A stretch of DNA of 64,000 bases from a virus, in the IMG/VR virus record IMGVR_UViG_3300044731_001604, positions 1 to 64,000 of that record; one strand, 5' to 3'. The translations under genes were made by a program, and so were the position numbers. Under the pieces are notes generated by a model. It made no database searches. It was not told the origin of the DNA and saw only the letters and a program-made list of their open reading frames with translations. Position 1 is the first letter of the stretch. Each line of letters begins with the position of its first letter. Positions 1-64,000 of this stretch are shown here, piece by piece.

Positions 1-5
1 CACGC

Positions 6-659
6 ATGAAATTAACTCAATATGGAAGTATTGGATTATTAGGTAGAGTATTACCAGACCATTTAACAAAATATGTCCCACTTCAAGAAGTTGATGTTAG
101 TCATTATGGTGTTGATTTTTCAAAAGCAGTTGTAATTATATCTACCTATAGAGATCCACAAAGAACAATAATTGCAAGTGAAATTAAAAAAATAGCAGAA
201 TACGTATATTCTAAAGGCTTAATTCCAGTGTATGTTGGAAAAACTGGAGCTATGAGCATTTGGAAATCACATTTAGCTAAAAGTGACTTTGATTATCCTG
301 GCTTTGGTGTAGATTTAAGAGACAAGACTTCATTTTTAGAACTAGCTTCTGTAATGAAAAAGTCTAGAGCTGTTGTTGGTATGGATGGTGGCCCAATACA
401 CATTGCCTTTACTACAGATGTAACAGTTGTCTGTGGCTTTACTACAGTTAGTCCATCGCTAAGAATACCGTATAGAGGTATAGCTAAAACAATTGCGGTT
501 ATCCCTAATATTGCATGCAATTTTTGCGAATCAGATTGGTCGCTTGATACATGGAATTTCAACAATTGCCCTAGAAAACTTGAATTGCCAGAATGTGTAA
601 CGAAAATGACCAGCTCAAAGTTTATTGAAGCATTAGAGCAATTAGAAATTTTTAAATGA
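6..659 (+). CDS. Glycosyltransferase family 9 (ADP-heptose:LPS heptosyltransferase-like), C-terminal part; the gene probably starts before the window
   Basis: DLRDKTSFLELASVM..SRAVVGMDGGPIHIA matches the GT9 'DL.GKTsL.el..li....vg.DSGp.HlA' motif; C-terminal C..C....C.....C cluster. Confidence 0.75.
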   Translation: MKLTQYGSIGLLGRVLPDHLTKYVPLQEVDVSHYGVDFSKAVVIISTYRDPQRTIIASEIKKIAEYVYSKGLIPVYVGKTGAMSIWKSHLAKSDFDYPGFGVDLRDKTSFLELASVMKKSRAVVGMDGGPIHIAFTTDVTVVCGFTTVSPSLRIPYRGIAKTIAVIPNIACNFCESDWSLDTWNFNNCPRKLELPECVTKMTSSKFIEALEQLEIFK

Positions 660-666
660 GGTAGTT

Positions 667-882
667 ATGTTTACATATAAGCTAGTAGAAGTTGAATTAG
701 CGCAGATATATATGCAATGCGACCTTATTAAAACGGCGTCTCATGAAGCGTCAATGGCAGTTAAAGATGGTAAAGACCACATTTGCCAGATTAAAATCAA
801 GGACTTAGAGCAACAATTAAAAGAAGCAAATAAGCTAATTTCTCAATTACATTCAAAAATAGAGTATCTTAAAAACTCATAA
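667..882 (+). CDS. hypothetical coiled-coil protein
   Basis: ORF with GAGG RBS. Confidence 0.6.
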   Translation: MFTYKLVEVELAQIYMQCDLIKTASHEASMAVKDGKDHICQIKIKDLEQQLKEANKLISQLHSKIEYLKNS

Positions 883-884
883 GC

Positions 885-913
885 TTGCTATTGTACAGTA
901 TATATGATAAGAT
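885..913 (+). promoter_or_regulatory. sigma70-like early promoter
   Basis: TTGCTA-17bp-TAAGAT with extended TG, upstream of AGGAGG RBS. Confidence 0.55.
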
Positions 914-931
914 ATATATGTAGGAGGATTT

Positions 932-1228
932 ATGAGAGTCAGAGCAATTGTTTGTCCGGCATGCGGCACTGCTATATACTCTGTCGCAAACCATGACTAC
1001 AATACATGTGATTGTTCATACCCATGTGGCATAGCTGTAGATGGTGGACATATTGATAAAGATGGCACTCTCTCCTTTAGAAAAATGGCATATGGAACTG
1101 AAATAAATGTAGATGACATTAAAGAAGTAGAAATAAATGTTGACGCTTCTCCTGCTGAATTGTATAAAGATTGGAATGCATCTCTTAAAACCCCACGTAA
1201 ATTTGGGAGAATTGTAGGTTACAAATGA
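932..1228 (+). CDS. Zn-ribbon phage protein
   Basis: CPACG...HDYNTCDC...IAVDGG; AGGAGG RBS. Confidence 0.65.
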   Translation: MRVRAIVCPACGTAIYSVANHDYNTCDCSYPCGIAVDGGHIDKDGTLSFRKMAYGTEINVDDIKEVEINVDASPAELYKDWNASLKTPRKFGRIVGYK

Positions 1229-1977
1229 TGCGCATTATATTAGCAAAAACATTGCTATCTGCCTATTTAGCTTTGCCTGTTAAGGTCGCTGTTATTGATA
1301 CTGGGTTTGATTCTAGCTCTAAATGGGACTATGTTAATCCTAAAATATGCAAAAATGGATTTTATGATGCAACAAAATCTGATAAAGCAGAGCAAGTGGA
1401 AAGTATAACAGATGCACACTTCCCAGGGCACGGAACGCACGTTGCCGGACTTATTGCACAAAATGCAGGTGACTCCAACTACTGTATGGTTATCATGAAG
1501 TTCTACGATCCTAAAAAAGCCACTACTTTTGGACCTAGCAACCTTTTATTAGAGAGAGCAATAGCAGACCGCGTAGATATAATTAACTTTTCTGCTGGCG
1601 GTAACGAATATTCTAAAGAGGAATGCGATTTAGTTAAAAAGGCATTAGATAATAAAATTATTGTTGTTGCTGCAATGGGCAACAAAGGGCAAGATATCGC
1701 CAAACACCCATTTTATCCTGCAAGTTGCGACAAACGAGTGGTTAAAATAGAAAACGCTACTGCTGACAAAACGAGAGATGTAATGTCTAGCTACAGCTCT
1801 GGAAAAGGTGAGCGTATATTTAGCGCAAATGGCGTAAATGCTATAAGTACGTTACCAAATGGACATTACGGCGCACTTTCTGGAACATCTATGGCCACTG
1901 CCATTGTAACTGGTAAAATAACTAAAATAATTAGTCTCAAAAAGGAACAATTGAGACAGAAATTAAAAAATAATTGA
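1225..1977 (+). CDS. subtilisin-like serine protease (peptidase S8)
   Basis: catalytic triad motifs VAVIDTG, HGTHVAG, GTSMATA; oxyanion motif AAMGN; hydrophobic N-terminus. Confidence 0.9.
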   Translation: MMRIILAKTLLSAYLALPVKVAVIDTGFDSSSKWDYVNPKICKNGFYDATKSDKAEQVESITDAHFPGHGTHVAGLIAQNAGDSNYCMVIMKFYDPKKATTFGPSNLLLERAIADRVDIINFSAGGNEYSKEECDLVKKALDNKIIVVAAMGNKGQDIAKHPFYPASCDKRVVKIENATADKTRDVMSSYSSGKGERIFSANGVNAISTLPNGHYGALSGTSMATAIVTGKITKIISLKKEQLRQKLKNN

Positions 1978-1983
1978 AAATTG

Positions 1984-2012
1984 TTGACTTCCAAAAGTAA
2001 CTTTGTTATTCT
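1984..2012 (+). promoter_or_regulatory. sigma70-like early promoter
   Basis: TTGACT-17bp-TATTCT with extended TG. Confidence 0.65.
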
Positions 2013-2048
2013 TATTTAAGAAGCAAAAAACAAACAATAGAGGTTAAC

Positions 2049-2312
2049 ATGTCTATTAAAATGATGATTAAAAATCCTGAAACAAAACTTGAATATTACG
2101 TTGTAGAAGTATCTGAATTAGGAAAAGTTGTTGGGGTTCCATTTGTGACAAACTCTATTGAAGAAATGGCGATACTTGTTGAGCCGTTTGAAATATTCTT
2201 GGCTGATCTTGATGATGCTGTTAAGTCTATGAAAGAATATGAACATAATACTGCACACTTTGGATCTTTGGGTAGCTTTATGTTTTCTACATATGAAGGA
2301 CGGGTTTCGTAA
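2049..2312 (+). CDS. hypothetical protein
   Basis: ORF with GAGG RBS after promoter. Confidence 0.65.
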   Translation: MSIKMMIKNPETKLEYYVVEVSELGKVVGVPFVTNSIEEMAILVEPFEIFLADLDDAVKSMKEYEHNTAHFGSLGSFMFSTYEGRVS

Positions 2313-2506
2313 TGAAAAAAGAGATTTATGAGGTTTGGAGAAATACGCCAATTGGCGATTTAACTATGGGCCTATATACTACAATTGAAGAGGCAAATAA
2401 GCACAAAGAGAGTTGGAATAAGAAGATTAAAACTTCTATGGATAAAGCTTTTATATCTAGAAAAGTAATTCTAGAGAAATATGAAGAGGATTCTAATGGA
2501 ATATGA
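2312..2506 (+). CDS. hypothetical protein
   Basis: TAATG coupling to the upstream ORF. Confidence 0.6.
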   Translation: MKKEIYEVWRNTPIGDLTMGLYTTIEEANKHKESWNKKIKTSMDKAFISRKVILEKYEEDSNGI

Positions 2507-2702
2507 ATTTAAAGCTAAAGAACTTGAAAAGAAGATAGACGAATTGCAAGACGCCAAATTAGAATTGTTGCAAAAGGTAAAAGAAGCTACCGGCGTAGAA
2601 AAAGCCAACTTAATGGATAGATTTCTTGGTTTAAATGAAGAGCAAGAATTATTAGAATTTGAATTATTAACAGTGCAATCAGAAATATATGGTGACGAAT
2701 GA
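2496..2702 (+). CDS. hypothetical coiled-coil protein (likely start MEYEF at 2496)
   Basis: GAGGA RBS before ATG 2496; ATGA overlap with phoH. Confidence 0.55.
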   Translation: MEYEFKAKELEKKIDELQDAKLELLQKVKEATGVEKANLMDRFLGLNEEQELLEFELLTVQSEIYGDE

Positions 2703-3976
2703 ATAAGTCCGTTGTTGTTTTAGACACAAATGTTATTTTAAGCGACTATTCTGTATTAAATAAATTTGATAGAGATGTCTATATACCGCTTTGCGTTATA
2801 GAAGAGATGGATCGTTTTAAAAAAGACATGGGCGAAAACGGTAGGAATGCGCGTCAATTCAGTCGGTCAATTGACTCTCTAAGAGAAAAAGGCAGTTTGG
2901 CCACTGGGGTTCAGGTTGATAATAAAAATCATAAAGTATTTGTTGTAGATTTAACAAATTCTTCATTCTCTACTATGTCAGTAGACAATCAGATTATAGA
3001 GACTGCTCAAATCTTGAGTAAAGAATATGATGTAGAAATAATTTCTAAAGATATTAATGTTCGTATTAAGTCAGATGTAGCAGGAATCAAAGCTTCAAAC
3101 TATGAAGCTACTGCAATTGCAAACGACAGTGCATATACTGGGTATCTGGAACTAGAAGTAGAGCCAGATATGCTAAATTCATTTTACGAAGATGGATATA
3201 TAGAAATTGATTATCCATTTTTAGCGAATCAATATGTTATTATGAGAAGTTTAATCAATTCAAAACATTCGGCACTTGGCAGATATGATAAAAAACTGAA
3301 AGCAGTAGTCCAGTTGCTATTCTCAGACGATGTTTGGGGAATCAGATCTAAGAATGTTGAGCAAAGTTTTGCAATCGACGCCCTTTTAAATGATGATATT
3401 AAACTAGTGTCCTTAGTAGGGATTGCTGGATCAGGAAAAACTTTAATTTCAATAGCAGCGGCTTTGTTTAAAACTCTTGATGAAGGTAAATACGATAAAA
3501 TCTTGGTAAGTAGACCCGTTATTCCAATGGGAAAAGATATTGGGTATCTACCTGGCACTTTAGAAGAGAAATTAGCTCCATGGATTCAACCAATCGTAGA
3601 TAATTTAGAGTTTATTCTAGGTGGGGACAAACACTCTACTAACAGAGCAAAAGAATTAATTGAGCAAGGTATGATTAAAATTGAGGCTTTGACATATATT
3701 AGAGGTCGAAGTATCCCCAATCAGTTCATCCTTATAGATGAAGCTCAAAATCTATCAGCACATGAAATTCAAACTATCCTAACAAGAGTTGGAGAGGGTA
3801 CTAAGATTGTTCTTACTGGAGACCCAAACCAAATTGATAGCCCATATTTAGATGCAACTGATAACGGTCTTGTTCACGCAATCGAAAAATTAAAAGACAA
3901 TGAAATTGTAGCGAGTGTAACACTCACTAAAGGTGAAAGGTCAGAATTGGCTGATTTAGCGGCCAAATTTTTATAA
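2699..3976 (+). CDS. phoH: PIN-domain + PhoH-family ATPase (PhoH2/YlaK type)
   Basis: N-terminal PIN VLDTNVI...EEMD; Walker A GIAGSGKT; LPGTLEEKLAPW; YIRGRS; LIDEAQN; LTRVGEGTKIVLTGDPNQID. Confidence 0.93.
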   Translation: MNKSVVVLDTNVILSDYSVLNKFDRDVYIPLCVIEEMDRFKKDMGENGRNARQFSRSIDSLREKGSLATGVQVDNKNHKVFVVDLTNSSFSTMSVDNQIIETAQILSKEYDVEIISKDINVRIKSDVAGIKASNYEATAIANDSAYTGYLELEVEPDMLNSFYEDGYIEIDYPFLANQYVIMRSLINSKHSALGRYDKKLKAVVQLLFSDDVWGIRSKNVEQSFAIDALLNDDIKLVSLVGIAGSGKTLISIAAALFKTLDEGKYDKILVSRPVIPMGKDIGYLPGTLEEKLAPWIQPIVDNLEFILGGDKHSTNRAKELIEQGMIKIEALTYIRGRSIPNQFILIDEAQNLSAHEIQTILTRVGEGTKIVLTGDPNQIDSPYLDATDNGLVHAIEKLKDNEIVASVTLTKGERSELADLAAKFL

Positions 3977-3978
3977 CT

Positions 3979-4560
3979 ATGAAACAGCTTATACTGGATC
4001 TAGAATTTAACCAAGGCACCAAGACAATCATAGAGATTGGTGCCATAGCGTATGATACTAAAAGGGAGTCTATAATAGACACCTTTAATAGATTTATATA
4101 TACCACGGAAGAAATTCATCCAGACATAACTAAGCTAACCGGTATAACTAACGAGACTGTTAGTCGAAGCAATTCTTTAATCTATAATTATACAGAGTTA
4201 ATATCGTTTATAAAACAACATAAATTAGCCAAAGCCCCTATTACATGGGGTTCTGGCGATTCCGAAATGCTTTGGAAACAAGCAGATCCTAATTCTAAAC
4301 TATGGAATGAAAACCCATTAGGAAGAAACAATAAAGACATTAAGCAGCTATACCAGTTAATTGCCATGGGGTATGACCTTAACATCAAAGGCTCTCTGGA
4401 AGAAGTGCTTAAAAGATTTGGCATTGGTTGGGATTCAACCTACGGAAATCCACATAACGCATTAGCTGATTGTCATAATACAATCAGAGCATATAATTAT
4501 ATAAGAAAAAATTTCTTTGACAAGCAAAATATTGTCAATGTTATCGGAGTCCACAAATGA
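3979..4560 (+). CDS. DEDDh 3'-5' exonuclease
   Basis: LDLEFN..IIEIGA (ExoI), LTGIT, HNALADC (ExoIII). Confidence 0.88.
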   Translation: MKQLILDLEFNQGTKTIIEIGAIAYDTKRESIIDTFNRFIYTTEEIHPDITKLTGITNETVSRSNSLIYNYTELISFIKQHKLAKAPITWGSGDSEMLWKQADPNSKLWNENPLGRNNKDIKQLYQLIAMGYDLNIKGSLEEVLKRFGIGWDSTYGNPHNALADCHNTIRAYNYIRKNFFDKQNIVNVIGVHK

Positions 4561-4766
4561 AACGGTTAGATTATAATATAAAAATTTTAGAATTGATCAG
4601 GAAGTGTGCTGAAAAAAATCCAGATTTCAGATTTAATGAATTGCTGGCAAAACTTGGAATCTCAAGTGTAGACTACTCTTTCCGCGAAGGTCCGATACAT
4701 GAAGTAGACTTTTATGAAGATAGTGAGACAACTTTCAATAAAATTAAACAAGATATAACTATATAG
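4557..4766 (+). CDS. hypothetical phage protein
   Basis: ATGA overlap; NPDFRF..LL motif. Confidence 0.6.
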   Translation: MKRLDYNIKILELIRKCAEKNPDFRFNELLAKLGISSVDYSFREGPIHEVDFYEDSETTFNKIKQDITI

Positions 4767-4795
4767 TTGACAGTATATGTCAAAAATGCTACGAT
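4767..4795 (+). promoter_or_regulatory. sigma70-like early promoter
   Basis: TTGACA-17bp-TACGAT with extended TG. Confidence 0.7.
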
Positions 4796-4816
4796 TAAGG
4801 TAATCGAGGAGATAAA

Positions 4817-6457
4817 ATGCCTAAATTAAATAAAAACCACGGAACAGAAGCTCTAAGAAGTAAATTAATTTTGATATATGCAAACCTTGTAAAATCTGGA
4901 ATTCTGTTTCCTAAAAGAAGCGATCTTATCGCTGCAGGCTTGTCTCGCGATTCTATGAGACACCACTTTGGCACAATTGGCAACTTAAGAAAAATTGCAA
5001 AAGAAAGACATCCAGACGCATTTAAAAATGAACTTAGCTTAGACGATTACTTATCTAATTCCAATCTTAAAAAGATACATTCTAGAGTAAAAAAATACAA
5101 TAAATTTTTTATTACAACTGCGATTGCAGGACAAGCTGTACACAAAGATTTTTTAGCATCTATTAACCAATTTTGCAAAATTAATAAAGCTAAATTAATC
5201 TTATTACCATCCCATGACCCAGCGCATAATCTTGATTCTGAAGTTAACTGGATGTTTGATGAAAATATTAAGCACACTGAGTTTGATTACATTTTTGAAG
5301 ACTTAAGACTTAATAGCAATTTAATGATTAGCGGAATTAGAGTTACTGCCAAGCAAATTAACCCTGTAACGGGATTGTCTGAATTATCGCAAAAAGAAGG
5401 CTCTTGTATCTTTGCATCTCCTAAACAATCTCTTGAGTACGATGCTGTTAGTGCTAATCGTTTGCCACACGCACGTATGACTACAGGAGCTATAACTTTA
5501 CCGAATTACAATACAACTAAAGGCAACTCCCTTAGAACTAGCTACATTGCAACATTCCAACATGTTATTGGTGGAATTATAGTAGAAATTGCTGATAATA
5601 ACATTTTCCACTTTACACAAGTACAAGCAGATAAGAACGGATCTTTCTGCCATATGGGTAAAGAGTATTCTAAAAACAAGTGCGTACCAGTAAAAGTATC
5701 ATTTATAATGGGCGACTTACACGCAGGTGAGCATGACATTAAAGCTCTTAATGCTTGGAAAGAAATTATTAAAGAAGTTAAAGCATACCAAGTAGTATTC
5801 CACGATACATTTGATGGTAAATCCATTAGCCACTGGACAGAACAAGATGCTTTAGTTAGAGCTGAATTAGCTATGTCTGGAGAAAATTCTCTAGAGAACG
5901 AACTTAAATTAGTCAGAGATATCTTAGATGACGTATTATCCATCCCATCTGTTAAAAAAGGTGTAATTGTTAAGTCTAACCACGATGACTTCTTAGATCG
6001 TTATCTTAAACGCGGTGGATTCATGAAAGACCCTATTAACTTTAAACTTGGTTGCCAATTAGCAGCAGAAGTTGTAAACACGAATAAAGATGTATTAGAG
6101 CATGGAATTAACCTTGTAGGCGTTGGTAAACACCATAAAAAGATAAAGTTCTTAGGTGTAAATGAAGACTATTTAATTGGAGACGTACATGCCGGTGCGC
6201 ATGGAGATAGATCAAGCAACGGGTCTAAAGGTGCCATTAAGTCTTTAGCTAAGTCTTTTTCTAAAGGTGTATTCGGACATAGCCATACGCCAGGTATCTT
6301 CAAAAAAGCATTTCAAGTTGGAACAACTAGCAAACTAAGACAAGGATATAACAAAGGGCCTAGCTCTTGGGTACACTGTAGCGCCTTGGTCTATGATAAT
6401 GGTCAGGTTCAGCTAATTAACGCTTTAGACGGCAAATGGCGATCAAATAAAAAATAA
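4817..6457 (+). CDS. T5 A1-like protein with calcineurin-like metallophosphoesterase/nuclease domain
   Basis: GDLH, HDTFD, SNHD, HGD, GHSHTPGI...QVGT....GYNKGPSSW motifs; 546 aa, similar in size to T5 A1. Confidence 0.7.
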   Translation: MPKLNKNHGTEALRSKLILIYANLVKSGILFPKRSDLIAAGLSRDSMRHHFGTIGNLRKIAKERHPDAFKNELSLDDYLSNSNLKKIHSRVKKYNKFFITTAIAGQAVHKDFLASINQFCKINKAKLILLPSHDPAHNLDSEVNWMFDENIKHTEFDYIFEDLRLNSNLMISGIRVTAKQINPVTGLSELSQKEGSCIFASPKQSLEYDAVSANRLPHARMTTGAITLPNYNTTKGNSLRTSYIATFQHVIGGIIVEIADNNIFHFTQVQADKNGSFCHMGKEYSKNKCVPVKVSFIMGDLHAGEHDIKALNAWKEIIKEVKAYQVVFHDTFDGKSISHWTEQDALVRAELAMSGENSLENELKLVRDILDDVLSIPSVKKGVIVKSNHDDFLDRYLKRGGFMKDPINFKLGCQLAAEVVNTNKDVLEHGINLVGVGKHHKKIKFLGVNEDYLIGDVHAGAHGDRSSNGSKGAIKSLAKSFSKGVFGHSHTPGIFKKAFQVGTTSKLRQGYNKGPSSWVHCSALVYDNGQVQLINALDGKWRSNKK

Positions 6458-6465
6458 GAGATTTT

Positions 6466-7026
6466 ATGAAGTCTATATATTTTATTAAATACTATGACAA
6501 AAATGAGCCGAAACCAACTTTTGCAACAGTTGAGTCTGATTCTCTATTGGAACGCATGGCCTTACCTGGCTCAAGTGATTTAGTAAAAATTACCGAAATG
6601 ACTTACGGAATAGATTATAGATTTCTAATAGAAGTTAAAAACTCGGTATACAAAGAGAATACTGAGTTCATGTTCCGATATGATAACCATTCAATTATAG
6701 ATCAATCAAATAATATAGTTAATATAAAAATATTTAGTGGTATTTATAGAATTTTAAGCCATTTTCACTTCCCATATGCAAACGAATTAACAGGTTCCGT
6801 ACTTCACACAACTGGAAATACAGTTAATCCTTTATACAATCCGGCACCTGCTGTCAATCAAAATACACAATCAAGCTCAAATACCGCACCAAGCCAAGCA
6901 AATACGTCCCAATCGACACAAGATGAAGACAAAGGCGATGACGGCCACACGCATCAATATTCCACATATGTCGGGTTCATAGATACTTATGACTATTGTG
7001 TCATCTGTGGAGAAAGACGCAAATAA
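6466..7026 (+). CDS. hypothetical protein with low-complexity linker and C-terminal Zn-ribbon
   Basis: S/Q/T/N linker followed by HTHQY...YDYCVICG. Confidence 0.6.
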   Translation: MKSIYFIKYYDKNEPKPTFATVESDSLLERMALPGSSDLVKITEMTYGIDYRFLIEVKNSVYKENTEFMFRYDNHSIIDQSNNIVNIKIFSGIYRILSHFHFPYANELTGSVLHTTGNTVNPLYNPAPAVNQNTQSSSNTAPSQANTSQSTQDEDKGDDGHTHQYSTYVGFIDTYDYCVICGERRK

Positions 7027-7113
7027 TTTGTGGTATTATATAGTGTACAAAATACAGAGGTTCTAATTTCAAAACATCTGTAAGTAGACAAAATGCCAGT
7101 TGCAGAGGATTTT

Positions 7114-7362
7114 ATGAAAATATATGTTAAATACGACATGCCTGATGATAAAGAAGATTTTGAATTAGCCCAAAAAGCAGTAAAAATGTCCATCGCCATA
7201 GACGATATGTGGAATGAAGTGTTTAGACCGTTTTACAAACATGGCTATAAAAATAAAGAATTGAATGATCTTACTGAAAATGAAGATGTAGCTAAAGCTA
7301 TAGACCTTTTGGCAGAAATATACAGAGAAGTCTTAAGAGATAATGGATTATACGGAGATTAA
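7114..7362 (+). CDS. hypothetical protein (likely start MKIYV at 7114)
   Basis: GAGGA RBS before ATG 7114. Confidence 0.6.
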   Translation: MKIYVKYDMPDDKEDFELAQKAVKMSIAIDDMWNEVFRPFYKHGYKNKELNDLTENEDVAKAIDLLAEIYREVLRDNGLYGD

Positions 7363-7363
7363 A

Positions 7364-7582
7364 ATGAAAGTATGGAATATTGTTATTTTAAGTTTGTTGC
7401 TAGCAATTCTTGGTTCAATGAGCGTAAGTGTGTTGGCAGGAAAGTTCTTACAAAACCCAATGCCAGTAAGCATGATTCTTTCGTTTATTATTGGATTTAA
7501 AGCTAGATCTATTGTTGAAAGTACTGTTGGGTATACTCTCACTGAAGCAATGGATGAAGAGCGTAAAAATCACGTTGAATAG
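7364..7582 (+). CDS. small two-TM membrane protein (likely start MKVWN at 7364)
   Basis: GGAG RBS; two hydrophobic segments and a charged C-terminus. Confidence 0.55.
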   Translation: MKVWNIVILSLLLAILGSMSVSVLAGKFLQNPMPVSMILSFIIGFKARSIVESTVGYTLTEAMDEERKNHVE

Positions 7583-7591
7583 AGAGGAAAA

Positions 7592-7696
7592 ATGGGTAAG
7601 TATAGAGAAATTAGTTGGATTGAGATTACGATTTGGGGAATTCTGGCCTTTTCTGGAGTATTTGCAACACTTTACTTAATAGCGTCTCACAGTTAG
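7592..7696 (+). CDS. 34-aa single-TM protein (not in ORF track)
   Basis: GAGAGG RBS; MGKYREISWIEITIWGILAFSGVFATLYLIASHS. Confidence 0.45.
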   Translation: MGKYREISWIEITIWGILAFSGVFATLYLIASHS

Positions 7697-7728
7697 ATGT
7701 ATCAATTTGAAATAATTAATGAAAAATA

Positions 7729-7757
7729 TTGTTATTTCTATCATTTTGTGTTAAAAT
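7729..7757 (+). promoter_or_regulatory. sigma70-like early promoter
   Basis: TTGTTA-17bp-TAAAAT with extended TG. Confidence 0.5.
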
Positions 7758-7775
7758 TATTACATTGGAGATAAC

Positions 7776-8237
7776 ATGAAATATTTACCATTATTATTTC
7801 TAGTGTTAGCAGGTTGTGGAAAGTCTTTTGTTAAAGTTTTAACAATTAATTCCGACTTACAGCCATATTACCAAGATTTTATTAATGATGGTCTGTCTAG
7901 AGGTGTAGATCTTACAAAGACTGACAATCTAATATTAGAATTTGGTGATCTTCCTCCACATAGATTGGGCGTTTGTACTATTGGTTTTGTTAATAGCAAT
8001 ATGGTTACTCCAGAAGTTACTATTGACAGAAAGTATTGGGCCATTTCTAGCGAATTAGATAAGCAAACTGTTATACACCATGAATTAGCACATTGCCTTT
8101 TGCGCAAAGGACACAATGATTCCGTTAATGCTGATGGCTATCCAGTTAGCATTATGAATACATACTCTGTAAGCGAAGAATTTCCAATATATCTATACGA
8201 ACACTGGGATGAATATTTGGATGAATTGTATAGATAG
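7776..8237 (+). CDS. lipoprotein zinc metallopeptidase (HEXXH)
   Basis: lipobox LAGC; HHELAHCLLRKGH; Met-turn-like SIMN. Confidence 0.75.
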   Translation: MKYLPLLFLVLAGCGKSFVKVLTINSDLQPYYQDFINDGLSRGVDLTKTDNLILEFGDLPPHRLGVCTIGFVNSNMVTPEVTIDRKYWAISSELDKQTVIHHELAHCLLRKGHNDSVNADGYPVSIMNTYSVSEEFPIYLYEHWDEYLDELYR

Positions 8238-8246
8238 GAGGCTTAA

Positions 8247-8456
8247 ATGGAAACATTTTATCTTTCTGATGAAAATAATATTGAATTAGCAATGGAATTA
8301 ACTGAATTAGATTTTGACGAAATAGAAATTATTGTTGGAAGGTTTGCCAAAAACTCATGGAGAGCTGGCAAGCTTAGAGGAGAAGTTGTTAATAATTATG
8401 GCCGTATTTTTATTAGACATCACTTTACTAAAAAATTACTTTGGGAAAAAGATTAA
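8247..8456 (+). CDS. hypothetical protein
   Basis: AGGAGG RBS. Confidence 0.6.
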   Translation: METFYLSDENNIELAMELTELDFDEIEIIVGRFAKNSWRAGKLRGEVVNNYGRIFIRHHFTKKLLWEKD

Positions 8457-8468
8457 TTGGGGGATACA

Positions 8469-8684
8469 ATGGAATATATTTTTTTAATAAGCGTTATCAT
8501 AATTTTAGGCGTCTACATACGATTTTCAAGAAAGAAAATGGAAATTGAGCTACAAAGATTAGCAATTCTTAGAGAAGAGTCGTTAGCCAGACAAAAGATT
8601 TTATTAGACTTTCTAGATCCACAGCCAAAAACACCTAAAAATAGAGGATCTTTAACTGTAATTAAGCCAAATACTGAAGAATAG
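8469..8684 (+). CDS. small membrane-anchored protein (likely start MEYIF at 8469)
   Basis: N-terminal TM segment followed by coiled coil. Confidence 0.55.
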   Translation: MEYIFLISVIIILGVYIRFSRKKMEIELQRLAILREESLARQKILLDFLDPQPKTPKNRGSLTVIKPNTEE

Positions 8685-8694
8685 CTTAAAACGA

Positions 8695-8723
8695 TTGACA
8701 ACACTGATACTTTTACATATAAT
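8695..8723 (+). promoter_or_regulatory. perfect-consensus sigma70 promoter
   Basis: TTGACA-17bp-TATAAT. Confidence 0.85.
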
Positions 8724-8743
8724 ATTAATATATGGAGGTTACA

Positions 8744-8935
8744 ATGGCACAATCATCTTATGACGTAAATCCAACATTAGTACAAATTTTAGAAATCTCT
8801 AACAACATGCAGGATTTCCAAGCTGCCATTAACATGGCTTTACAATATGAAACTGATCCATCTAAAAGATACGAAATTTTAAAAGCATTGTTCCAAATGA
8901 AAATGGATGAAGCTACAAAGCTTATTAAGCACTAG
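8744..8935 (+). CDS. hypothetical helical protein (likely start MAQSS at 8744)
   Basis: GGAGG RBS; directly behind the consensus promoter. Confidence 0.65.
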   Translation: MAQSSYDVNPTLVQILEISNNMQDFQAAINMALQYETDPSKRYEILKALFQMKMDEATKLIKH

Positions 8936-8943
8936 GAGTTATT

Positions 8944-9642
8944 ATGATTAGAAGAGGCGAAAAAGGCATAGTTTGCCAACATGATCCGTTCGATGAAACA
9001 TATATGGATGGTGGAGATTCTGCTCGCGTAACGGGATTACTTGCTATGTCAGGTGAGTCTTTAGATAGATTTCTAGTGGATGATTTTGTTAACGAAGATG
9101 GTCTTGGAGTTAGACACCCAACACAAACAAGAAATAATAACAATAATCCAAATAATTTTACTAGAGATCAATTGCTGTGCCTAATGGCAGGTTTGAATTC
9201 AAGCAAAACTGAATTTTCTGAATCAGCAGCAAAAAAATTATTCTATAGTCACGCAAAAAGAGCTTTCTTTTGTCAAAATACACATGACCAAAAAAACGTT
9301 AAGAAGCTTTGGTACAAAAGCAGAGATCCTTTGCACCCAGGTCAAATTGGATTCTTAATTCAAGCAGCTAGAATTAGGTACCTATATCCATTATTAATAT
9401 TTTGCTACCCATTCTTACTCTTAGAATTACTAGTTAACGTATTTGTAACCCCATACAGAGAAAGCAACCAAATCCTCTCTGTAATGAATACATCTGGTAG
9501 CTTTTGGATCAAATTATATTGCAAATTGCATCCAAATTGGAAAAAACCAATAACAGATTATTGGAGTGGGTATCCGTTTAGAGATCAACCTGAAATTGCA
9601 GAAATTATAATTAATTATATTGAAACAAGAATCAAGGGTTAA
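8944..9642 (+). CDS. hypothetical protein with one hydrophobic segment
   Basis: AGGAG RBS, 232-aa ORF. Confidence 0.65.
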   Translation: MIRRGEKGIVCQHDPFDETYMDGGDSARVTGLLAMSGESLDRFLVDDFVNEDGLGVRHPTQTRNNNNNPNNFTRDQLLCLMAGLNSSKTEFSESAAKKLFYSHAKRAFFCQNTHDQKNVKKLWYKSRDPLHPGQIGFLIQAARIRYLYPLLIFCYPFLLLELLVNVFVTPYRESNQILSVMNTSGSFWIKLYCKLHPNWKKPITDYWSGYPFRDQPEIAEIIINYIETRIKG

Positions 9643-10048
9643 ACCAAAGAGATGAGCCCTCTTTATACGACCCATATGGCACTATTTGCATGTGGGTCCA
9701 GTTCGGTGTAGCATCGAAACTTTCCATCCAAATACCAATCTTCTTTAACTCGTTAACATTATTTTTACACCATTTATGCAAATCTTGATTTGGAGTGTGA
9801 ATGTCTACAGCAAATCCATAAAGATGTTTACTTTTCATTGGTATTTTAGATTTATCGGTAATTCCTTTAGCGGCATATATCTCTAAATGATGCTTCATGC
9901 TTCTATATCCAGATGTAACAGTCATTGGCTTACCGTAAGCAGTTCTAACCATGTTAATTTTTTCCAAAAGCTTTTTGATGTTTTCTTGATGCTCTTTAGG
10001 TAGCTCTTCTAATTTATTTCCAGACAATAATTCATTTAATGAAATCAT
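9632..10048 (-). CDS. endolysin, peptidase M15 family (Zn D-Ala-D-Ala carboxypeptidase fold)
   Basis: VTSGYRS, SKHLYGFAVD (SxHxxGxAxD), WTH. Confidence 0.82.
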   Translation of the reverse strand: MISLNELLSGNKLEELPKEHQENIKKLLEKINMVRTAYGKPMTVTSGYRSMKHHLEIYAAKGITDKSKIPMKSKHLYGFAVDIHTPNQDLHKWCKNNVNELKKIGIWMESFDATPNWTHMQIVPYGSYKEGSSLWFNP

Positions 10049-10059
10049 ACATTACTCCA

Positions 10060-10263
10060 TTAGTAATAGTCATCGTAACCATCACCTTTTTCCGGCTCAG
10101 GTTTGTTCTTATTTATATGCAACGGACACCATTCTGAATGGTATTCTACGGGACAATCTTTACCGTATGTAATATGAACGCCACATTCACATTTTACTTC
10201 GTCTTTTTTATTATCATTAACCCAAGGGCTAGTCCACTCATTTTGCCAGTCGTATGAATCCAT
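10060..10263 (-). CDS. small Cys/His (Zn-binding?) protein
   Basis: CECG...HSEWCP; GAGGGA RBS. Confidence 0.55.
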   Translation of the reverse strand: MDSYDWQNEWTSPWVNDNKKDEVKCECGVHITYGKDCPVEYHSEWCPLHINKNKPEPEKGDGYDDYY

Positions 10264-10275
10264 GCTTCCCTCAGA

Positions 10276-10644
10276 TTAAATCTTGATAATCTTGTTGATT
10301 ATGATTGTTCCTCTTAAATCTGGGATATTAAAAGTAGTCGTTCCATTTCCGTATCCGTAGTATGTACCTATGGCTGAAAAAAGCGAAGAGTATGTAGTTC
10401 TAGAAATTTCTTGTCCTGCGCAAATTAAAAAACCAGATGGTGCAGTTGAGCCTGCAAAATCAAGTAATGTTCCTGATGGTAGCGTATTTCCGCGCTCTCC
10501 TGGAGTAATCCATTGCCCATCTTCATAAAGTTTAAATTTATTTTCAATTGAATTATAGTAAATATCTCCATCAATTGCAGTCGATGGTGGAGAAGCCTGT
10601 GGACGTAAATTTAAGCCGTTCTTAACAACAAGAAAATTGCGCAT
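10276..10644 (-). CDS. mini tail-fibre protein: shared anchor module + tail collar domain
   Basis: GDIYYN...GQW anchor; collar motif PSGTLLDFAG..APSGFLICAGQ.ISRTTYSSLF..IGT.YG.GNG.TTFNIPDLRG. Confidence 0.75.
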   Translation of the reverse strand: MRNFLVVKNGLNLRPQASPPSTAIDGDIYYNSIENKFKLYEDGQWITPGERGNTLPSGTLLDFAGSTAPSGFLICAGQEISRTTYSSLFSAIGTYYGYGNGTTTFNIPDLRGTIIINKIIKI

Positions 10645-10702
10645 TTTTCATTCCCAATCCTGAAAAGTGTTTCTTAACTCATATATTTATCTTATATGAA
10701 TG

Positions 10703-10714
10703 AGATTAGGCTAA
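10703..10714 (-). promoter_or_regulatory. putative phage late promoter motif
   Basis: TTAGCCTAATCT on - strand; one of 9 copies upstream of structural genes. Confidence 0.55.
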
Positions 10715-10769
10715 TTTTAATAAAAAGTGAATTTTTTTCTTTAAAAAATATCTTATTTTTAATAGTTTA

Positions 10770-10794
10770 GGACTGTCTAACAATTAGACAGTCC
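10770..10794 (-). terminator. hairpin/terminator after the 1663-aa fibre gene
   Basis: perfect 11-bp stem GGACTGTCTAA-CAA-TTAGACAGTCC; weak U-tract. Confidence 0.55.
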
Positions 10795-10806
10795 ATGATT
10801 TTTATG

Positions 10807-13800
10807 TTAGATTATGAACCAAACAGAACCGTCAGTAACTAAAGTTTTTGACTCATTTTTAGCACTGATTATTATAGCTCCATCGCTATCAATTGTGCCG
10901 CCACTAATAGTAATAGTGTTAGCTGTGCTATCAGTTTTCTTGATATTGAAAACCTTACCGCTTAAGCCAGTCGGCGACGGAAGAGTAATAGTTTGGCTAG
11001 TAGATGTGCAATCACAAACAAGAACATCGTTTGATGATGTCAATGCATAAGTAGAAGAAGAATTCACTATAACGCTTAGGTAACTAGTTGCGCCACCGCC
11101 TACTTGTGATTCTACACCAGCAGAGTTTAAAATATACAACTTGTTATCTGATTTAGCGTATATTTTATTAGTTCCTGCTGATGGACTTGTTGGAGTGGTT
11201 ATTTGAGTTGCAACAATTTCTTTACTTAAAGAAGTTGTCCCAGTTATTGATACATTTGCTGAAAATGATGCATTTTGATTGTGATCTAATTGTAAAGCTA
11301 AAACTCTTCCAGTTGTTCCATTTAGGGTTGTATAAAAACCCATTTTTGAACCGTTGGCAGAAGATGTCCAGTTTTCAGTTGCAATAGAGTTAATTCCAGA
11401 ACCAATTGCAGTTGTGTGACTTGCATCTGTAGCCCCAGCAAATTGGATTACGCCTATTCTAGATCCAGATAACATAGCTGCGCTTGGGTCAGTTTGCAAT
11501 TGGATTATAGAGCCGCTGCTAGAATTTTGAGTCGTGCTTTTTTGATTGAATTGAGCTATTGGAACAGTGAAAGTAGTCGAGTGTATGTCAACTGTTGCTG
11601 AAGAAACAGAACCTTGTTGATTTATACCTAAACGCTTATTTGTCTCGTCCCATATTAAATCTAAAGTGTCAATCTCTAAATTACCCAAAGTATCAGTATA
11701 AACGATACCTCTTGCAGTATCACTTGCAGATGCTAAGTTAGTGGCTTTAATGTCTGTAGTCGTAACCGTGCCAGTAAAGGTTGGAGAAGCAAAAGGAACC
11801 GGTGTTGTCCAAGAAAGATCCCCAAGTCCATCATTAGTTAAAGTTTGGCCACTAGCGCCTTGTGCTGCTGGTAATGTTAATGTATATGATGTAACTGATG
11901 ATGGAGCAGTAAGGGTAACTGTATGTGTTGAAGCATCGTGTAGTACTACGTTTTTAGTGTGGGTATTTAACCAACCATAATTAGCATCACCTAAACTTTG
12001 CGACAAGTTGCCAGCAGGTATTAAATTCTTATGAACAACTGCTTCTGAAAAACCAGACCAATCAAGAACATTTCCTGATGAATTATATAAAGTACGGCTA
12101 CCATAATTAACACTTGCTATTCCAGAAGAATCTATCAATGAACGAGTTCCGAAAAGAATACTACTGACCCCAGACGAATCATATAGCTCCCTAGAAGCCG
12201 TATCGAGGATTAAAACATCGCTAGTGTCTTTTAGACTGCTTGTATATAAATTACCCCAAATTTTTGCCGTACTACCAAGATCGTGTGTATTATTAGCAGA
12301 TGGAATCAAATCTTGGTTAACAGACGTAGGAGAAGTTAAATTGCTTAAAGTAGTATTTGCACCGCTTCCAGAAGGCGTTGCCCAAGAAAGAGTACCAAAA
12401 CCGTCATTAGTCAGTACTGTAGAAGCTGCCCCTTGAGCTGGCGGCATTGTTAGACTGTACGGCGTAATTGTAGATGGAGATAAAAGGCTAATAACATTTG
12501 ATCCAGCATCTACAAATCTGAAAGAAGATGAGTACGTACTACCCCAAGGGTTTAAAGATGTTCCCAATGATCTACTAAATGCAGAATCTGGAATAATGTT
12601 TTTATAAGAAAAAATTTCAGTTGTACCACTCCATTGTAGCGATAATGATCCAGCAGAATCATATAAATATCTATTTAACCAATCTAATGAAGTATGATTT
12701 GACGCATCCTGTAAATATCTACTTCCCCAGTGTGCAGCAATGTCTCCAACACCGTCAACTAAATATCTATTATTCCAATCCAATGACAGATTAGTAGAAG
12801 AATCAAATAGTCTATCATTAGATAAATTAATGGCAGTGGTGTTTGAAGTATTTGAAATAGTGTTAACGTGCAAGCTATTCCATCTAGTTGTGTTGTTACC
12901 TAAATTGAGACCAGAAGTTCCAGCGATTAAATCTTGACTAACAGCAGTTGGCGAAGTTAAGTTAGAAAGGGCAGTATTGGCTCCAGTTCCAGAAACAGTA
13001 GTCCATGAAAGATTACCAGATCCATCGTTAGTCAATACAGTTGAAACCGCGCCCTGAGTAGAAGGCATTACTAGATTATGCGGTGTAATTGATGACGGAA
13101 CTGTTATATTAACAGAGTGAGCCGATGCATTAACTAAACTAACAGTTCCAGTTTTTACGTAATTCCATGGAGATATATTTGTACCAAGATCATTACTAAG
13201 CCCAGATATTGGAACAATGTCCTTATTAGATGCAATATAACTTATACTTGACCAGTCTAATGAAACGGAACCACTTAAGTCATATATTTTTCTTGCAGAC
13301 CAATCTAAAGATATATTACCATCTGTTGCAACTAAAGAATTGTTGATTACATCAATAGCGGTATTATCTAAAGCATTTTGTATTGACCCAATATATGTCA
13401 AATTCCAAGGCTTAGCCAAACTACCTAAATTCATAGATGTTGTGCTAGGGATTAGATCTTGATTAACAGATGTAGGAGAAGTTAAGTTAGATAAAGATTT
13501 ATTAGCACCAGTTCCAGCAGGAGTTCCCCAAGAAAGATGCCCAGTACCATCAGTAGTTAGTACTTCACCGTTAGAACCGTGAGCAGAAGGTAAAGTTAGG
13601 GTATAAGCTGTAACAGTAGTTGGTGCAACAATTGAAATCTCGTGTATTGTTGAATCAAGGAATTTAAGTCCTTTAGTATATACGTTAGTCCACGGAGCAG
13701 AATTTGTACCAAGAGTTGGCGTATACCCAGATGCTGGAATAATGTTTTTATAAATAGATAAATCAGATAAGCCTGACCAATCTAATATAATGTCACCGAT

Positions 13801-15798
13801 TGAATTAACTAGTTGTCTTGTGTTCCAATAAAGAGAATACGCACCAGTTGAGTCAGATAAATTCCTACTATCCCAGTCTAATGAAGCAGACCCGTCTGTT
13901 GCAATTAAAAGATTATTAATTACGTCAATAGCTGTGTTGTCTAAAGCATTTTGTATAGAACCAATGTAGGCTAAATTCCAAGGTTTAAGTAAGCTTCCTA
14001 AATTAATAGAAGTAGTACTAGGAATTAAATCTTGATTAACTGAGGTTGGAGAAGTTAAGTTAGATAAAGATTTATTAGCACCAGTACCAGCAGGAGTAGA
14101 CCAAGTGAGATTTCCTGCACCATCATTAGTTAATACTGTAGCCGCCGCGCCTTGTGCACCAGGTAAAGTTAAAGTGTGTGATGTAATTGCAGCAGTTCCA
14201 GCCGGAGCTGTTAATGTTAAAACATTTCCATCTAAATCATTGAAGTTATAATTTGAGCTATATACATTAGCCCAAACCGCATTATCAACAACACTTCCGA
14301 GATCAACACCAGTTTGGAGTGGTAATAATTTAGTTTGAATACCAACGCCGTATTGGTTCCAAGATAATGCAATTTGAGTACCAGAATCTTTTAAGTATCT
14401 GGTATGAGTTAAACCAGTATCGCTAATATCAATTGCTGCAGTGTTATCTATTGCAAACAATCTTTTAACGAAAATATTATTCCAATATCTTGCACTTGAA
14501 CCCATATTTAATGAACTAAGCTGTGGTACCAAATCTTGGTTAACTGAAGTAGGAGAAGTTAAGTTAGAAAGAGCAGTATTAGCGCCAGTCGTTGCAGGAG
14601 TAGTCCAAGAAAGATTGCCAGAACCATCAGAAGTTAACACTTGACCAGCGTCACCATCATCGGATGGCAATGTTAATGTAAAATCAGCTGCAAATGTGTC
14701 TGGAGCTTTTAAAGTAATTGAATTAGTTGAAGTTGAATCTACAAACTTATAATTAAGGCCATAGATAGATTCCCAATATTTTTCAAGACTACCAAAATTT
14801 AAAATATTACTTGCCGGAACAAGATCCAAATAAGAAACTACGCCAGGGTTAACTGAGTTAGCCCACTCAAGTGCTGTGCCACCTACAGAATCAGTTAAAA
14901 CCCTAGCAAATGGATTAATAGAATCAACTAGGTAGCTGTCTCTAATTCTACCTACGTATAAATTGTTCCAAGCCTTTAAGTTAGTGCCTAAATTTTGCAA
15001 TTGATCATTAAAAGGAATTAAATCTTGATTAATAGAAGTAGGTAAAGTTAAATTAGATAAACTAGTATTAGCTCCAGTTCCAGAAGGTGTTGTCCAAGAA
15101 AGATTGCCAGATATGTCAGTAGTAAGTACTTGGCCGTTTGATCCTACAGCAGATGGCATAGTCAAAGTATATGGAGTAGTAGCATCTGCAGCTTTAATGG
15201 TTAGTATGCCAGTAGTGGAACCTTTTAATTTTTGGTTATAAGTCCACGTTTCAAGCCAAGGAGTTAAAGAAGTACCCAAGGTTTTAGTAGTATCAGAAGC
15301 AACTAAACTTTGGTTAATAGACGTAGGTGAAGTTAAGTTAGAAAGAGAAGTATTAGCACCAGAAACTGCTGCAGCCCATTTTAAACCAGTTGCTGTAGTT
15401 GAATCAGCAGTTAATACATAATCGTTTAAACCAACAGGTAATACAGTTGGTACAGTGGCATTTCTAACGATAATGTCACCTTTAGCAGTCATTAATGATT
15501 TTTCTATTTTAGAATTTAATTGATTTTGAATTGAAGATGTGGCATCTAGATAAGCTAGAACTGTAGAATCAACTGTAGAAGCTTCAATTAATCCAGTAAT
15601 ACTGTTACTTTGTAAGATTTTACCTAAAGTATAAGCTTTTAATGGATCGCCGTATGTAGTCCATTGATTATCTTGATAAAATTGGAATTTTCCTTGCGTT
15701 CCATCAAAATAAATATCACCGTTTAGTGGTGATAATGGAGCTGAAGTTAAAGATCCTAGAGTTAAACCGTGCCTTACGCCAAAAAAATTGATTGCCAT
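10807..15798 (-). CDS. long repetitive tail fibre protein (1663 aa)
   Basis: anchor module; 7 copies of GANxxLSNLTxPTxxxQxL, most preceded by LTxDGxGxLSW; SLDWxxRxL repeats; C-terminal fibre domain ending DGSVWFII. Confidence 0.8.
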   Translation of the reverse strand: MAINFFGVRHGLTLGSLTSAPLSPLNGDIYFDGTQGKFQFYQDNQWTTYGDPLKAYTLGKILQSNSITGLIEASTVDSTVLAYLDATSSIQNQLNSKIEKSLMTAKGDIIVRNATVPTVLPVGLNDYVLTADSTTATGLKWAAAVSGANTSLSNLTSPTSINQSLVASDTTKTLGTSLTPWLETWTYNQKLKGSTTGILTIKAADATTPYTLTMPSAVGSNGQVLTTDISGNLSWTTPSGTGANTSLSNLTLPTSINQDLIPFNDQLQNLGTNLKAWNNLYVGRIRDSYLVDSINPFARVLTDSVGGTALEWANSVNPGVVSYLDLVPASNILNFGSLEKYWESIYGLNYKFVDSTSTNSITLKAPDTFAADFTLTLPSDDGDAGQVLTSDGSGNLSWTTPATTGANTALSNLTSPTSVNQDLVPQLSSLNMGSSARYWNNIFVKRLFAIDNTAAIDISDTGLTHTRYLKDSGTQIALSWNQYGVGIQTKLLPLQTGVDLGSVVDNAVWANVYSSNYNFNDLDGNVLTLTAPAGTAAITSHTLTLPGAQGAAATVLTNDGAGNLTWSTPAGTGANKSLSNLTSPTSVNQDLIPSTTSINLGSLLKPWNLAYIGSIQNALDNTAIDVINNLLIATDGSASLDWDSRNLSDSTGAYSLYWNTRQLVNSIGDIILDWSGLSDLSIYKNIIPASGYTPTLGTNSAPWTNVYTKGLKFLDSTIHEISIVAPTTVTAYTLTLPSAHGSNGEVLTTDGTGHLSWGTPAGTGANKSLSNLTSPTSVNQDLIPSTTSMNLGSLAKPWNLTYIGSIQNALDNTAIDVINNSLVATDGNISLDWSARKIYDLSGSVSLDWSSISYIASNKDIVPISGLSNDLGTNISPWNYVKTGTVSLVNASAHSVNITVPSSITPHNLVMPSTQGAVSTVLTNDGSGNLSWTTVSGTGANTALSNLTSPTAVSQDLIAGTSGLNLGNNTTRWNSLHVNTISNTSNTTAINLSNDRLFDSSTNLSLDWNNRYLVDGVGDIAAHWGSRYLQDASNHTSLDWLNRYLYDSAGSLSLQWSGTTEIFSYKNIIPDSAFSRSLGTSLNPWGSTYSSSFRFVDAGSNVISLLSPSTITPYSLTMPPAQGAASTVLTNDGFGTLSWATPSGSGANTTLSNLTSPTSVNQDLIPSANNTHDLGSTAKIWGNLYTSSLKDTSDVLILDTASRELYDSSGVSSILFGTRSLIDSSGIASVNYGSRTLYNSSGNVLDWSGFSEAVVHKNLIPAGNLSQSLGDANYGWLNTHTKNVVLHDASTHTVTLTAPSSVTSYTLTLPAAQGASGQTLTNDGLGDLSWTTPVPFASPTFTGTVTTTDIKATNLASASDTARGIVYTDTLGNLEIDTLDLIWDETNKRLGINQQGSVSSATVDIHSTTFTVPIAQFNQKSTTQNSSSGSIIQLQTDPSAAMLSGSRIGVIQFAGATDASHTTAIGSGINSIATENWTSSANGSKMGFYTTLNGTTGRVLALQLDHNQNASFSANVSITGTTSLSKEIVATQITTPTSPSAGTNKIYAKSDNKLYILNSAGVESQVGGGATSYLSVIVNSSSTYALTSSNDVLVCDCTSTSQTITLPSPTGLSGKVFNIKKTDSTANTITISGGTIDSDGAIIISAKNESKTLVTDGSVWFII

Positions 15799-15843
15799 CT
15801 TTGATTCCTACTATCCTCAAAAATTAATATTCTGTTGTAGATT

Positions 15844-15855
15844 AGATTAGGCTAA
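15844..15855 (-). promoter_or_regulatory. putative phage late promoter motif
   Basis: TTAGCCTAATCT on - strand. Confidence 0.55.
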
Positions 15856-15886
15856 AAAAAAGGGCCCAAGGTTTCCCTTGAGCCCT
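15854..15886 (-). terminator. Rho-independent terminator
   Basis: - strand AGGGCTCAAGG-GAAA-CCTTGGGCCCT followed by a T run. Confidence 0.85.
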
Positions 15887-15912
15887 AGATTTAGTTAGAT
15901 TTTAACTAAAGA

Positions 15913-18063
15913 TTAGTTGCCAATTCTGTCTACAGTAACATAATTCTCTGTAGACGAGCCAGTTGTGCTTCTTGTTGCTCCAGAGGTTTGTTTAGCCGTT
16001 ATGCGGCAACCTTCTCCTGCTAAAAGTCTAATTGTAACAGTTCCAGATATTCCAGGAAAAGAATTACCTGTTCCAAAAGTATCAATCCTAGACATTTTAG
16101 TATCTACAGTCGATGACCCACTAATAGCTATTTTTTCAAGACTCATATCCATAGAAAATGCCACTGTATTTGCTAAAGTAACATTTATAATAATACCAGA
16201 TGAAATTTGATAAATACCAGAAACGGGGGCTACGAATTTCCATCCGCCGACTGTAGGAGTCACAGCTGAATGGGTATCCCAAGATTTCTGTGCAAAATCA
16301 ATTCTTGTAGCTATATCATTAGTCATGGATGAAGCAGAATTAGAAACATATTTAGCACTTACAGTCTCAGTCGCAGCTATAGTAGCTGGACCTGAAAGTC
16401 TTTGGATTTCAAGATGTGACCAAGCAGCAGTTACGGAACCAGGTTCTAATACAGCAGCGCCTGAATTTTGCCATATTTGAACTTGAATTAAATCTCCAGC
16501 AACAAAATTTTGGATAGCGCTTGCATTGATATTTGCTCCGCTTGTCGTTGTTCCATCATTTGCACCATTACCAATAGATGCACCATTTTTTGAAATCAAA
16601 ACTTGTTTAGAACCATTAGAAGGACCAAAGAAAAAGCCACAGCTAATTGAGTAAGTGCCAGACACAGGTACAACGTAAGCTGGAGCAGTTGTCCAACTTC
16701 CAGCACTGTAACCTACACCTGAACGCCAAGCTGAGTGTGTATCAACATACGCAGATGTGAAATCAACATAAGTGTATGTTGTGTTCGGCACACTGATTTG
16801 AGCGCCAGAAGCTCTAGATAAAGCCACCACACGCGTGTCAGTATCAGCACTCATCACAGAGTTTGATGACCAGCCGACGATTGGTAACTCAAAACTAAAA
16901 TCAATTATATCGCCAGAATTATAAGTAAAAGGAGTTGTGTTAGAAATCGCCGTTTGAACAGCAGGATCGGCACTAGATCCAGCGTCAGAAGTATTTGTAA
17001 CCGTAGATACTAATTCAATTTTTGCCGATGACTTCACATATCTAACAACGCCTAAATAATTATTTACACCTGTGTCGCCAAACCTAACAATTCCACAAAA
17101 TATTTGATTTGACGATGCAATTGCAGAATCATTAACAGAAAATCCACTCGGCAAAGATACATATAGTGTTGTAAATGCGGCACTTGCTGCACTAAATGTT
17201 ATTTGTCCATTAACTTTAATATTTTGCCCGACCTGCATCCAATATGCTGAAGTAGTAGTGTTAGTAATAGATCCCGTAGCTGTAGATAAAGTCGGCGTAT
17301 ATAATTTTGCATCACTCATTGCTGGACCGTAAGACACGCTTTGTGGACCGAAGTAGAAACTATCCCATAACATTGCAACAGCACCACTTGTATTAGCAGT
17401 AATACAGATGATAGCAACTCTTACAGTAGTAGCGTTACTTGGAGTTTGGAATGTAGCAGTACATTTTCCTACTCCGCTTCCTTGTACCATGTTGTAAACG
17501 CCAGCCGGTTGAATCCAAGCTGAGTTTGCGTTATCATAGATATAAACTGCCCAAGTATTTGAACTTGTCCCAGAAAAGTTCATCAAAGAACTTCCAGTAG
17601 TTGCAGAGTAAGAGAAACTTACTTGCATTACTTTAGCTTTATCTTCAGGAGCAACAGTCATGTTGTTAGAGATAAAACCGTGGCCAGCAGTGATAGTGCC
17701 AGATCCGATAGCAGTTTGTAAACTATATCCACCAGCTAATGCGCCAGAAGAAGTAGTGTTAAAAGTAGTAATAGAAGCAGCACCTGCAGTGATTGCTCCA
17801 GTAGGGATTTTGCTAGTCAATGTAGTATTGAATAATGAGAACATTCCTGTTCCATTGCTTTCAAAACCAGCACCAGCAAGGTAATTTTTACCTAAAGCTG
17901 GTTCGTTAACTAATTGCCAATAACCAGAAGCTAAATCTGATTCAAATACACTTGCAGTGTGAAATGCAATACAAGTGTACATGTTTTTCCCATATTTTGT
18001 TGTGTCATTTACTCCGTAAACGATGCCAGCGGCCCATTTACTTGTGTCTGGTGTAAAACTCAT
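15913..18063 (-). CDS. virion fibre/adhesin with N-terminal CBM5/12-like and C-terminal C1q-like domains
   Basis: W...Y..ND..KYGKNMYTCIAFHTA...YWQL; C1q-like YVVPVSGTYSI and FVAPVSGIYQI motifs. Confidence 0.65.
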   Translation of the reverse strand: MSFTPDTSKWAAGIVYGVNDTTKYGKNMYTCIAFHTASVFESDLASGYWQLVNEPALGKNYLAGAGFESNGTGMFSLFNTTLTSKIPTGAITAGAASITTFNTTSSGALAGGYSLQTAIGSGTITAGHGFISNNMTVAPEDKAKVMQVSFSYSATTGSSLMNFSGTSSNTWAVYIYDNANSAWIQPAGVYNMVQGSGVGKCTATFQTPSNATTVRVAIICITANTSGAVAMLWDSFYFGPQSVSYGPAMSDAKLYTPTLSTATGSITNTTTSAYWMQVGQNIKVNGQITFSAASAAFTTLYVSLPSGFSVNDSAIASSNQIFCGIVRFGDTGVNNYLGVVRYVKSSAKIELVSTVTNTSDAGSSADPAVQTAISNTTPFTYNSGDIIDFSFELPIVGWSSNSVMSADTDTRVVALSRASGAQISVPNTTYTYVDFTSAYVDTHSAWRSGVGYSAGSWTTAPAYVVPVSGTYSISCGFFFGPSNGSKQVLISKNGASIGNGANDGTTTSGANINASAIQNFVAGDLIQVQIWQNSGAAVLEPGSVTAAWSHLEIQRLSGPATIAATETVSAKYVSNSASSMTNDIATRIDFAQKSWDTHSAVTPTVGGWKFVAPVSGIYQISSGIIINVTLANTVAFSMDMSLEKIAISGSSTVDTKMSRIDTFGTGNSFPGISGTVTIRLLAGEGCRITAKQTSGATRSTTGSSTENYVTVDRIGN

Positions 18064-18073
18064 AAAAATCTCC

Positions 18074-19516
18074 TTAAATTAAAAACCAGTTAGCCCCGTC
18101 AGAGACAAGGGTAATATTTTGATATTGTGTTGTAATAACTTTGCTAGTAGCGCCATCAATTGTTTGTGCAGCAACAGCAGAAACAGTGATTGCGTTTGCA
18201 GTAGCGTCTGTTTTTTTGATGTCTAATTTTTTACCAGTGTAGCCTACAGCAGTTGGTAAAGTAATAGTAATCGCATTAGCAGCGCCAGAAGCTAAGATAA
18301 CTCCGTTAGATGCAGTAGCTGTGTAAGTAGCAGCAGTTACAGTATCAACAGCAACATTTGAACTTGCGCCAGCAACAGCAGAATCTACATAAGCAGTAGT
18401 AGCTTTTCCAGCAACAGCAGCAGTAATAGCAGCATCACGTGCAGAAGCTTCAGCAGCTACAGCAGTAGTGATTTCACTAAAAGCAGCATTAACAGCAATT
18501 TGACGAGAAGAAACTTCAGCATCAACGAGGTTGTAAGTATATGTATGGGCAGTGTTAATAGCATAAGCGCCCATTTCATCAACATAAGTTTTAACAATAT
18601 ATGAAGATGGAACTTTTGCGATTGATGGACTAGGGCCCCCAGTTAAAGTAAAGGCAACATTGTCTAAATAAGATAAAGGCATTTTAGAACTAGCTAAGCT
18701 AGTAATAGCATTATTTAAATTAGTGTCAGCAGCTTCAAACGCAGCAACAACTTCGCTCAATGAATCAAGAGAAGTAGGATCAATGTTAGAGAGAACATTG
18801 TCGATTTGGCTTTGTAAGCTAGCATCAGCAGCATCTACATAAGCAGTAGTAGCTTTACCAGCAACAGCAGCGTCTGCATAAGCTTCAGTAGCTTTTCCAG
18901 CAACAGCAGCGTCTACATAAGCTTTAACAGCTTTTTGAGAAGCAACCTTAACATCTGAATTAGCAACAAAAGTACCATCAGTGTCTAAATAAGAAAGTGG
19001 CATTTGAGCAACATCAGAAACATTGCTTAAACTAACCATAGCTTTAGTTAATGCAGGCATTTGAGTTGATTCAAGTTTACCATCAGCATCTAAAGTAGCA
19101 ATACCAAGAGCGATACCTTTTTCTGAAGAATCAACTTTAGCAGCTAAACCTGGAACAGTTGGGGCACTAGCAGTTCCGCCTAAATCACCAGCTAATTGGA
19201 TTAATCCAAGTGCAGATGCAGTCGCTGGAGAAGCACTGCTTCCGCCACCGCTAGCTTGACCTGTGTAAGCTGTAGTTTGTTCAGAACCATCTGGGAATAC
19301 TAGAGCGCCTTGTGCAGTGAAAACACTACCGCTAGAAGAAGAACTTCCGGCTAACTCTACCCATTGGTTTATTTTGTAAATTTTGACTTTACCATCTGTT
19401 GAATCATAATATATATCCCCATTAACTGGTTCAGTTGGGGCACTTGATTGTGGTTTTAATACTAAGCCTTTATTTAAATAAAGACTTGAACTAATACCAA
19501 GAAAACGACGTGACAT
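18074..19516 (-). CDS. tail fibre protein (anchor + DPTSLDSLSEV module + C-terminal fibre domain)
   Basis: anchor GDIYYDS..NQW; GLIQLAGDLGGTASAPTV; C-terminus homologous to that of the 1663-aa fibre. Confidence 0.75.
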   Translation of the reverse strand: MSRRFLGISSSLYLNKGLVLKPQSSAPTEPVNGDIYYDSTDGKVKIYKINQWVELAGSSSSSGSVFTAQGALVFPDGSEQTTAYTGQASGGGSSASPATASALGLIQLAGDLGGTASAPTVPGLAAKVDSSEKGIALGIATLDADGKLESTQMPALTKAMVSLSNVSDVAQMPLSYLDTDGTFVANSDVKVASQKAVKAYVDAAVAGKATEAYADAAVAGKATTAYVDAADASLQSQIDNVLSNIDPTSLDSLSEVVAAFEAADTNLNNAITSLASSKMPLSYLDNVAFTLTGGPSPSIAKVPSSYIVKTYVDEMGAYAINTAHTYTYNLVDAEVSSRQIAVNAAFSEITTAVAAEASARDAAITAAVAGKATTAYVDSAVAGASSNVAVDTVTAATYTATASNGVILASGAANAITITLPTAVGYTGKKLDIKKTDATANAITVSAVAAQTIDGATSKVITTQYQNITLVSDGANWFLI

Positions 19517-19574
19517 TTTATATCTCCTGTTTCATCGTATGTTAATATCTGCGCAGTAAAATACTACGCAGTTT

Positions 19575-19586
19575 AGATTAAGCTAA
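19575..19586 (-). promoter_or_regulatory. putative phage late promoter motif (variant)
   Basis: TTAGCTTAATCT on - strand, followed by a 10-bp hairpin at 19549-19571. Confidence 0.45.
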
Positions 19587-19608
19587 TCTTAACCTGTTTT
19601 GTAACTAT

Positions 19609-19953
19609 TTAAATAGTGACAGTTTTTTCAACTCCCACTAATACTTCTAACCCAGACATAGACGTGTCTATTTGTGGGTTAATAATGCTCTCCTGCAATT
19701 CAAGCCATTGAACCGGAGCATGTCGTAAAATATATTGGTCAAGCTCTTCTCCAGTTGGAGATGGTGTTTGCCAAATATTAATGTTGTAATCTGTTCTGCA
19801 ACTTTTTACAGTTCCATCATCATTTTTTTCAACTGTTCCATCTGTATATTTAACAGATGACAGCATTTCCTCTGTTAATACATCAGTATAAAATCTGACT
19901 ATTATAGAATGCTCTGTTGTATCTATTTGTAATATTTTGTATTTAATGTTCAT
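19609..19953 (-). CDS. hypothetical fibre-associated protein (possible chaperone)
   Basis: AGGAG RBS; lies directly after the Gly-rich adhesin gene. Confidence 0.6.
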   Translation of the reverse strand: MNIKYKILQIDTTEHSIIVRFYTDVLTEEMLSSVKYTDGTVEKNDDGTVKSCRTDYNINIWQTPSPTGEELDQYILRHAPVQWLELQESIINPQIDTSMSGLEVLVGVEKTVTI

Positions 19954-19964
19954 AAAATCTCCTT

Positions 19965-21041
19965 TTATACTTTCGTTCCATTAACTGTGCCTAAATTTAA
20001 CCATGTTATATTAGAATCGTTTGATACACTGTATCCTCGCGATCCACTTGCTCCAGTAGCGCCATTGGTTCCGACCAATGTAGTGCCTTTTACGCCGCCA
20101 GCTGCTCCGAAACTATTTCCTACCCCAGGTGTAATAGCTAGGGTCCAAAATGTTCCTCCATCAGTTTTTGTAGAGTATCCACCAACAGTTCCGTTCTCTT
20201 CACGATTGCCGCCTCTTCCGCCATTACCATTAAAATAATTAGTATTAAAATTACTATAATCTCGGCTTCCGCCAGCACCATATGTAAATGAAGATCCGTT
20301 TCCGCCAATTAAATTATCTGTAATAGTAGGCTGATTCGCTGTAGATACGCTATATTGCCACCATCCTGAGTGACCTCCAAGTCCTCCAGTTGATCCGCTT
20401 CCGCCGCCTCCGCCGCCTCCGCTAATATAAGTTGTAGATCCTCCCCCAACAGGTCCATTTCTACCACATGCGCCTCCGCCGCCTCCGCCTCCGCCGCCGG
20501 GAGCTGTGGCACCAGTTCCGCCAGCACCGCCAATTCCGCCAGCTCCGCCAGTAATATTTCCATAATTTTTTAGACATGTAACAATTCTATTAGAATTAGT
20601 ACCTAAAAATGCAATTCCGCCATCTCCTCCGGCATAACCGTTACCGCCGTTTGCAGAAAGACCAGATTGCGCAACTCCATTTCCACCAGAAGATCCTGCA
20701 GTTGGGCTAAAAGCAACACGGCTTGCATTCCAACCTCCGCCAATTCCACCAGCTCCACCAGCACCACTAGTGACAGAACCGTTACTTCCGGTACTACCAG
20801 TTCGTCCAGTTGCGCCAACAATTGTTCCACTGTTAAGTATATGTATCCATGACGCAGCATTCCAATCAGATCCGACTGTAAATGCTGGCGTACTTATATT
20901 CGATGCAGAAACAGTTCCAGTTACAGTTACGTGACAAGCAACTGGCTCCTTTAAAGAACCTGCAGCAGTATATAAATTATAATCTGTCGCAGAAGCAACA
21001 TTTACCACGACTGTTCGTGGTGGTAAAAACATGATAGCCAT
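19965..21041 (-). CDS. glycine-rich receptor-binding adhesin (T-even gp38-like architecture)
   Basis: YNLYTAAGS...TPAFTVG...ILNSGTIVG followed by multiple GGGGGGG runs separated by aromatic-containing loops. Confidence 0.6.
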   Translation of the reverse strand: MAIMFLPPRTVVVNVASATDYNLYTAAGSLKEPVACHVTVTGTVSASNISTPAFTVGSDWNAASWIHILNSGTIVGATGRTGSTGSNGSVTSGAGGAGGIGGGWNASRVAFSPTAGSSGGNGVAQSGLSANGGNGYAGGDGGIAFLGTNSNRIVTCLKNYGNITGGAGGIGGAGGTGATAPGGGGGGGGGACGRNGPVGGGSTTYISGGGGGGGSGSTGGLGGHSGWWQYSVSTANQPTITDNLIGGNGSSFTYGAGGSRDYSNFNTNYFNGNGGRGGNREENGTVGGYSTKTDGGTFWTLAITPGVGNSFGAAGGVKGTTLVGTNGATGASGSRGYSVSNDSNITWLNLGTVNGTKV

Positions 21042-22684
21042 TACGCAATACCTCTTAAGTAACTTCCGATCAAAATAGATCCATCGTAATAAAAAGAGAT
21101 CAAGTCTATGCTATTTGCAGAAGTTGATAAAACCGGAACTGCTCCTGCTGGCCATTTAAACATGCTATCCCAAGTAATCATTCTGCTACCAGTTGAATCT
21201 TGGATTACTTTTAATACATAAGTAGCGCCATTTTTAAGATTAGTTGGATTTGCCATAGTAGTATTACCAGTTAAAGTAAGAACAGCTCCTCCACCATTAT
21301 CTGCGTTCCAATTTGTAGTTGCACCAAAAGTTAAATTTTGAGTAGTCCAAGTTGGATTAGTCAAAGTTGGATTTGGAGTAGAAGATGCAGCAGGAGTTAC
21401 CCAGCTAGCAGTTGTTCCGTCTGTTTGTAAAACTTTACCAGAATTAGATGTTTGAGCTGGCAATAATGCATTCAAAGCACCAGCGGCAGTAGTTTGTCCA
21501 GTACCACCAGCAGAAATAGCTAGCGTTCCAGTCAATGATGATAAAGCAAGTCCAGTAACTGTTCCAGAAAAAGTTGGACTAGAAATAGTTGGACTTGTTA
21601 AAGTTTTGTTAGTTAATGTCGCAACTGCGCTATTTTTTGTAGCATCAGATGTATTGTCTACATTTCCTAAACCAACATCGCTAGCAGAAATTGTAATATT
21701 TGAACTTAATACGTGACCGTTTACAGTTGTAGTTTTAGCTACTTTAGTATCAGCATAAACTTTAGTAGCTGCTTGAGAAGCAATTTTAATATCTGAATTG
21801 GCAGCAAAAGTTGAATCAGTATCTAAATAAGATAAAGGAATTTTTGTACTAGCAGCTGTAGATGCAGAACTAGCTAAGCTAGTAATAGCATTATTTAAGT
21901 TACTATCAGCAGCTTCAAAAGCAGCAACAACTTCACTTAAAGAATCAAGAGAAGCAGGATCAGTATTAGAAATAATGTTTGTAATTTGAGTTTGTAAATC
22001 AGTAACAGAAGCTGTACGAGAAGTAGCTTCGGCAGCTACAGCAGCATCTACATAAGCTTCGGTAGTTTTACCAGCTACAGCATCGTCAACATAAATTTTA
22101 ACAGCAGCTTGAGAAGCAACCTTAACATCTGAATTAGCAGCAAAAGTGCCGTCAACATCTAAATAAGAAAGTGGCATTTGAGCAACGTTATCAACATTAC
22201 CAAGACCAACATCTTCTTTTGTTACTGTTGTAGTACCAGCAGATCCGCCCATTAAATTAATAGCAGCAATTTGAAGATCAACATAAGATTTAACAGCTTT
22301 TTGAGAAGGAACTTTAGCATCTGAATTATCAGCTAAATTACTATTAGTATCTAAAAAATAAAGAGGCATTTGAGCAACATTAGATACATTACCCAATCCA
22401 ACCATTGCAGCAGTAATACCAGAAACTGTACCAGTAAAAGTTGGAGAAGCAAGAGGAGCCTTTAAATCTAAACTAGAATAAATTCCATATAAATCTACAG
22501 ATGAAGAAGTAGCTCCGAGATCGCTCCATGAACCGTTTTCATATTTTTGGAATTTATTTAAAACACTATTGTAATACATATCACCATTCATAGCTGGTGA
22601 CGGTGCAGTTGCCATTGGTTTAAACGTCAATCCATTAGATAGATAGACATTTGAACTTAATGTAAGAAATCTACGTATAGCCAT
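21041..22684 (-). CDS. tail fibre protein (anchor + DPASLDSLSEV module)
   Basis: anchor GDMYYNS..GSW; VGLGNVDN repeats; C-terminal QDSTGSRMITW...KWPAG..P.LST.AN.ID domain. Confidence 0.75.
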   Translation of the reverse strand: MAIRRFLTLSSNVYLSNGLTFKPMATAPSPAMNGDMYYNSVLNKFQKYENGSWSDLGATSSSVDLYGIYSSLDLKAPLASPTFTGTVSGITAAMVGLGNVSNVAQMPLYFLDTNSNLADNSDAKVPSQKAVKSYVDLQIAAINLMGGSAGTTTVTKEDVGLGNVDNVAQMPLSYLDVDGTFAANSDVKVASQAAVKIYVDDAVAGKTTEAYVDAAVAAEATSRTASVTDLQTQITNIISNTDPASLDSLSEVVAAFEAADSNLNNAITSLASSASTAASTKIPLSYLDTDSTFAANSDIKIASQAATKVYADTKVAKTTTVNGHVLSSNITISASDVGLGNVDNTSDATKNSAVATLTNKTLTSPTISSPTFSGTVTGLALSSLTGTLAISAGGTGQTTAAGALNALLPAQTSNSGKVLQTDGTTASWVTPAASSTPNPTLTNPTWTTQNLTFGATTNWNADNGGGAVLTLTGNTTMANPTNLKNGATYVLKVIQDSTGSRMITWDSMFKWPAGAVPVLSTSANSIDLISFYYDGSILIGSYLRGIA

Positions 22685-22735
22685 TTCGTTTTCCTTTTTA
22701 ATATCTTGCCTTTATTAGCAAGGTTGTATAATTAC

Positions 22736-22766
22736 AATAAAGGGACCGAAGAAAATCCTCGGTCCC
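22736..22766 (-). terminator. Rho-independent terminator
   Basis: - strand GGGACCGAGGA-TTT-TCTTCGGTCCC-TTTATT. Confidence 0.75.
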
Positions 22767-22791
22767 ACAATCTAACTATACAGTCAAATTA

Positions 22792-25700
22792 TTAAGCTTT
22801 AATTAGCTTAACGTCCATTCTTGCAACAGCAGTAGTAGCACCGCTATCATAAGTAACGTTTATGTTTCCACCGCTAACTACAGCAGCAAAAGAGATTCCA
22901 GTAGCATCAGTCTCAACGCTCATATCATTGTATGATACCTCAGAACCGTTTGTAACTACGCGGAATGTTCCAATTACTACTTTACCAGCACTGTCTTTCA
23001 TTTTGTAAGTAATCTCACAACCTTCAAAAGAAGCAGTACTGAAAGTTAAATCAGCGATAACTTCGCCAGTTTTTCCAGCAGCAAGGGCGATTGCATCAAA
23101 GTACTGTTCTTGAACGAGAGCGCCAGCAGCACCACGTTTAACAGTTCCTCTGAACAATGGATCAGCAGCAACCATAGTATCAGCAACGATACCATCAGCG
23201 TTAACTTTCAATCCAGCACTAGATGTAGTTAAAGAACTTCCATCAAGTTTGATTGCAAGTTTATCGCCAGATCCACCTTGTAAACCACCGCTAGAAGACA
23301 ATGCAGAAGCGTTGATGTGAGCTTCGTCAACAACAACAGAATCAACATAACCTTTAGTAGCTGCATCAGAAGAAGCAGTTGGTGTAGCTAAGTTAGTAAC
23401 TTTGTTTGCGCCCATATCAATAGCGCCAGACATTGTACCGCCAGCTAAATCAAGTTTAAGAGCAAGAGCATCTTCAACAAGAAGGCCGAGGTCGTCTTTA
23501 GCAGCATTTGAAGCGTCGATTTGGCTTTGTAAGCTAGCATCAGCAGCAATACGTGCAGATTGCTCAGCAGCATCAGCAGCAATTCTTGCAGATTGCTCAG
23601 CATTTAAGCCAGTTTGTAAACTAGACTCAGCAGCAGTTGCTCTAGTAATTTCTGCATTTAATGCAGTAGAAGCAGCAGTAGAAAGAGTCGTAATAGCACT
23701 GTTTAAGTTACCATCAGCAGCTTGGAAAGCATTAACGATTTCAGTTAATGAATCAAGGGCAGCAGGGTCAGTGTTAGAAACAATACTATCAATTTGTGAT
23801 TGTAAACCAGAAACTGCAGTTTGTCTTGAAGAAACTTCAGCAGCTAAATCAGCAGAGATAACTAAGTCAGCAGCTTCACGTGCAGATTGCTCAGCAGCGA
23901 TTGCAGAAGTTAATACACCTTCAGCAGCAGTAGCTCTAGAAACCTCAGCGTTAATTGCTGTGTTAAGATTTGCATCAGCAGCAATACGTTGTGATTGTTC
24001 AAGTTGAGCAGCAGTCAATCTTAAAGATTGCTCAGCATCAATAGCAGCTTGACGAGAAGTGATCTCAGCATTTAATGCATCTGTAAGAGCAGAATCAGCA
24101 GCAATACGTGCAGATTCTTCAGCAGAAACAGCAGCTTGTCTAGATGATACTTCAGCGTTTAATGCAGAAGTTAAAACTCCTTCAGCAGCAGTAGCTCTAG
24201 AAATCTCAGCAGCTAGATCAGAAGCAATGTTTGCTTCAGCAGCACTTGCTCTAGTTACTTCTGCGTTTAATGCGCTAGTAAGAGCAGCATCAGCAGCAAT
24301 TCTTGCAGATTCTTCAGCAGCAACAGCAGCTTGTCTAGATGATACTTCAGCAGCAACAGCAGCAGTAAGAACATCATCAGCAGCGATTCTAGCAGATTGC
24401 TCAGCAGAATCAGCAGCCATACGAGCAGATTGCTCTGCATTGTCAGCAGCAATTCTTGCAGACTCTTCAGCAGCAACAGCAGCCATGCGAGCAGATTGCT
24501 CAGTAGCTACAGCAGCAGTAAGAACACCCTCAGCAGCACCAGCTCTAGCAATTTCAGCAGCTAAGCTGTTAGAAACAGCAGTAACAGCAGCTTGTCTAGA
24601 AGACATTTCAGCGGCATCAGCAGCAATACGTGCAGATTGTTCAGCAGCTAGATCGCTAGTAAGTTGAGCATCAGCAGCGATTCTAGCAGATTGCTCAGTA
24701 GCATCAGCAGCAATTCTTGCAGACTCTTCAGCAGCAACAGCAGCAACACGAGCAGAAGCTTCAGCAGCAACAGCGTTAGAAGCAGCTAACTCAGCAGCAG
24801 CAACAGCAGCTTGACGAGAAGAAACTTCAGCAGATAAATCAGCAGCAAGAGCAGCATCACCAGCAATACGAGCAGATTGCTCAGCAGCTAAGTTAGAAGC
24901 AGCAGAATCAGCTAAAGTAGTAATAGCGCCATTTAAGTTGCTATCAGCAGCTTGGAATGCACTAACAATTTCAGTTAATGAATCAAGAGCAGTAGGATCA
25001 ACATTAGAAAGAACATTATCAATTTGAGCTTGTAAAGATTGCTCAGCAGAAGTAGCTCTAGAAACCTCAGCAGTGATTGCAGAAGTTAAAACACCTTCAG
25101 CAGCAGTAGCTCTAGAAACCTCAGCAGCTAAATCAGCAGTAAGTTGTGCATCAGCAGCAATTCTTGCAGATTGCTCAGCAGCGTCAGCAGCAATACGTGC
25201 AGATTGTTCTGCAGCCATTGCATTAGAAGCAGCTAACTCAGCAGCAGCTACAGCGTTTTGTCTAGAAGTAGCTTCAGCAGAAACTGCAGCTTGTCTAGAT
25301 GACACTTCAGCATTTAATGCATCTGTAAGAGCAGAATCAGCAGCAATACGTGCAGATTGCTCAGTAGCATCAGCAGCAGTAAGAACAGCCTCAGCAGCCA
25401 TTGCTCTAGATTGCTCAGCAGCCTCAGCAGCCATTGCTCTAGATTGTTCAGTGGCATCAGCAGCAATACGTGCAGAAGCTTCAGCATCTACAGCAGCAAT
25501 ACGTGCAGATTGTTCAAGAGCCTCAGCAGCCATTGCTCTAGATTGCTCAGCAGATACAGCAGCTTGACGTGAACTAACTTCAGCAGCTAGATCAGCAGTA
25601 AGAGTAGCATCAGCAGCAATACGAGCAGATTGCTCAGCAGCTAAATCAGCAGTAAGTTGAGCATCAGCAGCAATACGTGCAGATTGCTCAGCATTAATAG

Positions 25701-27984
25701 ATACTGTAATACCTTGAGTAGTAGACTGTTGTAATGTAGTGATATCAGCAGCAAGAAGAGCTTCAGCAGCCATTGCTCTAGATTGTTCAGCATTAACAGC
25801 AGCAACACGAGCAGAAGCTTCAGCAGCAACAGAAGTATCTGTATAGACTTCAGCAGCATCAATAGCAGCAGCTACAGCGTTTTGTCTAGAAGTAGTTTCA
25901 GCAGCATCAGCAGCAATACGAGCAGATTGTTCAGCAGCTAAATCAGCAGCAAGTTGAGCATCACCAGCAATACGCGCAGATTGCTCAGTAGCTACAGCAG
26001 AAGTTAAAACTCCTTCAGCAGCAACAGCTCTAGAAACTTCAGCAGCTAAATTATTAGAAGCACTATCAGCTAATTGGCTAAGAGTAGTGTTGATACTACC
26101 GTCAGCATTTTGGAATGCGCTTACGATTTCAGTTAATGAATCGAGAGCAACAGGATCAATATTAGAAACAATATTGTCGATTTGTGATTGTAAAGATTGG
26201 TCAGCAGCAATACGAGCAGACGCTTCTGCATCTACAGCATTAGTACGTGAACTTGCTTCAGCCGCAATAGCAGCGATGCGAGCAGAAGCTTCAGCAGCTA
26301 AATCAGCAGCGATACCAGCTTCAGCAGCAGTTGCTCTAGAAACTTCAGCATTTAATGCATCAGTAACAACTACATCACCAGCAATTCTTGCAGCTTGTTC
26401 AGCAGCAACAGCAGCTTGACGTGCAGATTGCTCAGTAGCTAGATCAGAAGCAAGTTGTGCATCAGCAGCAATACGAGCAGATTGCTCAGTAGCTAAATCA
26501 GCAGCAAGAGCAGCATCACCAGCAATTCTTGCAGATTGTTCTGCAGAATCAGCAGCAACACGAGCAGATTGCTCAGCAGTTACAGCAGCTTGTCTAGATG
26601 ATACTTCAGCAGCTAGATCAGCAGTTAATACGCCTTCAGCAGCAGTTGCTCTAGAAACTTCAGCATTTAATGCACTATTTAAAGTAGCATCGCCAGCAAT
26701 ACGAGCAGATTGTTCAGCGGCATCAGCAGCAATACGAGCAGATTGCTCAGTAGCTAGATCAGCAGTAAGAGTAGCATCAGCAGCAACGCGAGCAGATTGC
26801 TCAGCAGCATCAGCAGCAATACGAGCAGATTCTTCAGCAGAAACAGCAGCAACACGAGCAGAAGCTTCAGCAGCAACAGAAGTATCTGTATAACCTTCAA
26901 CAGCATCAATAGCAGCAGCTACAGCAGCTTGACGTGAACTAACTTCAGCAGCTAAATCAGCAGTAAGTTGTGCATCAGCAGCAATACGTGCAGATTGTTC
27001 AGCAGCTAAATCACTAGTAATAGTGTTTTCTGCAGCAACACGAGCAGCAGTTTCGTTAGCTAAATTAGTAGCAGCAGCGCCAGCTAAAGTAGTAATAGCA
27101 CTGTTTAAATTGCCATCAGCAGTTTGGAATGCATCAACGATTTCAGTTAACGAATCAAGAGCTGTTGGATCAATGTTAGAGAGAACATTGTCGATTTGGC
27201 TTTGTAAGCTAGCGTCAGCAGCAATACGTGCAGATTGTTCTGCAGTATCAGCAGCAATTCTTGCAGACTCTTCAGCAGAAACAGCAGCAACACGAGCAGA
27301 AGCTTCAGCAGATACAGCGGCTTGTCTAGATGATACTTCAGCAGCTAGATCGCTAGTAAGTTGAGCATCAGCAGCAATACGAGCAGAAGCTTCAGCAGAT
27401 ACAGCAGCTTGACGTGAAGTTAATTCAGCAGCGTCAGCAGCAATTCTTGCAGACTCTTCAGCAGCAACAGCAGCAACACGAGCAGATTGCTCAGTAGCTA
27501 CAGCAGCAGTAAGAACATCATCAGCAGCAATACGTGCTGATTGTTCAGCAGCAACAGCAGCAGCACGAGCAGTTTGCTCAGCAGCTAAATCGCTAGCAAG
27601 TTGTGCGTCAGCAGCAATACGTGCTGATTGTTCAGCAGCAACAGCAGCAATACGAGCAGATTGTTCAGTAGCTAAATCGGCTTGAACGCCAGAAATTGCA
27701 GTTTGGAAAGCAGCAGCTTGCGAATTTAATGCAGCATCAATACCAGCTAAGTGAGATGCAATAACATTTGCATCACTAGCAGTATAGTTAACTCCTTGAG
27801 TTAAACTACCTACTGTATAATTAAATACAGCTGAATCAATAAGCGTTTTCCATTGACCGCCAGTTCTAATCTTGAAACTATTTGACGTAGTATCAAAATA
27901 TAACTGTCCGTCAACAGCTTTCGCTGGTGGGTTAGTTAAACCGCGGAGTTGTATACCGCCGGAAACTTTTAATAAATTTGACAT
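22792..27984 (-). CDS. giant Ala-rich coiled-coil fibre protein (1730 aa)
   Basis: anchor module; about 1400 aa of AEQSARIAADA-type 11-residue repeats; 4 DPxALDSLTEIV modules; GGTMSGAIDMGANKVTNLA.P...DAATKGYVD neck; beta-rich C-terminus. Confidence 0.85.
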   Translation of the reverse strand: MSNLLKVSGGIQLRGLTNPPAKAVDGQLYFDTTSNSFKIRTGGQWKTLIDSAVFNYTVGSLTQGVNYTASDANVIASHLAGIDAALNSQAAAFQTAISGVQADLATEQSARIAAVAAEQSARIAADAQLASDLAAEQTARAAAVAAEQSARIAADDVLTAAVATEQSARVAAVAAEESARIAADAAELTSRQAAVSAEASARIAADAQLTSDLAAEVSSRQAAVSAEASARVAAVSAEESARIAADTAEQSARIAADASLQSQIDNVLSNIDPTALDSLTEIVDAFQTADGNLNSAITTLAGAAATNLANETAARVAAENTITSDLAAEQSARIAADAQLTADLAAEVSSRQAAVAAAIDAVEGYTDTSVAAEASARVAAVSAEESARIAADAAEQSARVAADATLTADLATEQSARIAADAAEQSARIAGDATLNSALNAEVSRATAAEGVLTADLAAEVSSRQAAVTAEQSARVAADSAEQSARIAGDAALAADLATEQSARIAADAQLASDLATEQSARQAAVAAEQAARIAGDVVVTDALNAEVSRATAAEAGIAADLAAEASARIAAIAAEASSRTNAVDAEASARIAADQSLQSQIDNIVSNIDPVALDSLTEIVSAFQNADGSINTTLSQLADSASNNLAAEVSRAVAAEGVLTSAVATEQSARIAGDAQLAADLAAEQSARIAADAAETTSRQNAVAAAIDAAEVYTDTSVAAEASARVAAVNAEQSRAMAAEALLAADITTLQQSTTQGITVSINAEQSARIAADAQLTADLAAEQSARIAADATLTADLAAEVSSRQAAVSAEQSRAMAAEALEQSARIAAVDAEASARIAADATEQSRAMAAEAAEQSRAMAAEAVLTAADATEQSARIAADSALTDALNAEVSSRQAAVSAEATSRQNAVAAAELAASNAMAAEQSARIAADAAEQSARIAADAQLTADLAAEVSRATAAEGVLTSAITAEVSRATSAEQSLQAQIDNVLSNVDPTALDSLTEIVSAFQAADSNLNGAITTLADSAASNLAAEQSARIAGDAALAADLSAEVSSRQAAVAAAELAASNAVAAEASARVAAVAAEESARIAADATEQSARIAADAQLTSDLAAEQSARIAADAAEMSSRQAAVTAVSNSLAAEIARAGAAEGVLTAAVATEQSARMAAVAAEESARIAADNAEQSARMAADSAEQSARIAADDVLTAAVAAEVSSRQAAVAAEESARIAADAALTSALNAEVTRASAAEANIASDLAAEISRATAAEGVLTSALNAEVSSRQAAVSAEESARIAADSALTDALNAEITSRQAAIDAEQSLRLTAAQLEQSQRIAADANLNTAINAEVSRATAAEGVLTSAIAAEQSAREAADLVISADLAAEVSSRQTAVSGLQSQIDSIVSNTDPAALDSLTEIVNAFQAADGNLNSAITTLSTAASTALNAEITRATAAESSLQTGLNAEQSARIAADAAEQSARIAADASLQSQIDASNAAKDDLGLLVEDALALKLDLAGGTMSGAIDMGANKVTNLATPTASSDAATKGYVDSVVVDEAHINASALSSSGGLQGGSGDKLAIKLDGSSLTTSSAGLKVNADGIVADTMVAADPLFRGTVKRGAAGALVQEQYFDAIALAAGKTGEVIADLTFSTASFEGCEITYKMKDSAGKVVIGTFRVVTNGSEVSYNDMSVETDATGISFAAVVSGGNINVTYDSGATTAVARMDVKLIKA
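23520..27690 (-). repeat. degenerate 33-bp (11-codon) coding repeats
   Basis: dozens of GCAGCAATACG(T/A)GCAGATTG(C/T)TC-type units on the + strand. Confidence 0.85.
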
Positions 27985-28036
27985 GGTTTTTCCTTTTTTT
28001 TTAAGGGGTTTGGTGTATAGAAACTATACACGTAAA

Positions 28037-28048
28037 AGATTAGGCTTT
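28037..28048 (-). promoter_or_regulatory. putative phage late promoter motif
   Basis: AAAGCCTAATCT on - strand, followed by an 8-bp hairpin at 28013-28031. Confidence 0.5.
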
Positions 28049-28117
28049 GGCCCAATTGTTAGGATTACCTCCAAACTATAGGCCAAAGTATTGATTTTAT
28101 TATATTTTTTATGGGTA

Positions 28118-30307
28118 TTATGGTTCCATTAACCAACGACGTATGAATATCTTCATGGTAGCGTCATAAGTAGAGTCTGTTGACACATATTGAATTGATA
28201 CTGTAGAACCGTCATTAATAATATTAAAAATGACGCCGGTATCGTTAGTTTCAACATAGTCATCCCAGATTTCTGCTACTGTTTCATTAGAAGCAATTAA
28301 CATTTCTCCGGTTCTCATGTCTGGACCTCGACGAATACCGTAATCCACAACTACGTTAGTGTATTCTGCTGCTGCATAAGTAATAATAGTAACTGGATCT
28401 GATTGATTGTCTAAAAGAGTAATCGTATCTGATAAAGACATTAATTGAAGACCATTTAGATTAATGGCATTATTAACTCCATCCCATTTAAAATGAGAAT
28501 TTGAAGACAATTGACCAGAGCCATTGAATTGAACTTCGCCCTGATTACCAGCAGCACCTAAAGTAGGGCTATAGTAAGATGAATAATTAGGCATTCCGCT
28601 TGGACCGCCATCAGCATCAGACCATCTTTGAGCAAAGTATTTCATTATACCATCTGAACCAGTATCAGTTGTAGAATAGTATAAAGTTATAATGCCGGTA
28701 TCAATTTCAGCATAAAAACTAACGCCAGTAACTTCAGTAGATGAATTATGTTGGGCAACATTGGCAGTTGTTCCGTCTGAAGTTATAGTCAGTTGACCGG
28801 CCTCTTTACCAGTTCCTCTAATAATTGAATAAGAAAGAATAAAGTTTTCTGAACCAGCAACACTTACGGAGAAAATAATTCCATCTGTATTATTAACAAT
28901 TTCTGTTGTTTTAACAGATGTTTGTTCCCAAAAATCTACAGATGTGTCATCAAAATAACGAACAACATCATTAAAAGCAAAGATTGATCCATTGTACATA
29001 CCGATCTGATTACCAAAAATGTCGCCTTTTTGTATGTATATTTGATCACCTTTAGTTGGATTAACTGAATCATTGAAAACACTTTGTATTTCAAAAGAAA
29101 TAGAGGTTCCAACACCACTTATTTTATAAACGCCTGGATCAAAATTCAAATTTGGGAATAGTATTAAATCGCCATTCACCATCGCGACATTATCAACAGT
29201 ATAAGTTGTTCCAGTTGGTATAGCCATTGACAATGGGTCATTTGCAGTTATTTGAATCAATCCACCGCTTGTAGTAGAAGATGAACCTCCTGCTGCAGCA
29301 TTTTGTACAATATCATTTTGTATAATATTAATAATAGTGCCGCCATCATTGAAAACAAATACTTGTCCTAAGTTAATACCAGTTGGATAGTTTGCTTTAA
29401 CAGCAGTTGTTATGCCAGTAGCGTCTGTATCAGCTGAAACTACTAAAAGTTTTCCATCTATTTCATTAAATGAATTAACAGAATTTGCCGCTAAAGTTAC
29501 AGAATACCATCGTCCGTAGCCTGGCGCCACAGTAATTAATGGAGACATAAAGTTATCGCCAAGCGGAGTAACTCCATCTTCTTTATAGATTTGGCCAGTA
29601 AAGAAATTGATTACTGCTCCACTGAAATTTAAAAATTTATTTTGGAAAGCCATTCCAAATTCAGTACCATCAATTGATAACTTGTTTACAGCAGTAACGT
29701 CTACTAAAGTAGAAGCATCCCTTGCTATTAATCTTAATTGTCCAGATGAATCTGTTTCAGAAGAAGCACCAATTGCAGCTAGTATTTCTCTGGAAGTTCC
29801 TTCGATTGTTTTAGATTGGCCTTCAAATAATACCATTGACCCGACATGGAACTCATTACCGCTTTTAAGAGCAACAATAAGAACATCTCTGTCTTGTGGC
29901 AATGTAGAAGTTTGTGCAACGGTAACTGGCAATATAGAACTTACACCAGTTCTGTCTAAAGTTACATAAGCACAATATCCATCGGCTAGACCAGCAATTG
30001 TTTGTGCAGAAATCGTATTTGAAGCCAATGGCCTACCGGGCAATTGTATAAAAGCATCGTCTGATATAGTTAATTCGTCAACACCAGCAATCCACACTCC
30101 GCCTTGAACAAGTTTTGCGTTCTTGTCTTGGAATGCCTCAGTTTGTGATACAGATAGATCTTCCCAAATAGGAAAAATGTCTGTACAAATTCTTAGTCTA
30201 TTAAGATCAGTATTAAAATAAATTTCTCCAACTTTTCCAGTTAATGGATCAGCATTAAGTCGAGGATATAATCTAATAAATTCAAAATTTTTGGTTGGAT
30301 TTGACAT
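28118..30307 (-). CDS. virion structural/fibre adaptor protein
   Basis: anchor-like N-terminus GEIYFNTD; two copies of the C-terminal beta domain shared with 22792 and 33807; AAGNQGEVQFN linker. Confidence 0.7.
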   Translation of the reverse strand: MSNPTKNFEFIRLYPRLNADPLTGKVGEIYFNTDLNRLRICTDIFPIWEDLSVSQTEAFQDKNAKLVQGGVWIAGVDELTISDDAFIQLPGRPLASNTISAQTIAGLADGYCAYVTLDRTGVSSILPVTVAQTSTLPQDRDVLIVALKSGNEFHVGSMVLFEGQSKTIEGTSREILAAIGASSETDSSGQLRLIARDASTLVDVTAVNKLSIDGTEFGMAFQNKFLNFSGAVINFFTGQIYKEDGVTPLGDNFMSPLITVAPGYGRWYSVTLAANSVNSFNEIDGKLLVVSADTDATGITTAVKANYPTGINLGQVFVFNDGGTIINIIQNDIVQNAAAGGSSSTTSGGLIQITANDPLSMAIPTGTTYTVDNVAMVNGDLILFPNLNFDPGVYKISGVGTSISFEIQSVFNDSVNPTKGDQIYIQKGDIFGNQIGMYNGSIFAFNDVVRYFDDTSVDFWEQTSVKTTEIVNNTDGIIFSVSVAGSENFILSYSIIRGTGKEAGQLTITSDGTTANVAQHNSSTEVTGVSFYAEIDTGIITLYYSTTDTGSDGIMKYFAQRWSDADGGPSGMPNYSSYYSPTLGAAGNQGEVQFNGSGQLSSNSHFKWDGVNNAINLNGLQLMSLSDTITLLDNQSDPVTIITYAAAEYTNVVVDYGIRRGPDMRTGEMLIASNETVAEIWDDYVETNDTGVIFNIINDGSTVSIQYVSTDSTYDATMKIFIRRWLMEP

Positions 30308-30318
30308 AATATTATCCT

Positions 30319-30996
30319 TTATATTTTAACTATCCACTTTTGGACTAAGTATGGTTGCATGTTATTGTGTTTGTTTACTGCTGATGCAGGTGTAGAATTG
30401 GCCAAATCCCCAGTCAGTGTGTGAGAATGGGCACCGCTTATACTGCTTGCTCCGGCATCAGCCTGGCCGCTAGGTGTTGAATAGAAATAATATCCATAAT
30501 CTGTAGCGCCACTAAAATACCATGACATATCTGTTTTATAAGATGGATTTAATGAAGTTATATCATTTGATTGTTCTACCGAAAACGTAATAGGGTCAGT
30601 GTCTTTCATAAACATATAATGCTTATGTTCACCTGCGTAATCTAAAGTAATAGTGCTTGTATTGTGAGAATGAGTTGGATTTCCAATTTCATCAGCAGTT
30701 AATTGATGCTTCTCGGCACCATTAAAACTTCCGAGAATTCTGGTTACAGAACCAGACACTGGGTCAGTGTAAGTACCAGCACCAATTACTGTTCTTCCAA
30801 TCATGTTAGGAAGATTTGCACCAAATATACTATATAATAGTGGGTATTGAGCCTGTGTAATCGCAGACCCATCTAATTCTAACCAACCAGATGGAATGGT
30901 AGCCATGGACCATACTTTAATAGTTCCAGATGGCTCTAAACCTTCGCCTTTTTTTATTGAATGATTATTTGTGGTTAATCCTGATCTTTTTGCCAT
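30319..30996 (-). CDS. tail collar-domain fibre tip protein
   Basis: IPSGWLELDG...LPNMIGR; HSH/HKH/HSH; HNNMQPY. Confidence 0.8.
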   Translation of the reverse strand: MAKRSGLTTNNHSIKKGEGLEPSGTIKVWSMATIPSGWLELDGSAITQAQYPLLYSIFGANLPNMIGRTVIGAGTYTDPVSGSVTRILGSFNGAEKHQLTADEIGNPTHSHNTSTITLDYAGEHKHYMFMKDTDPITFSVEQSNDITSLNPSYKTDMSWYFSGATDYGYYFYSTPSGQADAGASSISGAHSHTLTGDLANSTPASAVNKHNNMQPYLVQKWIVKI

Positions 30997-30997
30997 A

Positions 30998-31735
30998 TTA
31001 CACCTTTATAATCCATTTTTGTACTATATATGGCTGCATATTATTATGCGCAGTTGCTAATTCAGATATGCTTGTAAAAGATAAATCAGTATTAGGACCT
31101 GTGTGCGTATGTTGACCAGAACTATTATATCCAGAGCCAACAGCATACGATGTTTGTATTCTTGATGGCTCAAGTCCAGTATAAATACCAAGAACTGATG
31201 AAAAAGAAACTTTTGAAGCAGCGCCACCAAAAACCATACCGCCCATTAATGAATATGCAACATTGCCATAATTTGGAACTGTGTGAAATTCAATTATTCC
31301 AGTTCCAAAATATTTTGACATTGTATAGTGTGTATGATTTCCTGCCGATACTGAAAGCACAGACCCTCTTGCATGCGAATGGGCAACTTCTCCTGATTCT
31401 GCATTTAATACTTTGTGCTTTTCAGCGCCATTTGAAGTTCCTAAAAATCTAATGACTGAACCAGACACTGGGTCAGTGTAAGTACCAGAACCAATTGGAA
31501 CTCTCCCTGCCAAATTGGGAAGATTAAAATGTGAACTGTCTGCAGATCCGTAAATTGTACCTAAAATAGAAAACAGTCTAGCGTAATCAGTTCGAGATAA
31601 AGATGATCCATCTAATTCTAACCAACCAGATGGAATAGTAGCTCCGCCCCAACAAATTACTGTTCCTGTAGTAACTGCACCGTCTGTTATTTGTATTGAT
31701 TGAGTTGTTGTATTTAATCCAAGTCTTGCTGCCAT
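30998..31735 (-). CDS. tail collar-domain fibre tip protein
   Basis: IPSGWLELDG..LSRTDYARLF..FNLPNLAGR; HSH/HTH; HNNMQPY. Confidence 0.82.
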   Translation of the reverse strand: MAARLGLNTTTQSIQITDGAVTTGTVICWGGATIPSGWLELDGSSLSRTDYARLFSILGTIYGSADSSHFNLPNLAGRVPIGSGTYTDPVSGSVIRFLGTSNGAEKHKVLNAESGEVAHSHARGSVLSVSAGNHTHYTMSKYFGTGIIEFHTVPNYGNVAYSLMGGMVFGGAASKVSFSSVLGIYTGLEPSRIQTSYAVGSGYNSSGQHTHTGPNTDLSFTSISELATAHNNMQPYIVQKWIIKV

Positions 31736-31736
31736 A

Positions 31737-32423
31737 TTAAACCTTCACTATCCATCTTTGAACTAAATATGGTTGCATATTGTTATGTGAATTTGCTGCA
31801 TTGGCAGCAGCTGAAGACATAACGCCCCCCGAAGTCACATGATAATGATTACCAGAAGTTGAGCTAGCCCCTCTATCTGCGGCAGATTCGTGTCCTCTTA
31901 TTGAATAAGCAAACCATGCACCAAAATCACTGTAATGTAAAGCTAATGGCAGATTTTCATTTGGATACACGGCTGGGTCTACATTCGTCTGAGATGTGCT
32001 ATGGTACACTCCATAATGTTGATGGCTATTTGATGAAACAGAATTTACATTTATGTTGTGTTTGTGTTGAACCAATGCACTTTCTGCTGAAAGCAATAAA
32101 TGTTTTTCAGCACCATTCGATGCACCTAATACTCTAGTTACAGAACCAGATACTGGATCAGTATAAGTACCAGCACCAACTGGAACTCTGCCAACCAAAT
32201 TTGGAATACCAAAAGTTGTTGAACCGTCACCAGCTCCATAAGTTGTACCGTATATACCAAAAAGATTTGGATACAAAGTCCTTGAAACTGGTATACCATT
32301 ACACTCTATCCACCCAGGAGGATAGACATTTGAAGACCACGGCTTTACAGTCCCTGGCTTTTCGTAACCAAGGTGGCCTTGCATTGTAGAGTTATTTATA
32401 TTTAAACCTGATCTTGCTGCCAT
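31737..32423 (-). CDS. tail collar-domain fibre tip protein
   Basis: PPGWIECNG..VSRTLYPNLF..YG.GDGSTTFGIPNLVGR; HKH/HQH/HYH; HNNMQPY. Confidence 0.85.
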   Translation of the reverse strand: MAARSGLNINNSTMQGHLGYEKPGTVKPWSSNVYPPGWIECNGIPVSRTLYPNLFGIYGTTYGAGDGSTTFGIPNLVGRVPVGAGTYTDPVSGSVTRVLGASNGAEKHLLLSAESALVQHKHNINVNSVSSNSHQHYGVYHSTSQTNVDPAVYPNENLPLALHYSDFGAWFAYSIRGHESAADRGASSTSGNHYHVTSGGVMSSAAANAANSHNNMQPYLVQRWIVKV

Positions 32424-33577
32424 TATGTGTCTTCACAATCCAAATCTGCGTTGTTAGAACCAACATAGTTTATACCAATTTTATTAGTAGAAACTACGTC
32501 ATTAAAAGCGCAATCATTTATTCTATTATTCGATCCGTTAACTAATGCACCGACAGTTGATGTATTATTAGTTGAATTAGTTAAGTTAATACGGCAATCT
32601 CTAATTCTGCAATAGTTTCCGGTTACAAGAACTGTATAGCTATTGTGCCCAGCTAATGTCTCAATGTTTAAACCGTCTAAAATACATCTGTTACCTAATT
32701 CAATATATCCGCCAGATGCAATTTTAATAGCGCCAGAATCAACTGAGCTTGAAAGTTTGTCCATTCCTCGACCTAAAATTTTAATGCCATTAGTTAAAGT
32801 AACGCCAGAAGATATGGTAAAAGTTTTCGTTATAAGAATAATTCCGCCACCCAAAGCAGTTAAGTCTGTGATAGCTTGTTGTAATTCTGTTTGATTAGAA
32901 GCAAATTTTTCTGGATAAGCAGTTGCGCCAGAAACTAAAACTGCTCCCAATTGAGAAGTAGTTCCTGCTGGCCACATGATACCATGCGGAACAAATAACA
33001 AGTCGTTACCGCGTCTTAAGGCCAATGGAATACTAAATATTGAAGACGAACCAGTAGTAGTTATTTCAAGTTTTGGCATTGCAGTAGACATAGGTTGCTT
33101 AACAACTCTAAATCCAGTGCTAGTTGAACCGCCGTTAATTCCGTTTTCAAGATTGAAAGAACTTCCTTGGTCAACTAACAATGCAGAATCTAATTCTAGA
33201 TAAACTAATTCGCCGTCAGCGATATCAATGTATTCAAAAGTTGTAAGCGTGTTTGTAGCTCCACCTTGAAGTCTTAATACCATAGAGCTATTTACAGAAC
33301 CTTCAGTTGCTAATATTTCCATGCTCATAGAATTAACAAGAGTGTTGGCATCGAAACGAAGCTGTGTTCCAGTCCAAGTGATTTGACCACCTTCAGAATG
33401 AAGTATGTAATTAGTTTTTCTAGACAATTCAGCGATTGCTTTAAAAGTATTTTCTAAAGTAACTAAAGCGTTTTCCTGCTCATCAGAGTTAGCTAAAAAA
33501 GGAATTTGTCTGTCGATTGCTATTTCTGATAATTTAGTATTGCCTTGATTTTTGGGCTGATTAGAATCGTAACTCAT
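32423..33577 (-). CDS. tail spike-like protein with C-terminal beta-helix
   Basis: LQQAI..L...GGGIILI start of a pectin-lyase-like beta-helix; LVTGNYCRIRDC / LVNGSNNRINDC repeats. Confidence 0.6.
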   Translation of the reverse strand: MSYDSNQPKNQGNTKLSEIAIDRQIPFLANSDEQENALVTLENTFKAIAELSRKTNYILHSEGGQITWTGTQLRFDANTLVNSMSMEILATEGSVNSSMVLRLQGGATNTLTTFEYIDIADGELVYLELDSALLVDQGSSFNLENGINGGSTSTGFRVVKQPMSTAMPKLEITTTGSSSIFSIPLALRRGNDLLFVPHGIMWPAGTTSQLGAVLVSGATAYPEKFASNQTELQQAITDLTALGGGIILITKTFTISSGVTLTNGIKILGRGMDKLSSSVDSGAIKIASGGYIELGNRCILDGLNIETLAGHNSYTVLVTGNYCRIRDCRINLTNSTNNTSTVGALVNGSNNRINDCAFNDVVSTNKIGINYVGSNNADLDCEDT

Positions 33578-33807
33578 TATTCCCCCCTAAGAAATTTGGA
33601 GATATCAATATTTGCAGCAGTGACTGTTTCGATAGCGTTAGCATTGGCTGGTTCAAATGTAGTAGTCAATATGTCCACTGGAAAAATTATATTCCCAGGG
33701 ATACTTCGTAAAGCCTCAAGCTCTCTAATTCTAGCATCTTTAAGTTCTAAAAGCTTGGTAAGCTCAACAACTTGCTCTCGTAGTAATTGTTCAATTGGAC
33801 TGCTCAT
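33577..33807 (-). CDS. small coiled-coil protein
   Basis: TAATG-coupled on both sides. Confidence 0.6.
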   Translation of the reverse strand: MSSPIEQLLREQVVELTKLLELKDARIRELEALRSIPGNIIFPVDILTTTFEPANANAIETVTAANIDISKFLRGE

Positions 33808-34454
33808 TAGAATCCTTTTAAAACATATTTAAGAGTGAGTGGAACCCCTTCTAGATCAGAAGTATATTTTAATTTAACGCTTCCAGATTCCATAACAATA
33901 GAGAGCCAAGCGCTTACATCGTTACCGATTTCTGTAAAGGAATGATCATAAGCAACGGAGCTAAAGCCGTCATTTAATATGTTGAAATCGCCTTTTCTTT
34001 TACGGCCATTACCAGTAGTTCTTTGTAATGTGTATTCGATATTTGCAAATGGTTTAGATGAACCAACGAAAACCAAAGCATCTGCTAACGTAGCTTGGCC
34101 ATCTACTAAGGTGATTGTTAACGGAACTTCGCCGACGCCAGTCCAAATGTTAGCAGCTCTTTGATAAATAGTTGAAGAAGACCCTTGAATAACAATAGCT
34201 ACATCGCCATCTTTTGTTCCGGTATATAATACTTCCCAACTGTTTGGGTTAGTATCGGGCTGTAGACCTACGTTTGAATTTACTTTGGAACGGTACATCT
34301 TTCCAGAGTATTCTAAGCAATTATATTGTGAGTAAGTAGTTGAAACATCCCAGTAATCTACTAGGTTGTTTGAAGAAAATACAATAGCAGCGTTCGCGTT
34401 ATCGGTTAAAGAACCTCGACCTAAAGCTAATGAGTCTATTTTTTGTAATGCCAC
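33807..34454 (-). CDS. virion protein with CBM5/12-like motif and shared C-terminal beta domain
   Basis: WDVSTTY...YSGKMYRS...PDTNPNSWE; GTG start with GAGGAG RBS. Confidence 0.65.
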   Translation of the reverse strand: MALQKIDSLALGRGSLTDNANAAIVFSSNNLVDYWDVSTTYSQYNCLEYSGKMYRSKVNSNVGLQPDTNPNSWEVLYTGTKDGDVAIVIQGSSSTIYQRAANIWTGVGEVPLTITLVDGQATLADALVFVGSSKPFANIEYTLQRTTGNGRKRKGDFNILNDGFSSVAYDHSFTEIGNDVSAWLSIVMESGSVKLKYTSDLEGVPLTLKYVLKGF

Positions 34455-34525
34455 TTTACTCCTCTCTTTGGGACCATCTGGGCCAAAAGACCAACAAGCA
34501 TTTCTGATTGCAGGAATTATCTATA

Positions 34526-34537
34526 AGATTAGGTTAA
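34526..34537 (-). promoter_or_regulatory. putative phage late promoter motif
   Basis: TTAACCTAATCT on - strand. Confidence 0.55.
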
Positions 34538-34580
34538 ACTGCTATATATTACAATATATTAGGGTATATGGCATTTCAGG

Positions 34581-34609
34581 TTGATTTTATTCAAGTTTTG
34601 TGGTAATAT
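34581..34609 (+). promoter_or_regulatory. sigma70-like promoter driving the small-gene array
   Basis: TTGATT-17bp-TAATAT with extended TG. Confidence 0.6.
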
Positions 34610-34689
34610 TATTAGGTGGTGCCGCATACAAAGTTGCTCAAACAATTTGTGCGGAATTGCATTAACATCATTAAGTTATGGAAATAATT

Positions 34690-34869
34690 ATGGAATTATA
34701 TAAGCTTTTAGTTGTTAGAAATAGAGAAAAGAAGGTTATTGCCGAAAACTTGAGCAAAGAAGAGGTGTCTGTAGCAAAGACAGATTGGGCAACTATTTAT
34801 AATAACGACGTTTATTTCGATCCAGTTCCAGTGTTATTGGTTGAAGTGCAGCGTGAGGGTGAAGAATGA
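34690..34869 (+). CDS. leader gene of the array (no KRxQ tag; start 34678 or 34690)
   Basis: ORF after promoter, ATGA-coupled to member 1. Confidence 0.6.
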   Translation: MELYKLLVVRNREKKVIAENLSKEEVSVAKTDWATIYNNDVYFDPVPVLLVEVQREGEE

Positions 34870-35066
34870 GGAAACGCGAGCAGGCAGAAGTACATAACGC
34901 CTTGTTCTATCAAGTAAGGTACATTCTAGATGTAATTCAAGAACCTGAAGAAGTTACAGAATATACTATTATGGATATCTTGTTAGATAATCGACTCAGA
35001 CCTGTTGATGTTGCTGAGTTGCAAAAGCAAGTAAGATATTTTATTGCGAATCGGAATATAAGGTAA
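34866..35066 (+). CDS. KRxQ-array member 1
   Basis: MRKREQAE. Confidence 0.75.
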   Translation: MRKREQAEVHNALFYQVRYILDVIQEPEEVTEYTIMDILLDNRLRPVDVAELQKQVRYFIANRNIR

Positions 35067-35070
35067 ATAT

Positions 35071-35268
35071 ATGGTCAAAAGAAGGCAGCTAAGTGATTTT
35101 CTTAAAAAGTATCTCTACAATAAGCTTTATAGCCAGTCTATGATCACAACTGAATACGTTTGGGACAAAGTATGGTACAGCACTAGACCTGATCTCTACC
35201 TATTGCTTCATGTTAATATCGAAATAGAAATTACTAAACACATAAGACAAATTAAGGCCACTAAATGA
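35071..35268 (+). CDS. KRxQ-array member 2
   Basis: MVKRRQLS. Confidence 0.75.
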   Translation: MVKRRQLSDFLKKYLYNKLYSQSMITTEYVWDKVWYSTRPDLYLLLHVNIEIEITKHIRQIKATK

Positions 35269-35456
35269 GGAAAAGAGACCAGATTGATGATTCTAAATTT
35301 TTTTGGCGATTAGTTGACCGCACCTTATCTTGGCGCATAGACGATGAACTTGGGGCATATCTTAGATGGCAATTTCGCGACAATTTAGATGATAACCTTT
35401 ACTATCACTTGTATAGACACATAAGCGATTTCTTAAGGCAAGAGGAATTAAAATGA
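35265..35456 (+). CDS. KRxQ-array member 3
   Basis: MRKRDQID. Confidence 0.75.
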   Translation: MRKRDQIDDSKFFWRLVDRTLSWRIDDELGAYLRWQFRDNLDDNLYYHLYRHISDFLRQEELK

Positions 35457-35632
35457 GAAGAAGAAATTCAATTGATGCATACCATAGACTATTGCTCTCT
35501 CTTGCTAAGAATTCAGGTAAAGTCGTAAAAGATGACTATTTTAACAGACTTATGGATATAGTTCGCGAAGGGGCTAACCAAGAAATGAAAATTAAGCTCT
35601 ATGCCTATTTAAAAGATGTGAGGTCAAAATGA
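35453..35632 (+). CDS. KRxQ-array member 4 (59 aa, not in ORF track)
   Basis: MRRRNSIDAY...LKDVRSK; ATGA overlaps on both sides. Confidence 0.7.
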   Translation: MRRRNSIDAYHRLLLSLAKNSGKVVKDDYFNRLMDIVREGANQEMKIKLYAYLKDVRSK

Positions 35633-35811
35633 AGAAACATATTCACATGGACGACATGTTTTATATAAAAATGCATACAGCCATAAAGTCTAGATTAGAT
35701 GATAGTTTGTACGATAGATTGTATTTTATATTTTTAGACGACAAGATGAATTGCATTAGGCGTGAATTGAGAAGACATATAGCAAATTCTCTCGTAAGAT
35801 GGCACAGATGA
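35629..35811 (+). CDS. KRxQ-array member 5
   Basis: MKKHIHMD. Confidence 0.7.
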   Translation: MKKHIHMDDMFYIKMHTAIKSRLDDSLYDRLYFIFLDDKMNCIRRELRRHIANSLVRWHR

Positions 35812-35987
35812 GAAAACGAGAATTTATTGAAAAAAATTTTCATGAAAAAATCTATGAAAAATACCACGATCAACTTGATGCAAATTTGCATTTTAAATTA
35901 CACCAAAAAATATACCACGAACTACGTGAAGACATTTATTGGGAATTATATAAACAAGTTAGGAACATAGTAGCTAATTGGAGCTAA
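35808..35987 (+). CDS. KRxQ-array member 6
   Basis: MRKREFIE; ATGA overlap places the start at 35808. Confidence 0.75.
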   Translation: MRKREFIEKNFHEKIYEKYHDQLDANLHFKLHQKIYHELREDIYWELYKQVRNIVANWS

Positions 35988-35988
35988 T

Positions 35989-36174
35989 GTGAAGAAACGT
36001 AAGCAATTAGATAAATTCTTTTTCAGAACACGAATGAGGTTGAATAAAGACATACCATTTCGTTTATATTCTAGTGGCCGCGTAAATCATTATATTGATT
36101 CATCTTTGACAAACAATTCTGTATGTAGCGGTATTATATTGTTAATTAAATCAGAAATCGAGGGCGAAGAATGA
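35989..36174 (+). CDS. KRxQ-array member 7
   Basis: GTG start, MKKRKQLD. Confidence 0.75.
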   Translation: MKKRKQLDKFFFRTRMRLNKDIPFRLYSSGRVNHYIDSSLTNNSVCSGIILLIKSEIEGEE

Positions 36175-36383
36175 GGAAGAGGGAGAGGGCCAACCTTCAG
36201 GTTAGAAGGTTAGTAGATTACATACCATGCGATATACTTACGGCTGGGTTAACAAGCAGAATCAGCTTTAAAGCCGCTGATATGTATGATATACTTAAAG
36301 TGGGTATTATTAATAGGCTTATACATTGCATACAAGACTATGATTCAAAAAAGGCATCAAATGAGGCGAAGAGAAATACTTAA
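36171..36383 (+). CDS. KRxQ-array member 8
   Basis: MRKRERAN. Confidence 0.7.
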   Translation: MRKRERANLQVRRLVDYIPCDILTAGLTSRISFKAADMYDILKVGIINRLIHCIQDYDSKKASNEAKRNT

Positions 36384-36570
36384 CCAGCAGTTTTATATTT
36401 GGAACGAAAGCCAATGGATTGATAAGCTTTGGTATCAACTTGGAAGCGAGAGAACTAAGGTATTGATACCATTTATTAAAAACCATATTGGTGTTGAACT
36501 TAAAGAACAGATATATGGACAGCTTAAGTGTAATTTGAGATTACATGTAAGAAATACTGAAGGGATTTAA
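36361..36570 (+). CDS. KRxQ-array member 9
   Basis: MRRREILN; internal ATG of the track ORF 36286..36570. Confidence 0.7.
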   Translation: MRRREILNQQFYIWNESQWIDKLWYQLGSERTKVLIPFIKNHIGVELKEQIYGQLKCNLRLHVRNTEGI

Positions 36571-36571
36571 G

Positions 36572-36751
36572 ATGATAAAAAGAATTCCTATTTCTAGTGA
36601 AAAGATTAGCGATAAGCTTTTTGATATGGTGTATAGTCAACCTTATTATGGAATGCGAAAGCGTATTCGTAATCAACTTAGTGTTAAGCTCAGTAACCAA
36701 TTATATCAGGAATTGATTTTGCCTATTGCCTATCAAAAGAGGGTTAATTAA
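36572..36751 (+). CDS. KRxQ-array member 10 (59 aa, not in ORF track)
   Basis: MIKRIPIS...YQKRVN. Confidence 0.7.
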   Translation: MIKRIPISSEKISDKLFDMVYSQPYYGMRKRIRNQLSVKLSNQLYQELILPIAYQKRVN

Positions 36752-36752
36752 T

Positions 36753-37001
36753 ATGAAAAAGCGAAAACAGTTGGAGAATCAGTTCGGGTATCAGTTGGGG
36801 TATGAGTCGGTGAATCAGTTGGTGAATCAGTTGAGGTATCAGTTGGTGTATCAGTTGGTGTATCAGTTGGTGTATCAGTTGGAGAATCAGTTGGTGAATC
36901 AGTTGGAGAATCAGTTGAGGTATCAGTTGAGGTATCAGTTGAGGGATCAGTTGGTGAATCAGTTGAGAAAAACTGAAACTGTTTACAAGAGGGTTAATTA
37001 A
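36753..37001 (+). CDS. KRxQ-array member 11, body encoded by a 12-bp tandem repeat
   Basis: MKKRK(QLxx)17...YKRVN. Confidence 0.7.
   Translation: MKKRKQLENQFGYQLGYESVNQLVNQLRYQLVYQLVYQLVYQLENQLVNQLENQLRYQLRYQLRDQLVNQLRKTETVYKRVN
36768..36971 (+). repeat. 17 x 12-bp tandem repeat
   Basis: consensus CAGTTG(GTG/AGG/GAG)(T/A)AT. Confidence 0.95.
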
Positions 37002-37002
37002 T

Positions 37003-37185
37003 ATGAAAAAGCGAAAACAAATTGCAGACATATCATTTAATGTTTTCAGAGAAGCATTTATTACACAGATTTATAAAAAAAGTGACTTAAAGTATAATTG
37101 CATAATTGATGAGCAACTGACCTCTAAATTAGTAAATCAGACTCTTGGATATCAAATACGATACTTGATTATAGGTTTGTTCTAA
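37003..37185 (+). CDS. KRxQ-array member 12
   Basis: MKKRKQIA. Confidence 0.75.
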   Translation: MKKRKQIADISFNVFREAFITQIYKKSDLKYNCIIDEQLTSKLVNQTLGYQIRYLIIGLF

Positions 37186-37365
37186 ATGGTTAAAAGAATC
37201 CCACTCAAAGACGGATTATATGTTAAAATAGACAGTGCTTTTAACTGCCAGTTAGAGTACAAAGTCTATACGCTGCTTCGTGAAAAGCTTTTCGTTGTTC
37301 TTTGGGACGAAATTAGGGATCAACTTGAAAGAAATGTCAGAATATCTTTAAAAAACAGGGCATAA
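37186..37365 (+). CDS. KRxQ-array member 13 (59 aa, not in ORF track)
   Basis: MVKRIPLK...LKNRA. Confidence 0.7.
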   Translation: MVKRIPLKDGLYVKIDSAFNCQLEYKVYTLLREKLFVVLWDEIRDQLERNVRISLKNRA

Positions 37366-37366
37366 G

Positions 37367-37540
37367 ATGAGGAAAAGAGAGCAGATTGATAACATTTTAT
37401 TTGTTCAATTTACAGATGTGCTTAAAGACTCATTTGGGGACAATGTAAGCATGCCATTTTTTTATAAGATAATGCTGGCATTACAAGGGGAATTAGTTGG
37501 CGAACTTTATAGACAATTAGAATCACAGGTGTTGAGATGA
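37367..37540 (+). CDS. KRxQ-array member 14 (57 aa, not in ORF track)
   Basis: MRKREQIDNI...SQVLR. Confidence 0.75.
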   Translation: MRKREQIDNILFVQFTDVLKDSFGDNVSMPFFYKIMLALQGELVGELYRQLESQVLR

Positions 37541-37734
37541 AGAAACGAGAACAACTGATAACTAACTTATATTTTAAATTTTATAAGAAATATAACGATT
37601 TGCCAAATGAGGAAACTTTTGATATAATCAACGGAGAACTTGGCGATAAGTTAAATAGACAGATTTGGTATCCTGTTCGTGGGGAGTTATTCGATCAACT
37701 TTATTGTCATACTATTAAGAAAGAAGCGAAATGA
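37537..37734 (+). CDS. KRxQ-array member 15
   Basis: MKKREQLI. Confidence 0.75.
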   Translation: MKKREQLITNLYFKFYKKYNDLPNEETFDIINGELGDKLNRQIWYPVRGELFDQLYCHTIKKEAK

Positions 37735-37940
37735 AAAAACGAGTTCAAATACCTGGGCATCTTGGTGACAAATTGTGGGAACAACTGGCTTACACCATGA
37801 GCGGTCAATTAAGATTCAAGCTTAAAATGGTTTTAGCAAACTCTAGTTTAGTTGATGAATATGACACTGCTGCGGCGCATTGCCACCTTAGAAAAAATGT
37901 TTATTGCCACCTTAGATTTAACAGTGGGATTAGAAAATGA
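37731..37940 (+). CDS. KRxQ-array member 16
   Basis: MKKRVQIP. Confidence 0.75.
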   Translation: MKKRVQIPGHLGDKLWEQLAYTMSGQLRFKLKMVLANSSLVDEYDTAAAHCHLRKNVYCHLRFNSGIRK

Positions 37941-38107
37941 GACAACGCGATCAAATATATAGACATTTTTCTTCGCATTTAGATTATGAACTAAAGTGTT
38001 TGTATAGAAATCAATTTGATGAGTGGTTGTTTTATCATATTGGGCGAAACATAGGAAATACTGTCAAGTATGATCTTATTAATTTGCAGGAATTGTTGGG
38101 AAAATGA
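37937..38107 (+). CDS. KRxQ-array member 17 (56 aa, not in ORF track)
   Basis: MRQRDQIY...ELLGK. Confidence 0.72.
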   Translation: MRQRDQIYRHFSSHLDYELKCLYRNQFDEWLFYHIGRNIGNTVKYDLINLQELLGK

Positions 38108-38295
38108 GAAAGCGCGAAGAAATAAGTGTTATAAACAGCATAGACCAGATTTCTAGAAACAAAATGCTTATTCAAGTAGGTACGCCTGTACGTAATCAGA
38201 TTGTTAGCAGATTGCGCGACAATCTTTTAAATGAACTATTAGACCAACTGTATATGCATACGGCTTATTACCTCAATGAGAGGGTGACAAAATGA
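38104..38295 (+). CDS. KRxQ-array member 18
   Basis: MRKREEIS. Confidence 0.75.
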   Translation: MRKREEISVINSIDQISRNKMLIQVGTPVRNQIVSRLRDNLLNELLDQLYMHTAYYLNERVTK

Positions 38296-38489
38296 AAAAA
38301 AGGATTGAGATTGATTCCATGGTTTTTGATAAGATTCAGGAGCATCTTTTTAATTTTTATTTCGATAAGAGAATTGATCGGTCGCTATACAAGAAATTCT
38401 TAGATGATCTTGAGGAATCTGACGCAAACAATTCCGTCAATCTTATAATGTCGGCAGTAATTTGGCGCATTGAAAGGGAAACACTATGA
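38292..38489 (+). CDS. KRxQ-array member 19
   Basis: MKKRIEID. Confidence 0.75.
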   Translation: MKKRIEIDSMVFDKIQEHLFNFYFDKRIDRSLYKKFLDDLEESDANNSVNLIMSAVIWRIERETL

Positions 38490-38683
38490 AAAAACGTGAT
38501 CAAATTAACTATCAACTTTATGAGCTATACTTTGAATTTAATAAACTGTATCCAAAGTTATCATCAACAAATGATTATTACGTAATTAATACTGCAACAA
38601 GAACAGCACTTTATGATATGTTTTACGGTGAAATTAGATGGCATCTTAAAGGTTTTGTGAGAGATTTTAAGGGTTTGTCATGA
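38486..38683 (+). CDS. KRxQ-array member 20
   Basis: MKKRDQIN. Confidence 0.75.
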   Translation: MKKRDQINYQLYELYFEFNKLYPKLSSTNDYYVINTATRTALYDMFYGEIRWHLKGFVRDFKGLS

Positions 38684-38874
38684 TAAAGCGTAAGCAGATT
38701 AACGACAAAGTACATAGTAGACTACTCAAAGTGTGCTTTTCTAAATTAAAATTACCCAACAATGTTTACTTCGCAATTCATGACAGGCTTACTGAAAAAC
38801 TATATGAAATTAGTTGGGGGCAGATTAGAAGCAAGGTTTACGACGAAATACATATGATAAGTAAAGTGAATTAA
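38680..38874 (+). CDS. KRxQ-array member 21
   Basis: MIKRKQIN. Confidence 0.75.
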   Translation: MIKRKQINDKVHSRLLKVCFSKLKLPNNVYFAIHDRLTEKLYEISWGQIRSKVYDEIHMISKVN

Positions 38875-38875
38875 A

Positions 38876-39067
38876 ATGACTAAAAGATATCAATTAACAG
38901 ACAGATTATATACCAGCGTACTAAGAGTATACATGCCGTCCTCTTCTTGGGTATATGACATGCTGCTTGATGAAATTTATAATCCCATTTATTTACAACT
39001 TAGGGATCAACTTAGAGAACACGTTCGCAACAGTATCGAATCGTTAAAGCAAAGTGAACTAAAATGA
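38876..39067 (+). CDS. KRxQ-array member 22
   Basis: MTKRYQLT. Confidence 0.75.
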   Translation: MTKRYQLTDRLYTSVLRVYMPSSSWVYDMLLDEIYNPIYLQLRDQLREHVRNSIESLKQSELK

Positions 39068-39261
39068 TTAAAAGAGAGCAGATCGACAGCCAGATAGATA
39101 TTATATTATATGCATACGTTGATGAACAAATTTATTATCAATTGGATAAGCTTTTTGAAAATTTCTTGAGAGAAGAGCTTGATGACCAATTATATACGGA
39201 GCTTGATATAAATCTTCGTCTTGAGCTGTACAGATATCTAAATAATGGGGTATTAAGATGA
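39064..39261 (+). CDS. KRxQ-array member 23
   Basis: MIKREQID. Confidence 0.75.
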   Translation: MIKREQIDSQIDIILYAYVDEQIYYQLDKLFENFLREELDDQLYTELDINLRLELYRYLNNGVLR

Positions 39262-39443
39262 AGAAGAGAGAATGTTTAGAGATGAAATTAGGTGATAAAC
39301 TAGCTTTCAAATATTATAATGAGTTACAAGATGGCCAACACCATTTAATATACGCTCATGTAAAAAAAACTCTCGTGAAAGAGGTTCACCAAAATGTTAG
39401 AACTCAGCTAAGTGCCTATCTGAGAGCAGAGGTACCAAAGTGA
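39258..39443 (+). CDS. KRxQ-array member 24
   Basis: MKKRECLE. Confidence 0.75.
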   Translation: MKKRECLEMKLGDKLAFKYYNELQDGQHHLIYAHVKKTLVKEVHQNVRTQLSAYLRAEVPK

Positions 39444-39661
39444 TAAAACGCGAGCAGATTGATAGTCATATATATACTTTTATCTATGATGATTTATACA
39501 ATCAGCTATATGGTCAAATTAGCGTCACGTGCGGTAAATGGACATTTGACTATGTTTACAGTAGTTTAACTTTGCAGTATTATAACTTATCATCAGATGG
39601 CCAGTACAGCTCTTTGGTAAACATCGTTTTAACTGATCTAGAGAAAAAGGTGTTGAAATGA
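39440..39661 (+). CDS. KRxQ-array member 25
   Basis: GTG start, MIKREQID. Confidence 0.75.
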   Translation: MIKREQIDSHIYTFIYDDLYNQLYGQISVTCGKWTFDYVYSSLTLQYYNLSSDGQYSSLVNIVLTDLEKKVLK

Positions 39662-39837
39662 GAAAAAGAGAGCAGATTGACAACACATTGGATGACAATA
39701 TAAGAGACATTTTGAATGTCAGCTTGGGCTCTAACTTTAGAAATCAAATGTTTTCACGTATTTATAGAAATGTTAGCGCAAGGGCTGATCTGCTACATTT
39801 TATATATTACTATATAAGTACACAAAAGGTTAAATAA
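39658..39837 (+). CDS. KRxQ-array member 26 (59 aa, not in ORF track)
   Basis: MRKREQIDNT...TQKVK. Confidence 0.75.
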   Translation: MRKREQIDNTLDDNIRDILNVSLGSNFRNQMFSRIYRNVSARADLLHFIYYYISTQKVK

Positions 39838-40037
39838 TGAGGAAAAGAGTACAGATAGACAGACAAATTAATGAGAATCTCAGAGACCCTTTTTACGTAA
39901 AGCTTAGTAATCAATTTAATTATTATGCTTACAATGACATTAGGTCTAACCTATACCCAGAACTTTTCTTGATTGTATACGATCAATTATATAATAATAT
40001 ATATTATGTCATGAGAGAATTGGTAGTGTCAAAATGA
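39837..40037 (+). CDS. KRxQ-array member 27
   Basis: MRKRVQID. Confidence 0.75.
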   Translation: MRKRVQIDRQINENLRDPFYVKLSNQFNYYAYNDIRSNLYPELFLIVYDQLYNNIYYVMRELVVSK

Positions 40038-40279
40038 AAAAGCGAGATCGGTTACTAGATAACACAATGAGTCGGTTAATAGATCTTTTAGAAGACAGGC
40101 TTGAGAATAAGATAGTGGATTATTTGGGTTGTCAGTTAGATGATAAGTTATATTATGAGTTTAGAAGTGAGTTAAGAATTAAGTTTTATGATCGGTTAGT
40201 AGATCAAATGAATAATCAACTAAGACATCATTTAAGGACGCAAGTATATGGAGTCGAGAGAAAACATAGAAATATTTGA
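40034..40279 (+). CDS. KRxQ-array member 28 (degenerate 4-residue periodicity)
   Basis: MKKRDRLL; hydrophobic residue every 4 aa. Confidence 0.75.
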   Translation: MKKRDRLLDNTMSRLIDLLEDRLENKIVDYLGCQLDDKLYYEFRSELRIKFYDRLVDQMNNQLRHHLRTQVYGVERKHRNI

Positions 40280-40427
40280 TTATACTCGTATAATAATGAG
40301 ATCGTCATATTTTTCTTCTAACAAAATTATATTTGAAACAGATCAAAAGCTCATGTGTATGCTAATTCCATTTTTTCTAGAAATGAGGCAGCAAATCAGG
40401 GAGCATATTACGGGCAATTGCAAATGA
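40248..40427 (+). CDS. KRxQ-array member 29 (59 aa, divergent tag, not in ORF track)
   Basis: MESRENIE...TGNCK; ATGA overlap with member 30. Confidence 0.6.
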   Translation: MESRENIEIFDYTRIIMRSSYFSSNKIIFETDQKLMCMLIPFFLEMRQQIREHITGNCK

Positions 40428-40603
40428 AGAAACGTAAACAGATTTTCTTGAAGGAATATAACCGCGTATTTACTAAAATGGGTATGCCACTTCCGTCTTC
40501 AGTTGAAGAGGCGGTAGAAACTCAGTTAAAAGATAAGCTTAGGGATGAATTGTTACACCAACTTAGGCTTCACGTTAAAACCCATTTAATGGAAATGAAA
40601 TGA
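40424..40603 (+). CDS. KRxQ-array member 30
   Basis: MKKRKQIF; internal ATG of track ORF 40355..40603. Confidence 0.75.
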   Translation: MKKRKQIFLKEYNRVFTKMGMPLPSSVEEAVETQLKDKLRDELLHQLRLHVKTHLMEMK

Positions 40604-40794
40604 TTAAAAGAAAAATGATACAATACAATTTTAAGACTTTGTTCCACGATTGCCTGTATTCTCAACTTGAGCCAATATTGTATCATAGGCTAAGAGACAG
40701 CTTAAACCATAAGCTTCAGCACTATACGCATAACCCACTTAAGATAGAGCTTTACTATCACATGAATGAAAAGAAAAGCTCCAATTCTAATTAA
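40600..40794 (+). CDS. KRxQ-array member 31
   Basis: MIKRKMIQ. Confidence 0.75.
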   Translation: MIKRKMIQYNFKTLFHDCLYSQLEPILYHRLRDSLNHKLQHYTHNPLKIELYYHMNEKKSSNSN

Positions 40795-43700
40795 GCAACA
40801 CCAACTGGTTGATATTCAACAGAAATTGCCCATTGAATAGTCGCACCACTAGTACCATAAACAACCGCAACAACATCATTACCTGAAAGAGCAAATGTAA
40901 TTGCATAGTCGCTACCATCGCCATCATATCCATTGATGTTTGAGATAGGGCTTCCAGCAGCTTGAGCCGTTCCACCTGATCTGTAGAAAGTTCCCTCTAA
41001 AGCAAATGAACTAACACCGAGTGGGCCATCGCTTCTTCTAGCAACTGCATTAACTTTAATTCTATAAGAATAGTTATCAGATAAAGTAACTTCAGATCCG
41101 CTAATGATTGTACCAGTAGCTCCAACAACAACTTGCGCAGCAGTTTTTCTAGTTACCGCTGAGTCTGGATGAGATGAATGAGTTTTAAGTTTCTCTACAC
41201 CAGTCCAAACTTCTTTTGGTTTATTGTTTTCTCTACCGATTACAAAGCTTTGGTCTGTAGATTCATTGAATATTCCACCAAGCGCACTTGTTCCGCCAGC
41301 GATTGCAATTGAACCTCTGTTAATGAAACTTGTTTCGCCACCGTTTACGTTTGAAGCAGTTATATTAACCGGTCTTCCTGGGGAAGTTTGAATATCAGCG
41401 CCAGTATTATAAGCCGCTTGTAAACTGATGTCAGCAGATTTAGCTGCTAATACAGATCCATAAGAAGCCATGGCTCTGAAACGGAGTCTAGTATTAGGTG
41501 GTAAAGTACGCTTAAGTCTGATCTTAGCTTTTGGGCCACCAAACGTTTCAACGTAATCGTAACCAGCTTCTCTGATTCCATCATTAACAATAACTAAAAG
41601 CTCTTCGCCAGTTAAGCTCAACTCAGTTGTTTGTTTATAAACTGAATGTGCTCCGTAAGTACCGATACCGCCAGCAGAAAGAACTTCTGTACGTTTATTC
41701 GGTGGAAGAACTAATTCTGTTCCAGTATCACCAAGTGGTGCTGGATCTCCATAAAGTGATACGCCAGCAAAAGGACCATCACCTGGGTTATTCACGGTTC
41801 CTACCATATTGCCGTTTTGGTAAATGCTTGTACCATCAGCAAAGGTACCATTAACTATGTTAATGACAATTGAATTACTACCTTGTAGACCGCCCGGCAT
41901 AACGATAGAAGCAGATTCTATTGTTTCAGTTACATCGGCACTTCCGTGAAGAACCCAGGCTAGGGAGGTGGGACTTTCGATTGAACCTTGGTAGATGTAA
42001 CTGCCTGAGCGTATAATATCTCCGCCAAAATTTGGCGTAAAATCCATTTTTTGTATATAGACAGACTCATCGTATACTGGTCTCTTAAGAGCAGTATTGA
42101 TGCTCCCAACATTCCTGTCCTGTTTTCTATGTGCCAAAGTCAAATTGTCTTGGTCTTCAATGTGCTGATTAACTTGGTAATAAGCCAAAGTATCACTAAC
42201 ACTTAAAGCTGAAATATTTTGATCAACTATAACTGTAATAGACGACAATGGGAATTTAACTGTGTAATAATGGTGATTTCCACTTAAGTCAATAAACTCA
42301 AGCTTATCACCAGTTTGATAACCTAAAAGGTTTGAAGCACTCAAAGTAATCATTTGAGTTTTAGCGTCTAATGCTATAACCTCAACTTGAGATTTATAGA
42401 TGTAAGATCCGCTAGCATCTGCAATACTGTAGTTTGGATTAACTGCAGATTCAGTCATCGCACCAGTGTAAACTAAGTGGTTTGAACCTTGGTTATCGTT
42501 AACCTGTCTTACTTCACCTGGCTCCATCTCTAAAGATCTGAAGTAAACTTTAGCAGAATTATTGTTATCTCTACGTAATGCAAACCAGTAGATATCTGAA
42601 GAGTTTTCAACTAGATAATGCTTAGTAACAAAAACGTCAGAGTAAACACCTTTAGTATAAACCATAGCGCCAGTGTTAGCTGGTCTGTGTACTGTGCTAG
42701 GTGCTTGGCCATCGTTTCCGACTAAGATCATAGATGATGTTGAGATGCTGCCAATTTTTAACCAATGAGAATCTTCTTCATTAGCAAACTTAACAAAGTC
42801 TCCTACTTCTAATAGATTACCGCTGATATCTAAGAAGTTACCAGCAATTGTAGCACTTCCGCCCAATGTACTGTAAACAACACCATTAGAGATTGGTTGA
42901 TTTCTTTCTAACTTAACAAAAGCAACTTCGCCATCTTCCAAGAAAGCTGTGCCAGTTACGCCACTTGTGTTAAACTTGTTAGCTTCAGGTGAAGATCCAG
43001 TAGTATCTACTGTAGCAGTTTGTGGAATAGTGATAGCTAAATCACCGACAACAGACTTAACAACCATGTCACCAGTCCATTGAACCGGACCTGCGTATGG
43101 ATTATTGTCGAAATTTAAGAATACATTTTGGATACCAGTGTTAGTGAAATCAGTTCCGCTTGGGATCTCAGTAGTGCTAGTTAATTTAAATGATGTAGCA
43201 TCAATGTAAGTTAACGTAACTAGCTTATATGCTTTAATAAAAGGAGATAAATTTGAATCGCCATGAATAACAACTGTAGTTGATGGGTTAGAAACTAAAC
43301 CATGATCAACAGTAGTAGTTACTTTAACTTCAGTAGCAGAAAGCTTTTGGATAGAAACAATTCTATTTGGATTAGCTACAGTAGTTTCAGCAACAACTGT
43401 ATCAAAACAGATATCACCACTAGCACTGAATAATTCAGGTAATGCGCTATCTTGTCCAACTGTGTATTGAGCTTTATCGCCAGCGATACAGAAAATTGCT
43501 TGATTAGTTGTATTGTAAGTATTTGAAATAGCGCCAGTAACAGTTGTAATAACTTTGTGGAAAGCTATCTCAGCGTAACCGCCAGTATTAATTTGTGTAA
43601 TTGCTGGATATCCTAGATCAACTGTGATATCTTCACTTACCCCAATGCTTTCAATAGTTTTAATACCGCTAGCTTCTCTATTAGGAGCGCCGATAACTAC

Positions 43701-45542
43701 TAAGTCAGATAATAAAACAACTTGTTTAGCAATAAAGCTAGTGCCAGATGGTAAGGCAACTATAGTAGATGAGATAAATAAAGTATTTGTAGCAACATTA
43801 ATATCTAAGATGTAAGCATAACCGCCAGTGATGTTTGCATCAGTAATTTTCATACCGTTTTCAAATGAAGAGATATTACCAGAAGTTACTGCTATATAGT
43901 TAGCGCCACCAACAAAAACAGTTGTACCTGTAACTGGAGCTTTAAACGTATTTCTTGGAATAGTTAAAACAGCAAAGCCAGGGGTTGCATCCATAGTAGC
44001 ATTTGTGATTTCTAACGGTGAAGTAAATGGATGTCTAACTGTTTGATCAGTTAAATCAACGCCATTGGTACCGCTTACAGTTGCTACACCGCTTTGTTGT
44101 TTATTAACAGCATAAGTTAAAACATTGCCTTGGATCTTTAAAATTCTGTGTGTTCCAGTAGCTGAATCATCTGCTGCAGAAATGCCAGAAACTTTAATGA
44201 ATTGACCAGGCGCGAAGTTGGCGATGTTAGAAACATTGATACTAATTAAAGAAAACGAAAAATCTGATACAGAGTTAGTTACGTTCTCATAACTCCAGCT
44301 ATTGATATTACCAGCAGTAGTGCTAGATGATTTTCTTTGTAAAGTACCAAGTCTAGCTGTGTTATGTGGCTCATCAATTAAAAGCCAGCTAGCAGAAGAT
44401 GGTCTAAACTTGCGTCTGAATCTTAAGCTCTCTGAATAAACAAAACCAGCAGAAGTCAATGAGTTAATTAAGGTGCTGTTATTATTAAATGAAGTAACTG
44501 TAGCTTTAACACCAGAAGTAGCACCCTCAACATACGCATCACCAGATAAAACAGTTGAATCAGTGAATGATGACTGATAGTTACCATCAGTTGGAGTAGT
44601 AGTCTCTAAAACTAAGTTGTAAGAAATAGCGCCAGAACCAGTTAAAACTGATCCAACAGAATCCCACCAAACGCTATTAATAGTTGGTGAACCAGAACCT
44701 GCAACAGAGTTTGTATACCAGTAGTTTGACCCAGTTATCTCTTTTAATCGGGTCATGATGCTATCCATCCAATCCTTAAGATTTTTGATAGCAAAATCAC
44801 CGTAGTCAAAAGCTTGAACGTCTTTACCAGGAGTTACAGAAACTGGATTAGCTCCAACAACGTCTGAAGTCCATTCTTTTCTTCCATCTAATGTTTGGGT
44901 ATTTGTTAAGTTGCCCCAGTTGAAAGAATTAGCTGGATCTGGGTTAGCTCCACCAGAACCTAAACGAAATAAGTTTTGAGTTGCTTTTGTAATAGAAGAA
45001 ACTTTACCGTTAACATCAGTATAAACTATGTATAGAGGTAAATAAGTACTGAAACCAATTGGAGAAATAATATAACGGTATTCTAATACTTTACCGATAG
45101 CTGTGCTTCTTTGGTATTCTAATTTTTGAGATGCAGACCATCCGCTCATTGCGTCGATAGTCGAAGTATCTGTAACGCGTCTGTAATCCAAAGAGACATA
45201 GTTCGCAACACCTGATTGGAATGAACCGATAACTTTATTATTGCTTGAATCTAAGATATCGTTTGCAGTTCCAGCAGGTACGGTCAAGATTGTTCCAGAT
45301 TCAGATGCAGTTGAATGTAAGATTGCTGAATCAGAAACTTCTATTTCAAGGTTAGTTGCAGCAATTGCATTTTGAGGAATTTTTATTCTGAATCCTCTGA
45401 TAAGATAAGGTTTATTTAAACCAGTTACCATACCTCGGATAAAAGAATCAAAATCATATGCAACCGAAGACTCGATGCTCTTTACATGAGAAACATCTAA
45501 TCTTGCACCACTAAAAAAATTTAGTCTACGTTTTACGCTCAC
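40791..45542 (-). CDS. large baseplate/fibre-attachment structural protein (1583 aa)
   Basis: position after wedge genes; beta-rich; VTTTVDHGL-type repeats; SLQAAYNTG motif; GTG start with GAGG RBS. Confidence 0.7.
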   Translation of the reverse strand: MSVKRRLNFFSGARLDVSHVKSIESSVAYDFDSFIRGMVTGLNKPYLIRGFRIKIPQNAIAATNLEIEVSDSAILHSTASESGTILTVPAGTANDILDSSNNKVIGSFQSGVANYVSLDYRRVTDTSTIDAMSGWSASQKLEYQRSTAIGKVLEYRYIISPIGFSTYLPLYIVYTDVNGKVSSITKATQNLFRLGSGGANPDPANSFNWGNLTNTQTLDGRKEWTSDVVGANPVSVTPGKDVQAFDYGDFAIKNLKDWMDSIMTRLKEITGSNYWYTNSVAGSGSPTINSVWWDSVGSVLTGSGAISYNLVLETTTPTDGNYQSSFTDSTVLSGDAYVEGATSGVKATVTSFNNNSTLINSLTSAGFVYSESLRFRRKFRPSSASWLLIDEPHNTARLGTLQRKSSSTTAGNINSWSYENVTNSVSDFSFSLISINVSNIANFAPGQFIKVSGISAADDSATGTHRILKIQGNVLTYAVNKQQSGVATVSGTNGVDLTDQTVRHPFTSPLEITNATMDATPGFAVLTIPRNTFKAPVTGTTVFVGGANYIAVTSGNISSFENGMKITDANITGGYAYILDINVATNTLFISSTIVALPSGTSFIAKQVVLLSDLVVIGAPNREASGIKTIESIGVSEDITVDLGYPAITQINTGGYAEIAFHKVITTVTGAISNTYNTTNQAIFCIAGDKAQYTVGQDSALPELFSASGDICFDTVVAETTVANPNRIVSIQKLSATEVKVTTTVDHGLVSNPSTTVVIHGDSNLSPFIKAYKLVTLTYIDATSFKLTSTTEIPSGTDFTNTGIQNVFLNFDNNPYAGPVQWTGDMVVKSVVGDLAITIPQTATVDTTGSSPEANKFNTSGVTGTAFLEDGEVAFVKLERNQPISNGVVYSTLGGSATIAGNFLDISGNLLEVGDFVKFANEEDSHWLKIGSISTSSMILVGNDGQAPSTVHRPANTGAMVYTKGVYSDVFVTKHYLVENSSDIYWFALRRDNNNSAKVYFRSLEMEPGEVRQVNDNQGSNHLVYTGAMTESAVNPNYSIADASGSYIYKSQVEVIALDAKTQMITLSASNLLGYQTGDKLEFIDLSGNHHYYTVKFPLSSITVIVDQNISALSVSDTLAYYQVNQHIEDQDNLTLAHRKQDRNVGSINTALKRPVYDESVYIQKMDFTPNFGGDIIRSGSYIYQGSIESPTSLAWVLHGSADVTETIESASIVMPGGLQGSNSIVINIVNGTFADGTSIYQNGNMVGTVNNPGDGPFAGVSLYGDPAPLGDTGTELVLPPNKRTEVLSAGGIGTYGAHSVYKQTTELSLTGEELLVIVNDGIREAGYDYVETFGGPKAKIRLKRTLPPNTRLRFRAMASYGSVLAAKSADISLQAAYNTGADIQTSPGRPVNITASNVNGGETSFINRGSIAIAGGTSALGGIFNESTDQSFVIGRENNKPKEVWTGVEKLKTHSSHPDSAVTRKTAAQVVVGATGTIISGSEVTLSDNYSYRIKVNAVARRSDGPLGVSSFALEGTFYRSGGTAQAAGSPISNINGYDGDGSDYAITFALSGNDVVAVVYGTSGATIQWAISVEYQPVGVA

Positions 45543-45571
45543 GGCAATACCTCGAATTTTATGTATCTATA

Positions 45572-45583
45572 AGATTAGGCTAA
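45572..45583 (-). promoter_or_regulatory. putative phage late promoter motif
   Basis: TTAGCCTAATCT on - strand, overlapping the upstream TAG stop. Confidence 0.55.
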
Positions 45584-46068
45584 ATTGCAAATCCAGGAGT
45601 GGCGTACATACCGTCAAACTGTAGCGCAACCTCAACTAATCCTTTGGCAGAAACCCCAAGAGTATATGAGCCAATTTTACAATAATCAGCCGAAAGTACT
45701 AGGTTTTGGGTAGATCTGTCGTATATTCTAATGTGCATGTATTTAGATAAAGCAGCAATGTTATTGCTCTGTTTTCCGCCCTCAACATCATTAGATGATG
45801 GGCCAGATTTTTGTCTGTGGGGAACTAGCCCCATGCTTTCAACTGTCGAGCCTTTTGGTAAGAATATAGTCATTGACCCTTTAACAAAAGATGCAGCCGC
45901 ACCTTGAGCTATTTCAGTAGGTAAAACTGAGTCAACTCCATAAGTTACCTTCTGACCATTTACAACAGAGAAGTTCAAATTCTTAACGAATCCAATAGTT
46001 TTTTCATCGCCTGATTCATAGGCCACGCGCATAACTAGCGACGCGCCAGTATGTGTTTTCGGTGTCAT
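45580..46068 (-). CDS. tail tube-like (tube initiator) protein
   Basis: 162 aa; IGFVKNLNFS...TYGVDSVLPTEI resembles myovirus tube-fold proteins; baseplate context. Confidence 0.55.
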   Translation of the reverse strand: MTPKTHTGASLVMRVAYESGDEKTIGFVKNLNFSVVNGQKVTYGVDSVLPTEIAQGAAASFVKGSMTIFLPKGSTVESMGLVPHRQKSGPSSNDVEGGKQSNNIAALSKYMHIRIYDRSTQNLVLSADYCKIGSYTLGVSAKGLVEVALQFDGMYATPGFAI

Positions 46069-46313
46069 GCGTTACCTCCAAAATTAACGTAAGGTGGAAT
46101 AGTACCAAAATCTATTCCAAACTTGCTTTTGCTTAAGTTTGCGATAATCTTAAGCTTTTCCCGTGAACGCGATAACGCATCTTTAATATCATCAATGTTT
46201 CCTGCGTATGGACCTAAGTCTTCTAAATCACTAAGCTCTTCAGCAAGGTTGATGTACTTATAAAGCTCAGCCTCATATAAAGATCTAATAGTGTATTCAT
46301 CAGAAGACATCAT
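46065..46313 (-). CDS. hypothetical helical protein
   Basis: ATGA-coupled on both sides. Confidence 0.55.
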   Translation of the reverse strand: MMSSDEYTIRSLYEAELYKYINLAEELSDLEDLGPYAGNIDDIKDALSRSREKLKIIANLSKSKFGIDFGTIPPYVNFGGNA

Positions 46314-48535
46314 TCAGGACCCCACACCCATAGAGCATCGCTAACCTTTGTATCAGTACTAACAAGAGATTCGCCTGCGTTACCTAGACCAACATCGCCA
46401 GGATAAATAATAATAACTTCTAATTTAATACCTAAAGCCGTGATTTGTATAATTAAATCGTTGGCAAAAATTCTTCCACCACTTGTTCCTGTGATATACG
46501 GAGCATAATCTGACCCGTCCATTTCTGGCTCATAAGCAATAATGTCAGATAGAAGCGTTATGTCTGTACCAACTTCTTGTGTATATTTAAAAGAATAAGA
46601 CGAATCCATAACTAAGGTACTAACAGCAGATTCAACTAAAGGAGTTGATGTCCCAGAATTTTCATAAAAAGTACCAGATACTGGATTAGTGAAAGTATAG
46701 ATATTAGCAGATGGAACTGATTCAACCGTCCAAGAATTATTGAAATTAGTTGTGCCAGCTATTAGCACGTCTTGGCCAACAACAGCGCCATGTGAACTAG
46801 CAGTTGTAACAGTTACAGTATTTCCAACCTGAGATATAGAGCTTATTGTTACAGCAGCAACACCAGAAGCAGTTTGAGCTGCGATGTATTTAACTGGGCT
46901 CTCTTCATTGTCTTGGTTTAATGAAAACAATAAGTTACCTTGCTCATTAGGCAAAACACCTTCAATTAAAAGCGTGTTTCTTTTCTCCCCAGCTAAAACC
47001 TTTTCTCTTAACTTAACCATTGTAGACGTCAAAGTAAACTTGTTTTCAGAGTTTACAATATAAGGTCCTAGGAACGAATTTGCTGTATCGTCTGTGGCCA
47101 CAACTGTTTGAATTCCAATAATCTTATCAGTTAGTTGCATTCCATTGATAACGCCATAAGGAAGATTGTGATTAGTTTTAGTAATAATAGTTACGTAACC
47201 ATTTTCTCTAGTGATCGTCTCTATGTCTATTACATTAGAATCCCAAGTAAGTGTTCCATTAGTAGATGAAACATCGTAACCATTTGTTTGATACCTAACA
47301 GTATTATAAGAAACAACGTGAACCTTTTCTGAATCAACTGTAGCTGACCCGAAAGATCCGTTTAATTCACTATCACCATATTTTAAATGTAAGTGAGCTG
47401 CACCAATCAAGTTTCTTTCAACCACATTTGTGGTAGCCGGCATGTAAACTTTTAATAAAGAATCCTGTGGCTCCCATGCTAACGAATATCTCATCTGAGA
47501 ATAAGGAGTCGCTTTCTTAGGTAAGAAAAACTTCAAATCATCATAAGAGCTTTGCGTAAGAGTAATTGTATAAGTTTTAGACGGAGTGTTAATCGGTGCC
47601 GGCAAGTTGGGTGTGCTTGATGCTAGTGGAGAGTTGCCTTCCATAGAAAACTCAAAATACCCAGCACTATATGAAATAGTGTTAGCCGGCGGAACAACTG
47701 CCGTAATAGTGTAAGTACCAACGAAACCAGCAGTTTCAAACTGTGGTCCATATAATAACAATGTGTCGCCAACTAATACTTTATCTAAAAGTGGGGCAGA
47801 GCCAGAAACCCAGCGGAAGCGATGAGTTGAACCGACGTTTCTAGTTATTTCCCAAACAGTGTCATTATAAGTTAAAACGGTTGCTCTCATTGTTGGAAAT
47901 TCTAATTTAGATTGGATCTTGCCGCCAAGAACTTTAATATAAGAAAAAGGACCTTTTGCCCCACCGTATATCTCAACATATTGTAATTGTGTATCTTGGT
48001 CAGTGTAAACTTGAGCAAATCCATTAGAGCCATTTTGTCTGATGAATCGTGTAATGATATCGGCCACTTCACCTGGGGTAGCATTCTGAATATTTTCAAA
48101 CTCATCACCGATCAAGGTAAGAGTTAGCGCTTCACCGTTTTCTAGTTCAAATATTAAATCATCACCAGCTTCAAATGAATAAGAGCCTGGGACACCGGAT
48201 GTTACATGCGCTCTGACTGCCTCATTCCCATAGAACGTGGTCAGAATATTATGGATTGATTCTATAACCTGTTTAGATTGATTAATAGATATACCCAATT
48301 GTCTGTATGCTACATCCGACATCCCAAGTTCTTGTGGTCTAACTATTCCAATTTCTGAAAACTGTTTGTCCAAGTAGATATCTTCTGCCGTTGATTTATA
48401 TAATTGATTGTTTACCGAAACGGATAAATCATCTTGCTTTTGTAACTGGTCTGCAATAGCTTGCAGTAGGGCCTCTGAGTTGGGCCCTGTTATCCAATTA
48501 CTTATGTATTGTCTAAGTTGAGTTAATTTATCCAT
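46310..48535 (-). CDS. baseplate wedge protein (gpI/gp48-like N-terminus, expanded)
   Basis: STAEDIYLDK...GIVRP...MSDVAYR motif; directly downstream of baseplate J; VTVTTASSHG repeat. Confidence 0.65.
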   Translation of the reverse strand: MDKLTQLRQYISNWITGPNSEALLQAIADQLQKQDDLSVSVNNQLYKSTAEDIYLDKQFSEIGIVRPQELGMSDVAYRQLGISINQSKQVIESIHNILTTFYGNEAVRAHVTSGVPGSYSFEAGDDLIFELENGEALTLTLIGDEFENIQNATPGEVADIITRFIRQNGSNGFAQVYTDQDTQLQYVEIYGGAKGPFSYIKVLGGKIQSKLEFPTMRATVLTYNDTVWEITRNVGSTHRFRWVSGSAPLLDKVLVGDTLLLYGPQFETAGFVGTYTITAVVPPANTISYSAGYFEFSMEGNSPLASSTPNLPAPINTPSKTYTITLTQSSYDDLKFFLPKKATPYSQMRYSLAWEPQDSLLKVYMPATTNVVERNLIGAAHLHLKYGDSELNGSFGSATVDSEKVHVVSYNTVRYQTNGYDVSSTNGTLTWDSNVIDIETITRENGYVTIITKTNHNLPYGVINGMQLTDKIIGIQTVVATDDTANSFLGPYIVNSENKFTLTSTMVKLREKVLAGEKRNTLLIEGVLPNEQGNLLFSLNQDNEESPVKYIAAQTASGVAAVTISSISQVGNTVTVTTASSHGAVVGQDVLIAGTTNFNNSWTVESVPSANIYTFTNPVSGTFYENSGTSTPLVESAVSTLVMDSSYSFKYTQEVGTDITLLSDIIAYEPEMDGSDYAPYITGTSGGRIFANDLIIQITALGIKLEVIIIYPGDVGLGNAGESLVSTDTKVSDALWVWGPE

Positions 48536-48544
48536 ATACCTAAA

Positions 48545-48557
48545 AGATTAAGGTTAA
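48545..48557 (-). promoter_or_regulatory. putative phage late promoter motif (variant)
   Basis: TTAACCTTAATCT on - strand. Confidence 0.4.
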
Positions 48558-51500
48558 TTTAATGCCGAAATACTAATATCACTAGTATCTAAAACAAAAG
48601 CTCTTTCATTTGGAGCAACTGTAATTAAATCATTAGATGAATCATAAATCGGATAAGTCACAGCAACCGAAACAACCCCTGGGATTGAACCACAAGCGGC
48701 TATCATGCTAGAAATACTTACTGACTCACCAACGTCTAAAGAATTGACATACCCAGCTACTGCAGCTTTACACCTGTCTCTGATCTCACCGAATGGAACG
48801 CCTGATTTAACTCTAACCACAAAATCAGCAGTAATTCGTCTAAGAATCGCCTCTTTAATGCCTATTGAAGTACCTGCAGCTCTAACGCCTGGGTAATTAG
48901 TTGTATCAGTTGGATCTCCGTAAATGATTCTGTTTAATTCTTGGATCAAACCTTTATAACTTTGATATCCATCAATACCGTAAGCTGCAGAAGTAGTGAA
49001 ACCAAGCTTACCTTTAACAGAGATTCCAGCGCCTAATGAGTTAGATATTTTAGTGATTAAATTAGGAGAATCAACAATGATGTTATACAATTGAGAATTA
49101 GCTGGGCCCAATGCCATTATGTTTTTCCACAAAGAAGTTGGATCTTTTTCTTCTACGTTAAACTGAGAATAGTCTCCGCCTAAAGTCAAAGAAGAAACGG
49201 CGGTTGGAATTGCAGTTGTATAAAGTCTAGTCGCTGTTGGGAATGATGTAGTAGTAGAATCATCTAAAACAGTATATCTTCCAATGTTTTGCGTACCAAA
49301 GTTATCAGTAGTAATAACTACAGTGTCGCCTGGCATAACAGAATCATAAGAATAAAATTGTATGTTGTTAGCATTTCCTAAAAAGAAAGTCTCTTCAACT
49401 GCATTTGAATGTTTAATCCAGAATGAGTTACCAAATGTTCTAACAACTTGGAATATACCTTGGTTAGCTTGGTTGAATTCTCTACGTTCCCAACTGTTTG
49501 GATTGATATCAGGTTGTTGTCCGTTGTTAGCCAATATAGCATAATAACGAATTCCTAAATAGTTTACATAACTTCCGATTGGATAGAAAGTAGACACAGA
49601 CCAATCAGTTGCTTGGATGTTTTTAAATCTTACCCAGTCGCCCTCAGTGATTCCGCCAGCAGTTATGTTGAACAAGCCGTCAACAGGGATAATCGCTAAG
49701 AAATCCCCATGCTTTTCAGTTTTAAGCAAAGTAAGGTCAGTTGCCGCAACAGTTTTAGGAGTTTGGAATATACCAGAACCAGCAGTTATCTCAACGCCAT
49801 TAGTGTATAATTTAATAGTGGTAGTATTATCGAAGTTTAATACTTTGTTTTGTCTAACGGTATTATATACGTTAATCCATTGGTTAGGCAATAAACCTTG
49901 GCGAGTTTCGTATGGAACTTTGAGTAAACCAAGTTTATAGTTAAGTTCAGTCGCGCCTGATTGTACGGCTAAGTCAGTTGAGTTAGCAGTTCCGCCAGTA
50001 ATTTGAACAGACCCATTGCCACCAAACGTTTTAGTTGAAAGCTGCATATCTCTGCCATATCTTGATTGAGCAATGTTACCGGTATTAGAAAATCCAGTAA
50101 CTATTAGCTTGTTCCAGAATCTATTTAAATGGTCATTAGTAACAGCGACTAACTTGAGGTTTTCGCCTATTTCAGGTGCATATGACCAAGATTTTTTCAT
50201 AGCAAACATTGGGATTGCTGGACCTGAGCTTAAGTTACTGATTAGTACGCTGTTTTCGCCATCAACCATAGTTCTAAGTGGTAAAGACCCAGTAGCAGTA
50301 ACAGTAACCGCATGAGACGAAGTGGCCACAGATACGATAGGTAAGCATATTTCAGCAAAGTATCTACCAGTTGAAACATCATAAAAAGAATCTAAAACTA
50401 CATAAGTACTAGCTAAAATAGCAACGTCATTTGGCTCACCGATTGTGCCAGATAGTTTAATGAAAGATCCAGCCAATATCTCACTAGTAGATTTTAAATA
50501 AGCTTTTCTAGAGTTAGCGTAGAAGTTCATTCCGTCAACACTAATGTTGATATAGTTACTTGCAAGACCAAGATCTTGTGTAGATATACTAATAACAGCA
50601 GATGAATTGCCAATAGAGGTTGCAACTAACTTATCAGAAAGATTGCTAGAAATGTAATCTACTACTTCTTGAGCTGTGGTTGTTACGCTAAAGAATTGTA
50701 AGTTATTGCCAGCATTTCCGCCTAAAGATCTAGCCATTGAAGCAGTCGCACTTTGGAAGTAAATGTTTCCAGAACTAATTGGAGAGCTAGCTCCAGCAAC
50801 TGAGTATTCAATTTGAGTAGGAGTTGGTATACCACTAATTGTAAATAAACCGTCATAACTTCCACCAGCGCCAGTAACTAAGATTAGATTACCTGCAGTA
50901 AAGCCATGTGGTGTACTTGTATTTAACGTAACAGTTCCAGCAATATGTGTGCCATATTGTATAGGGCTGCTAGGAACTGCAGTTGGAGTATTAATAGTAA
51001 AAGTGTTTGAACTTAAAACAGTAACAATACTAGTTTCATTAAATGGATACGTTGAACCATAACTTGCGTCAGTGTTCCAAATACCAATTCTTTGGCCAGT
51101 TGTTAAGTTGTGGCTAGCTGAAGTCGTGCAAAGAGTTGTTGCCCCAGTATTTAAGAAACCCAATAAAGGAGTATCGTCATTTTCGTAAGCGCCAGTTGGC
51201 ATTTGAACTGTAAAAGAAGTAGCCGTTACGTTTGAGATTCTACCAGTTATACCTTTGTTTACAGACAAGAAATCTGAATTAGCAGAGATTGTAACGATGT
51301 CGCCCAAAAGAACGCTTGAGCCAGTAACGCTGAAATCTGGTTGAGTTCCAGATCTATAAGTAAATGTAATTGAGTCTTTTCCACCAGTAGTTGTTTTACT
51401 TACGCTGAATGAAGTAGTATAATCCCAATTAGGAGTTCTGATGTCACCCACAGGTAGAGTAATTTTGATGTCAGATAATTCTGATGTATCAAAGCTGTGG

Positions 51501-54500
51501 CTTAGTTCAGTTTGAGAAGATCCGTCTGGGTAGACGAAACCAACTCTTACTTTATTTCCTTGGGGTCCATAATCAATGTTTTTAATTGAAATAGAATAAG
51601 TTCCATTAGTTAGAACTGTTCTAGCTTGTCTGTGTACTTTGAAGTTACTGAAATCAAAATCATAGAATGAAGCTGGGTCATTCATAGCTAAAGAAGACTC
51701 AGCATCGCTTGCAGAGAAGTCTGCAGTTGATGGAGTTGAATGATTTGAAACTGTCAATAATCTTGACACAGGTAATGCATAAGTCTTTGTAGACAGGTCA
51801 CTATCAACGATAACGCCAACAGTATCTTTTGAATCAAACATGTAAGGTTTTCTCAAAAAGAATCTATCGTCTTGCTGCATTAAAGATTCGCCAGATCTCA
51901 TGTATTGCGGTACTTTAAAACTAGCTAAGCCGCCAACATAATTAGTCATGAATGATCTTCTTGATTTGTTAGAATCAATTATATCAGATGGAGAAGATAT
52001 GTTACCGTTTTTATTTAGTATCTCAATGAAGTCGCCGTCAAAAGATTTAACTACATTAGGGTCTGGAAATGCAAAAGTGCTATCAGATAGTGCAGAGCCT
52101 AAAGTTCCGTAAGTAAATGAAGGTACGTTAACTTCGCCATCAGTTGTAGCTACGAATCCGAAATGTGATTGACTATTAGCCATAGCTAGATCTTTAGTTA
52201 AACCCAAAGCTCCACCGTTAGCATCTGCAGCAACTAAGTATAATTCACCGTCATTAGCTAGCGTTTTAGTTGATAGTCTAACGCGAGTTCCGATTACGTC
52301 TGTTTGAACGCCAACTAATTGATTAGATACTTCTGTCAAGAAATTAGACAAACTACCAGCAGTGAAGTTAAGCTCTTGCACCGGTGCGTCAGATCTTACT
52401 ATCAATATTCTATCGCTAGATACAGTAGTAAAGCCTGGAGTTCTAACAGTTGTGCCGTCGTCTACAGTTATTGAACCTGTAGCAGTTGATTCAATTCTCC
52501 AAAAACCTTGGTTGTTTATTAATGCTGATGGGTCTGTATCGTTTGCCCATACAACTAACCAATCGCCTTTTTTAGCTAATTCAAATCCTTCAGGTACGGC
52601 AGAAGGGGATTGGCCATCAATTGTTAGTTTAGTTCCAGTTTTAGAGAAAGTAATCAAAGTATCAGTTTTGAGTCCATTTACTATAGATTCAACCGAACCG
52701 TCAGCTATTAACCAAAGTTTACCTGCAGCCGCTGGTCCAGTATATAATTGAGAAGTAATTAAATTCCCACGGGTATATTGAGATCCAACTGTGACTTTAT
52801 CGCCAGCAACTAAAGTAGTAGTTAAAGATAGTTGACCAGTTTGTTTGTTTAAAGTATAATCAGATGATTTACCTGTTTTAGATAAAGTGGCAGAAGTAGA
52901 GAATAATTTCCCTATGATAGTTCCGCCAGTAATAGCAATTGACGCAGAGTTAGAAAATCCACGAGCTGATTTGAATACAAGCACATCGCCAACAACAGAT
53001 GTTAAAACGCCAGGCATTAAGTTATTACATACTTGAGCCCACACGTCAATAGAAGTGCTTGATGAAACTGTTTGAGAGATGTCGATTGCTTGGAATGCCT
53101 CAAGTGTAAACGTAGTAGTCACTGCAGGTGTACCGTCAACTTGGTAAGTTAATGTATCTCCAGCAGTAATTGATGGTTGCCATAAGCTTTTTGATAAACT
53201 AGAAACCTCAGCTTCGTATCCATCTTGATATAAAGGCAAGTCGTTTTTGTATAGTCTTAGTGTAGTTGTTTCATTTAAAGGGAATTGTAGAATATCATTA
53301 GCATTCTCACCAGAGATCGGTGTTTTGATCTTGATATTATTAGAGAAACGATCTTTGGGGTAAATAACTACATTAGCTCCACCACCAAAAGTTGAGCATA
53401 AGAAATTAAGGTTGTAATTACCGTTGATAGATGCAGCAATCTCTGCCGCTGTACCAGAACTAAGTACTTTGAAATCAGTAGCTTTAAATTGGTGTTGAGT
53501 TTCAACGCCATCAATCTCTACTGCTAGAAATGATAAGTCATTTACGTAAAATGGTGAGATCGCAGCACTTTTTAATCTAGCTTGAGCAATTGGCTTTTGT
53601 CTTAGTTGGAGTTCTTTCTCTCCACCCACAGCTTGATCTACTACAGTTTCAAATGGTGAACCAACAAAGTTTGGCTCATATCCGCTACCATCATCAAATA
53701 CTAATTCGCTTGAGTTATCTGGGTATCTAACTATAGATGAAGATTTAACTTTCTTAAGTTCGTCTTTAGCTGTAACGCCGATTGACGCGTACTGAATAGC
53801 TACTTCGATACCCTTAGCTTTAGCCTGCTCATACTTTTTAATTCTATCTCTGATAACATCGTCATAGTCTGCATCAGATCCATTTGAAAAAGCTGAATCA
53901 TTATAAGATACTGCATTAAAAGATAAGCCGAGAACTTCTTTAAGCGCACCGCGAGCAATGTTACCCAAAGTGCCAGGACTTGAACACTTGACTGGAACGT
54001 TTGAGATGGATGTTTCACCGTCTAAAATAGTTGCAGCAGAAGTCGTAATAAAGCCGACCGCAGATACAGATGCACCTTGTGCTGTTTGTAAAGTTGTGTT
54101 AGCTTGAATGTATCTATTTCCACCTTGAGCAAAAACTATTGATTCACCGATATTGTGATATCTAGTAGTCGGTGAAGTTCCAGCCAAAGTAATTGACCAA
54201 TAAGCTCCACCAGCTTCTGGAGTTACAGCAGTGTAAGTCAATGGGCCTTCTACATTATTAGTTTGTCTTCCAATATAGATTTGTCCACCAGTTGAAGAGA
54301 ACTTAGATGCGTCAGCAACATATATCTTAACTGAACCAGCAACAGGAGCTGGTTGGCCAGGGTAGATAGAAGTAGAGATTTTAGTAAAGGTTGTATCAGT
54401 AATAGTGACGCGACCAGTTGCCGGCATAGCAGAAAGTATTGGTACGTTTCTATCTAAGGCCAATCTTTGCAAGCTTTCGCCTGTGGCTCTATCAACTGAA

Positions 54501-54685
54501 TTAGAGTCGATCATTGTGATAATATCAGCACTAGATTTAAATAAATTTTGTGCAATAGCTTCAATAAATTGCATCAAAACAGAATTATCTGTGATGTCAA
54601 TGTCTTTACGAACTCTAGCTCTAACAGAATCTAGAATTTCACCAGCAATTTGCTCTTTCGACCTTAATTCAGGAAGTTTTGGCAT
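48554..54685 (-). CDS. giant baseplate J-like wedge protein with about 1500-aa internal insertion
   Basis: N-terminal ATGESLQRLA..ATGRVT; VKCSSPGTLGN; FSNGSDADYDDVIRDRI; C-terminal YVNSLDVGESV..SSMI...IPGV. Confidence 0.75.
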   Translation of the reverse strand: MPKLPELRSKEQIAGEILDSVRARVRKDIDITDNSVLMQFIEAIAQNLFKSSADIITMIDSNSVDRATGESLQRLALDRNVPILSAMPATGRVTITDTTFTKISTSIYPGQPAPVAGSVKIYVADASKFSSTGGQIYIGRQTNNVEGPLTYTAVTPEAGGAYWSITLAGTSPTTRYHNIGESIVFAQGGNRYIQANTTLQTAQGASVSAVGFITTSAATILDGETSISNVPVKCSSPGTLGNIARGALKEVLGLSFNAVSYNDSAFSNGSDADYDDVIRDRIKKYEQAKAKGIEVAIQYASIGVTAKDELKKVKSSSIVRYPDNSSELVFDDGSGYEPNFVGSPFETVVDQAVGGEKELQLRQKPIAQARLKSAAISPFYVNDLSFLAVEIDGVETQHQFKATDFKVLSSGTAAEIAASINGNYNLNFLCSTFGGGANVVIYPKDRFSNNIKIKTPISGENANDILQFPLNETTTLRLYKNDLPLYQDGYEAEVSSLSKSLWQPSITAGDTLTYQVDGTPAVTTTFTLEAFQAIDISQTVSSSTSIDVWAQVCNNLMPGVLTSVVGDVLVFKSARGFSNSASIAITGGTIIGKLFSTSATLSKTGKSSDYTLNKQTGQLSLTTTLVAGDKVTVGSQYTRGNLITSQLYTGPAAAGKLWLIADGSVESIVNGLKTDTLITFSKTGTKLTIDGQSPSAVPEGFELAKKGDWLVVWANDTDPSALINNQGFWRIESTATGSITVDDGTTVRTPGFTTVSSDRILIVRSDAPVQELNFTAGSLSNFLTEVSNQLVGVQTDVIGTRVRLSTKTLANDGELYLVAADANGGALGLTKDLAMANSQSHFGFVATTDGEVNVPSFTYGTLGSALSDSTFAFPDPNVVKSFDGDFIEILNKNGNISSPSDIIDSNKSRRSFMTNYVGGLASFKVPQYMRSGESLMQQDDRFFLRKPYMFDSKDTVGVIVDSDLSTKTYALPVSRLLTVSNHSTPSTADFSASDAESSLAMNDPASFYDFDFSNFKVHRQARTVLTNGTYSISIKNIDYGPQGNKVRVGFVYPDGSSQTELSHSFDTSELSDIKITLPVGDIRTPNWDYTTSFSVSKTTTGGKDSITFTYRSGTQPDFSVTGSSVLLGDIVTISANSDFLSVNKGITGRISNVTATSFTVQMPTGAYENDDTPLLGFLNTGATTLCTTSASHNLTTGQRIGIWNTDASYGSTYPFNETSIVTVLSSNTFTINTPTAVPSSPIQYGTHIAGTVTLNTSTPHGFTAGNLILVTGAGGSYDGLFTISGIPTPTQIEYSVAGASSPISSGNIYFQSATASMARSLGGNAGNNLQFFSVTTTAQEVVDYISSNLSDKLVATSIGNSSAVISISTQDLGLASNYINISVDGMNFYANSRKAYLKSTSEILAGSFIKLSGTIGEPNDVAILASTYVVLDSFYDVSTGRYFAEICLPIVSVATSSHAVTVTATGSLPLRTMVDGENSVLISNLSSGPAIPMFAMKKSWSYAPEIGENLKLVAVTNDHLNRFWNKLIVTGFSNTGNIAQSRYGRDMQLSTKTFGGNGSVQITGGTANSTDLAVQSGATELNYKLGLLKVPYETRQGLLPNQWINVYNTVRQNKVLNFDNTTTIKLYTNGVEITAGSGIFQTPKTVAATDLTLLKTEKHGDFLAIIPVDGLFNITAGGITEGDWVRFKNIQATDWSVSTFYPIGSYVNYLGIRYYAILANNGQQPDINPNSWERREFNQANQGIFQVVRTFGNSFWIKHSNAVEETFFLGNANNIQFYSYDSVMPGDTVVITTDNFGTQNIGRYTVLDDSTTTSFPTATRLYTTAIPTAVSSLTLGGDYSQFNVEEKDPTSLWKNIMALGPANSQLYNIIVDSPNLITKISNSLGAGISVKGKLGFTTSAAYGIDGYQSYKGLIQELNRIIYGDPTDTTNYPGVRAAGTSIGIKEAILRRITADFVVRVKSGVPFGEIRDRCKAAVAGYVNSLDVGESVSISSMIAACGSIPGVVSVAVTYPIYDSSNDLITVAPNERAFVLDTSDISISALN

Positions 54686-54714
54686 GATAACCTCTAATTG
54701 TCTTTATAGATGTA

Positions 54715-54726
54715 AGATTAGGTTAT
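54715..54726 (-). promoter_or_regulatory. putative phage late promoter motif
   Basis: ATAACCTAATCT on - strand, overlapping the upstream TAA stop. Confidence 0.55.
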
Positions 54727-57251
54727 CTAGGAATTTCTGCGCCTATAGGAAGCGATATGCTAGTATCAGAGATTTCTACCAATAATTTAATATCAATAGA
54801 GGTTCCTTTAAGCTGGACCTCTCCGCCAGAAACACCTGCAAATCTTGGATCATTGGCAAATGACTGCTCTAACGATCTCATAACCTCTTTAACATCTATT
54901 TCAGAGTTTGGCTGACCAACTTGTACCGGATTACCAAACCCTGGATCTTGTAGTAAAGTATTTGTATTCGTTTTAATTTTCATCAATGCTGCTTGGATTA
55001 AATTGGTCATACCGTAAGCAAGTTTAACGTCACCTGCACTAGAGAATACCATATCACCATTTTGATCTAGTAAAAAGTCAACCTTAGCCATTCTAGCAAT
55101 ACCAGTTAAATCAGACACTTCTGGGCTTGTTTTAAGCATTGAAGTGAAGTTAGGTGGAATTAGAGATGGGATAGCTATAAGCATACTTGAATTAATAGTA
55201 TCCGGAGCGTAGACTTTTATCTTAGCATTTTGTGATACTTTATATATACTTAGTAGTGTTTGGCCCGGCTCAAATGTCAAAAGAGTAGATATAGCATTAA
55301 CTACGTCTATTGATTTAATTTTTCTCACCGTCGCTCTTTCGTTATCAGAAGAGATTTCAACAGTTTGCCCTACATAGAATCCAAACGGAGAAGCTACTGA
55401 TAATGTGTCTCCACCAACTGAAGAAGTTACAGTTACATACGTACCTTCTTCATCTACATAAGGAGCCTTTAAAGCATTTAATGCAGCTAGTTCAACCCAA
55501 CGCTCAGATGAACCAAGATACTTCATTGCGACTTGCTCTAATGTTCCGTTTAATGGAAAAGGAACTAGGAATCTTGATTGACTGTTTTGTTCAAATCTAA
55601 TGCCACTTGAAACAGCATAGTCAGAATAGAATTTAAAGTAATCATCTTGAGTTGTTTCAGTGTCATCCATTACAGCTATGATGGAGTCCATTGCACTTAT
55701 TGCATTATTTAATTCATTCAATAAGTTAATATCATCAGTTGTCAACTTTTTATACGTTTTAGTAACAGAGCCATATCCTTTAGATAAGTTATAACTAGAT
55801 GAACCGCCACCGAATGATTCAGAGATAGATCTAGAAAAATCTTCTACCATTTTACGCTTAGCGATCATATCAGCAGATGTTAAAGAATCAATTGATGCAT
55901 CTATTAAATCTAATGCCTCTTGTTCGTTTGGTGATAGAGTCAATGATTCCATTGGAATTTTATCTAATATCTCTGGGTGCTTAACAGCATTATCTAAGAA
56001 CGCATCAAATGGGTCTGAACTATCGCCCGGTTTTGTGTAGTCATCCGGTTGGCCATCGTTTAACTTACTGTTAGTTGTAGCAGTAGTTATGTCATTAGAT
56101 GCTGACGTTCTATCAATAGTTATAATAACGTCTTGATTAACAGACCAAGAATTGCTGAAATATTGTCTTAGTGGCTCTCTTAAATCTTGTTTAATAAAAG
56201 TAGAATTCCAAACGTAATCGCCAACTGTTTTAGTTGCAGATCCAAGTTCCCTAGCAAATGCAGTAGCTTGACCCATTGGAGTTACTAAAGAATCATGTAT
56301 GTCAGATCTAATACCAGATAATACCCCATGCACTCCAGCCACAGTATCTCTAGCTCTTCTTAAAGCTACAAGGGCTGCTGACATTTTGTTAGTTACTGGT
56401 TTTGATGGAGCTTTTGGTATAGATACTTTGCCAATAGATTTGACATTTGGGTACCTTTTATAAGCTATTAGATTAATGTTGTAGCTATACTCATTAGTTC
56501 CAGCACTTTTATTAATAGAATAACTATTTAATGAACAAGCGTAATACTCATTGTCTTTGTTCATTAAAAACACTAGTCTCCAACCTTTATTGGCAGCTAA
56601 TTTTTTGCCGGCCAAATAATAATCAAAGAATCTGGTCATATCGTGGATAGTTTGGTATCCAGTTAATAGGCCAGCATCACTTGAATAATTAAGTGGGGCA
56701 TTGAATGCAGCATCAGCACCAAAAGCAACCTTAACAGCATTAAGAGCTGCGTTTGCTTGGTTTTGAAGATTGTCAATAGATTTGATAGTATTTTTAAATG
56801 CAAACTTAAGAATATCACTAGTTCCGGCATTATTAGCAGCAGAATTTGGAGCAGTTGGGTGTATAGTCCCAGATGTCCCAGCTATAGATATTTGTCTGAA
56901 AGGAGCACCGTTTGCTGTGCTGTATATTCCCTTCATTGTTGCTTCTAATGTCTCAGTTGAAGGTACGCTCTTTTGAATAGCTTGTGGTGGAATTGGAAAA
57001 GTATATACAGCTATAACACCTTTAGACTTATCAACTATTTGGAATTCATAAGAAAGAGACTTATTGAAGTTAGTATTGTTAAGTTTAGAGAATCGGAAGA
57101 ATGTATCAGACGACATAACAGTAGATGAATCTACCGTAGACAATCCACTAATTGCACTATTTGGTTTTTTACCCTGCAAAGACGCAGCAGTACTGCTAAG
57201 TGTTTTCTTAGCTAAATCCCCAGCTTTGCCTAATAAGTTATTGGTACTCAA
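54723..57251 (-). CDS. baseplate fusion protein: tube-like N-terminus, LysM-like domain, C-terminal gp25-like wedge domain (likely TTG start at 57251)
   Basis: GTLEQVAMKYLGSSERWVELAALN (LysM-like); DVKLAYGMTNLIQA...LLQDPGFG...FANDPRF (gp25-like); TTGA overlap with GGAG RBS. Confidence 0.65.
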   Translation of the reverse strand: MSTNNLLGKAGDLAKKTLSSTAASLQGKKPNSAISGLSTVDSSTVMSSDTFFRFSKLNNTNFNKSLSYEFQIVDKSKGVIAVYTFPIPPQAIQKSVPSTETLEATMKGIYSTANGAPFRQISIAGTSGTIHPTAPNSAANNAGTSDILKFAFKNTIKSIDNLQNQANAALNAVKVAFGADAAFNAPLNYSSDAGLLTGYQTIHDMTRFFDYYLAGKKLAANKGWRLVFLMNKDNEYYACSLNSYSINKSAGTNEYSYNINLIAYKRYPNVKSIGKVSIPKAPSKPVTNKMSAALVALRRARDTVAGVHGVLSGIRSDIHDSLVTPMGQATAFARELGSATKTVGDYVWNSTFIKQDLREPLRQYFSNSWSVNQDVIITIDRTSASNDITTATTNSKLNDGQPDDYTKPGDSSDPFDAFLDNAVKHPEILDKIPMESLTLSPNEQEALDLIDASIDSLTSADMIAKRKMVEDFSRSISESFGGGSSSYNLSKGYGSVTKTYKKLTTDDINLLNELNNAISAMDSIIAVMDDTETTQDDYFKFYSDYAVSSGIRFEQNSQSRFLVPFPLNGTLEQVAMKYLGSSERWVELAALNALKAPYVDEEGTYVTVTSSVGGDTLSVASPFGFYVGQTVEISSDNERATVRKIKSIDVVNAISTLLTFEPGQTLLSIYKVSQNAKIKVYAPDTINSSMLIAIPSLIPPNFTSMLKTSPEVSDLTGIARMAKVDFLLDQNGDMVFSSAGDVKLAYGMTNLIQAALMKIKTNTNTLLQDPGFGNPVQVGQPNSEIDVKEVMRSLEQSFANDPRFAGVSGGEVQLKGTSIDIKLLVEISDTSISLPIGAEIPR

Positions 57252-57979
57252 ATTGCAACTCCCGTTCCTGTGCCAACTGCCGGCAATCCACACACTTGCG
57301 CTCCTGCTGGAGGAACTAGTGGTATACATACACCGATTATTGTTACGTTAGCTTTCGCGCTTGACATAACACCATCAGCGTAACCTTTAGCTATCGCATT
57401 ACAAAAATCTGGCCAGAACTCACCTTTAAGATTAGGTGAAAAGCTTTGAATACTTGTGCCAACTAAATCTGGCATAATTCCAGTGAATTTATGGTTTAAA
57501 AGTGGGTCAACTTGGCCTGATCCTGAATATATAATAGTATGAGTGGAATTCAACGTCCAAGCTACAGCAAAGTGTTCTTTCACAGCTTTTGCTATACCAT
57601 CAGAAATTGCTTTCAAATATTCCCCAGAGTTTTTTGGTTTAGGTGGCCAGCTATCGTGCATAGTCCCACCGTACTTACTAACAATAGCATCTCTAGCAGA
57701 ATTGTATATATTCTTGCTGATAAGATTTTGATCTACTATTATCCCAGATCCAGTCCCAACTCCTGGCGGAACTAACGGAGCTGAAGTAAATCCGTTATCT
57801 GAAGTTGTGAAAGACAATGACGTAGTTGATGCTGCTATGCCCCGTCCAATTGATTGACACATTTGTGTAAAGTATATTGGATTTTCTTGGGCCATTGGGT
57901 CATATCCACTAATTTTTGTCATATTAGTTCTGATATTGGTTTGAATCATGTTACTAAAAACGTCTGGAATGATTGCCAT
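57248..57979 (-). CDS. baseplate/spike-associated protein
   Basis: follows spike gene; repeated AI.GIA helices; terminal GTGTG motif. Confidence 0.55.
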   Translation of the reverse strand: MAIIPDVFSNMIQTNIRTNMTKISGYDPMAQENPIYFTQMCQSIGRGIAASTTSLSFTTSDNGFTSAPLVPPGVGTGSGIIVDQNLISKNIYNSARDAIVSKYGGTMHDSWPPKPKNSGEYLKAISDGIAKAVKEHFAVAWTLNSTHTIIYSGSGQVDPLLNHKFTGIMPDLVGTSIQSFSPNLKGEFWPDFCNAIAKGYADGVMSSAKANVTIIGVCIPLVPPAGAQVCGLPAVGTGTGVAI

Positions 57980-58695
57980 TAAAATGGGCCTCCAGCTTTT
58001 ACGTTTCTAACACCAATTGACGGCTGACCAGTGATATTATCTACTAGCGGCATAGTCTTAGTAGTTAACACTTCGCCCATATCGCCATTTAAGTTTATCT
58101 CTTTTGCAGTAATTGTTGCATTATTTGAAGCAGTTACATCTACATTTTTACAGTTTAAAGTAACATCTCCGGCCACTGTAACCGACATAGCATTCTTAAT
58201 ATTAATCTTTAAATCTTTGGCATCTATTGTAATAGTATTACTTGCTTTATCTAAAACTATTTTTTCGCCAACAGAATCATTTAACTCTATGGTATTTTTA
58301 GTTAATTTAAAACTAGGTCCAGAATCAGATGTGACAGAATAATTGCCGTCTTTGTCTATATATCTAACAATGCTATTAAATCTATTGCGCCAATGTTTTC
58401 CTAAGCTAGCATTTTGACTAGCTGGATAATGCCTGGTACCGCCTTGAATAATTCCAAGTGAAGTATCTCCGCGTGGAAACATAACCATAACCTTAGCGCC
58501 AACTTCTAATACTATATCCTCGAAATCATCATTTGTTCCGAATACATCGCCACGTATACAGCGACAAGGTAATTGAGCATATTCATCCGCTGTGATAAGA
58601 ACTTGGTATTGGTACTGATAGCCAGATGAGTTGATCTTATCTTTTGGCGCATAAACATTTGTTATTGTTCCGAAATAATATCCGTTAAGTTTCAT
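57979..58695 (-). CDS. baseplate central spike (gpV/gp45-like)
   Basis: OB-fold N-terminus (VGAKVMVMFPRGD) followed by beta-helical repeats. Confidence 0.7.
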   Translation of the reverse strand: MKLNGYYFGTITNVYAPKDKINSSGYQYQYQVLITADEYAQLPCRCIRGDVFGTNDDFEDIVLEVGAKVMVMFPRGDTSLGIIQGGTRHYPASQNASLGKHWRNRFNSIVRYIDKDGNYSVTSDSGPSFKLTKNTIELNDSVGEKIVLDKASNTITIDAKDLKINIKNAMSVTVAGDVTLNCKNVDVTASNNATITAKEINLNGDMGEVLTTKTMPLVDNITGQPSIGVRNVKAGGPF

Positions 58696-60770
58696 AACTC
58701 ACCTTCATCATCTCTGTTCTTACGTGCGCCCGTGTACTGTATATCAGTAAATCCTGGTAAATTATTTTGATCAATCATAGAGTTAGTAGTTTCAAAATCT
58801 ATATTGCCAGTTGGGTATTGTGGAATTCCGCTAACTGAGGACGCTATCATTCCATTTGAAACTTGACAAACTGTTCTAAACATTTTTCTTCCTGAAGCAT
58901 CCAAAGATCCTGTGTGAGAAACTGCGTCAATATGGAATAGGACTCCCCTTACTTGGAGATTATCTCCTTCACAGATTGGCTCTTGAATTCCTTGCAATGA
59001 CACAGATCCGAAATGTTTTAGGTGTCCATTAAATAGCCAGTCAGCTCTTTGTCTAGCTAATATATCAACTATGGTTCCGAAGTCATCAGACGCAACGTCG
59101 TAATTAGTCTCAGTAATATCAGCTCTTAATCCGTGACGTTTAATGTCCCCATCATCAGATACATAGTTCGGTTTTAGGAACTGAACTCTTTTCATTGTTT
59201 CAGGGCTAACAGCTCCGCCTGATATTTCAGCAGCTCTATTTCTTCCCCAAACTTGAACAAAGTTAATTCTATTAGATTCGCTTGATGCTGTATCAATACT
59301 TAAAAGGACAGATTCGTCAATTATCCAACGCGGCAATTCTCCGAACATTGTTCTTTCAGCTAGATCTGGAGCAACCTTTGCTATCTTTTCATAAGTTTTA
59401 GCCATATCAGAAGTGTTCGGAACCTTGTTCTCTTTCTCTTTTGCTATCTTATCTTTGATTTGATCAGCAATGCTTTTCTTTTTTGGAGATCCAGCTTTCT
59501 TTTCTTGTAACACTGGAGCCTTTTTTAATAGATATGGAAATAGCCCGGTGCTTAATGGTTTCTCTCTAACTATTAAATGAGGTCTTATTTGTCCTTGTCT
59601 ATTGCACCTTAATACAGTGTACATTTCGTTTACAACTGGATTTAAGAATTGGGAATATATATTCCAAAATGAGTTATTGTCCCAAATAGGTGGCATTAAA
59701 AATGGGACATACCCTTTGCAGCGAGTTTTACTTCTATGGAAAACACCTTCAGCAGATGATTCTGGAGTAAAGTCTGGGGAGAATTGTTCCCAAGTATTTT
59801 TACCTGTATTTTTATATTTTTGTAAGCCCAAGTTTAAATTGTATAATTGCCACAATTTGCTAGCCTTTGGCGCATGGAAAATGTTAGCTACGCTATCGGG
59901 TATTCCAATAGCATCAGAGAAAACCCCTTTTGCTCCCGGTATAACATTGTTGGCTAAGTTTGAACTTGTATCAACACCCATTGTTATAATAAACAATAAT
60001 CCAATGATCGCCTCTGGAGATGTATCCCCAGTTATTCCACTTCCGCTTGGGTTTGCTCTATAGAAATTCAGGAACGCTTTACTTAAGTTGGTTAAAGCTG
60101 CGTCCATGCCATTTGTTACGCCTTTTTGTGGAATGCTTGCTTTTTGGCCAGGATTTAATGAATCTCCTAGTTTTTCCAATTCATTTTGTAAAAAGGATTG
60201 GGCAGCTAGATTAGAATCTCTTGAATTAAGACCGCTGATAACATCTTGCGCTACGAAACTATAATAAACACTTGAGCTTAATTCTAAAAAGGATTGACAC
60301 GAAACTGTTTGATTTATAGATCTTTGTCCACTTGAAGAAATAGAGTCAGAATTCTGTACACTTAAAACTCTTCCAAAGAACTTAAGTCCAGATCTCCAAT
60401 CATTTAAAGATACTTTGCCTTTACCGAAAAGAGCGTCAACTATACCGTCAATATGATTTTGTTGATCAGACATCCACACAAAAACGTAATCACCTGGGGC
60501 AACTGCGTGTGGGTACCATATATCACCCGGTTTCATTGTTAATGAGCAAGTTTTGGCAAATGATGATTTGGAATTATTGATAGAAACAGATACGCAATCA
60601 TTTTCTACTACCATTAGTGGTTTTTCTGCGAATGGCTTTTCATTACCTGAATACATAAAGCCTGGAGTTTTAAATCTTACAAACGCAACGCACCATGAAG
60701 GGTTTCTGCTTTCAAAGAAATCCCCCTCACTGTCTTTTGTTGCTGTTAAAAGGTAAGATGGTGCCGTCAT
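58692..60770 (-). CDS. baseplate hub protein (gp27/gp44-like)
   Basis: lies between TMP and spike; KFFGRV; C-terminal GSVSLQG...ICEGD...FHIDAVSH. Confidence 0.65.
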   Translation of the reverse strand: MTAPSYLLTATKDSEGDFFESRNPSWCVAFVRFKTPGFMYSGNEKPFAEKPLMVVENDCVSVSINNSKSSFAKTCSLTMKPGDIWYPHAVAPGDYVFVWMSDQQNHIDGIVDALFGKGKVSLNDWRSGLKFFGRVLSVQNSDSISSSGQRSINQTVSCQSFLELSSSVYYSFVAQDVISGLNSRDSNLAAQSFLQNELEKLGDSLNPGQKASIPQKGVTNGMDAALTNLSKAFLNFYRANPSGSGITGDTSPEAIIGLLFIITMGVDTSSNLANNVIPGAKGVFSDAIGIPDSVANIFHAPKASKLWQLYNLNLGLQKYKNTGKNTWEQFSPDFTPESSAEGVFHRSKTRCKGYVPFLMPPIWDNNSFWNIYSQFLNPVVNEMYTVLRCNRQGQIRPHLIVREKPLSTGLFPYLLKKAPVLQEKKAGSPKKKSIADQIKDKIAKEKENKVPNTSDMAKTYEKIAKVAPDLAERTMFGELPRWIIDESVLLSIDTASSESNRINFVQVWGRNRAAEISGGAVSPETMKRVQFLKPNYVSDDGDIKRHGLRADITETNYDVASDDFGTIVDILARQRADWLFNGHLKHFGSVSLQGIQEPICEGDNLQVRGVLFHIDAVSHTGSLDASGRKMFRTVCQVSNGMIASSVSGIPQYPTGNIDFETTNSMIDQNNLPGFTDIQYTGARKNRDDEGEL

Positions 60771-63007
60771 TATCTATTCTTTTGTGGTCCGGTTACGACC
60801 TGTGGCGGAGCATTACTTGTCCCAACTGGACCTTTTGCCCCTAGTTTTTGTATTTCATCTATTGTATTTTGGTATCCTTTTATAACAGCTCTTGTTATAG
60901 CGTCGGATACCTGAGCGCCTGTTTTATTTAACATATTTTGCATTGCAGTATCTGCGCCTGCTTCAACTCCAGCTCTTCCTCTATCTGTAATATCAGCACC
61001 AGAAACAGCGGCAACTTCCACTGGCTTAGAACCTTCTGGAGGAGTGAATGAAGCTTTAGCTACATCGAAGAATCCGCCTCCGCCTTTTGTATTATCAAAA
61101 GCTTTAAGAGATCCTGTCATGTATAAAGTTGATACGTCTTTTCCGGTCGCTCTATTTAATCTCTCTAATTCAGGTGCGCCAACACTGCTTGCAAATGCAG
61201 TTTTAGCTATATCTAAACTTGAGCCCAAAGCAGCGGCAACTTCTTTAGGCGACATTTTGCCGCCCAAATATTTAGAAATTGCTTCATGTGTGCTTGATGC
61301 AGTTAAATCCATTTTAGAGAACGTTTCCACAGCAAAGGCATTTGTTATGCCCATTGATGCAAGTTTTTGAATCATGATAGTATTGATTCCGCCGCCGCCG
61401 ATCCCCATTCTTTGTTGCAATGCTTCAAAATTTGTTATGCCTTGGAATGTTTTTTCAACTCCCGGCAACATAGGGTTAACTGCAGATACTGCGCCGGCAA
61501 CTGCTCCGCCAACTGTCAATTCGCTTTCGCCCAAACCACGTTGGCCAGCGCGAGCGGCTATGTAATCATTCATGGCACTTCTAGCCGGTTGATCTAAAAC
61601 AGAAGTTAATCCAGATATAGCACCAAGTGTATTATACCCAGCTTGTGCAGCAGGTAAACTGATTCTATTTAAAGCTGCATTTCTTAATTGTGCCTGTTGA
61701 GTTGCGGCACTAAATCCATAAGCTGCATTTGCGAATGAAAATGATGCAATCTCAGCTTCTCTTCCCATTGGATTAATACCTTGTGCAACCATTGCATTTA
61801 AAATTGGATTAGCTCTTGTCATACTAACGCCCTGTCTACTGATTAAAGCAGACAAAGTATCAGTTGCAGCCACTCCCAAAAGCCTTTGGATTTTTTCTAA
61901 ATCAGCATCACGAGTCATTCTGTTTGAACCAGCTTCTCGTCCAGCAAGTCCATATAATTCTAAATCTCTAGATCTATATTCGCCACGAGTTTCAGCTTCA
62001 ATTTGTTCTCTAGTTTTTTCTGTAGCACGACCAGCAAAAAAACCGCCAGCGCCACCAATTAAACCACCGAGCAATGTTCCAACTGGACCGCCCATAAATG
62101 TACCAGCAACAGCTCCAGCCCCTGCGCCTTGTAAAGCTCTGGCCCAGGCAGTTTGTAATCTTGTTTTTGAGCTAACCATATTTGAATATGCTGGGTCATT
62201 GGTAATATTTGCTTCTAATCCAACACCTGATTCTTGTAAAAGTAAGGCAGTTGGGTCGCCTTGCATAGCACCCTGAGCAGCGCCAAGTCTCAGACGTCTT
62301 TGCGCTAAGTATGCATCAGTCCCCATAGTATAATCTTGTCTGATGCTTCCTTCATTGTATAAGCCCCAAGCTCTTTCAGCTCCAACATAAGCTCCACCAA
62401 CTCCAGCCAATAATCTAGGACCATATTGCATTAATGCGCCACGAGTAGCGTATTCGCCTAAACCAACAGACGACATTGATGAATATAATCTTTCGTTTAT
62501 TGGGCTAGCAACTCTAATTTGTTGCTCAAGTTGTTGTTTTTGTTGTGCAATTGCTACAGCAGATGCTTGTGTAGCGGCAAGTTCTTTTTGTCTTAGAGCT
62601 TCCCCAGCTTGAAAATCAGATTCAGACATAGACGCTTTTTTAGCTCTAAACTTTTCTAATTCCGCCTCATTATCTTTTAATTTTCTTAAAATTTCGTCTG
62701 ATTGCTGCTCGAAGTGTTTGACTTCAATTTTAGCAGCATCAATTATTCCTTTATAGCTTTTTCCTAGGAATTCATTCGATTTACGGGTTAGTTCATCAAA
62801 AGCATTAGTTATTCCACCTAGACCGCTTTGAGATTTTGTCAAAGATTCTAATGCTTTAGTGATTGATTGCATTTTTTTGTCAATACCATCAAATGATGTA
62901 CCGCCAGCATTACCCAAGCTATTTAGGCGCGACTCAGCCTCTTTTAACAATGTATTCACATTGTCTAAGCCTTCGATTCCTGCTGAAAATGTTAACTTGG
63001 CAGCCAC
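60770..63007 (-). CDS. tail tape measure protein
   Basis: Ala/Gly-rich helical, N-terminal coiled coil, GAGAGAVAG..GGPVGTLLGGLIGG segment; follows the chaperone pair. Confidence 0.75.
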   Translation of the reverse strand: MAAKLTFSAGIEGLDNVNTLLKEAESRLNSLGNAGGTSFDGIDKKMQSITKALESLTKSQSGLGGITNAFDELTRKSNEFLGKSYKGIIDAAKIEVKHFEQQSDEILRKLKDNEAELEKFRAKKASMSESDFQAGEALRQKELAATQASAVAIAQQKQQLEQQIRVASPINERLYSSMSSVGLGEYATRGALMQYGPRLLAGVGGAYVGAERAWGLYNEGSIRQDYTMGTDAYLAQRRLRLGAAQGAMQGDPTALLLQESGVGLEANITNDPAYSNMVSSKTRLQTAWARALQGAGAGAVAGTFMGGPVGTLLGGLIGGAGGFFAGRATEKTREQIEAETRGEYRSRDLELYGLAGREAGSNRMTRDADLEKIQRLLGVAATDTLSALISRQGVSMTRANPILNAMVAQGINPMGREAEIASFSFANAAYGFSAATQQAQLRNAALNRISLPAAQAGYNTLGAISGLTSVLDQPARSAMNDYIAARAGQRGLGESELTVGGAVAGAVSAVNPMLPGVEKTFQGITNFEALQQRMGIGGGGINTIMIQKLASMGITNAFAVETFSKMDLTASSTHEAISKYLGGKMSPKEVAAALGSSLDIAKTAFASSVGAPELERLNRATGKDVSTLYMTGSLKAFDNTKGGGGFFDVAKASFTPPEGSKPVEVAAVSGADITDRGRAGVEAGADTAMQNMLNKTGAQVSDAITRAVIKGYQNTIDEIQKLGAKGPVGTSNAPPQVVTGPQKNR

Positions 63008-63042
63008 GGTTTAACCTCTTTTAATTGTATCTTGTATATATA

Positions 63043-63054
63043 AGATTAGGTCAA
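63043..63054 (-). promoter_or_regulatory. putative phage late promoter motif
   Basis: TTGACCTAATCT on - strand, overlapping the upstream TGA stop. Confidence 0.55.
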
Positions 63055-63467
63055 AATTCATCAGAATCTTGAAATTCTTCAAAAGGTATTTCTTCATTAA
63101 CTTCAACTACTTGGTTTTTATCAAACTCTTTATCTATATTGGCCAATTCTTGTTTATACCATTCGTCATCTTCAAGGTAAACTTGTTCAGCCTCTTCGTC
63201 AAGAACAGAGCCTCTAACTGCATCTTCGATAACTTCTTCAAAGATCTTCTTCTCTTCTTCTGAACCGTTTGCTAGTTTATAAAACTGTTCTTCATAATAA
63301 TTTTGCAGGACAAACTCATACGGATAATCTAATACCGTTTTTAACGGGGTGCTAAATTCTCTGCTAAACCAGCGGCAAATGCTTCTATACCAACTATCAA
63401 AAGTTGGATTTTTAGTGTCAGCAATTGCCGTGTTTTTAATAACTAGGAGTTCGTCCTGAGTAATCAT
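63051..63467 (-). CDS. tail assembly chaperone, second (T-like) ORF
   Basis: immediately upstream of TMP; acidic C-terminus. Confidence 0.55.
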   Translation of the reverse strand: MITQDELLVIKNTAIADTKNPTFDSWYRSICRWFSREFSTPLKTVLDYPYEFVLQNYYEEQFYKLANGSEEEKKIFEEVIEDAVRGSVLDEEAEQVYLEDDEWYKQELANIDKEFDKNQVVEVNEEIPFEEFQDSDEF

Positions 63468-63469
63468 TA

Positions 63470-63847
63470 CTAGCCTTTTGCAAGTTGCTCTAAAGCTTTT
63501 TTGGCTTTATCTTTTAATTCTTCTTTGCGTTTTTTCTCTTCTTTTAAACATGCTTCAAAAAGAAGTGGGATAAGATTTTCATCTACTAAATCTAATCCGC
63601 TATTTGAATTTGTCCACCAAGCTGGGGCTTCGAGGATTCTGACAGACAATTCAGCAATCATGTAAGCTTCACCTTGTAAAGCTGGCGGAGCAGCTTGGGA
63701 ATCATTGCCCAATACAAAGCGACGTTTTTCGTCAGAAACAAACTGATCTCTTCTGCTTAGTAAAGTTTTTACTTTGAATTTGCCTTCAAAAATGCTTCCT
63801 GTTTCAGATCCAACTTCACTAAAATTAATGATACCAACTTCTTCCAT
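63470..63847 (-). CDS. tail assembly chaperone (G-like)
   Basis: FEGKFKVK...LSVRILEAPAWW; position upstream of TMP. Confidence 0.6.
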   Translation of the reverse strand: MEEVGIINFSEVGSETGSIFEGKFKVKTLLSRRDQFVSDEKRRFVLGNDSQAAPPALQGEAYMIAELSVRILEAPAWWTNSNSGLDLVDENLIPLLFEACLKEEKKRKEELKDKAKKALEQLAKG

Positions 63848-63896
63848 TTAAACCTCCGGTAATATAATATACCACATTATTTAGTTTGAATTTAAT

Positions 63897-63925
63897 TTAG
63901 TTTCAATTTAATTTTGTGGTATATT
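63897..63925 (+). promoter_or_regulatory. extended -10 promoter for a + strand gene starting at 63947
   Basis: TGnTATATT; AAGGAG RBS downstream. Confidence 0.45.
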
Positions 63926-63946
63926 TGTTTAATTAAAGGAGAATAT

Positions 63947-64000
63947 ATGTCTGATAGTTTACCTTCAGCTAAGCAAGAGATGTACCACGTAATCATGTTA
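63947..64000 (+). CDS. start of a gene truncated by the window end
   Basis: AAGGAG RBS + ATG, open to the end of the window. Confidence 0.45.
   Translation, partial: MSDSLPSAKQEMYHVIML

Follow-up and report, generated by a model that had tools for sequence, protein, structure and literature searches.

A near repeat-only mini-gene between two copies of a 33-bp gene junction in a phage array, and its possible origin in situ

How does a phage array of very diverse small genes gain a new member? A locus of about 430 bp, running from member 10 to member 12 of such an array, raises this question. It lies in the window, that is, the whole stretch of DNA analyzed here (64,000 nucleotides), which belongs to a 121,824-bp IMG/VR virus record estimated to be 76% complete. 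The first-pass annotation saw in the intervening gene, member 11, a possible gene birth in progress. It proposed that a new 250-bp cassette was recently inserted with duplication of the gene junction, formally like spacer acquisition, and that repeat expansion generated its body. The features of the locus are collected in Table 1.

Table 1. Positions of the array, the locus of member 11 and the related features.
Feature	Position	Strand	Description
Array of 30 translationally coupled mini-genes, 56-82 aa	34866..40794	+	Tag M-x-K-R-x-Q-[IL]; 4-residue hydrophobic periodicity
Member 10, 59 aa	36572..36751	+	Upstream neighbor; tail within junction copy 1
Junction copy 1, 33 bp	36737..36769	+	Final four codons plus stop of member 10 (KRVN*), Shine-Dalgarno, ATG and first 5.7 codons of member 11 (MKKRKQ); exact match
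Member 11 ORF, 82 aa	36753..37001	+	Tag MKKRKQ, (QLxx)17, short unique tail ending KRVN*; from ORF and family profile
In-frame 12-bp minisatellite, 17 units	36768..36971	+	Consensus CAG TTG (G/A)(G/T/A)G (A/T)AT; unit-by-unit reading
Three identical units in a row (CAGTTGGTGTAT)	36840..36875	+	Two copies in ENA assembly L002 (78-aa allele)
Junction copy 2, 33 bp, equal to copy 1	36987..37019	+	End of member 11 (KRVN*), Shine-Dalgarno, ATG, tag of member 12; exact match
Member 12, 60 aa	37003..37185	+	Downstream neighbor; first 27 residues shared exactly with the divergent relative (P0161)
Older junction duplication, left copy	38863..38887	+	Upstream of member 22; 23/25 identical to 39051-39075
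Older junction duplication, right copy	39051..39075	+	Downstream of member 22; upstream genes read SELK* vs KVN*
DUF6745 gene, 208 aa	G000:C1:103490-104116		32.8 bits vs cut-off 27

The duplication of the junction is exact, as annotated. The two copies of the 33-mer show 0 mismatches and lie 250 bp apart in the 64-kb window, where 0 are expected by chance. No third copy occurs in the window with up to 3 mismatches allowed, and 100 shuffles of the sequence gave no match. The ORF translations confirm the shared peptides at both borders: members 10 and 11 have the same KRVN* ending, and members 11 and 12 the same MKKRKQ start. The likeness between the two copies ends abruptly on both flanks.

No other pair of junctions in the array is comparable. 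Any two of them have at most about 15 exact bases in common. In windows of 50 nt, the median identity is 23/50 across the array and 38/50 for the pair of members 11 and 12. Typical adjacent junctions are only about 50% identical. The sequence right after copy 2, or right before copy 1, has no resemblance to the ends of the insert, so a simple tandem duplication of the junction plus its flank is not visible. The insert between the copies consists of 217 bp of tandem repeat, and no inverted repeats were found at its ends.

The annotation also described 17 units encoding (QLxx)n between the copies. The in-frame reading agrees and gives 17 QLxx-coding units, the final one degenerate. Tandem Repeats Finder reports 16.5 copies of a 12-bp repeat with 86% matches (36768-36965), plus a higher-order period of 48 bp. 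The repeat begins at the last two bases of junction copy 1, inside the tag. Member 11 takes its RBS, ATG and tag from copy 1, and its KRVN-stop from copy 2. Its non-repeat parts are an 8-residue tag and a short tail. The 21-nt tail is the only unique sequence of the body.

The units do not vary evenly. Only positions 7 (G/A), 8 (G/T/A) and 10 (A/T) of the 12 vary in several units. They fall at first or second positions in the codons for the two variable residues; the third positions are almost invariant. The Q and L residues are retained in 16 of the 17 units, with the codons CAG TTG in 15 of 17. We propose that Q and L are kept by selection, and that change at the two x residues is tolerated or favored.

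Is member 11 a gene? Scored against a family profile from which it was left out, it still matches at E 3.4e-10. AlphaFold2, run on the single sequence, predicts one long helix (pLDDT 92.5). Head-to-tail in-frame 12-bp units, fixed and variable residues, and a copy-number difference are all present in member 11, as in coding minisatellites. The JGI gene caller did not call it, and the opposite strand is also open over 95 aa. Members 11 and 23 had no match in PADLOC and NCBIfam. Judged from its sequence, member 11 is a genuine coding member of a detached library of tetrad-repeat mini-proteins.

We then considered the same locus in other assemblies. The exact protein of member 12 is on record in 11 contigs, the longest of 157,572 bp. 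Fourteen contigs from JGI, NCBI, ENA and Logan were read as carrying member 12, with DNA from five places. Two assemblies (L003 and L005) are identical to the window at this locus, base for base. Two partial ones (L004 and L006) start within the repeat and agree fully with the window over the part that they cover. The ENA assembly (L002) has two CAGTTGGTGTAT units against three in the window, which gives a period of 238 bp. Aligned with the window over 5,263 bases, it shows two mismatches and a single 12-bp gap.

Since five independent assemblies share the structure, it is real DNA, and the worry about an assembly artefact is excluded. The one-unit gap, amid two mismatches in 5,263 bp, marks the repeat as the fastest-changing site in the region and as a slipping minisatellite. 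The repeat is mutationally active. The annotation had suggested looking for variant alleles of two kinds. One kind, a different unit count, was found in the ENA assembly, with one unit fewer. The other, an allele without the 250 bp, does not appear among the six assemblies.

The rest of the array is periodic in another manner. The strongest hydrophobic periodicity lies at 4 residues in 19 of the 30 members. In the 29 members other than member 11, the nucleotide autocorrelation peaks at lags 12, 24 and 36 (0.35 vs about 0.27), and at codon position 2 it reaches 0.45 vs 0.28. In these members, residues that recur at lag 4 do not share their codons more often than those that recur at other lags. 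The lack of an excess at the codon level means that their periodicity is old or held at the protein level, while member 11 is repetitive at the DNA level.

The family profile finds 42 members on the record, 12 of them outside the window. Eight members were compared with Pfam and PHROGs with nothing significant, and PF20530 (DUF6745) was absent from member 11 and seven others. Member 11 likewise lacks the separate N-terminal domain. Scans for promoters and terminators were no richer than in shuffles.

Along the array, neighboring junctions resemble each other more than junctions that are not neighbors (permutation p 0.001; p 0.007 without member 11). A slight excess of the same kind is seen for the bodies of neighboring genes (p 0.025), so the signal of the junctions is not cleanly junction-specific. 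A second, older junction duplication lies on either side of member 22. The genes upstream of its two copies use the common bases in different frames, so it was DNA that was copied, and protein convergence is not the cause. That the boundaries are duplicated by a recurrent local process is partly supported.

To place the mini-genes in a wider family, a profile of the 29 members, with member 11 left out, was searched against 1.8 billion representative proteins. It returned 472 matches, 96 of them below 1e-10, with E down to 5e-33. Most of the matched proteins are 300-700 aa long and align in several places. Among the best 150 of the 472 matches, 120 have 7-64 Q[LVIMF]xx tetrads, and the tract begins near residue 75-90 in most. 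Ten long matches were scanned, and six were above the Pfam cut-off for DUF6745. In two DUF6745-type genes the tract is itself a 12-bp minisatellite, with 38.8 copies at 83% (L019) and 12.3 copies at 77% (L020).

The phage has a DUF6745 gene of its own. Its 208-aa protein aligns to both ends of a long family member, and the tract is absent. A second mini-gene array begins 12 bp downstream of this gene, and the array of member 11 lies about 33 kb from it. The layout of a detached library is seen here: a repeat-less DUF6745 gene with mini-genes adjoining it on the same record. The nearest Atlas clusters to the 208-aa protein are DUF6745 proteins, 91% viral. Its AlphaFold2 model has pLDDT 88 and pTM 0.83, and the only weak stretch is the expected site of the tract.

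A fold search with this model (Foldseek) gave no match at E ≤0.001. With VIA-align, the best Z was 5.2 over 51 residues, to glyoxalase-like βαβββ modules, a value below the meaningful level of the tool. No mention of DUF6745 was found in the literature searched. Member 11 and the DUF6745 proteins of phages and prophages are alike in the tetrad unit and in the tract being a 12-bp minisatellite at the DNA level. They differ in their domains, since the N-terminal one and DUF6745 itself are both absent from member 11. The mini-genes may be related to the (xQ[L/V]x)n tract within DUF6745 proteins, as detached versions of it. Since the shared likeness is a periodic repeat, this common descent is plausible, not proven.

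A complex of the DUF6745 core with the adjacent mini-protein (not member 11) was also predicted. It scored 0.57, with 0.00 for the best control, which is a weak signal. Of 80 solved complexes, 58 reached the mark for this score, as did two of 110 mismatched pairs. Among scores of ≤0.60 that reach the mark, there are only seven of the 80 solved complexes, yet both of the passing mismatches. The runs agreed in at least 69% of the contacts, with a partner pLDDT of at least 53. The proposed function of the mini-proteins would be that of a helical module docking on the repeat-less DUF6745 core.

Where does the body of member 11 come from? We aligned the 217-bp insert locally with the DNA of every other member of the array. 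All alignments were short and of low score, and members 10 and 12 were unremarkable. A body copied from member 10 or 12 is rejected for lack of DNA similarity. The best match, 14 nt of member 28, stands in a different reading frame, and we treat it as chance. A longer gene split by an inserted junction is rejected too, as the removal of either copy leaves the downstream part out of frame with an early stop. The annotated view, a body made by repeat expansion and not by copying from a neighbor, agrees with these alignments.

Relatives of the locus are few. The exact 33-mer has 0 matches in IMG/VR. Protein-anchored scans of viral contigs (with a 215-aa neighbor and with member 16) found nothing, and neither did a metagenome scan with member 16. 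A degenerate pattern of the tag gave 8 loci, none with family members by hmmsearch. The array has no match in cultured phages by blastn, and cluster look-ups for ten other members gave no relative at ≥90% identity. The sole divergent relative is a 10,403-bp Logan contig (run SRR23086397), read through its gene coordinates. At positions 6969-7162 it has a stretch of 194 bp without a called gene, between a 59-aa gene, the counterpart of member 10, and the orthologue of member 12. This orthologue, P0161, is 79% identical to member 12 overall.

By gene lengths, the relative seems to have about four extra genes ahead of member 10, and to be one gene short in the interval from member 21 to member 24. 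This difference between the two known lineages indicates that gain and loss of whole genes is frequent. The filled 194-bp slot of the relative indicates that the slot of member 11 may predate the split of the lineages.

The best fit to these observations is an origin in situ, by duplication of the junction and then expansion of a repeat, although we would stop a little short of calling it probable. A short illegitimate duplication of the junction between members 10 and 12 (tail, stop, RBS, start and tag) would create a ready expression slot. A single QLxx unit would then expand and fill the slot to the usual length of the family. Units might be gained and lost by replication slippage or unequal exchange. 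Later, point mutation would turn the gene into an ordinary, non-repetitive member. The ordinary replication and recombination enzymes of the phage could be enough for these steps, with dedicated acquisition machinery unneeded. We infer both the order of events and the mechanism of the duplication.

This origin in situ is favored by the exact, sharp-edged duplication of 33 bp, the lack of a comparable pair in the array, the start of the repeat within the tag, and the lack of DNA likeness between the body and other members. The shorter allele, the older duplication around member 22, the likeness of neighboring junctions and the turnover of whole genes also speak for it. One recent event would explain both the exact identity of the junctions and the purity of the repeat. 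On the other hand, several points weaken it. They are the filled slot of the divergent relative, the six assemblies without an allele lacking the 250 bp, the lack of a visible tandem duplication of junction plus flank, and the failure of the JGI caller to report member 11. Moreover, pure (xQLx)n minisatellites persist in DUF6745 genes. Purity is therefore no clock, and a pure repeat need not be a newborn gene. Gene birth in progress, as annotated, stands for the repeat expansion, the active repeat and the duplication of the junction; its recency is unproven, and the analogy with spacer acquisition is treated below.

The strongest rival would make member 11 an old member that was renewed. Turnover of the minisatellite would have re-homogenized its tetrads by concerted evolution, and a patch of gene conversion or template switching would have equalized its junctions. 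In its favor, the relative has a filled slot at the same place, tracts at 77-83% unit identity exist in unrelated DUF6745 genes, and among the phage enzymes are a UvsX-like recombinase, SbcCD and a flap endonuclease. However, it requires two independent processes on one gene, and no unique body is left except for the 21-nt tail. The substrate also seems poor. With no homology beside the 33-bp tract and adjacent junctions about 50% identical, homologous gene conversion would be an unlikely source of the identity. We consider a renewed old member unlikely, while giving it more weight than any other rival.

Capture is a less likely alternative, and we regard it as improbable. Here the (QLxx)n body would come from a DUF6745-type tract or from the mini-gene of a co-infecting relative, anchored at the junction on one end and illegitimate on the other. 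Units of this type do occur in DUF6745 tracts and in P0132 (NQLRYQL-like units). Member 12 is a mosaic between lineages: the first 27 residues agree exactly and the remainder has diverged, which points to exchange nearby. Nevertheless, no second 12-mer array was found in the 122-kb record, the phage's own DUF6745 gene has no tract, and the collections searched hold no donor.

It is very improbable that the repeat is a non-coding minisatellite spacer with an incidental ORF, or an assembly error. The skipped gene call, the open opposite strand and the two contigs that end inside the repeat would fit it. Against it, the five assemblies agree over different samples and pipelines. The RBS, start and tag are identical to those of member 12, and the frame enters the duplicated stop. 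The units also encode the motif of the family, as the profile match indicates, with the Q and L codons conserved and the x codons varying.

As for the enzymes at hand, the genes of the phage include those for a PolIII-alpha-type polymerase, a primase, a DnaB-like helicase, a UvsX-like recombinase, SbcCD and a 5'-3' exonuclease. The annotated large ORFs are general replication and recombination genes, and no reverse transcriptase (RVT_1) was found in the record, which is 76% complete. The genome-wide check that the annotation called for, then, yielded recombinase and primase genes of a general type, without a reverse transcriptase or another copy of the 12-mer array. A diversity-generating retroelement was considered and rejected on these same two absences. 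Slippage, together with illegitimate or short-homology recombination during phage replication, is enough for the structure.

The weakest rival, a cassette inserted by a dedicated integrase, Cas1-like protein or reverse transcriptase that also duplicates the junction, is hardly credible: it draws on the formal resemblance to a repeat duplicated around a new insert and on the similar flanks of member 22, but the junction is not constant across the array, the annotated enzymes of this incomplete record are the general ones without an RVT_1 match, and the insert is a slippage product, not foreign DNA. The annotated analogy with spacer acquisition is not supported on the first of these points, with the median of 23/50 given above.

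Returning to the origin in situ, member 11 might be a snapshot of how the library grows. New genes would arise de novo and not as copies, with a minisatellite filling each slot, and member 22 would be a later stage. We regard this wider reading as doubtful. If it is true, most of the 42 members would be independent minisatellite births, and nature would have here a means of generating new small proteins that bind the DUF6745 core.

Several known systems resemble parts of this locus. CRISPR adaptation, integron cassettes and the target-site duplications of transposons all place a new segment between direct duplications of a boundary. In CRISPR and integrons the boundary is a constant repeat of the array, whereas here it is not, and the insert is a self-generated repeat. 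Unlike a transposable element, the insert of 217 bp has no terminal inverted repeats and is a tandem repeat, and its duplication is 33 bp long. The usual target-site duplications are far shorter than 33 bp.

The T4-type internal proteins share a capsid targeting sequence (PMC3012670). The likeness lies in a short conserved N-terminal tag on very diverse small phage proteins. There is no sequence relation, however, and the tag of the mini-genes runs straight into the tetrad repeat. Many DUF6745 tracts are also preceded by basic residues. The continuity of the tag with the repeat, and these basic residues, suggest that the tag may belong to the repeat module rather than serve in targeting.

In type I restriction systems, the specificity subunit HsdS has a central tetrad repeat in a helical spacer; for EcoR124 and EcoR124/3 it is reported that slippage changes the number of these short in-frame repeats and, with it, the function (Price et al. 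1989, cited in PMC3983042). A short in-frame repeat with copy-number change is common to both cases, and the PADLOC model of HsdS is matched by (xQLx)n tracts. In contrast, the 2-4 units of HsdS separate two DNA-recognition domains, which member 11 lacks; it also has, as said, no PADLOC match.

The closest likeness is with mycobacteriophage-type tetrapeptide repeats of the kind found in Tweety. The (AAxx)n repeat proteins comprise Tweety gp54, Che8 gp57 and PMC gp51 (PMC2884959). In Tweety gene 54, the 12-bp repeat varies at positions 7, 8, 10 and 11 with invariant third positions, and this was read as selection for variation (Pham et al. 2007, PMC2884959). The counter-defence role of gp54 is summarized in PMC9262239: mutants of Tweety that escape a defence have gained or lost repeat units of this protein. 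Both gp54 and member 11 have an in-frame 12-bp minisatellite with two fixed and two variable residues per tetrad. Gene 54 is non-essential, and its unit count differs between close relatives, as for member 11.

The differences are also clear. In Tweety gp54, 40-48 repeats lie between unique N- and C-terminal domains, whereas member 11 is near repeat-only. The units of gp54 are AAxx in a single gene; those of member 11 are QLxx, in an array. Compared with Pfam, gp54 has no match, and against the DUF6745 alignment its hhalign probability is 0.3%. As far as these comparisons of sequence go, gp54 and member 11 are not homologous.

Coding tetrapeptide minisatellites in phage genes are thus known already, and so is the copy number of Tweety gp54 as a way to retune a counter-defence protein. 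If the origin in situ is true, the locus would offer a testable route of viral de novo gene birth, from duplication of a junction through expansion of a repeat to divergence. Set beside these systems, the repeat here makes up a complete stand-alone small gene among 42 mini-genes, with duplicated boundaries and a natural copy-number polymorphism.

Members 10 and 11 (window 36572-37001) have no exact protein entry in a collection of 15 billion. Their neighbours do occur there, on 10-12 contigs. The JGI gene calls omit member 11, and this gene is therefore hidden by automated annotation. In the same region, there is a 12-nt inverted repeat with 11 of the 12 positions complementary. One arm is in the body of member 10 (36616-36627), and the other is the part of the junction with the ATG and the tag, in both junction copies (36751-36762 and 37001-37012).

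The 10,403-bp Logan contig of SRR23086397 represents a sister lineage of the array. The identity of the orthologues goes from 98.5% (member 16) down to 79% (member 12). The member 12 orthologue is a mosaic, with residues 1-27 identical and the remainder strongly diverged. Judged by gene lengths, several whole genes appear to be different between the two arrays. By the same measure, this relative seems to have one gene fewer in the region between members 21 and 24, and the missing gene is possibly member 22. In the phage, the 25-nt junction segments on either side of member 22 (window 38863-38887 and 39051-39075) are identical at 23 positions. The common bases are read in differing frames in the two upstream genes.

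Another likeness is found between the junctions preceding members 1 and 8 (window 34849-34876 and 36154-36181). They are 1.3 kb apart and have about 20 bases in common, except for a single mismatch. Each of the two upstream genes ends in EGEE*; otherwise, these genes are unrelated.

The mini-gene family is also present outside the first array. The gene for a DUF6745 protein is followed, after 12 bp, by a second array of these mini-genes, and more members were located elsewhere (see the table). Just upstream of the DUF6745 gene, the opposite strand encodes a MoxR-like AAA ATPase and a DUF2201 VWA/metallopeptidase.

Features of the phage (G000:C1, whole record; L017, a stretch of it; L015 and L016, further handles for its DNA)
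Feature	Position	Strand	Remarks
DUF6745 protein, 208 aa	G000:C1:103490-104116 = L017:9491-10117		Lacks the usual tetrad tract; outside the window
More mini-gene family members	L017:1806-2200; 6589-7228; 12529-12958	6589-7228: -	
1,730-aa ORF	window 22792-27984	-	Packed with 33-bp, 54-bp, 66-bp and 87-bp tandem repeats
730-aa protein	L017:4293-6485	-	15-residue repeat VDVGNFPATQTVNGT, seven copies, all perfect
Replicative polymerase, DnaE (PolIII alpha) type	L015:17532-20000 and L016:70-1272		

Two other proteins of the phage are rich in repeats. The 1,730-aa ORF has an 11-residue periodicity and, read on the coding strand, is Ala/Gln-rich; its product is perhaps tape-measure-like or fibrous. 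In the gene of the 730-aa protein, the repeats form a perfect 45-bp tandem array.

The gene content of the phage also includes a GroEL-like chaperonin, a sigma factor and PhoH. Finally, the closest cultured relative of its DnaE-type polymerase is that of Myxococcus phage Mx1, with 36% identity across 71% of the query.
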